A stretch of 24,000 nucleotides of DNA from an uncultured Anaerolineae bacterium (GTDB lineage: Bacteria; Chloroflexota; Anaerolineae; SSC4; Amarolineaceae): the NCBI GenBank assembly GCA_964443225.1, contig CAYUCC010000019.1, positions 1,451 through 25,450 on the forward strand, written 5' to 3'. Positions within the stretch are counted from its first letter, which is position 1. Every line of letters begins with the position of its first letter. The position numbers and the translations under genes were made by a program. This document shows, one piece after another, positions 1-24,000 of this stretch. The notes under the pieces were generated by a model. It was not told the DNA's origin and ran no database searches. It saw only the letters and a list, made by a program, of their open reading frames with translations.

Positions 1-324
1 ACTCTCTGGACGCCCGGGGCGCTTGAGAATCTGGACGAACCCCGCCACACGCCGGCCCTGCACACGCGCCTGCAGCACGTAGGTGGCCACGCCGGTGGCC
101 CGCCAGGGAAACGGCCCCAGAATGGCCACGGCCAACGGGCTGCGGGGACGCGTCAAGGCGTGGACCATATCCAGCCGCTGTGCGTTGTGCTGCAAACGGT
201 ATACGAGCAAACTGTGGCGCAATCCGAACGGCGTAACCACAGAACCGGTCCTCTCCCAGCGCAGGCGCGATCTGATTGGGTCAGGGAGGGAACTCCGTCC
301 CTGGCAGCAGCAACACTGCTGCAT
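1..324 (-). CDS. hypothetical protein, N-terminal part only (continues past window start)
   Basis: Not in the supplied ORF track because it has no stop in the window. Hand translation of the minus strand is open from ATG 324-322 (alternative ATG 168-166) down to position 1: ...SRLRWERTGSVVTPFGLRHSLLVYRLQHNAQRLDMVHALTRPRSPLAVAILGPFPWRATGVATYVLQARVQGRRVAGFVQILKRPGRPE. It is bounded upstream by an in-frame TAA (331-333). Third codon positions are mostly G/C, like the neighbouring genes. No family recognised. Confidence 0.4.
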   Translation of the reverse strand, partial: MQQCCCCQGRSSLPDPIRSRLRWERTGSVVTPFGLRHSLLVYRLQHNAQRLDMVHALTRPRSPLAVAILGPFPWRATGVATYVLQARVQGRRVAGFVQILKRPGRPES

Positions 325-393
325 TCCATATTAAGGAACTATTTTACACCCGTTTGCCCGGCGTCGCAAGAATAGTTGTTACATCTTTGCCCT

Positions 394-464
394 GGAGTCT
401 ATCCGAAAACCTCCCGATAGATCGCCACTGGCCAAGGCGCCGGCGGAGTTTTTGGATAGACTCC
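394..464 (-). other. long interrupted inverted repeat immediately after the LON-domain gene stop (possible terminator or RNA stability hairpin)
   Basis: GGAGTCTATCC (394-404) is the exact reverse complement of GGATAGACTCC (454-464). Pairing continues inward (GAAAACCTCC / GGAGTTTTT) with one bulge, giving a stem of about 20 bp. The right arm touches the TAG stop at 464-466. No U-tract follows on the minus strand. Confidence 0.3.
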
Positions 465-1129
465 TAGTTCAAGAACAGCTGGCCCGTGGGGCCCACCACC
501 AGGTCCTGCTGGGCATCGATCGTCGAGACCATATAACGGAGCAGGTCGTGCTCGCGCAGCAGAAGCTGCCGCTCACGGGCCAACAGCTCGCGCGCCGAAT
601 CGAAGGTCAGCAGATCCTGCTTGTCGGTCATGGGCACCTGCAGGGCAATCGCAATCAGGTAGGCCAGGTCGACCGGGTCATCCGGCATATCCTCAGGGCT
701 AATGTGGACCGTCGCATCGTCACTCAGCAGCTGCAAGTAGGCGGCAATGCGCGGCCGCAGACTCGACACCAGGGCATGCGTGGTGGACGCGGCGGGTGCC
801 GCCAGGGGATAGGTTTCGACCTCAGCCGCCAGGTAGGGTTCATGGTCCAGCAGGCGGCGGATGCGAAACCGACCGGTGCCGGTCGTTTCGATGTTCATGC
901 GCCCGCCGGGCAGCGGCTCGACGTGGGTGATTTTGGCCAGGGTACCCACCTCGTGCGGTGTGGCAGCACCACCCGCCTCCTGGCCGTCGCGAATCAAAAC
1001 CACACCAAACGGTGTATCGTCCTCCATACAGCGCCGGACCATGAGCTTGTAACGCTCCTCGAAGATGTGCAGCGGCAGCACCATCCCCGGGAACAGCACC
1101 GTATTGAGGGGAAAGAGTGGTAATCGCAT
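464..1129 (-). CDS. LON N-terminal (substrate-binding, PUA-like) domain protein, no protease or ATPase domain
   Basis: Starts MRLPLFPLNTVLFPGMVLPLHIFEERYKLMV, the typical opening of Lon N-terminal domain proteins. ATG at 1129 is preceded by AGGAG. The track ORF reaching 1252 is a 5' over-extension that overlaps the truD 3' end. Confidence 0.8.
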   Translation of the reverse strand: MRLPLFPLNTVLFPGMVLPLHIFEERYKLMVRRCMEDDTPFGVVLIRDGQEAGGAATPHEVGTLAKITHVEPLPGGRMNIETTGTGRFRIRRLLDHEPYLAAEVETYPLAAPAASTTHALVSSLRPRIAAYLQLLSDDATVHISPEDMPDDPVDLAYLIAIALQVPMTDKQDLLTFDSARELLARERQLLLREHDLLRYMVSTIDAQQDLVVGPTGQLFLN

Positions 1130-1140
1130 GCGTGATCTCC

Positions 1141-2418
1141 TCAGTCTAAATCGGTGTCCTGCGCGTCGACCGCCAGGGACACCTCGTATTTCATGAACTC
1201 GCGCAGCACGTTTGTCGCATAAGCACCCTTCGGCAGCTGAAATTGCAGCCACAGCCCCGTCTGCTGCTCCGCATCTTCGACCACTGCACCCTCACCCTGC
1301 GGAGTCCGCACCCCCAGGTGCAAACCCGCTTCCTCCTCCGGCGGAGTCCGCACCCCCAGGTGCGGACCAGCCTCTACCCCCTCACCCTGCGGAGTCCGCA
1401 CCCCCAGGTGCGGACCAGCCTCCTCGCCCTCACCCTGCGGAGTCCGCACCCCCAGGTGCGGACCCGCGCTGCTGATGCTCAACCCCTCGATCAACAGCCG
1501 CCCCAGGCGCCGGCTGCCCTCCACGCGGGCCTTTTTGAACGTCCCCGCCGGCAGGGCCACCTCCGCCAGCACGCGCGACTCCAACTCCCCCGCCGTGCCG
1601 CCAGCCGCCATCATCTTGCTGCCAAACATCGGCCCGGTGTGGCTGATCTCGCGCACCTCGAACCGCGGCTGTTCGCGCACCGGGTCTTCGACGATGAACA
1701 ACCCGCCGGTCGCATGTTTTTTCGCCACATCCCCTTGCACCAGGGTGAAAAACAGCTCCGCCTCCCAACGGCGCACCAGGTACAGGTTGAACAACGCCGC
1801 CTGAAAGGCTGACACCACCAGGTCACGCAGCCAACGCTGGCGTGGCCCGCGTCCCAGCAGCGCCTGGTAACCCTGGACCGCATTGTCACCGCGGCGCCCG
1901 AAACGCTGTGGCCCGTAGAAGTTGGGCAGGCCACGATCGAGCAAACGATCAGCAATCGCCGTCGCGCGGGCCGCAGCCTCGGGTACCACATCGGCCACGA
2001 AGATGGTGAAACGGTTGCCCAGCAGGTGTCCGGTGCGCAGCTTGTTGTGGTGGGGGCGTACCCAGTTCACCTGGAACGGCAGTTGGTCGCTGATGCGCGC
2101 GGCCGCCGTCTGCGGATCGATGCCGGGCACGGAAAAGGTCTGCGTGGCCAGGGCCTGGCGGTCTTTGAGGCCGGCATAACCGATGTCACGCACCGGCACG
2201 TCGAAACACTGCCCCAGTTTGATGGCGACGTCACGTGTCGTCCAGCCGGCGCGCGTCAGGTTGATGTAGACGTGAGGGCCGCTGCCTTCGGCCGCGTACA
2301 GAGGGACTTCTTCGACGATGAAGTGTTCAGGGATTTGTTTGATGCTGCCGCCGATACCGGGGAGCTCACCGGTCACGAACGGCAGCGTAAGACCTTGCAG
2401 CACCTGTTCGATGGTCAT
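1141..2418 (-). CDS. truD: tRNA pseudouridine(13) synthase TruD, carrying an in-frame repeat insertion near the C-terminus
   Basis: Contains GYAGLKDRQA (the catalytic-Asp GxKD motif), NFYGPQRFG, and the C-terminal strand LPKGAYATNVLREFMK. Start ATG at 2418 gives MTIEQVLQGLTLPFVTGELPGIGG and overlaps the upstream gene stop by 4 nt (ATGA). The track ORF to 2757 is over-extended. Confidence 0.9.
   Translation of the reverse strand: MTIEQVLQGLTLPFVTGELPGIGGSIKQIPEHFIVEEVPLYAAEGSGPHVYINLTRAGWTTRDVAIKLGQCFDVPVRDIGYAGLKDRQALATQTFSVPGIDPQTAAARISDQLPFQVNWVRPHHNKLRTGHLLGNRFTIFVADVVPEAAARATAIADRLLDRGLPNFYGPQRFGRRGDNAVQGYQALLGRGPRQRWLRDLVVSAFQAALFNLYLVRRWEAELFFTLVQGDVAKKHATGGLFIVEDPVREQPRFEVREISHTGPMFGSKMMAAGGTAGELESRVLAEVALPAGTFKKARVEGSRRLGRLLIEGLSISSAGPHLGVRTPQGEGEEAGPHLGVRTPQGEGVEAGPHLGVRTPPEEEAGLHLGVRTPQGEGAVVEDAEQQTGLWLQFQLPKGAYATNVLREFMKYEVSLAVDAQDTDLD
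1291..1465. repeat. intragenic tandem repeat: four units of 42, 48, 48 and about 28 nt, each containing the hairpin GTCCGCAC-CCCCAG-GTGCGGAC
   Basis: Unit is gcggagtccgcacccccaggtgcggaccagcctc...ctcaccct. Units start at 1299, 1341, 1389 and 1437. Units 2 and 3 are identical at 44 of 48 positions. All periods are multiples of 3. The array is translated within TruD as GPHLGVRTPQGEG(E/V)EA repeats. Confidence 0.95.
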
Positions 2419-2948
2419 ACAGCGGGTCCTTCGATCAGGCGGCGCAGCCCAGCCATGAGTGCAGCACCCACGCCCAACCCCAGCGCCAGCCCCGTGACGA
2501 TCATCGTGAGCTGGCCGCCGTCCCACCAGCCGTGGTGCATGGCGTGCACGTCGAGCTGCCACAGACCAAATGTGGCCACGGCCACGGTCAGACGCAGCGG
2601 CCAGGACCAGGTTTCGAGCCAGGCGTACACTGGTCCGCGGTGCGCGTAAGCGCCGCGGATCAGCAGAATGCCGATGAGCGCCGTGTAACAGCGCGAACAG
2701 ACCGCCCACGGATAGCCGGCCAGCTCGAATGCCATCTCGGGCTGCGGGCAGATCCAAAAGCCAAGCGCGGTGATGGCCTCACCCACCGGGGTAAACAACG
2801 GCCAGCCCGTGGCGCGAAAGAGCGGCGCCAGGATCGGCCCCGCCGCCAGGAAGGCTAGCACGACATCGACCACCAACCAGCCGCGCCGCGCGGGTGAAAC
2901 ACGCAGCGCCAGCGACCACTGATAGAAACTGGAACGTAAGCTGCTCAC
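2415..2948 (-). CDS. DUF2085-family integral membrane protein
   Basis: Several hydrophobic segments plus the family-typical Cys pattern ICPQPE...AVCSRCYTALIG. GTG start at 2948 overlaps the crtB stop (GTGA). Its own stop overlaps the truD ATG (ATGA). Confidence 0.7.
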   Translation of the reverse strand: MSSLRSSFYQWSLALRVSPARRGWLVVDVVLAFLAAGPILAPLFRATGWPLFTPVGEAITALGFWICPQPEMAFELAGYPWAVCSRCYTALIGILLIRGAYAHRGPVYAWLETWSWPLRLTVAVATFGLWQLDVHAMHHGWWDGGQLTMIVTGLALGLGVGAALMAGLRRLIEGPAV

Positions 2949-3907
2949 AGGTACTCCACGCCCCGTTTTTCGACCTTTGCCAGCTTACGGGTGTGCCACC
3001 AAATGGACGGCAGCCGCGCCAGCTTACCCCACAGGCCCAGGTGCGCCCGCCGGGCATAGACATCATAATCGATCTGCCGAATCTGGTCCAGGATGCCGCG
3101 GTAGACGACCGCCGCCGTAGCCACCGACAGACGGCTGTCGGGACTCAGCAGCGCAATCCCGGCCCACGCCTCATCGTAGAGGCGTTCGGCGCGCACGATC
3201 TCGAATTCCATCAGGGCCTTGAAACGCACATCGACCGTGCCGTGACAGAAGTCGGCATACGTCAGGCCGAACTGCTCGATGTCCTGGCGCGGCAGATAGA
3301 CCCGGCCGCGCGTGGCATCTTCACCCACGTCGCGCAGAATGTTGGTCAGCTGCAGCGCCACGCCCAGCTTGATGGCGTAATCACGCGCCCGCGGGTCGGC
3401 ATAGCCGGTGATGTGCATCGACATCAAACCCACGGTGGACGCCACACAGTAACAGTAGCGTTCGAGCTGCGGCCACGTTTCGTAGACCGGGATCGTCAGA
3501 TCCATCTCCATGCCGTCGAGCAGTTCTTCGGCGTAGTGGCGCGGGACGCCGAACCGTTCGCGCGTATCGGCCCACGCCAGCAGAACGTGCTCCCGCTGTT
3601 CGTTGGCGGGACGAAACGCCTGAACCCGCCAGGCGCCCAGTTGTTCGCGCGCATCGGCGTGGGCCGCGTCGACGATGTTGTCGCTCAAGCGGCAGAAGGC
3701 GTACAAGGCATGCACCGCCTGCCGTTTGGCCGCCGGCAGCATCAACGAGCTGAAATAGAAACTCTTGGAGTATTCTTTGGTAATACGAGTGCTGACATCG
3801 TACGCCCGCTGGAGGGCCTCGCCCCGCGCATGGGGCAAACGCGCTTCAGCAGGACGTGGCTCATGCGAGCTGAAAATATCAAGCGGGCTGTTGAACTCGA
3901 CTGCCAT
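2945..3907 (-). CDS. crtB: phytoene synthase (squalene/phytoene synthase family)
   Basis: YAFCRLSDNIVD (first Asp-rich motif), YCYCVASTVGLM, and LQLTNILRDVGEDATRGRVYLP (second Asp-rich motif region). GGAAGGAGG lies upstream of the ATG at 3907. Confidence 0.9.
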   Translation of the reverse strand: MAVEFNSPLDIFSSHEPRPAEARLPHARGEALQRAYDVSTRITKEYSKSFYFSSLMLPAAKRQAVHALYAFCRLSDNIVDAAHADAREQLGAWRVQAFRPANEQREHVLLAWADTRERFGVPRHYAEELLDGMEMDLTIPVYETWPQLERYCYCVASTVGLMSMHITGYADPRARDYAIKLGVALQLTNILRDVGEDATRGRVYLPRQDIEQFGLTYADFCHGTVDVRFKALMEFEIVRAERLYDEAWAGIALLSPDSRLSVATAAVVYRGILDQIRQIDYDVYARRAHLGLWGKLARLPSIWWHTRKLAKVEKRGVEYL

Positions 3908-3976
3908 CGAAACCTCCTTCCAGATTCTATGCCTGGGACTTTCGGGGGCTGATGTGGTGTTGCATGACGCAGGCGC

Positions 3977-5419
3977 TCACGGCCGTGGCACGAACGCCGT
4001 ACCCTGGAAGCGTGCCAGGACGGCGTCGGCAGCACGGTTACCGCTGCGCACCGCTCCCTCCATGGAATCGTAGAAGCGCTGGTAGGTGTACCCACCCGCC
4101 ACAGCCACGTTGGCGATGGGGGACGCCTGGCTGGGACGCAGGTGGTCCATGCCGGGTTTCGGCCAGTAGACCGACTGCGGTACGCGCACCACCTTCGACT
4201 TTTCGATATGTGCGCCCGCCGCACTCGAAGGGAACACGGCATGCACGTCGTCCCACACCATCTTCACGATCTCGGCATCACTGAGCGACATCAAGTTGTG
4301 CGCCGGTGCCACGACAAACTGGAAGCGTGATTTGCCCTGGTAAGCATAATCGGGCGTCGTATTCCCCATGTCGGCATACACGGGAATGATGCCATCGGGC
4401 GCAAAGATGATGTTGTCAATGTGGCTGATCTGGCGGTCGGCCCACAGGTGAACGGTGATCACCGGTACGCCCTCGAATTGGGACAACCCGCGGAAATAGT
4501 CGTAGTTGAGCCAGGTGGCGGGCATCAACCGCTTCAGGTTGTGAATCGGCAGCGCCGTCATGTACTGGTCGGCCTCCAGGCGTGAGGTCGTTGGTGTCAA
4601 TGGGGTTTCGCCGGGCAGCAGGGTGGTGCGCGGCGCATCCCACGTCACCAGGACACCGCGCACAGCACCGTCATCGGCCGTGAGAATCTCCGTGACCTTG
4701 GCCCCCGTGGCCACGTGGCTGCCGCGGCTAATGATATGCTGCGCCAATGGCCCCGTCAAATATTGCTCCGGCGCCCCCCGCAGGAATCCCATGCGGCTGG
4801 CGTTATTTTGGCGCAGGAACAGCCCACTGACGTCCAACACGACACGCGCGCTGATGTCTTCGGGTTTCAGGAACTTCAGTGCCAGCGTCATCGGCAGGAA
4901 CATCTTGCTCAGCATACGATCGGCGATCCCCATGCCGCGATGCCACTGCTGATAGGTGAGACGATCCTGGTCGGCGTAGTAGTTTTCGCCACCAAACAGA
5001 ATCGGTGCCAGTGCTTTGCCCAGCGTTGCCTTTTCCCCCAGGGAGAAATAGCGGTTGGTAAACACCGCCGGCAGCAGGTGCAGCGGTGACGGCAACGGCA
5101 GCGTGCGGAATTCGAACCGTTCACCCTCGTCGAGGGTGTAAGTCAACACGTGCTCCTTCCACATGATCTGATCGTACGTGCCGATGTCGCGCATCACGTC
5201 GTAGATCTCTTCGTAGGCGCCAAAGAATACGTGCAGTCCTGTCTCGATCCAATCGCCGTCTTCGTCCTGCCACGACGACCATTTACCACCCAACACATCG
5301 CGCTTCTCAAGTACAATAGCCGTGCAGCCTGCCTCGGTCAACTTCTTGGCCGCCGCCAACCCAGCCAACCCGCCCCCCATGATCAATACCGTTTTTGGTG
5401 TTTGTGCACTCGTTTCCAT
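3977..5419 (-). CDS. crtP: phytoene desaturase of the plant/cyanobacterial PDS (CrtP) type
   Basis: N-terminal FAD fold VLIMGGGLAGLAAAKKL...VLEKRDVLGGK. Then WQDEDGDWIETGLHVFFGAYEE, which closely matches the PDS signature [35 protein letters not shown]. Distinguishing PDS from ZDS (CrtQ) by eye is not fully secure. Confidence 0.8.
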   Translation of the reverse strand: METSAQTPKTVLIMGGGLAGLAAAKKLTEAGCTAIVLEKRDVLGGKWSSWQDEDGDWIETGLHVFFGAYEEIYDVMRDIGTYDQIMWKEHVLTYTLDEGERFEFRTLPLPSPLHLLPAVFTNRYFSLGEKATLGKALAPILFGGENYYADQDRLTYQQWHRGMGIADRMLSKMFLPMTLALKFLKPEDISARVVLDVSGLFLRQNNASRMGFLRGAPEQYLTGPLAQHIISRGSHVATGAKVTEILTADDGAVRGVLVTWDAPRTTLLPGETPLTPTTSRLEADQYMTALPIHNLKRLMPATWLNYDYFRGLSQFEGVPVITVHLWADRQISHIDNIIFAPDGIIPVYADMGNTTPDYAYQGKSRFQFVVAPAHNLMSLSDAEIVKMVWDDVHAVFPSSAAGAHIEKSKVVRVPQSVYWPKPGMDHLRPSQASPIANVAVAGGYTYQRFYDSMEGAVRSGNRAADAVLARFQGTAFVPRP

Positions 5420-5464
5420 AATCAGTCACCTCTCCAAAATCAATCGAAAATCACCAATACCTGT

Positions 5465-5827
5465 TCAACGCGGAATCCAAGATCGCACACGCTGTTCCAT
5501 CCGCCGTACGCGCGCCCAGGCCTCGGGGCTCGACAGCGCCAGGAGCCCTTGCACGATCAGTACATTCGTGATCAGAAAAAATACCGCTTCTTCGAGCGGG
5601 AGTCCAAGGATGAAGATCCCCAGGCTGCGGTCCAACGAGATGTCCCAGATGCCATCACCAATTGCCAGCCGGTCGGCAAAACTGAGCCACAGAAACGGGA
5701 TCATCACACCGGCCAGGAACAGCCGCCACTGGCGGATCAGGGTCTCGCGGGCAAACCAGAACTGCAGGATGATGATCGGCACCGCCCAACCCAGCTCGAA
5801 GATGATGTAGGTCCACGTGCCAAACAT
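5465..5827 (-). CDS. lycopene cyclase domain protein (second subunit of a heterodimeric CrtYc/CrtYd-type cyclase)
   Basis: 120-aa membrane protein with the GLPLEEAVFFLITN motif (the PLEE motif of lycopene cyclase domains). Its ATG directly abuts the upstream gene's TAG (5828-5830). Confidence 0.8.
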   Translation of the reverse strand: MFGTWTYIIFELGWAVPIIILQFWFARETLIRQWRLFLAGVMIPFLWLSFADRLAIGDGIWDISLDRSLGIFILGLPLEEAVFFLITNVLIVQGLLALSSPEAWARVRRMEQRVRSWIPR

Positions 5828-6151
5828 CTAGGCCTCCGGTCGCCACAGGTACTGGCGCAACAGGTGCAGCAGCATACCGGTGAAAATCACCTGCAGGACG
5901 AAGAAGAGGTATTCTTCGAGCGGCACCACACCCAACACAATCCCCCAGACTTTATCGGGATCGTAGGTCCAGACGCCTTGCATGATGATCGCGTTGTCCC
6001 ACGGCGTCGTGGATACGACGGCGACCACCGCAATCGCCGCGATGTGTTTCCAGTTGGGCCACGTGCGCTTGCGCCACAGCACCAGAGCAATCAGCAGCGT
6101 CGGCACAATGACGAAGATCAACAAAAAGCCTGCGTAAGTCACACCATCCAT
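5828..6151 (-). CDS. lycopene cyclase domain protein (first subunit of a heterodimeric CrtYc/CrtYd-type cyclase)
   Basis: 107-aa membrane protein with TTPWDN...VVPLEEYLFFVLQ, the same domain signature as its neighbour. Confidence 0.8.
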   Translation of the reverse strand: MDGVTYAGFLLIFVIVPTLLIALVLWRKRTWPNWKHIAAIAVVAVVSTTPWDNAIIMQGVWTYDPDKVWGIVLGVVPLEEYLFFVLQVIFTGMLLHLLRQYLWRPEA

Positions 6152-6200
6152 CCCCGGCCAGCCTCAGTGCGCCGGCCTCGCTGTGTCGTACGATCGGTCA

Positions 6201-6842
6201 TCAATCGTCGGGCTGATGACGGCCAACGTGTTCCAGGAACTCGTTACGCGTACGCGGATTCTCGCGGAAATTGCCCAACATCGCACTGGTCACCATACGC
6301 GTGTTGGCCTTTTTGACCCCGCGCATCGCGGCGCACATGTGGACCCCCTCGCAGATCACCGCGACCCCCTGCGGCTGCAAGAGTTCGTTGATGAACTCCG
6401 CCACCTGCACGGTCATCCGTTCCTGGACCTGCAGGCGCCGCGCAAACATCTCGACGATGCGGGGGATTTTGCTGAGGCCAATGACCTTGCCGTTGGGAAT
6501 GTAGGCCACGTGCGCTTTGCCATAAAACGGCAGCATGTGGTGCTCGCACAGGCTGTGGTAATCGATGTTTTTGACGATGACCATCTCGTCGTAGCTGATG
6601 TCGAAAATCGCATCGTTCACCAGTGCCACCGGATCGACGTGGTAGCCGGCGGTCAACTCTTCGAACATTTTGGCCACGCGACGCGGGGTACGCTGTAAGC
6701 CCTCACGCTGCGGGTCTTCACCGATGGCACACAGAATCGCATGAACCGCCTCTTCGATGTCGTGATCGCACCCCGCCGCATCATCCTCCAGCTCGGTGCG
6801 GAAGACATCGAATGTCTTGACGTCAATTTTGAGTGAACTCAT
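6201..6842 (-). CDS. folE: GTP cyclohydrolase I
   Basis: [48 protein letters not shown]...CAAMRGV are classic FolE motifs. The ATG overlaps the folK stop (ATGA). Confidence 0.92.
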
Positions 6843-7348
6843 CGAATCACCTCGCTCAAATCAAGATCATCACGCCGCCAGATACCCGGCTCACTCGCCA
6901 GTGCCACCGCCATCTGGGCCAGGGTCCGGCCGGTGAGGGGGTGCACGTAGTCCGGCGCAATGTCGGCCAGGGGACGGACGACGTGTGCATAACGGGCAAT
7001 ATCCGGATCGGGCACACGGCGTTTGCCGAGAAAAAGCACATCCTGGTTGAACAGGACCAGGTCGAGATCGATGGTGCGTGCGTCATTGGGATTGAACGTG
7101 CGCTGCCGCCCCAAGGCCAGTTCGATCGGGTCGAGCACCGTTTCTTTGAACTGCGTCGCCGGCAGTGGCGTCTGGGCCATCAGGGCCGCATTCAGGAAAT
7201 TGGGTTGGTTCGGATCCCCCACGGCGGCCGTTTCGTACACCGGTGAGACGGCCACCACCTGGCAGACCTGCGCCAGGCGGCGCACGGCCTGCACCAGGTT
7301 GGCTGCCGGGGCGATGTTGGAACCCAGGCTGACGTACGCCACGTTCAC
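6839..7348 (-). CDS. folK: 2-amino-4-hydroxy-6-hydroxymethyldihydropteridine pyrophosphokinase (HPPK)
   Basis: [10 protein letters not shown]..., [19 protein letters not shown]. Preferred start is GTG 7348, which is preceded by GAGGG overlapping the folB stop. GTG 7369 and ATG 7420/7432 are also possible, so the start is uncertain. Confidence 0.85.
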
Positions 7349-7358
7349 CGCGGTACCC

Positions 7359-7739
7359 TCAGCCAGCACCCTCGAAATCGGCCGCCGTCCGCTCGATGCA
7401 CACACCCACCGAGCGCGCATAACGCAGGGCACCCGGCTTTTCGAGCTGGACCATCACCCGCACCACTTTGGGGAACTCGGTCAGGATGAGACGCGCGATT
7501 TCGGTTGCCAGTTTTTCGACGAGGAAAAAGTGCGAATTCTCCACCAGGTCGATGACCCGCTTGGTGACCTGTTTGTAGTTCACGGCATCGCCAATGTCGT
7601 CGGACGCGCCGGCGCGACGCACATCGACGTGCAGCGTCAGATTGATCAGAACATCCTGGGGTTTGTCGCGTTCATCGGGGTTGATTCCCACGATGCAGCG
7701 CAGCAGGAGGTCATGGATTTGCACGCGGTCTGGGGTCAC
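7359..7739 (-). CDS. folB: dihydroneopterin aldolase
   Basis: DRVQIHDLLLRCIVGINPDERDKPQDVLINLTL...AVNYKQV...HFFLVEKLA is FolB-like. GTG start has AGGAG 7 nt upstream. Confidence 0.85.
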   Translation of the reverse strand: MTPDRVQIHDLLLRCIVGINPDERDKPQDVLINLTLHVDVRRAGASDDIGDAVNYKQVTKRVIDLVENSHFFLVEKLATEIARLILTEFPKVVRVMVQLEKPGALRYARSVGVCIERTAADFEGAG

Positions 7740-7821
7740 TTGTCATCTCCTGATGTCGGTTCGCTGGTTCCCCAGCTTTGCAGCCGTACGCCAGGATTGG
7801 ACGCCGTGACGGCGCGGGTGG

Positions 7822-8649
7822 TCACTGGTCGTGCGGCCGCCGGCGGTACAGCGCAAACGCCACGGTGCCATATTCGGCCTGGCGTTCCAGGTCGAGGCCC
7901 TGTGCGGCGAACATGTCGTGAACGTCGGATGCGGGCCAGAAGTGAATACCGCCGGCCGCGGCTGCCTGTTGTGCACTGCGTCCGAGGGGTGTGGGGGCGG
8001 TGAGAAGATGCATGGAGAAAAAAGGTGCGCCTGGTTTGAGGACACGCGCCGCGTCCTGGATAACCAGCGCTGGGATTTTGAACTCATTGAGCGAGCCACC
8101 GCACACCATGCCGTCGATGCTGGCGGTGCGCAGGGGCAGCTGTTCGCCTTCGGCACACAGCAGGTGCACGTTGCCCAGGTTTTCATGGCGAATGCGTCGC
8201 CCGGCCTGCTGCAGCATACGCAGCGAGCTGTCGACGGCAATGATCTCACGTGGGGCCCCGTGCACGCTGGCACTGCGCGCCAGCGAACGCGCATAAAGAC
8301 CATGCGAACAGGCCAGGTCGACAAAGAGACCCGGACCTTCTGGGGCCAGCCAATCGTCGAGCAGCGCCAACTCACGGTCGAAACCGAATGGTTCCCCGCT
8401 GAGCAGCGTCAGGGACCGCCGGCGCCACAGATTTTCGTACCCCCAGGCCACCGGCCAGGTGAAATTGGTCCACTGTGCCGGCGTGCGAAAGTGCGGGCCA
8501 TGCGGCAGCAGGTCCAGAATACCATCGACGACGCGATACTGCGACTGGCACGCACCGCAGCGCACTGTTTCCGGCGCGTACGCCAGACGTTCCCACTGTG
8601 CCTCGCCACACGCCGTACACGTGACCCAGTCCAAAAGTTCAAACGCCAT
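7822..8649 (-). CDS. class I SAM-dependent methyltransferase with an N-terminal CxxC...CxxC zinc-ribbon (Trm112-like) module
   Basis: Zn-ribbon: MAFELLDWVTCTACGE...VRCGACQSQYRVVDGILDLL. Motif I-like VDLACSHGLY, plus a Methyltransf_11-like core. ATG at 8649 chosen. The track ORF to 8811 runs through the repeat element and is probably over-extended. Substrate unknown. Confidence 0.75.
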   Translation of the reverse strand: MAFELLDWVTCTACGEAQWERLAYAPETVRCGACQSQYRVVDGILDLLPHGPHFRTPAQWTNFTWPVAWGYENLWRRRSLTLLSGEPFGFDRELALLDDWLAPEGPGLFVDLACSHGLYARSLARSASVHGAPREIIAVDSSLRMLQQAGRRIRHENLGNVHLLCAEGEQLPLRTASIDGMVCGGSLNEFKIPALVIQDAARVLKPGAPFFSMHLLTAPTPLGRSAQQAAAAGGIHFWPASDVHDMFAAQGLDLERQAEYGTVAFALYRRRPHDQ

Positions 8650-8760
8650 CCCGAGCGCTCCGATCGATCGAAAACATGCTGCGCAACCCGATTGCAGACG
8701 AGTCCATCCGACCCGCTGTCTCTCGCAGGTAATCGGTTCGAGACATACAACTATCGACGT

Positions 8761-8843
8761 AAGGGCTTGTAAAAGAATATCTTCCTGCAAAATGGCCGGA
8801 ATTCGCCGCAAAGCACGGTAAGTTATTCTTTTGCAAGCCCTAA
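8761..8843. repeat. 83-bp hairpin-forming repeat element, copy A (MITE-like or structured RNA)
   Basis: aagggcttgtaaaagaatatcttcc...ggtaagttattcttttgcaagccct forms an imperfect stem of about 24 bp around a loop of about 31 nt. 70 of 83 positions match copy B (17516-17598) in the same orientation. It directly abuts the sigma-factor stop codon (8844-8846). Confidence 0.85.
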
Positions 8844-9473
8844 CTATGCCGCGGCCAGGGCCACCTGGTGCTGCAGCATGTTCGTCAGCGACTTGCGTCC
8901 TCGATGCACCCGCATCTTCATGGCACTCAAGCCAGCCTGCGCTGCCGCCGCCATTTCCTGGTAGCTCAATCCTTCCAATTCACGCTGTACCAGCGCCTGG
9001 CGGTAGGGCTCATCCAGGGCGGCGAGAGCGCTGTGCACCAGCGCAACCTGCTCCGACTGCAGTACCACCTGCTCCGGCGTCTTCGACTGCCAGGAGAACG
9101 GATCTGCGTCCAGCGTCAGCGTTTCACCCAGGTCGGACCACTCGGTGTCCGCCGCCTGTGGCCGCCGCCGCCGCTTTTCCAGGGCATCCAGACAGGCGTT
9201 GACCGCAATCCGGTACATCCACGTGCTGAACCGAGCCCGACCTTCGAAACGACCCAGGGACCGGTAAATCTTGATGAATACTTCCTGCGCCTGATCTTCC
9301 GCTTCCTCGGCGTTACCCATCATCCGCAAACACAACCCGTACACCTTGTTCTGGTAACGCGTCACAAGGATATCGAACGCCTGGCCATAACGCGCCGCGT
9401 CGTCCACAAAGAGCTGAACCAGGGTCTCATCCTCAAGCTGCTGAAGCTCGTTCTGCGCAATTCCGGTTCTCAT
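8844..9473 (-). CDS. ECF-type RNA polymerase sigma-70 family factor (sigma-24 like)
   Basis: Region 2: VYGLCLRMMGNAEEAEDQAQEVFIKIY...FSTWMYRIAVNACLD. Region 4: LSYQEMAAAAQAGLSAMKMRVHRGRKSL. GGAGG lies 6 nt upstream of the ATG. Confidence 0.9.
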   Translation of the reverse strand: MRTGIAQNELQQLEDETLVQLFVDDAARYGQAFDILVTRYQNKVYGLCLRMMGNAEEAEDQAQEVFIKIYRSLGRFEGRARFSTWMYRIAVNACLDALEKRRRRPQAADTEWSDLGETLTLDADPFSWQSKTPEQVVLQSEQVALVHSALAALDEPYRQALVQRELEGLSYQEMAAAAQAGLSAMKMRVHRGRKSLTNMLQHQVALAAA

Positions 9474-9536
9474 GATAAGCCTCCGCTACATGGTTCCTTC
9501 TGACCGCTCATGCCACACTATCCTTCACATGTGGCT

Positions 9537-9565
9537 ATTATACAACCGTGTTCGGAGTTTGTCAA
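9537..9565 (-). promoter_or_regulatory. consensus sigma-70 type promoter for the ECF sigma gene
   Basis: Minus strand reads TTGACA (9565-9560), a 17-nt spacer, then TATAAT (9542-9537). Both hexamers and the spacing match the consensus exactly. The near-palindrome TCAAATGTTTGA overlaps the -35. Confidence 0.6.
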
Positions 9566-9582
9566 ATGTTTGAACATGCAAT

Positions 9583-10971
9583 TTAGAACTGAGGTGGCCA
9601 TCCCCATTCGGCAGCCACGCGTTGAATATCGAGCACGTCGATGGCACCGCTGCTGTCCACATCGTAGCGCGGATCATAGCCGGGCTGTCCGTTAGTGAGC
9701 GACCAGGCGCCGGCTACGGCCTGGAGGTCCAACACATCGACCACCGCATCGCAGGCGGCTGGCGCCACGTCGTAGCGGTAGCAGGTCACGGTCAGGGGTG
9801 GTAGGATCGAGCGCTGCTGCTCATTGCCGGCACTGTCGCGCACGGCCAGGGCATACTCGTAGGAACCGGCGGGCAGGCCAACGTCGTGGAAGGTGCCGAG
9901 CATGCCGGTTTGGGCAACCGGTTCGAAAGCGGGCGTGGCCGTCAGCCGGCGGTAGAGGTTGTAGCCCGCCAGCGGTTCCACGGCGTACGGCTGCCAGGTC
10001 AGCTGGGCTGCACCGCCCAACGCGCTGGCGGCCGCCAGCGCCGATTGTGGCTCGGTATTGCGCCGGGTCAGCTGACCATCGAGGCGGCCCGCGGCCAGGT
10101 CATCGGCCAGGCCTGTGCCGTGCAGGTAATAGAAATAGTCGGCTTCAGCGCGCAGATAGTAGCGCAGCCAGGCCGTCACATAGCGCCGGATCACCTGGCG
10201 GCGGGTGCTGCTGGCACTGCCACAGAAGAGCGTGCACGAGAAGTCTGTCGGGTCTTCGAAATCGCAGTGCGTGGCGCCCACGGCCACGTACTGCGCACGT
10301 TGCGCCGCTGCGTTGAGCGGGTAGAGCTGCGTGTAACCAGCGCTGGCATTGCAGCTGCTGGCGGGCGCGGCCGCCCACGCCGCGGGCATCGTCAATCCGG
10401 CACCCAGGGCGGTGAGATCAGCACCCGAAGCCGGCACCGGATCGAGCGTCATGCTGGCCCGGATGCGCGTGTCCTGGCCAGCCGCGACCCACGCAGCCAT
10501 GCCGCCAGCCGAATGTCCCAACACGCCAAAACGGTCCGTCGCCACCTGACCCCAAAACCGCGAGCCGGGATCGGCATTTTGTGCCTCGAGCCAGTCGAGC
10601 GCCGCACCGATTTTGGCCGCCCACACGTCGAAATCGGGTGCCAGGGGGTTGGGAAAGTCCACCGTGACCACGACGAAACCGTGGGAAGCCAGGAACGTGG
10701 CGTTGCCCACATGGTTCGCGCGGCTGCGCGCAAATCCGTGACCCAATACCAGGCCCGGAAACGGCCCCCCCACCGCAACCACCCCACCCGTGCCCGGGTA
10801 AAAAACCGTTGCCCCCTGACCCGTCAACGTAAAACTAAACTGATCCACCGCATACGGCCCCGCCACCCCCGGATCCGGCGGCACCCCCCCCTCCGCCTCA
10901 ACCACCGGCCCCAACCCCACCCAAACCACGCACACCACAAGCAACCACCGCACAAACCCTCTCCCACCCAC
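9583..10971 (-). CDS. secreted alpha/beta-hydrolase (cutinase / polyesterase / dienelactone-hydrolase-like) with C-terminal FN3-like and dockerin-like modules
   Basis: Signal-like N-terminus VRWLLVVCVVWVGLGPVVEA. Core: VFYPG...PGLVLGHGF...LASHGFVVVTVD...DRFGVLGHSAGG (GxSxG nucleophile elbow)...VGATHCDF, which resembles actinobacterial cutinase and PETase layouts. FN3-like: LTWQPY...YNLYRR...YEYALAVRDSAGNE. Dockerin-like Ca-binding repeats: DAVVDVLDLQAVAGAW and DVDSSGAIDVLDIQRVAAEW (nt about 9586-9789). GTG start at 10971 follows GGGAGGGG. Confidence 0.75.
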   Translation of the reverse strand: MGGRGFVRWLLVVCVVWVGLGPVVEAEGGVPPDPGVAGPYAVDQFSFTLTGQGATVFYPGTGGVVAVGGPFPGLVLGHGFARSRANHVGNATFLASHGFVVVTVDFPNPLAPDFDVWAAKIGAALDWLEAQNADPGSRFWGQVATDRFGVLGHSAGGMAAWVAAGQDTRIRASMTLDPVPASGADLTALGAGLTMPAAWAAAPASSCNASAGYTQLYPLNAAAQRAQYVAVGATHCDFEDPTDFSCTLFCGSASSTRRQVIRRYVTAWLRYYLRAEADYFYYLHGTGLADDLAAGRLDGQLTRRNTEPQSALAAASALGGAAQLTWQPYAVEPLAGYNLYRRLTATPAFEPVAQTGMLGTFHDVGLPAGSYEYALAVRDSAGNEQQRSILPPLTVTCYRYDVAPAACDAVVDVLDLQAVAGAWSLTNGQPGYDPRYDVDSSGAIDVLDIQRVAAEWGWPPQF

Positions 10972-10982
10972 AGCGCCCCTCC

Positions 10983-11017
10983 CTACTCCCTACTCCGTAC
11001 TCCCTACTCCCCACTCC
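10983..11017. repeat. five tandem heptamers CTACTCC (minus strand: GGAGTAG/GGAGTAC/GGAGTGG) in the hydrolase leader
   Basis: ctactcc ctactcc gtactcc ctactcc ccactcc, read directly from the sequence. On the minus strand the G-runs also satisfy a G-quadruplex pattern together with the adjacent GGGAGGGG. Confidence 0.9.
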
Positions 11018-11018
11018 G

Positions 11019-11048
11019 ATTGCATATCCAAAAAGGTTGTGTTACAAT
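11019..11048. promoter_or_regulatory. face-to-face divergent promoter pair for the TPR gene (+) and the hydrolase gene (-)
   Basis: Plus strand: TTGCAT (11020-11025), 17 nt, then TGT-TACAAT (11043-11048, extended -10). Minus strand: TTGTAA (11047-11042), 17 nt, then TGCAAT (11024-11019). Each -35 is essentially the complement of the other promoter's -10. Confidence 0.5.
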
Positions 11049-11067
11049 ACTGCCAGGGAGCCAGAAC

Positions 11068-11706
11068 ATGAACCGGCTGGGAAAATTGCTAAAACGGGTC
11101 GACCGGTTGATGCGTCAGGAACAACCGTGGCAGGCTGCTCAGGTACTTGAGCAGATTCTGGCCACGCGCCCGGTGGACGACAAGACGTGTGAAGTGCTGA
11201 GCGCCTACCTGGGCGATATCTACCTGGCCCTGGACGACCTGTCGCGCGCCGAATCGAACATCACCCACGCCCTGGAACACAACAGCGGCGCCAGCCACTA
11301 CCACTATTTGTTAGGCATGGTCTTTTCGGCCGGTCTGCGCTGGCGCGAGGCGATCGATGCCTTGTGGCATGCGATCGAGCTGTCACCCGACGATGACGAA
11401 TACCTGCGGGCCCTGGGTTGGGCGGTATTCAGCTCGGGTGACGAAGCGCAAGGTCGCTCATTGCTGCAAGAGGCGCTGCGTGTCAACGTGAGCAACATGG
11501 TCACCCTGACCGACCTGGCGCTTGTGTACACACGTGCTACCCAGTTTCCCGAAGCACTGGACTGTGCCAGGCAGGCACTCGAACTCGATCCACACTCTGT
11601 CCTGGCCAAAGACGTGCTGCGTGTGGTCCAACTGCGAAAGCTCGAACACGAGCGCGTCGAAGCCAAAAAAGGCGGCCCGATGGCTGAAGTCGGCATGGCG
11701 CCCTGA
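11068..11706 (+). CDS. tetratricopeptide (TPR) repeat protein
   Basis: 212 aa with repeated TPR-like helices (AAQVLEQILATRP; LGDIYLALDDLSRAESNITHALEHN; YHYLLGMVFSAGLRWREAIDALWHAIELSPDD; ALDCARQALELDP). ATG at 11068 follows AGGGAG. The 606-aa track ORF beginning at 9886 is an antisense over-extension. Confidence 0.75.
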   Translation: MNRLGKLLKRVDRLMRQEQPWQAAQVLEQILATRPVDDKTCEVLSAYLGDIYLALDDLSRAESNITHALEHNSGASHYHYLLGMVFSAGLRWREAIDALWHAIELSPDDDEYLRALGWAVFSSGDEAQGRSLLQEALRVNVSNMVTLTDLALVYTRATQFPEALDCARQALELDPHSVLAKDVLRVVQLRKLEHERVEAKKGGPMAEVGMAP

Positions 11707-11741
11707 CCGGACGCTGCTGCATGACCGATGATGACAAAGAG

Positions 11742-11787
11742 GGCTGAGAGGACCAGGGTGACTCACCAGGTCCTCTCAGCCTTTTTG
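11742..11787. terminator. bidirectional rho-independent terminator between the convergent TPR gene and ftsZ
   Basis: GGCTGAGAGGACC (11742-11754) pairs perfectly with GGTCCTCTCAGCC (11769-11781). It is followed by TTTTT on the plus strand and by CTCTTTGT on the minus strand. Confidence 0.75.
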
Positions 11788-11805
11788 CATAAAAGGGTTC
11801 GCCGG

Positions 11806-12951
11806 CTACTTTTCGTTGACCCGTTTGCGAATGAACGCCGGCACGTCTAGGTCTTCGCGTTTGAAGGTCCGCGACGGAAAGGGGATGGTCTGCCCCGTAG
11901 GTACCGGCTGTGTGGCGGGCGTACGCCCATCCAGGCGTGTCGACTGGGTCGCCGTGGTGGCGGGACGGCGCTGCATGTGGGCGACGTCGAAGCCCGTGGC
12001 AATGACGGTGATACGAATTTCGTCCGCCATGCTGGGATCGATCACGGCACCGAAGATGATGTTGGCGTCGGGATGTGCGCTGGCGCGTACGATCTCGGCG
12101 GCCTCGTTGACCTCGAAGAGGGTCATGTCGGCGCCACCGGTCACGTTGAACAGAATGCCCTGCGCACCTTCGATCGAGACATCGAGCAGCGCGCTGTGAA
12201 TGGCCTGCTCGGCGGCCTGCTGGGCACGGTTTTCGCCGCGGGCACGGCCAATGGCCATGAGGGCGGCGCCCCCATCGCTCATGATGGTGCGCACGTCGGC
12301 AAAGTCCAGGTTGATCAGCCCGGGTACCGTAATCAACTCCGAGATACCCTGGATGCCCTGGCGTAACACATCATCCGCCACCGCAAATGCAGTCTCCACC
12401 GATGCCTTTTTATCCACGACCTGCAGCAGACGGTCGTTGGGAATGACGATCATCGTGTCGACGTGGTCTTTGAGGCGGTTGATACCATCGTCGGCGGCGC
12501 GGTTGCGCCGCGTGCCCTCGAACGAAAACGGTCGCGTGACCACACCGATGGTCAGCGAACCCATCTCGCGCGAGACCCGCGCGATCACCGGTGCCGCCCC
12601 GGTGCCGGTGCCACCCCCGATGCCGGCAGTGACGAAGACCATATCGGCACCTTTGATCAGCGCCTTGATCTCCTCCTCCGACTCTTCGGCTGCTTTCTGG
12701 CCGATTTCGGGATTTCCACCCGAACCCAGCCCCTTGGTGAGCTTGTCACCGATGCGCAGCCGGTGCGGGGCCTGCGAGAGCATGAGCGCCTGGGCATCGG
12801 TATTGATGGCAACAAACTCGACACCCTGGATCCCGGCCTCGATCATACGATTGACGGCATTGGAGCCACCACCCCCAATACCCAGAACCTTGATCTGGGC
12901 CACGTTTTCGACGTACGGCTGCTGTGGCTTGCGCGTGACTGGCGTAGACAT
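11806..12951 (-). CDS. ftsZ: cell division GTPase FtsZ
   Basis: [45 protein letters not shown] (tubulin signature), NLDFADV. AAGGAGG RBS. Confidence 0.97.
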
Positions 12952-13029
12952 CGGAACTTGCCTCCTTGTGTGTTTCTGATGGAATGAAATGCAACAACAC
13001 CTGTGCCGAAAAAACGTGTAACCCGCTGC

Positions 13030-14259
13030 TCAATGGGGATCTGGCAGTAAGTTACGTAGCCAGTGTACGACCCGCTCCAGGAACGGGGAAGGCGCATTCC
13101 GTTGTCGCCCAGGGTGACGCTGTTGAGATCCCCACAACAGCAGCCCCACACTCGTTGCATGCGTCGGATTGCGCAGTTCGTCGCGCAGTCCGCTGATTTG
13201 ACTCTTGGGTACACCAATGCGCACCGGCATCTGCAGCGTCTGGCGGCCCAGGTCGACCCAACCGGGCAGCTGCGCCGCCCCACCGGTCAAAACGACCCCC
13301 GCCGGCAGCAGACCATCGTAACCGCTGCGTTTGATCTCGCGCAGAACCAGCTCGACCATCTCTTCAGCGCGGGCCTGCAAGATCTCCGCCAGGAACCGGC
13401 GCTGGACCTGCTCGTGCCCCTGGTCACCAAACTGGCTGATCTGTATCGATTCATCGGTCGGCAGCGCGGCCGGGTCCAGGTTTCCATAACGCAGCTTCAA
13501 TGACTCGGCCACTTTGAACGGCGTATGCAGCCCCACCGCCAGGTCCTGTGTCAGGTGGTTGCCACCGACGTCAAGCACTACCACGTGATACGGCGCCCCC
13601 TCGAGAAAAATGGCGATGTCGGTCGTGCCGCCGCCAATGTCGGCCAACGTCACCCCCATGTCGCGTTCCGCCGACGTCAACACCGCTTCGGCCGCGGCCA
13701 GGGAACCAAGCACCAGGTCCTCCACTTCGACGTCGTTGCTCGTCACGCAGTTGACCAGGTTGGCCACCGCAGTGGCCGCCCCCGTGATCACCTGGGCATC
13801 GACCTCCAGCCGAAAACCGTGCATGCCGATGGGATCGCGCACCCCTTGCTGCTCATCCACGGTCCAGGTGCGCGGTGCCGTGTAGATGATGTCACGGTTG
13901 TGCGGAATGGCAATGGCACGCGCTGCCTCCAACGCCCGTTCGACGTCCTCGTGGGTGATCCCCTGCTGGGCTTTGCGCACCGCGGCCACTCCGTGGCTGG
14001 ATACGTTGCCGATGTGGTTGCCAGAAACGCTGACAAACGCCCGTTCGATCCGGTGTCCAGCCGCTTCCTCGGCGCGGTGAAGCGATTCTCCGATGGCGCC
14101 GGTGGCTTCGGTGATGTTGACCACGACACCACGGCGCAGACCATGCGCGGCGGTTTGCCCCATCCCGATGATGTGCACCGCGTCATCGCTGGTCATCTCA
14201 CCCACCAGGGTGCAGATCTTCGTCGTGCCGACATCGATGCCGGCAATCAAGTTGCTCAC
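13030..14259 (-). CDS. ftsA: cell division protein FtsA (actin-like ATPase)
   Basis: IAGIDVGTTKICTLVGE, LADIGGGTTDIAIF, VVLTGGAAQLPG. GTG start has GAGG upstream. Confidence 0.93.
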   Translation of the reverse strand: MSNLIAGIDVGTTKICTLVGEMTSDDAVHIIGMGQTAAHGLRRGVVVNITEATGAIGESLHRAEEAAGHRIERAFVSVSGNHIGNVSSHGVAAVRKAQQGITHEDVERALEAARAIAIPHNRDIIYTAPRTWTVDEQQGVRDPIGMHGFRLEVDAQVITGAATAVANLVNCVTSNDVEVEDLVLGSLAAAEAVLTSAERDMGVTLADIGGGTTDIAIFLEGAPYHVVVLDVGGNHLTQDLAVGLHTPFKVAESLKLRYGNLDPAALPTDESIQISQFGDQGHEQVQRRFLAEILQARAEEMVELVLREIKRSGYDGLLPAGVVLTGGAAQLPGWVDLGRQTLQMPVRIGVPKSQISGLRDELRNPTHATSVGLLLWGSQQRHPGRQRNAPSPFLERVVHWLRNLLPDPH

Positions 14260-14365
14260 CGTCGAACCTCGCTATCGTGAGTCGCCCTGCTTCTGACGAC
14301 TTCGGCTGCCTGCACGAGCCAATGCGGGCCATCGTGTGACCCGCCCATGATGCCGTGTCCGGGCA

Positions 14366-15241
14366 CTAGCGCACAAACGGTCGATCATCTACCCGCAGGT
14401 CGATCACCGAGGGAACGGCGCCCCGCTTCTGCCATTCGGCCTCGATCGCCCGCAGGACGTCGAGTTTTGCCTGCAAATCGCCACGTATCCCAAACACCAC
14501 ATCCGTACCCGCACGTGACCGGAAATGCAAGCCATTCTGGGCATCGTACTGGTACGTGAGCGTGTCCGGCAGCAGCTGCTGCAGGCTGAACAAGGCTGTG
14601 GCAACCGGCGCCTGCATGTGCACCACCGGCAGTCCACCAGGTCCGATGGGTGGCGACCCCGTTGCCGATGGCTCGACCGCTGCGCCCTGCGTATCGATGA
14701 GCTGCAGCAGCGGTGTCTCAGGACCCTTCCCTAGCGGCGGCAGCGCGACGCCCGCGCGGTCCACCCACGCCGTACCTTGGGCCGTCTGCCACATGATCAA
14801 TGGCACCCGCTCGGTGACGTCAATGCGCACACCGGCCGGCAGCCGGAAACGCACCCGCGCCATCGAAACGTACGGCAATGCCGTCTCGATGGCTGCTTCC
14901 GCCTGTCGCTCGTCGAGCCAGAAGATGCTCTTCCCTTCCAGTCCGGCTTGTGTATAGATCTCCTCGGCGGCAACCAGCTGCGTTCCCTGAACCTCGGCCC
15001 CAAAGGCGTAAAAATTGTCAAAGGACATGAACACATACAACAGGCCGGCCAGCAGACCAATCAGCCACAGGCTGAGCAGTTTGGCCGGATGCCAGCCCGT
15101 GCTGCGGACCATCGAACGCTGAATGGGCTGGATACGCACCGGACCCAGCGTCAGACCGGCATCCATACGGCGGCGCGATCGACGTTTTTGCTGCACGACC
15201 GCGCTTGCTTTGCGGGTACTTCCGGTCCTGCGAATGGTCAC
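14366..15241 (-). CDS. ftsQ: cell division protein FtsQ/DivIB (POTRA domain)
   Basis: Basic N-terminus, a single TM segment (LLSLWLIGLLAGLLYVF), then a POTRA-like region (VQGTQLVAAEEIYTQAGLEGKSIFWLD...VRIDVTERVPLIMW). Sits at the canonical position between ddl and ftsA. Confidence 0.8.
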   Translation of the reverse strand: MTIRRTGSTRKASAVVQQKRRSRRRMDAGLTLGPVRIQPIQRSMVRSTGWHPAKLLSLWLIGLLAGLLYVFMSFDNFYAFGAEVQGTQLVAAEEIYTQAGLEGKSIFWLDERQAEAAIETALPYVSMARVRFRLPAGVRIDVTERVPLIMWQTAQGTAWVDRAGVALPPLGKGPETPLLQLIDTQGAAVEPSATGSPPIGPGGLPVVHMQAPVATALFSLQQLLPDTLTYQYDAQNGLHFRSRAGTDVVFGIRGDLQAKLDVLRAIEAEWQKRGAVPSVIDLRVDDRPFVR

Positions 15242-15254
15242 CCTAACCTCGTCT

Positions 15255-16364
15255 TCAGCGTGTCACCAGGTTGCGTGCACGATCGGCGTAGCGTTCCTGT
15301 GCCAGCCTGACCAGGCGCGTCACCAGTTCTGGGTAGCTGATGCCGCTGGCTTCCCACAGCTTGGGATACATGCTGATCTGGGTAAAACCGGGCATCGTAT
15401 TGACCTCGTTCAGGAACAGCCGATCGGTCACGCGTTCCAACAGAAAATCGACACGGGCCAGGCCAGCGCCGTCCATCACCATGAAGGCGGTACGCGCCAG
15501 GCGCTGCGCCTCGGCAGTCAGCACCGCGCCAATCGGTGCCGGAATCAGCAGCTGTGACGTGTCGAGCAAATACTTGGCGTCATAATCGTAGAACTCGTTG
15601 CCCGGCACGATTTCACCGGGGATCGAGACGAGCGGGTCCTCGTTCCCCAAGACGCTCACTTCGATCTCACGTGCGTCGATGCCTTGTTCGACCACCAGCT
15701 TGCGGTCGAAACGGCTGGCTTCGTCGAGGGCCGCTGCGAGTCCGGCACGGTCACGCGCCTTGGAAATTCCGATGCTCGACCCCATGTTGGCCGGTTTGAC
15801 AAACAGCGGATAGAGCAGACGCGCTTCGATTTCGTCCAGCACCGCATCAGGTTCGTGTGCCCAGCGCCGCCGCGAGACCGCCCAGTACGGGAGCTGCGGA
15901 AGGCCGTGGGCGGCAAAAATCGCCTTGGACTGCAGTTTGTCCATACCGATCGCCGAGGCCGTCACGCCGCACCCCACGTAGGGTATGTCGACCAGTTCGA
16001 GCAGCCCCTGCACCGTGCCATCTTCACCCATCGGCCCATGCAGCACGGGGAAGATCACGTCTGCAGCGGGCAGAATGTGGCCCAACGGCACCGGCTCAAC
16101 GGCGCTGGCATCTTCATTGTTAATGTGCCCGGCCCCCTCGACCCCACTTGCCGTGAGGGGGCTTGCGTACTCACCGCCGGTCAGCACACGCATGGGGTCG
16201 CCACCCCGTAACCAACGCCCCGCACGGTCGATCCCGATCGGCACCACGTCGAAACCCGACGCCTCCAGGGCCGCCATCACCGAACGGGCCGATACCAGTG
16301 AGACGTCGTGTTCGCTGGACCGACCGCCGAACAGTACGCCAATGCGCAGTTTTGCCTCAGGCAC
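15255..16364 (-). CDS. ddl: D-alanine--D-alanine ligase
   Basis: LRIGVLFGGRSSEHDVSLVSA, FPVLHGPMGEDGTVQGLLE, FVKPANMGSSIGISK, LNEVNTMPGFT. Confidence 0.95.
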   Translation of the reverse strand: MPEAKLRIGVLFGGRSSEHDVSLVSARSVMAALEASGFDVVPIGIDRAGRWLRGGDPMRVLTGGEYASPLTASGVEGAGHINNEDASAVEPVPLGHILPAADVIFPVLHGPMGEDGTVQGLLELVDIPYVGCGVTASAIGMDKLQSKAIFAAHGLPQLPYWAVSRRRWAHEPDAVLDEIEARLLYPLFVKPANMGSSIGISKARDRAGLAAALDEASRFDRKLVVEQGIDAREIEVSVLGNEDPLVSIPGEIVPGNEFYDYDAKYLLDTSQLLIPAPIGAVLTAEAQRLARTAFMVMDGAGLARVDFLLERVTDRLFLNEVNTMPGFTQISMYPKLWEASGISYPELVTRLVRLAQERYADRARNLVTR

Positions 16365-16367
16365 GGG

Positions 16368-17339
16368 TTACTCCTCGAACTCGCCCACGAACAGGATCTC
16401 CGGCTCCAGCGTGACACCGAACTGCGCCGCAATCGTGTCTTGGGCCAGGCGGACAGCTGCGACTACGTCACGGGCCCGTGCCCCACCCAGGTTGACCAGG
16501 AAATTGGCATGGATTGGGCTAAACTGGACCTGCCCGACCTGGGTTCCTTTCAATCCCGCCGCTTCGATGAGGCGCCCGGCAAAGTCGCCGGCCGGGTTGC
16601 GAAACATCGAACCGGCACTGGCCTCGGTGGGCTGCGTGGCCCGTCGATGGGCCAAAAATCGTGCCGCCCGTTCGTCGAGTTCGGCGCGTGCCACACGCAG
16701 CAGTCGAAATACGGCGATCAGCACCACCGCCCCCGCCGCCTGGTCATCCTCCGGATACTTCAAGCGGCTGCGCCGGTAGGCGTAGGAAAAGTCGGCTTGC
16801 TGCCACGTGGTGACGCTGCCCAGACCGTCCAACACCTCCGCCTGCCACAGATTGTCGGCGATACTGCCGCCGTGGGCGCCGGCATTGCCAACCACAGCAC
16901 CGCCTACGGTACCGGGCACACTGACGGCCCATTCCAGACCGGCCAACCCTTCACGCACAGCGGTGCGTGCCAACCCGGCCAGGAGCGTCCCCGATTCGGC
17001 CGAGAGCAAAACAGGATCGCCCACCTCACCCGCTTCGTGTACCGCGACCTGGCGGCAGCGGTTTACGATGACCAAACCCCGAAATCCGCCATCCCCCACC
17101 AGGACGTTGCTGCCACCGCCCAACAGCAAGTAGGGAAATTCGCAGGTCCGCGCCAGCCCGACTAAACGAACCAGGTCATCGACACGCTCGACGCTGATCA
17201 GCAGATCAGCCGGACCACCAATCTTGAAGGATGTCAATGGGGCCAAGGGCACGTGCTGGTCGATGATGAATCCGGCCGCCCGCGCCGCTTCAGCGAACTG
17301 TGTCGCGGTCGCGATTTTTGCATGTGGTACAAAAGACAT
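16368..17339 (-). CDS. murB: UDP-N-acetylenolpyruvoylglucosamine reductase
   Basis: LAPLTSFKIGGPADLL, LLLGGGSNVLV, GTVGGAVVGNAGAHG, AGSMFRNP. ATG at 17339 gives MSFVPHAKIA. The track ORF to 17564 is a 5' over-extension that reads through the repeat element. Confidence 0.9.
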   Translation of the reverse strand: MSFVPHAKIATATQFAEAARAAGFIIDQHVPLAPLTSFKIGGPADLLISVERVDDLVRLVGLARTCEFPYLLLGGGSNVLVGDGGFRGLVIVNRCRQVAVHEAGEVGDPVLLSAESGTLLAGLARTAVREGLAGLEWAVSVPGTVGGAVVGNAGAHGGSIADNLWQAEVLDGLGSVTTWQQADFSYAYRRSRLKYPEDDQAAGAVVLIAVFRLLRVARAELDERAARFLAHRRATQPTEASAGSMFRNPAGDFAGRLIEAAGLKGTQVGQVQFSPIHANFLVNLGGARARDVVAAVRLAQDTIAAQFGVTLEPEILFVGEFEE

Positions 17340-17360
17340 TATACCGTAGTCCGTCCAATT

Positions 17361-17375
17361 TGTGCAAATTGCACA
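17361..17375. promoter_or_regulatory. perfect 7-1-7 palindrome TGTGCAA-A-TTGCACA, 22 nt upstream of the murB start
   Basis: Read directly from the sequence. It overlaps a second dyad, CAATTTG-TG-CAAATTG (17357-17372). Operator-like, but no binding protein can be inferred. Confidence 0.4.
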
Positions 17376-17515
17376 GGCGCTGTCAAAGAAAGCACATATG
17401 TTCGATTCGTATACCCGGTCGTCCGGACCTGTCACGTGTCGGATAGTCCGCAGCCTCTGCGGTAGTCCCAATCGTGTGCTCTCGTGCGGGTCCGAACGTG
17501 TGACTATGCGCAACC

Positions 17516-17598
17516 AAGGGCTGGTAAAGGAATAACTTCCAGCAAAATGGCTGGAATTCGTCACAAATCATGGGAAGTTATTCTTTTATCAGCCCTAA
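17516..17598. repeat. 83-bp hairpin-forming repeat element, copy B
   Basis: 84% identical to copy A (8761-8843). The stem AGGGCTGGTAAAGGAATAACTTCC / GGAAGTTATTCTTTTATCAGCCCT is about 24 bp. It overlaps murC codons for LRADKRITSHDL and the TGA stop (17561-17563). Confidence 0.85.
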
Positions 17599-19042
17599 GC
17601 GCATCGAGCAGCTGCTCCCCGATCCGATCACCATCACCGGCGCCCAACGTGATGAGCACGTCACCCCGCTGCAGGTGCGTGGTCAAAACCATCACCGCAG
17701 TCCTCGCATCGGCAACGTACCGTGCATCGTCATGCACCAGCGCCGCGGCCAACGCCTCTCCGTTGACGCCAGGAATTGCGGCATCGCGTGCGGCGTAGAT
17801 CGGCGTCACCAGCACGTGCTGCGCATCCCCAAAGGCGCGGGTAAAATCGTCCCACAGTGCCTGCGTGCGCTGGTACGTGTGGGGTTGAAAAACGACCCAC
17901 ACGGTCCGCATCGGCCACTGCGCACGCGCCGCCGCCAACGTGGTCCGAATTTCGGTGGGGTGATGGGCGTAATCGTCGTAGACGCACACGCCCGCTGCTT
18001 CCCCCTTGAATTCGAACCGCCGCGCGGCCCCCCGGTAATCGGCAAGAATGGGCAGTGCCAGGGTAGGATCGATCCCGAGTTGGCCGACAGCCGCCACTGC
18101 AGCCAGTGCATTGCGCAGGTTGTGCAGTCCCGGCACGTGCAGCCGCAGTTGGCCCAGGTACTGCCCGCTGTACGACACCCGGGCGTCGCAGCCGCCAAAT
18201 TCATTCAGCTGCACCGAATCGGCGTGAAAATCCGCCGCCTCGTCCAGTCCATAGGTCAACACGCTGCCGCCCCGCCCACGGCGCCAATCCGCCAGGGCAC
18301 GGGCACCGGCATCATCATGGCACGCCACCAGCCAGCCGTCCGGACGAATTTGCGCAGCGAATGCCTGGAACGCCGCATCAAAGCTGGCCGGCGTTGGGAA
18401 GCAGTCGGGATGATCCCACTCGACATTCGTGACGACTGCCACCTGCGGGTGGAGCCCAAGGAACATGTGATCGTACTCGTCCGCTTCGATGACGAACAAC
18501 CGGCCCGCGCCGGCCGCCGCACTTCGCCCAAGCGCCCGCACCTGGCTGCCGACGATGTACCCCGGCTGGTGACCCAGGGCTTCGAGTACCGATGCGATCA
18601 TGCCGGTCGTCGTGGTTTTGCCATGGGTGCCGGCTACGGCGATCAGGGTAAAATTGTGCAGCAGTGCACCCAGAAACGCTGCCCGTTTGACTATAGGAAG
18701 GTGGCGTGCGGTCGCGGTTACGACCTCGATGTTGTCGGGGGCGATGGCCGACGAAACCAGCACCAGGTCGGCACCTTCGACGTTTTCAGCCTGATGGCCA
18801 ATCGCGACGTCGATCCCTGCGGCTTGCAGTGCCTCTGTAACCGGGCCGGCGCGCTGGTCGGAACCCGACACGGTGTACCCCTGCTCGTGCAGCACCCAGG
18901 CAATGGCCGACAACCCGGCGCCGCCAATGCCCACCAGGTGAATCCGTACCTGATGCCGCTGCGTCGACGGCCCGCCAGGAACCTGGTGCAGAACAGCCTC
19001 CACCGTGCCCCCGTCCGCCGTGCTCAAACCAACATCACCCAT
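17561..19042 (-). CDS. murC: UDP-N-acetylmuramate--L-alanine ligase
   Basis: IHLVGIGGAGLSAIAWVL, IAVAGTHGKTTTTGM (P-loop), EADEYD, DDYAHHPTEI. The C-terminal 12 codons derive from repeat copy B. Confidence 0.95.
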   Translation of the reverse strand: MGDVGLSTADGGTVEAVLHQVPGGPSTQRHQVRIHLVGIGGAGLSAIAWVLHEQGYTVSGSDQRAGPVTEALQAAGIDVAIGHQAENVEGADLVLVSSAIAPDNIEVVTATARHLPIVKRAAFLGALLHNFTLIAVAGTHGKTTTTGMIASVLEALGHQPGYIVGSQVRALGRSAAAGAGRLFVIEADEYDHMFLGLHPQVAVVTNVEWDHPDCFPTPASFDAAFQAFAAQIRPDGWLVACHDDAGARALADWRRGRGGSVLTYGLDEAADFHADSVQLNEFGGCDARVSYSGQYLGQLRLHVPGLHNLRNALAAVAAVGQLGIDPTLALPILADYRGAARRFEFKGEAAGVCVYDDYAHHPTEIRTTLAAARAQWPMRTVWVVFQPHTYQRTQALWDDFTRAFGDAQHVLVTPIYAARDAAIPGVNGEALAAALVHDDARYVADARTAVMVLTTHLQRGDVLITLGAGDGDRIGEQLLDALRADKRITSHDL

Positions 19043-19076
19043 CCCCCCACCACCGCCTCACAATCTCGAATCCTGC

Positions 19077-19114
19077 CACCCCAACCCCCAACCCCCAACC
19101 CCTGATCCCAACCC
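19077..19114 (-). repeat. G-rich TTGGGG-like tandem tract (G-quadruplex motif) in the intergenic leader before murC
   Basis: Minus strand: GGGTTGGGATCAGGGGTTGGGGGTTGGGGGTTGGGG. It has six G-runs of at least 3 G separated by 2-4 nt. It lies between the upstream stop (19115-19117) and the murC ATG (19042). Confidence 0.85.
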
Positions 19115-19639
19115 TCACCGCCGCACCCGCAGGATGATCAACAAGGCCAGCCACAGGATGAGCACGGTCGAGGGCCAGGTCGGCGGCAGATACGCCTGCA
19201 CCGCCTCCGCAAAGGGGCTGAGATTGTCCGTAACAATGAAATCGAGTGGATAATCGTATTTTGCCAGGTAGTACCACAGCGTACCCGCGACCAGAATCCC
19301 GTTGACGCCGCCAAAGAACGCGTTGAGTGTGAGGCCGGAACAACCAGTGGGCGGTACGCCCGGATACTGGAGCGTAACCCCGGCGTAACCGGCTACGGTG
19401 ATCGCAATGAACAACCCCTGGAAGATCAGCATCGTCAGCAATTGGGCGGTCTGCTCCGAGGCAAATCGATCGATCAGCGAATACAGCGCGGCCTCGGCCT
19501 GACTGCCAAAGAGACTAATCAACAGCAATGCCACCAGGATCACGATCGTGGATCCCAACTCCTTGTCGTATCCACGCGCAATCCCGATGAACACAAACAT
19601 TACAACAACAGCGATCCAGAGTACCTCGATTGGTCCCAC
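19115..19639 (-). CDS. CvpA-like integral membrane protein (paralog 2)
   Basis: 174 aa with about 4 TM segments. N-terminal VVVMFVFIGIARGYDKELGSTIVILVALLL resembles the CvpA (G-x-R-R/K-G-x-x-x-E) opening. GTG start. Family call is tentative. Confidence 0.6.
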   Translation of the reverse strand: MGPIEVLWIAVVVMFVFIGIARGYDKELGSTIVILVALLLISLFGSQAEAALYSLIDRFASEQTAQLLTMLIFQGLFIAITVAGYAGVTLQYPGVPPTGCSGLTLNAFFGGVNGILVAGTLWYYLAKYDYPLDFIVTDNLSPFAEAVQAYLPPTWPSTVLILWLALLIILRVRR

Positions 19640-19643
19640 AATC

Positions 19644-19671
19644 TAAAATCCAAAATCCAAAATCCAAAATC
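19644..19671 (-). repeat. four tandem heptamers GATTTTG (x3) plus GATTTTA, filling the spacer between the two CvpA-like genes
   Basis: Plus strand reads taaaatc caaaatc caaaatc caaaatc. This is an AT-rich island in a GC-rich genome. It ends 4 nt before the GTG start at 19639. Confidence 0.9.
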
Positions 19672-19674
19672 GTC

Positions 19675-20307
19675 TCATCTTCGTCGCAGCTCGCGCACGG
19701 CCTGGATGGTAATCAACGCCACCAGGAAGAAGATGATGAGCGTCAAGGTGGATGGCGCCAGGCTGAGGCCCAGGCTCGACATCATCTGCTCGAACGCCTG
19801 CACACCCCGCTGTGCCAGCTGGCGGTTCTCCAATACGATCGATGGTGCCGGCAGGCCATTGGGAATATACGGAAAAAGCGTCATGCCCAGGATGTAAGCG
19901 TTGACCAGGCCAAACAGCGCACCCGTGATCGACGGCGAGCTCCTGGCCTTGAGTCGCGGCGAGGTCGCCGTGAAGTAGTAGGTGAAAAATACACCGATCA
20001 GATAAATCAGGAAGAGGGCCAGTTCCTGCCGGTCCGGTGCAATCACATAATAACTTTCCAGCGATTCGGCGGTCGCCGTGCCACGCTGAAAGATATATTC
20101 CTGCAGCAGGCGCCCAATTTCGTTGATGATGTTGATCAGCGCGTACCCCAGCTTGAACTGGGTCGAAAATGCCGTCAGACCCAGGAAGATCAGTGAGAAC
20201 ATCGTGATGATCTCGCGCAGGCCACCGCGGCGGTAACCAAGAAACGCCGCCACGACGCCGAGAAATATGAAAACAAAACCGGTATACAGTGGATTCTGCG
20301 CTGTCAC
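19675..20307 (-). CDS. CvpA-like integral membrane protein (paralog 1)
   Basis: 210 aa with multiple TM segments. FIFLGVVAAFLGYRRGGLREIITMFSLIFL is a CvpA-type motif. The GTG start overlaps the murG stop (GTGA), implying translational coupling. Confidence 0.6.
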   Translation of the reverse strand: MTAQNPLYTGFVFIFLGVVAAFLGYRRGGLREIITMFSLIFLGLTAFSTQFKLGYALINIINEIGRLLQEYIFQRGTATAESLESYYVIAPDRQELALFLIYLIGVFFTYYFTATSPRLKARSSPSITGALFGLVNAYILGMTLFPYIPNGLPAPSIVLENRQLAQRGVQAFEQMMSSLGLSLAPSTLTLIIFFLVALITIQAVRELRRR

Positions 20308-21524
20308 GCCGCGTTCCTCACCAGCTGCCTGAGTTCTGCTGCAATCGCCTGGGCCGCCCCAGGCCGTGCCAGTTGTCGAGCGCCGGCCGCCAGACGGGCC
20401 AGGCGCTCGTCGTCGCCCAAAAGACCCAAAATCGTTGCCGTCAGTTGGCCGGCCAGTTCCTGATCGGCCAACTTGATCGCCGCGCCGCGGTGTACCAGAA
20501 AATCGGCATTCACGTCCTGGTGCTGCCCGGCGTAAGGATAGGGCACCAGGATACTTGGCAGGCCCATCACCGGAAACTCGCCCAGGGTCGACGCCCCCGC
20601 CCGTGTCACCGCCAGGTCAGCGGCAGCCATCGCCTGGGGCATGTCATCGTGTAAGTAGGCTACGGCGTGATAGCGCGCCCGCAGCGTGGCCGGCAGACCG
20701 GCTGCCTGGCGCTGCACGGTGTCCCAATCGAGCGTGCCGCTGACGTGAATGACCTGGCATACCGCCAGCAGTTGGGGCAGCGCCGCGCTGACGGCCTGGT
20801 TGATCGAGCGTGAACCACGACTGCCCCCAAAAACGAGCACGGTCCTGAGACCCGCCTCCAGTCCAAAATGGGCCCGTGCCGCGGTACGGTTGGCCGCTGA
20901 CGCCCCAAACTCCGCACGCACCGGGTAACCTGTGACGACCCCTTTGTCGCCAAACCAGGACAGTGCCTCGGGAAACGAAACCGCCACACGGGTAGCCAGG
21001 CGACTCAACACTCGGATCGCCATGCCCGGTTCCAGGTCTGGCAGGTAGATCAGAATCGGCACGTGCGCGCGGCTGGCGGCCCATACCACCGGTGCGCACA
21101 CATAGCCGCCCGTGGCAAAACAGACGTCGGGCCGGAAGGCGTCGATGATCTTCCCCGCCTGGCGTGCGCCGGTCCGCATGCGGGCCAGGTTACGCAGGGC
21201 GATCCATGGTGCCCGTCCGCGCAGCTGTCCGGTCTGGATGGCCTGGAATTCCAAACCCGCACGCGCGACCAGGTCGGCCTCCACGCCGCCCTCACTGCCG
21301 ACGACCAGGAGTGCGTCGGCTGCTGGTGGCTGGCCGTCGGCTGCTGCTGCGACGCCCACTGGCGACGGGTCGTCCACCCGATCGCGGGAGGACGCGGGCG
21401 CGGTTGGTGGTCGAGCGCCGGACGACAGCGCTGCTGCGCCGGCGTGTTCCTGCAGGGCTTGCGCCACGGCTAGTGCTGGATAGACGTGCCCCCCCGTTCC
21501 ACCGCCCGAAATCAAAACGCGCAT
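20304..21524 (-). CDS. murG: UDP-N-acetylglucosamine--N-acetylmuramyl-(pentapeptide) pyrophosphoryl-undecaprenol GlcNAc transferase, with a low-complexity insertion of about 40 aa
   Basis: MRVLISGGGTGGHVYPALAVA (G-loop 1), ATGGYVCAPV, LVFGGSRGSRSIN, VTRAGASTLGE. ATG at 21524 follows GAGGAG. ATG at 21545 is the alternative, longest start. Insertion AGAAALSSGARPPTAPASSRDRVDDPSPVGVAAAADGQPPAAD lies after the first helix. Confidence 0.9.
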   Translation of the reverse strand: MRVLISGGGTGGHVYPALAVAQALQEHAGAAALSSGARPPTAPASSRDRVDDPSPVGVAAAADGQPPAADALLVVGSEGGVEADLVARAGLEFQAIQTGQLRGRAPWIALRNLARMRTGARQAGKIIDAFRPDVCFATGGYVCAPVVWAASRAHVPILIYLPDLEPGMAIRVLSRLATRVAVSFPEALSWFGDKGVVTGYPVRAEFGASAANRTAARAHFGLEAGLRTVLVFGGSRGSRSINQAVSAALPQLLAVCQVIHVSGTLDWDTVQRQAAGLPATLRARYHAVAYLHDDMPQAMAAADLAVTRAGASTLGEFPVMGLPSILVPYPYAGQHQDVNADFLVHRGAAIKLADQELAGQLTATILGLLGDDERLARLAAGARQLARPGAAQAIAAELRQLVRNAA

Positions 21525-22653
21525 TCTGCGCTGCTCCTCGCCCATAACTGCGGGCTACGCTCATAAGAACCCCGACGGCGGCCAGACTTGACACCAGGGC
21601 CGAGCCGCCGTAGCTGATAAACGGCAGCGGGATTCCGGTGGGCGGCGCCAATGCCGTGGCCACCGCCAGGTGAATCACGGCCTGGTATACCAACCAGATC
21701 GTAACACCAAACGCCAACAAGAATCCGAAATCATCGGGTGCCCGAATCGCGATGCGGAATCCACGAAAGACCAGGGCCAGAAAGAGTGCAATGACCAGCA
21801 GTGTGCCAGGCAATCCCAACTCTTCCCCAATCACGGAGATGATCCCGTCCGACCAAAGCAGTGGAATCCGCTCTTTGGTCGTACCACCGCCAATGCCGCG
21901 ACCCAACGGCCCCCCACCGGTGAGCGCTTCACCGATGGCCCGAATCTGCTCGTTTTCCGCCTGGGCCGGATTGCCCACCGAGTCGGCCAGCTGCTGCCAA
22001 CGGTCGCGCCCGTAGCCCGACTGCGTAATCAGCACCGCAAAGGTGATGATGACAATGACGCCGCACAGCAGGACCTGTTTGAACGTGGCGCCGGCCATAA
22101 AAAACATCGTAATCGCCGTGGCGACGATCAGAATCGCCGTACTGAGATTGGGTTCGATCACGATCAACCCGGCCACGATACCCAACAGCACACCGAACGG
22201 CGCCAGACCGTACCACATGAGCTTGATCTTCTGACCCTTGGACGACAGCCAGGCCGCGGCATAGATGATCATAACCAGTTTTGCCATCTCGCTGGGCTGC
22301 ACCGAGCCATCGAAAAAGGAGCGCGTCGAGCCAAAGAGCCGTTGGCCAAAAATCAACACCGCAATCAGCAGAACCAACACGATGGCCAGTAGCGGTACAG
22401 CCACGCGCTCCAACACGCGGTAGTTGAGCAGCGACATGACGATCATGGCGACGATTCCCACCACGATCCATTGCAGCTGCTTCTGGACAAAAAAGGTCGC
22501 GGGCACGTCGAAACGATCGACCGCCTGTTGGTAACTGGCGCTGAACACCATGATCAGCCCGATCACCAACAGGGTTGCGATGATCGCGATCAACCCGTAG
22601 TCCAGCGACGGTCGTTTTCCGTTTGATGTGGTCAGACGTAAACTGCGCGTCAT
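21292..22653 (-). CDS. ftsW: SEDS-family peptidoglycan glycosyltransferase FtsW, with an Arg/Ser-rich C-terminal tail of about 84 aa
   Basis: Polytopic membrane protein: FSASYQ, QPSEMAKL, IGEELGLPG, GIPLPFISYGGSAL. The conserved core ends near aa 368. The frame then stays open to 21292, inside murG. Confidence 0.9.
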   Translation of the reverse strand: MTRSLRLTTSNGKRPSLDYGLIAIIATLLVIGLIMVFSASYQQAVDRFDVPATFFVQKQLQWIVVGIVAMIVMSLLNYRVLERVAVPLLAIVLVLLIAVLIFGQRLFGSTRSFFDGSVQPSEMAKLVMIIYAAAWLSSKGQKIKLMWYGLAPFGVLLGIVAGLIVIEPNLSTAILIVATAITMFFMAGATFKQVLLCGVIVIITFAVLITQSGYGRDRWQQLADSVGNPAQAENEQIRAIGEALTGGGPLGRGIGGGTTKERIPLLWSDGIISVIGEELGLPGTLLVIALFLALVFRGFRIAIRAPDDFGFLLAFGVTIWLVYQAVIHLAVATALAPPTGIPLPFISYGGSALVSSLAAVGVLMSVARSYGRGAAQNARFDFGRWNGGARLSSTSRGASPAGTRRRSSAVVRRSTTNRARVLPRSGGRPVASGRRSSSRRPATSSRRTPGRRQ

Positions 22654-22670
22654 GCTCTACATCCGATCTG

Positions 22671-24000
22671 CTACAGCGCGTTCACCAAGGCCCTAAAATG
22701 CTCTCCACGAGCCGCAAAGTCGCGGTACCTATCGTAACTGGTGCCACCCGGTGACAACAACACCACGTCGCCGGGTCGAGCCAGGCGAGCTGCCAGCGTG
22801 ACGGCGGGTGCCAGGTCACCACCGTGATGTACCGGAGGTGCCTGCCCCGCCGCATCGGGATGATCGGCAGCATATTCGGCCAGCTCTCGCTCGATCAAGG
22901 CCGCGGCTTCGCCAAACGTAATCACGTGGCGCACACGGCGTCGAATCGCCATTGCCAACGGTTCCCACGGCAGGTGTTTGTCACGCCCGCCGGCCAGCAG
23001 GATGATCGGCTCCTCGAACGAATCCAACGCCGCCAGGGCCCGCTCCGGCGTGGTGGCAATCGAATCGTTGTACCAGCCGACACCACGATGGTGACGTACG
23101 AGCTCCAGCCGGTGCGCTACACCGCTAAATGTCGTTGCGACCTCGCGCATCGCCTCGACGCTGGCGCCCGCCGCACCACTCAGACAACACGCGGCCAGGA
23201 TGTTGCTGAGGTTGTGCCGGCCACGCAGCCGCACTTCACCAACCCGGCAGACGAGTGTCTCCGCCCCATCTGGATTCCGCACCAGCAGCCGGTCCTGGTT
23301 GAGATACGCACCGGCGGGCGGTACCGCTACCAGACTAAAACCCAGGGTACACACACCACGAGCCGTCGATTGAGCTCTTACCTCGTCCCACCAGGCATGC
23401 GTGATGGCGTTGTCGAGCCCGAACACGGCGGTGTCACCCGCCTTCTGATGTTCGAACAAACGGTGTTTGGCCGCCGCATAGGCTTCCATCGACGGGTGGC
23501 GGTCCAGGTGATTGGGTGTCACGTTCAACACACCCGCCACCTGCGGGCTTACCGGTGCATCCAGACACAGCGTTTCATCGAACAGTTCCAGCTGAAAACT
23601 GGATAATTCCAGCACCACGCGGTCGCCCGCCGTTATCTCGTGCAAACGGTCGATGAGCGGCGTGCCGATGTTACCGCCCACCCAGGTCGGCAGCCCGCTG
23701 GCCTTGACCATCTCACCCACCAGCGTGGTGGTGGTCGTTTTGCCGCTCGACCCGGTAATACCCACGGTCACTGCCGGACAACGCTGCAGCGTCAGCAGTG
23801 AATCGTTGCTCAGAGCAATCCCACGCGCCTGTGCTGCCTGCACGACCGGCAGGTCGGGTGGTACACCGCCGCTCAAACAGAGCAGATCGGTCCCGTCGAG
23901 CAGCGACAACGGATGCCCGCCCAACACCAGCTGTACTGGCAGATCGGCCACCACCGCCAGCGCGGCGGTCAGTGACTCGGCGGGCTGCGTATCACTCAAG
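22671..24000 (-). CDS. murD: UDP-N-acetylmuramoylalanine--D-glutamate ligase (5' end lies beyond the window)
   Basis: GITGSSGKTTTTTL (P-loop), NVTPNHLDRH, WYNDSIATTPERA, LLAGGRDK. The N-terminal Rossmann GxGxxG is missing. The apparent start at 23999 is a TTG created by the window edge. Confidence 0.9.
   Translation of the reverse strand, partial: LSDTQPAESLTAALAVVADLPVQLVLGGHPLSLLDGTDLLCLSGGVPPDLPVVQAAQARGIALSNDSLLTLQRCPAVTVGITGSSGKTTTTTLVGEMVKASGLPTWVGGNIGTPLIDRLHEITAGDRVVLELSSFQLELFDETLCLDAPVSPQVAGVLNVTPNHLDRHPSMEAYAAAKHRLFEHQKAGDTAVFGLDNAITHAWWDEVRAQSTARGVCTLGFSLVAVPPAGAYLNQDRLLVRNPDGAETLVCRVGEVRLRGRHNLSNILAACCLSGAAGASVEAMREVATTFSGVAHRLELVRHHRGVGWYNDSIATTPERALAALDSFEEPIILLAGGRDKHLPWEPLAMAIRRRVRHVITFGEAAALIERELAEYAADHPDAAGQAPPVHHGGDLAPAVTLAARLARPGDVVLLSPGGTSYDRYRDFAARGEHFRALVNAL

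Follow-up and report, generated by a model that had tools for sequence, protein, structure and literature searches.

In-frame tandem palindromic repeats in an Anaerolineae truD gene, a probable REP element expanded within coding sequence

REP/REPIN–RAYT systems, known from E. coli, Pseudomonas and many others, pair repetitive extragenic palindromes (REPs) with the REP-associated tyrosine transposases (RAYTs, Y1 HUH enzymes) that mobilise them. The repeats are short, GC-rich, imperfectly palindromic and conserved in a 5′ tag, and their mostly extragenic copies are scattered at the 3′ ends of genes as singletons, inverted doublets and clusters; variants of the palindrome flank a single RAYT gene (the REPtron) and differ from one another by compensatory stem changes. 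A REPIN, as reportedly defined by Bertels and Rainey in 2011, consists of two inverted REPs with a short spacer. Rickettsia palindromic elements (RPEs) are found in the AT-rich genomes of Rickettsia; one of them, RPE-1, is about 100–150 nt long. RPEs (Ogata et al. 2000, as cited in PMC3733652) are in-frame, translated palindromes that lie in surface segments of housekeeping gene products and are compatible with their fold; RPE-1 is found inside R. conorii truB (PMC3733652). In the GTAG and CGTC superfamilies of REPs, the respective tetranucleotide is conserved at one palindrome end (Di Nocera 2013, PMC3733652). The catalogue of Di Nocera, De Gregorio and Rocco (2013, PMC3733652) lists REPs, whether single, dimeric or clustered, within genes that encode known proteins. 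Intragenic clusters in Thauera and R. conorii encode 43–82 aa, the pseudouridine synthase genes truB and truA repeatedly carry REP insertions, and the GTAG-23 REPs of Thermomicrobium roseum, clustered in blocks and located inside small palindromes, represent a Chloroflexi case (PMC3733652). Our literature search for REPs in Chloroflexota found only these T. roseum REPs.

Here we describe a palindromic array inside the truD gene of an uncultured Anaerolineae bacterium, in a window that comprises the whole 24-kb stretch of DNA analysed. The array is probably a REP element that was captured in coding sequence, expanded in place and is tolerated as a passenger loop; as such it is a clear new instance of something already described rather than a novel type of system. 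Like the intragenic clusters described previously, it encodes a run of amino acids, here 67, but it differs from them in its Anaerolineae host, its REP family and its host gene, and in being accompanied by a comparative series, with alleles in the empty, the decayed and the expanded state, for which dN/dS values and a structure prediction are available. After truA and truB, truD would be the third pseudouridine synthase family with a REP insertion. The RPEs resemble the array in their in-frame translation within housekeeping genes, whereas the truD array has a 22-nt GC-rich core, 42–48-nt tandem units and a RAYT-linked family; given the Chloroflexota host and the GC-rich 22-mer, sequence homology to RPE-1 to RPE-10 would not be expected. 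The T. roseum repeats share the Chloroflexi host and the clustering in blocks, and their enclosing palindromes can be compared with the variable but complementary outer stems described below, but they are GTAG-tagged, of other sequence and not reported in truD.

A palindromic array within the truD reading frame

The product of the host gene matched the TruD family in Pfam (PF01142, E 1.2e-67) and also in the NCBIfam TruD models, with structural matches to 1szw, 1sb7 and 1si7. Its start ATG overlaps by 4 nt with the stop of the upstream DUF2085 gene, and a gene for a Lon N-terminal domain follows downstream after an 11-nt gap. The ORF is intact, the catalytic motif GLKD is present, and protein alignment revealed that the invariant TruD columns GxKD, NxxGxQRFG and LPxGxYAT are all kept; the domain, the catalytic Asp motif and the conserved C-terminal strands by which TruD is recognized are thus all in place. 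In comparisons with insert-bearing alleles the dN/dS of the truD core was 0.13–0.20; the core is under purifying selection.

The original prediction had placed an in-frame tandem palindromic array at 1291–1465 inside truD, and the array itself was borne out by Tandem Repeats Finder (1289–1464, period 48, 3.8 copies, 85% matches), by a repeat search of the window (four copies with start-to-start spacings of 42, 48 and 48) and, as to the host gene, by Pfam. Empty-site orthologs showed that the true insert is slightly longer, 1264–1464 (Table 1). The predicted lengths of 42, 48 and 48 nt recurred as these spacings, whereas a supposed unit of about 28 nt proved to belong to a complete 48-nt unit, of which it is the 5′ portion. 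Three perfect hairpins and a degenerate one were likewise recovered, the degenerate unit being the first on the plus strand and therefore the last in the protein. All units are arranged head-to-tail.

Each unit holds the hairpin core GTCCGCAC-CCCCAG-GTGCGGAC, with an 8-bp stem and a 6-nt loop, and thus fits the short stem-loop-forming palindrome of about 20–40 nt that typifies REPs. The 22-nt hairpin GTCCGCACCCCCAGGTGCGGAC recurs without a mismatch at 1346, 1394 and 1442, and with two mismatches at 1304; there is no further copy elsewhere in the 24-kb window, and shuffled sequences gave matches in 0 of 100 cases. In the sense strand each perfect core folds at -18.3 kcal/mol, and the fold of the whole array has z = -4.6. 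Unit 4, which reads GTTTGCAC..GTGCGGAC in gene orientation, carries a CC>TT change after which G·U pairing persists in the sense RNA but not in the antisense (-13.4 kcal/mol for the sense versus -7.9 kcal/mol for the antisense fold). The spacer part of the truD unit contains the motif CCGCAGGGTGAGGG. An Rfam search returned nothing at the gathering score; two hairpin units gave sub-threshold ‘whalefall-1’ matches of 20.8 and 16.8 bits (gathering score 37). CRISPR arrays are non-coding, alternate identical repeats with unique spacers of similar length and usually have cas genes close by; a CRISPR array was rejected here because the 20–26-nt ‘spacers’ are themselves repeated, with 85% matches extending over the 48-nt unit, and because the array lies inside a conserved ORF.

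Table 1 Features of the truD locus (positions in the window)
Feature	Position	Strand	Description
truD CDS	1141-2418	minus	425 aa, tRNA pseudouridine(13) synthase, host of the insert; coordinates and ATG verified
Whole insert	1264-1464	minus	201 nt, 67 codons, residues 319-385, in frame; bounds from empty-site orthologs
Unit 1	1417-1464	minus	48 nt, GPHLGVRTPQGEGEEA; perfect REP core 1442-1463
Unit 2	1369-1416	minus	48 nt, GPHLGVRTPQGEGVEA; perfect REP core 1394-1415; 3 spacer differences from unit 1
Unit 3	1327-1368	minus	42 nt, GPHLGVRTPPEEEA; perfect REP core 1346-1367; short ‘PPEE’ type
Unit 4	1288-1326	minus	39 nt, GLHLGVRTPQGEG; variant core 1304-1325, 2 mismatches
Degenerate tail	1264-1287	minus	24 nt, AVVEDAEQ

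In the protein, the insert sits between the β-strand ending in RRLGRLL and the strand GLWLQFQLPKG. This interval spans 15 residues in E. coli TruD (1szw) and 81 in the window TruD, in agreement with the predicted placement just before the last conserved strands, where E. coli has a short linker. The structure prediction that had been proposed as a check was run with AlphaFold (mean pLDDT 80, most of the TruD core above 90): insert residues 323–385 had pLDDT values below 50 and no secondary structure, between flanking strands at 311–316 and 388–395. The insert is thus predicted to be a disordered surface loop that separates the last two β-strands, in a TruD fold that is otherwise modelled with confidence. 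As in the RPEs, the 201-nt insertion is in frame, preserves the ORF and, by the AlphaFold prediction, leaves the fold intact around a surface insert. In annotation, the 67-aa repeat region should be read neither as a domain nor as an assembly error.

A dispersed repeat family and its RAYT genes

A scan for the exact 22-mer over 185,579 species genomes revealed 16 loci, of which eight are on contigs of the MAG JAYRNS (GCA_041912075; TruD ortholog P0004), five on contigs of the MAG CAZXQZ (GCA_964642445; TruD ortholog P0002) and one in another Chloroflexota MAG; the two remaining, actinobacterial matches were judged to be due to chance. JAYRNS and CAZXQZ are the two MAGs closest by TruD (78–89% identical to that of the window), and their 13 exact copies lie on 13 contigs. 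Uniqueness of the unit to truD had been named in advance as a sign against a mobile palindrome; instead, these 13 contigs and the further Chloroflexota MAG carry the exact 22-mer outside truD, nearly always between genes. The dispersed copies lie directly 3′ of genes or between convergent genes, as confirmed by Pfam for the flanking genes, so that the dispersed, extragenic distribution characteristic of REPs is seen in the closest relatives, although the exact copies appear few for a REP/REPIN–RAYT system. The orientation of the extragenic copies relative to the upstream gene is mixed. The exact 22-mer gave 0 matches in JGI metagenomes and 0 in IMG/VR viral contigs. A relaxed metagenome scan yielded 26 loci; chance matches are expected in such a scan because of the palindromic 11-nt arm, and several of the loci, on low-GC contigs with A/T-rich flanks, look like unrelated terminators. 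Because of the hairpins, related contigs often break at these sites.

The extragenic copies extend the similarity beyond the hairpin: at locus L011 it covers 29 of 30 nt of the truD unit, including the GCGGA tag. The apparent family consensus is G(A/C)GGAGT followed by an 8-bp stem and a 6-nt loop. Where the classical REP superfamilies have GTAG or CGTC, this family has its own tag: on the 5′ side the copies read GAGGA or GCGGA, then GTCC, and CGTC appears in L012 and L014 alone, as the result of an A>C change. Many extragenic copies also carry an outer stem, gagga/tcctc, that is missing from the truD units, and these outer palindromes vary between copies yet stay complementary. Inverted doublets occur among the extragenic copies as composites in L002, L010, L015 and L016, and also in L052 and L054; in contrast to a REPIN, and to the inverted doublets of REP/REPIN–RAYT systems generally, the truD units are head-to-tail, intragenic and translated. 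Between genes, arrays of the family repeat with periods of 41, 88 and 101 nt, and at L048 of 120 and 141 nt, compared with 42, 48 and 48 in truD.

At L048 we found a RAYT ORF (NCBIfam NF047646 REP_Tyr_transpos, E 5e-33, 114 bits against a cutoff of 80; also Pfam Y1_Tnp) flanked on both sides by GCGGA-GTTCGCAT-CCCCAG-ATGCGAAC and GGAGTCCGCAC-GCCCAC-GTGCGGAC repeats. The former, in its extended form CCGCGGA-GTTCGCAT-CCCCAG-ATGCGAAC, has the tag and loop of the truD unit and differs in two compensatory stem pairs. Loci L050, L052, L054, L056 and L057 similarly combine a RAYT gene with flanking repeats. The RAYT homologs are 179 aa long and 65–90% identical, and some are labelled Chloroflexi and Anaerolineales by NCBI; six that were traced come from assemblies other than the two closest MAGs, namely GCA_964431175, GCA_964496165 (two), GCA_975905755, GCA_012032575 and GCA_024232355. 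Hairpins with a GAGGAG tag, and inverted doublets, lie on either side of the RAYT genes that were inspected. Judged from sequence, the truD repeat family is RAYT-associated at the family level, through sister variants rather than the exact CCCCAG/GTCCGCAC variant. The association comes from other Chloroflexota contigs, not from the source genome, and in this the case differs from the described REPtrons: tblastn found no RAYT in the 24-kb window and, among all fetched loci, contigs from the two closest MAGs included, only the one at L048. Since the window contains neither a RAYT gene nor a REP copy outside truD, it is from the relatives that we infer the presence of the family in the source genome itself. 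These loci expose a GAGGAG-tagged REP/RAYT family in Anaerolineae/Chloroflexota for which our literature search found no earlier description.

Empty, decayed and expanded truD alleles

The truD genes of the two closest MAGs share the synteny DUF2085–truD–LonN; the one encoding P0004 has an empty site and the one encoding P0002 a decayed three-unit insert. Protein alignment and comparison of filled and empty DNA sites revealed that the insert is absent from P0003, P0004, P0005 and every more distant TruD ortholog, and is limited to a clade formed by the window, P0001 and P0002 (89–96% nucleotide identity), with the sister clade and all outgroups lacking it. The insert thus appears to be a derived, lineage-specific state. 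Alignment of orthologs had also been put forward as a check, a non-repetitive linker of equal length in close relatives being the outcome that would point to local duplication; orthologs at 78–81% identity have no equal-length linker at the insertion site.

The three filled alleles differ in copy number, with four units in the window, about 1.3 in P0001 and three in P0002. The 42-nt ‘PPEE’ unit is common to the window and P0002 and is therefore ancestral; P0001 has the 24-nt tail as well, and its homolog in P0002 is the decayed third unit together with the tail. The P0002 hairpins fold at -13.1 and -7.3 kcal/mol, the third being unrecognisable, and P0001 carries a synonymous change that breaks one stem pair. 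Between the window and P0002 the insert has a dN/dS of 1.29 (16 non-synonymous and 5 synonymous changes); its sequence drifts. One REP insertion in a conserved enzyme is thereby seen as empty, decayed and freshly expanded alleles, a dated natural series in which a non-coding selfish palindrome would have become a translated disordered loop and then drifted. In P0002 and P0004, another TruD loop carries small tandem duplications.

Origin and fate of the insert

The original prediction read the array as an in-frame insertion of a palindromic family, comparable to the RPEs, and the dispersed copies, the empty sites and the RAYT-flanking sister variants support this reading. On the sequence of events that we favour, one REP copy would have inserted into the truD gene of an ancestor shared by the window, P0001 and P0002 organisms. 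It would have landed in DNA encoding the surface linker that precedes the last β-strands, without disrupting the reading frame. The copy may then have grown in place to a head-to-tail array by slippage or unequal recombination, slippage being our inferred route, with only in-frame lengths (42 and 48 nt) surviving. Transcribed and translated, the array would form a Gly/Pro/Glu-rich disordered loop of 67 residues that TruD tolerates, in a protein that is presumably active, and the insert is most probably a passenger, neutral or mildly deleterious, rather than a functional module. The first copy would have been delivered by RAYT or by some other route. Capture of a REP has to be reconciled with three perfect units in an insertion that predates a split of dS about 0.33, for which recent duplication or gene conversion is needed, and with the head-to-tail arrangement, which is rare for transposition-generated REP dimers (Di Nocera et al., PMC3733652).

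A further counterpoint is the unusual similarity of the unit to adjacent native sequence. The faint echo of GLWLQFQLPKG noticed in the original prediction is statistically real: the unit and the native segment that follows 6 nt after the insert agree at 18/33 positions, a value reached by only 2 of 338 in-frame windows, and empty-site alleles score 16–17/33 at the corresponding place. The alternative origin that was offered with it, local tandem duplication of this segment with an accidental palindrome and no repeat family, might also draw on the small duplications in the other TruD loop, but it cannot account for the 22/22 identity (up to 29/30 with the tag) to 13 extragenic copies, one of whose genomes has an empty truD, or for the homology of the core to RAYT-flanking REPs. 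The hairpin core is only 10/24 like the native segment (manual count), and the exact extragenic matches rule out a native origin of the core; as an account of the insert, native duplication is extremely unlikely. The same holds for an assembly artefact or a truD pseudogene. The array is known here from assemblies, and the 1.5-kb P0001 contig (k141 assembly) could hold a collapsed array, but the insert lies at the identical codon in three independent assemblies from different samples, and its units differ by 3 substitutions, a 6-nt deletion and the CC>TT change, unlike the product of a de Bruijn-graph cycle. Against a pseudogene speak the intact ORF, the catalytic motif and the core dN/dS.

The array might instead be functional. 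Its hairpins might act as pause, processing or stabilising elements in a polycistronic DUF2085–truD–lonN-like mRNA, or the loop might give TruD a new property, with copy number as a tunable VNTR; the persistence of the insert in three diverged alleles, the stable sense hairpins and the array z score, the sense-only G·U pairing in unit 4, the three cores that have stayed perfect in so old an insertion, and the position of extragenic family members at 3′ ends of genes, where RNA-level roles are plausible, all speak for this. A functional array is nonetheless quite unlikely, as the hairpins have decayed in P0002, the peptide has changed mostly non-synonymously, copy number is different in every allele, the synonymous P0001 change breaks a stem pair and Rfam holds no match at its gathering score. 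As to the mRNA effects that the original prediction suggested, ribosome pausing or RNase sites, the decayed P0002 hairpins speak against a conserved role. We give similarly little credence to a non-inert array that stays perfect in the window lineage because RAYT keeps copying it or because extragenic REPs convert it, and that works as a structured element of the transcript or as a disordered TruD module of variable copy number. If true, it would mean that a selfish palindromic repeat was recruited within coding sequence, and it would extend to truD the repeated association of REPs with pseudouridine synthases (truA, truB; PMC3733652).

The insert might also derive from a REP that entered independently of RAYT, by template switching between hairpins at a replication fork, or by gene conversion or illegitimate recombination with an extragenic REP cluster through local microhomology. 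The two truD windows with the greatest similarity to the unit are each no more than about 60 nt away from the insertion site, the units are head-to-tail, and the variable yet complementary outer palindromes suggest fold-back or template-switch processes. Set against this, the family is clearly RAYT-associated elsewhere and the microhomology signal is post hoc and modest (p about 0.01), and we regard such an entry as unlikely. No clear target-site duplication is visible between filled and empty truD sites, which would suit a RAYT-independent route but does not discriminate, because transposition of the IS200/IS605 Y1 type leaves none either. For the favoured REP capture, we considered as a hairpin target a native palindrome at the empty site of P0004, a perfect 8-6-8 structure (CGCAGCCA-GGTTTG-TGGCTGCG); P0003 has a weakened form of it and P0005 lacks it, so that it is probably a chance feature.

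A tandem hairpin array in frame within truD

Repeat detection revealed a tandem array at window positions 1289-1464 (period 48, 3.8 copies, 85% matches), in which the 22-nt palindrome GTCCGCAC-CCCCAG-GTGCGGAC occurs exactly at 1346, 1394 and 1442 and with two mismatches at 1304, and successive units start 42, 48 and 48 nt apart. The palindrome had no further site in the 24-kb window and zero matches in shuffled sequences, and a looser hairpin pattern, CCGCAC-N3-12-GTGCGG, returned only the array sites across the 24 kb. The original prediction of such an array in truD was correct in its description, and we adjusted the strand and the phase of the units and added a degenerate 24-nt tail that it had missed. 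Together, the four units and the tail form an insert of 201 nt (67 codons), corresponding to TruD residues 319-385. Because units 1 and 2 differ at just 3 positions, the three perfect cores are most simply explained by a single intact unit having duplicated recently. A CC>TT change in unit 4, a single observation, keeps pairing in the sense RNA only. The array is not a CRISPR array.

Repeat units of the truD insert and hairpin types at L048, a metagenomic locus with a transposase (RAYT) gene
Feature	Window position	Length	Sequence	Context
Unit 1	1417-1464	48 nt		gene orientation, minus-strand truD
Unit 2	1369-1416	48 nt		gene orientation, minus-strand truD
Unit 3	1327-1368	42 nt		gene orientation, minus-strand truD
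Unit 4	1288-1326	39 nt		gene orientation, minus-strand truD
Degenerate tail	1264-1287	24 nt		gene orientation, minus-strand truD
L048 repeat type 1			GCGGA-GTTCGCAT-CCCCAG-ATGCGAAC	flanking RAYT
L048 repeat type 2			GGAGTCCGCAC-GCCCAC-GTGCGGAC	flanking RAYT

The array lies inside a minus-strand ORF (CDS 1141-2418) encoding TruD (Pfam PF01142, E 1e-67; NCBIfam TruD models also match), in an apparent operon DUF2085-truD-Lon-N-domain protein that carotenoid genes adjoin. Read directly from the sequence, all six frames of the GC-rich 22-nt core are free of stop codons, so no special 'design' was required for its translation. In the ortholog alignment, the invariant TruD columns are intact, among them the catalytic GxKD motif and the LPxGxYAT strand at the C terminus. 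Outside the insert, Nei-Gojobori dN/dS was 0.20 and 0.13 against the two insert-bearing orthologs (P0001 and P0002, respectively) and approximately 0.15 against alleles with an empty site, indicating that the gene is constrained and has been under purifying selection ever since the insertion. For the insert itself, dN/dS between the window and P0002 was 1.29 (16 non-synonymous and 5 synonymous changes in a small sample of 39 alignable codons), which is consistent with an unconstrained peptide. AlphaFold2, run with the ortholog alignment, predicted a confident TruD fold (mean pLDDT 80, 255 residues at or above 90), in which insert residues 323-385 have pLDDT <50 and no secondary structure between strands 311-316 and 388-395; the linker at this site measures 81 residues, compared with 15 in E. 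coli TruD (1szw). The insert is predicted to be disordered and is drifting.

Filled and empty truD alleles

Of 15 aligned orthologs, drawn from a search of 5.8 billion proteins, just two, the closest, have an insert here: P0001 (96% identical where aligned) with approximately 1.3 units (30 aa), and P0002 (89% identical) with three decayed units (39 aa). A short linker (...LSINAA|QPGLWL...) occupies the site in P0003, P0004 and P0005 (78-81%) and in all remoter orthologs. At the DNA level, comparison of the six close alleles placed the in-frame copies in a single clade (89-96% nucleotide identity), with the empty alleles, approximately 78% identical to the window, forming a sister clade of identical synteny. 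The window and P0002 share an unusual 42-nt 'PPEE' unit, implying that a degenerate end and no fewer than two types of unit were already present in the array of their common ancestor; units have since been gained, lost and converted. In P0002, the hairpins are decaying along with the insert peptide, with folding energies of -13.1 and -7.3 kcal/mol for its units 1 and 2 versus -18.3 kcal/mol for the window unit. Elsewhere in TruD, a second loop (alignment columns 231-248) carries small tandem duplications of native sequence in P0002 (L017) and P0004 (L019), where LGRGPRQR became ...RQQLGHRPSQH and MGHGPSQRLGRSPSQR, respectively; the window lacks the duplication.

Dispersed copies and a RAYT-linked repeat family

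An exact 22-mer scan of 185,579 genomes, one per species, revealed 16 loci: 8 contigs of MAG JAYRNS (GCA_041912075), which encodes the empty allele P0004, 5 of MAG CAZXQZ (GCA_964642445), which encodes the decayed allele P0002, 1 in another Chloroflexota MAG and 2 actinobacterial. ORF ends and GC content at third positions place the dispersed copies immediately 3′ of stop codons, in gaps separating convergent genes or 5′ of start codons, with ten flanking genes confirmed by Pfam and no clearly intragenic copy among these loci. Most have GAGGA as 5′ flank; in L011 the flank is GCGGA, the form seen in truD, and 29/30 nt agree with the truD unit. In JAYRNS, the hairpin forms the left half of an approximately 100-nt inverted doublet whose right half is GTGCCGCAC-GTGGGC-GTGCGGCAC-TCCTC. 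Tandem copies lie 41 and 101 nt apart in L005 and L016. Across 13 extragenic copies, in genomes separated by dS of approximately 0.8-0.9, conservation of the core is 100%, which implies that extragenic copies undergo continuing copying, conversion or selection; this does not hold for the truD copies in P0002.

In many extragenic copies, the outer stems vary between copies with complementarity kept, which points to insertion into palindromes already in place or to a palindrome growing outward. Extra outer-stem pairs around the invariant core number 15 in L001 (4077-4128), 9 in L013 and 10 in L014, and one outer stem is compensatory (gaggc/gcctc replacing gagga/tcctc). The two actinobacterial loci each contain the identical 22-mer once (L006 3867-3888, Cellulosimicrobium; L007 7242-7263, Propioniciclava), within longer terminator-like palindromes, and we judged them chance convergence of GC-rich hairpins.

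The exact 22-mer had no match in JGI metagenomes or IMG/VR; a relaxed metagenome scan, GGAGTCCGCAC-N6-GTGCGGAC, yielded 26 loci, including a REPtron, L048. Its 179-aa ORF matches NCBIfam NF047646, 'REP-associated tyrosine transposase' (RAYT; E 5e-33, 114 bits, cutoff 80), as well as Pfam Y1_Tnp, and is flanked on either side by arrays of two repeat types. Type 1 equals the truD unit in tag and loop, with two compensatory C-G to T-A pairs distinguishing the stems, and is followed on the 3′ side by TCCGCGGTG, similar to TCCGCAGGGTG in truD. Hundreds of homologs of this RAYT exist at 65-90% identity, many named RayT by JGI, with NCBI labels including Chloroflexi and Anaerolineales. At most of seven further RAYT loci inspected (L050-L057, representing six homologs), GAGGAG-tagged hairpins flank the gene, as tandem arrays of period 88 (L050), inverted doublets (L052 and L054) or inverted terminal copies (L056); L055 has related hairpins and no clear GAGGAG tag. 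The truD repeat therefore belongs to a RAYT-linked Chloroflexota family of repetitive extragenic palindromes (REPs) with the tag G(A/C)GGAGT. L048 (Ga0209573_1000941, 2700-4113) and L050 (3541-3818) are both REPtrons: the 179-aa RAYT gene directly abuts perfect tandem arrays in which two hairpin types alternate, with periods of 120/141 nt at L048 and 88 nt at L050. At L050, the array begins at the first base past the RAYT stop codon and continues to the contig end.

Origin of the insert and other repeats in the window

The original prediction read the array as an in-frame palindromic element resembling Rickettsia palindromic elements (RPEs), the classical case of in-frame insertion. The dispersed extragenic copies, empty-site relatives and RAYT-linked family support this reading, and the best explanation, which we hold with considerable confidence, is a REP-derived, in-frame, tandemly expanded passenger insert. 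One REP would have entered the DNA coding for the TruD linker, either through RAYT-mediated single-strand transposition or from an extragenic copy, through template switching or conversion. Slippage or unequal exchange at the site would then have extended the array head to tail, which fits its strictly direct orientation and unit-to-unit differences. Periods in some intergenic arrays of this family are 41, 88 and 101 nt, and at L048 120 and 141 nt, the first three not multiples of three, whereas those in truD are multiples of three throughout, a pattern that removal of frameshifting variants would leave. The unit is also unusually similar to the native stretch directly downstream of the insert (18/33 identity; mean 9.9, sd 2.6; 2 of 338 windows that high) and a truD segment approximately 50 nt upstream, and the empty alleles show 16-17/33 similarity at the same place; this may reflect chance, microhomology that guided insertion, or copying of native sequence into the spacer.

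The truD locus works like documented intragenic REPs and RPEs. As Di Nocera and colleagues (2013) report, genes of several species contain REPs, with clusters encoding 43-82 aa; truB and truA, both pseudouridine synthase genes, have been hit repeatedly, RPE-1 lies in R. conorii truB, and T. roseum (Chloroflexi) has clustered REPs within small palindromes (PMC3733652). Unlike the GTAG and CGTC superfamilies (PMC3733652), the truD repeat carries its own tag, and its directly oriented units do not match a REPIN doublet. REPs and RPEs within genes, including pseudouridine synthase genes, were already known; new are the GAGGAG-tagged Anaerolineae REP family, truD as host gene and the informative allele series.

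The window also holds a second dispersed palindrome, AT-rich, approximately 83 nt long and unrelated to the truD REP, at 8761-8843 and 17516-17598. The two copies (AAGGGCTTGTAAAAGAATAnCTTCC...GGAAGTTATTCTTTTgCAAGCCCT), 84% identical and each in a short intergenic gap, fold as a single long hairpin (-41.5 and -41.8 kcal/mol, z -7.2 and -7.8) with no match in Rfam; the core recurs on two JAYRNS contigs (L002 2256-2271, L005 2681-2696), once approximately 70 nt from a REP doublet. Heptanucleotide microsatellites occur at 10979-11017 (CTCCCTA x5.6), 19079-19102 (CCCCAAC x3.4) and 19636-19671 (CCAAAAT x5.1).

Follow-up and report, generated by a model that had tools for sequence, protein, structure and literature searches.

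Proteobacteria, Firmicutes and Cyanobacteria are well known to carry small mobile palindromic repeats; to our knowledge, such repeats have barely been described in the Anaerolineae and the Chloroflexota, which are known mostly from metagenome bins. The Correia or NEMIS elements of Neisseria are small, non-coding MITEs of about 80 to 150 bp, which carry terminal inverted repeats of about 25 bp and form a hairpin as a whole unit; RNase III processing, IHF binding and promoter activity are traits that enter into comparisons with these elements. Rickettsia palindromic elements (RPEs) insert inside protein-coding genes, in which they are typically located internally and in frame, thereby keeping the reading frame open. 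REPs are 20 to 40 bp long, have stems of 5 to 13 bp, carry a GTAG or CGTC tag at one end and do not duplicate their target; in addition, there are descriptions of Y1 transposase genes with long terminal inverted repeats (TIRs) on either side and of TIR repeat families of moderate abundance, and GTAG REP families have been reported in Chloroflexi (PMC3733652). For the IS1031 group of the IS5 family, three nucleotides are recognised as the insertion site (PMC2516522).

The hairpin family described here is new; it is probably a member of the familiar MITE-like class rather than a gene-specific regulatory RNA. It was found in a window of 24,000 nucleotides, i.e., the whole stretch of DNA that was analysed, which is GC-rich (about 60 to 67%) and carries nearly all of its genes on the minus strand. 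The window contains a dcw-type cluster (murC, murB, ddl, ftsQ, ftsA, ftsZ) as well as an ECF sigma factor gene, which is followed by a methyltransferase gene and folate genes. A repeat finder run on the window returned exactly the pair that a first-pass annotation had described as an 83-bp repeat: copy A (8761-8843) and copy B (17516-17598) have the same orientation and are identical at 70 of 83 positions (84%). The gene for the ECF-type sigma factor (8844-9473, minus strand) is intact, and its stop codon at 8844-8846 abuts copy A as had been stated, the element itself starting 3 nt past the stop. Downstream of copy A lies the methyltransferase gene (7822-8649, minus strand), whose ATG at 8649 is 110 nt from the element. 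Copy B has remodelled the 3' end of murC (17561-19042, minus strand) and is followed by murB (16368-17339, minus strand), whose ATG at 17339 is 176 nt away; the two distances agree with the 110 to 180 nt upstream of minus-strand start codons that had been given before. Elsewhere in the window, four tandem copies of a GC-rich unit (...CCCTCACCCTGCGGAGTCCGCACCCCCAGGTGCGGACC...) with a period of 42 to 48 nt and 73 to 87% identity are located at positions 1281-1473, inside a minus-strand ORF (1141-2757); this unit has a short inverted repeat of its own (GTCCGCAC/GTGCGGAC).

Each hairpin copy possesses inverted arms of 24 to 25 nt, which are 88 to 92% complementary according to the repeat finder and correspond to the stem of about 24 bp that had been proposed. 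Fold energies range from -34.5 to -41.8 kcal/mol across copies and strands, with z-scores of -5.3 to -7.8, and were equalled by none of 200 shuffles. The 18-nt loop core occurs twice in the window, where 0.05 occurrences are expected by chance, and the arm pattern occurs four times, where none are expected; all of these occurrences fall within copies A and B. A loop of about 31 nt with a conserved core had also been proposed. The core is indeed conserved, but the loop is not unpaired, since it is partly paired and carries the sequence GAATTC at the dyad; in copy A, this hexamer is located at the exact symmetry centre (8799-8804) within the conserved core GCAAAATGGCCGGAATTCG, and in copy B at 17554-17559. 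The mobile unit is a 78-bp core, GGGC...GCCC, with terminal inverted repeats of 23 bp (GGGCTTGTAAAAGAATAACTTCC). The core of copy A extends from 8763 to 8840 (arms 8763-8785 and 8818-8840) and, together with 3 nt, is the exact gap in the empty alleles described below; that of copy B extends from 17518 to 17595 (arms 17518-17540 and 17573-17595) and is absent from the murC-murB junctions of relatives. Copy A is flanked on both sides by the same trinucleotide, TAA on the plus strand and TTA on the minus strand, at 8760-8762 and 8841-8843, the latter abutting the sigma factor stop codon. The trinucleotides beside copy B, CAA on the plus strand (TTG on the minus strand) at 17515-17517 and TAA (TTA) at 17596-17598, match at two of three positions. 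The GC content of the element region is 44%, compared to about 63 to 67% in the flanks. A six-frame peptide profile of the element gave no match at E <= 10 among 5.8 billion proteins, and all of its frames are short; the element is without coding capacity.

It had further been claimed that weaker homology continues for about 60 nt beyond the hairpin and that the unit is about 150 nt long. This could not be upheld: the local alignment score of the tails from the hairpin to the next start codon was equalled by 126 of 1000 shuffles and that of the first 75 nt of the two tails by 174 of 1000, and a 150-nt extended unit was rejected, since the tails align no better than shuffled sequence. The ATAGT block beside copy B was considered as shared homology and rejected; it is instead a relic of the ancestral murC stop region (TGC GCA TAG TCA), since hairpin-free relatives have TGC GCG TAG TCA/TAA at this position.

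Site A was sampled from Logan contigs encoding the identical sigma protein and, in addition, from contigs anchored in the methyltransferase gene. The filled alleles (window, L117, L119 and L123) read CATAG-TTA-[78 bp]-TTA-CGTCG, and four alleles that are 98.1 to 98.9% identical to the window (L115, L116, L121 and L124) are empty and read CATAG-CTG-CGTCG. In full, the empty allele is ...GCGGCATAG CTG CGTCGATAGTTG..., giving a spacer of 113 nt, and the net difference between filled and empty alleles is 81 bp (78 bp plus 3 nt). The right junctions in the methyltransferase-anchored contigs all agree with the reading from the sigma side. Three contigs (L118, L120 and L122) end exactly at the left junction and one (L139) begins exactly at the right junction, which fits a coexistence of both alleles in those samples, i.e., a branch in the assembly graph. 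Site A is filled or empty among strains that are 98 to 100% identical to the window; copy A segregates as a presence/absence polymorphism within one population. In the more distant genome L107 (GCA_964432105.1), the junction between the sigma factor and the methyltransferase gene is empty, with a spacer of 33 nt. Copy A landed 3 nt past the sigma factor stop codon in the 113-nt spacer, and the insertion is just outside the gene, as the sigma protein retains its full length.

Read on the minus strand, the flanking trinucleotides are TTA/TTA for copy A, ATA/ATA for a full copy in another genome (L062) and TTA/TTG for copy B and its orthologue in L129. In copy A and L062, the flanks match within a copy and differ between copies, which is the behaviour of a 3-bp target-site duplication. 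However, in all four empty alleles of site A that were sampled, CTG stands in place of the TTA that borders the filled allele on either side, a difference of two transitions in three nucleotides, although the surrounding flanks differ by only 1 to 2%. Simple duplication of such an empty site would thus not yield the flanking TTA repeat. The CTG anomaly may reflect a rare TTA variant of the target, imprecise excision or a mechanism other than simple duplication. Alternative boundaries, a TA or 6-bp duplication, a microhomology deletion, P-nucleotide excision footprints, gap deamination and palindrome-templated correction were all considered as explanations of CTG versus TTA...TTA, and none was convincing. 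A motif of the approximate form CTGCG(N1-3)RTAGT adjoins both hairpin sites (17400-17515 and 8740-8760 of the window, minus strand), the empty site A being CTGCGTCGATAGTT, and recurs in the murC-murB spacers of hairpin-free relatives (CTGCGTGTAGTAAGCG, CTGCGTGTAGTTCGCG, CTGCGTATAGTGCGCG, GGTCGTGTAGTTAACC): four times in L108 (11460-11690), twice in L114 (6400-6500) and also in L107 (3995-4030). The motif could represent a REP-like repeat of the GTAG type or a sequence context that is preferred as a target.

To judge from the homologues of its MurC protein, the organism belongs among Anaerolineae-like Chloroflexota. The junction between murC and murB is without the element in L106, L107 and the loci from L108 to L114. 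In L106, which belongs to the MAG CAZXQZ01 and encodes a MurC protein that is 71% identical to that of the window, only 27 nt separate the two genes. The MurC proteins of relatives end in ...GEQLLDALHCA*, ...ETLDCA* or ...ARLQVA*, compared to ...GEQLLDAL-RADKRITSHDL* in the window, where the element-encoded C-terminal tail RADKRITSHDL and its TGA stop codon are located at 17561-17596 on the minus strand. A relic of the original gene end (GT TGC GCA TAG, 17504-17514, minus strand), including the old TAG stop codon at 17504-17506, is now located downstream of the insertion. In-silico removal of the 78-bp core and 3 nt restores an in-frame MurC end, ...GEQLLDAL(S/G)CA*, which aligns with the ends of L106 and L107 (TGC GCG TAG). 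Copy B is therefore an insertion into murC, since this deletion restores the type of end found in the relatives. It landed three codons before the murC stop, thereby exchanging the conserved ...(G/H/D)CA end for an element-encoded tail of 12 residues that ends at a new stop codon. Such a tail is present in all six members of the 90% MurC cluster, in the form of RADKRITSHDL, RAGKITTSRDL or RASKRITPRDL, so that the insertion of copy B is fixed in the sampled species. To judge from these variants, the tail evolves freely among strains.

A collection of genomes was scanned with a core of 17 specified bases, which returned at least 94 stretches, mostly chance matches; among the matches listed, three are real loci, all of them in one Anaerolineae MAG (CAZXQZ01, GCA_964642445.1), which, at the MurC identity given above, is a different species from that of the window. 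The locus L062 (5153-5235) is a full copy with 94% identity to copy A. It is bordered by a small ORF on one side and, on the other, by an unrelated gene for a secreted protein; a gene for a large SARP-like regulator is nearby. The loci L028 (6929-6980) and L061 (1094-1141) are left-half copies, which retain the left arm and the core as far as ...GAATTCGCCGC, beyond which similarity to the element is lost. Both half copies keep the central mini-hairpin, and their breakpoints are within 2 nt of each other, just past GAATTCGCCGC; the shared breakpoint suggests either that breakage of the palindrome is directed to its centre or that the left end is a modular unit. Neither a right arm nor a transposase was found within 9 kb of the half copy in L028, and the idea that it is the left end of a larger transposon is ruled out for the 9 kb available. 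The documented copies amount to three full and two half sites, and the element inserts as a discrete increment of 81 bp at different loci in different genomes. A metagenome scan with a 21-nt core gave seven loci, all of which are matches of 19 to 26 nt only, with no arms and no hairpin; the ATG (MAGIR...) shared by these loci was considered as a transposase start and rejected, since the ORFs are short or unrelated and have no Rfam match. A viral scan and a plasmid BLAST search gave no matches, and no autonomous partner IS with the same ends was found, a weak negative in view of the very limited search space. Furthermore, no curated RNA family of Rfam matches the hairpin: neither the window nor the related loci had a match at gathering score, and a permissive search gave only noise with E > 5.

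All Logan short-read contigs that enter one of the two hairpins break off at the central GAATTC or only a few bases from it (L117, L119, L123, L128 and L105 end there; L125, L126, L131 and L138 start there). It would be unsafe to infer a high copy number from such breaks, as they may equally result from coverage loss at the strong hairpin; repeat branching is the other possible cause. As the element breaks short-read assemblies, copies of the family would be under-represented in MAGs.

Comparisons between copies give some insight into the evolution of the stem. The base pairs that had been singled out as covarying were read directly and are correct: pair 8:75 is T:A in copy A and G:C in copy B, and pairs 20:63 and 24:59 are mismatched in copy A and Watson-Crick pairs in copy B. 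The conclusion drawn from them stands in part, as the two copies alone are not significant and the covariation is suggestive only when an orthologous copy is added. This orthologue of copy B (B2) is found in L129, a strain that is about 5% diverged. Copy B and L129 show 8 differences in 84 nt (9.5%), compared to 4.8 to 5.2% in the flanks; together with the variation of the MurC tail among strains, this indicates that the primary sequence is only weakly constrained. These differences include two compensatory double changes (G:C to A:U and U:A to C:G) and two further changes that repair mismatches. In an alignment of four sequences, 94% of the cells pair and one pair is found in three different Watson-Crick states. 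Shuffling the columns gave a covariation score at least as high in 7 of 500 trials; this control can be passed by related sequences that have no structure at all. One-sided changes affect seven variable stem pairs, every one of which is G·T on the plus strand, with no A·C pair (p of about 0.016 in a sign test); this count rests on few and partly shared, i.e., non-independent, events. In each of the three full copies, the plus strand runs antisense to the neighbouring genes, and it also folds better, with -41.5 and -41.8 kcal/mol versus -38.7 and -34.5 kcal/mol for the sense RNA. The strand asymmetry of the stem variants is suggestive, and G·T pairs on the antisense strand combined with the better fold of the plus strand argue against a role of the long hairpin in the sense mRNA. 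The stem pattern may result from maintenance of the hairpin on one DNA strand, from an antisense RNA or from templated correction within the quasi-palindrome. The region beside copy B is hypervariable as well: the first 50 nt downstream differ from L129 at 9 positions and the next 160 nt at 2 (window 17380-17500, L129 1388-1440), and the patch holds a small CCGCAG-AGG-CTGCGG hairpin with inverted GGACTA motifs.

Taken together, the hairpin is probably, and we say this with good confidence, a miniature non-coding mobile palindromic repeat of the MITE type. The Correia-like MITE that the first-pass annotation had named as one candidate is supported by the small size of 78 bp, the inverted ends, the 3-nt flanking repeats, the presence/absence polymorphism at one site, the empty orthologous sites and the copies at unrelated loci of another genome; the documented copies are two in the 24-kb window and three (one full and two half copies) in the MAG CAZXQZ01. 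The element would be mobilised in trans by a transposase that recognises its inverted ends, the likeliest being a DDE enzyme that cuts with a 3-bp stagger, such as those of the IS5 family (IS1031 group) or of the PIF/Harbinger type; such an enzyme is suspected because of the 3-nt flanking repeat and the GG-initial ends. This mechanism does not account for the two compensatory double substitutions and the 7:0 G·T bias in vertically inherited copies, since such changes are not expected if the transposase binds each end in double-stranded form. They would fit a hairpin of the REP-like or 'TIR repeat' type that is moved in single-stranded form, with the hairpin of one strand as the substrate of a HUH/Y1 transposase (RAYT- or TIRYT-like, of the IS200/IS605 lineage) and without a true target-site duplication. 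Stem pairing is indeed kept between copy B and L129, the 7:0 asymmetry is indicative of a single-stranded hairpin formed by one of the two strands, the empty site CTG differs from the repeated TTA...TTA in a way that simple DDE duplication would not produce, and both Y1 genes with long TIRs and TIR repeat families, as well as GTAG REPs of Chloroflexi, have been described (PMC3733652). However, the ends of the element have no GTAG or CGTC tag, its 78 bp are far above the 20 to 40 bp of REPs, no fixed target tetranucleotide precedes it in the five junctions read, no Y1 transposase was seen near the loci examined, the asymmetry reaches a p of only about 0.016 with few and partly non-independent events, and trinucleotides that match within copies and differ between them (TTA/TTA, ATA/ATA) are the signature of a duplication; we therefore regard movement as single-stranded DNA as unlikely. 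Similarly doubtful is the idea that the antisense-strand hairpin is itself the unit under selection, being moved or maintained in single-stranded form by an enzyme of the HUH/Y1 type or an undescribed one; if true, it would jointly explain the compensatory changes, the 7:0 excess of G·T pairs and the CTG/TTA...TTA junction. The fallback of the first-pass annotation, a decaying segmental duplication within the region, could draw on the presence of only two copies with the same orientation in the 24-kb window. It is effectively refuted and has a negligible probability, since the boundaries are sharp and identical in both copies with no homology extending into the flanks, related copies are found at unrelated loci in another species, and copy A is polymorphic among strains by the exact length of the element.

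A functional structured RNA or cis-regulatory hairpin that is retained for its own activity has to be weighed against the MITE-like reading as well; it might act as a 3'-end stabiliser or a partial terminator of the upstream gene, serve as a leader for the gene downstream, or give rise to a small antisense RNA. The hairpin is very stable, all three full copies (A, B and L062) are located just past a gene end in the same orientation relative to co-directional neighbours, and the stem shows compensatory changes and G·U-compatible variation. In addition, a terminator scan flagged an inner 7-bp hairpin followed by a T-rich run on the sense strand of copy B. No promoter-like or terminator-like site was found at copy A, and the long stem does not have the properties of an intrinsic terminator, as it is AT-rich and followed by CUUACG or CUUGGU rather than by a U-tract. 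The small RNA or leader that had been named as a further candidate is not supported, since the same genes occur without the element in relatives and sister strains, copy B is inserted into the end of murC with the conserved promoter-like block of murB downstream of it, and Rfam gave no match. Sister strains, as well as relatives in which the gene order is identical, lack the element at these intergenic sites, which shows that it is dispensable for the adjacent genes, and a leader or attenuator role for the methyltransferase gene or murB is accordingly unsupported. Furthermore, the element is also found between unrelated genes, divergence is higher inside the element than in the flanks, and the strand with G·U-compatible pairs is antisense to the mRNAs, whereas the sense RNA has A·C mismatches and a weaker fold. 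A functional RNA is thus very improbable. An element-borne promoter was rejected because the spacing of TTTACA and ATAGT is inconsistent between the copies and the scan finds none, and a sigma-54 promoter reading of GGCC-N4-TGCA because of its wrong spacing.

A promoter-like block is conserved upstream of murB, downstream of copy B, and is common to the hairpin-free relatives. About 100 nt upstream of murB are near-invariant across relatives whose MurC proteins are only about 70% identical (GAACATATGTGCTTTGTTTGACAGC...ATTTGCACGAATTGGAC...GGTATAATG.CTTTTGTACCACATGCAAAAATCGC; window 17337-17420, minus strand; L107 4030-4130, L108 11620-11700, L114 6490-6580). Within the block lie a TTGACA box, a TGTGCAATTTGCACA palindrome and a promoter-like TGCACA-17-TATAAT site, whose TATAAT overlaps the annotated ATG of murB; on this basis, the true start of murB may be in question, or the arrangement may be leaderless. 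As for the MITE-like element itself, both copies in the window are probably co-transcribed with the upstream gene, thereby adding a long hairpin at the 3' end; any effect of this predicted hairpin on termination or mRNA stability would be hypothetical.

With the Correia and NEMIS elements, the new family shares the size class, the TIR hairpin, gene-adjacent insertion with probable co-transcription and presence/absence polymorphism among strains. However, the sequences are unrelated, the host is Chloroflexota/Anaerolineae-like, the flanking repeat has 3 nt here and is TA in Correia elements, and the documented copy number is tiny. The 3-nt flanking direct repeat is reminiscent of the IS5 family (IS1031 and IS427 groups) and of PIF/Harbinger 'Tourist-like' MITEs, and the ends, GG(G)C followed by a T/A-rich stretch, presumably resemble IS5-family and Tourist ends as well, which we take as a lead only. 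In contrast to these groups, the repeats TTA, ATA and TTG do not all fit TNA/TWA, the sampled empty site is CTG and not TTA, and no transposase partner was found. As in RPEs, element-encoded residues were added to an essential protein, in this case 12 residues at the C-terminus of MurC, which are fixed in the species; however, copy B is located at the extreme 3' end and not internally, and sequences and host clades are unrelated. The element further resembles the REP/BIME/REPtron group as an extragenic palindromic repeat that is mostly found downstream of coding regions and has G·T pairs in its stems, but it does not have the size and tag of a REP, as it comprises 78 bp with 23-bp arms and GGGC...GCCC ends without a tag.

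The hairpin provides a clean case of such a repeat: one allele is segregating, one fixed insertion has rewritten the C-terminal end of MurC, an essential cell-wall enzyme, and a second species carries copies as well. The practical value lies in genome annotation, in which hairpins of this kind should not be mistaken for leaders or terminators of adjacent genes. The evolutionary interest of the family is modest and would be higher if the strand-specific maintenance of pairing is real.
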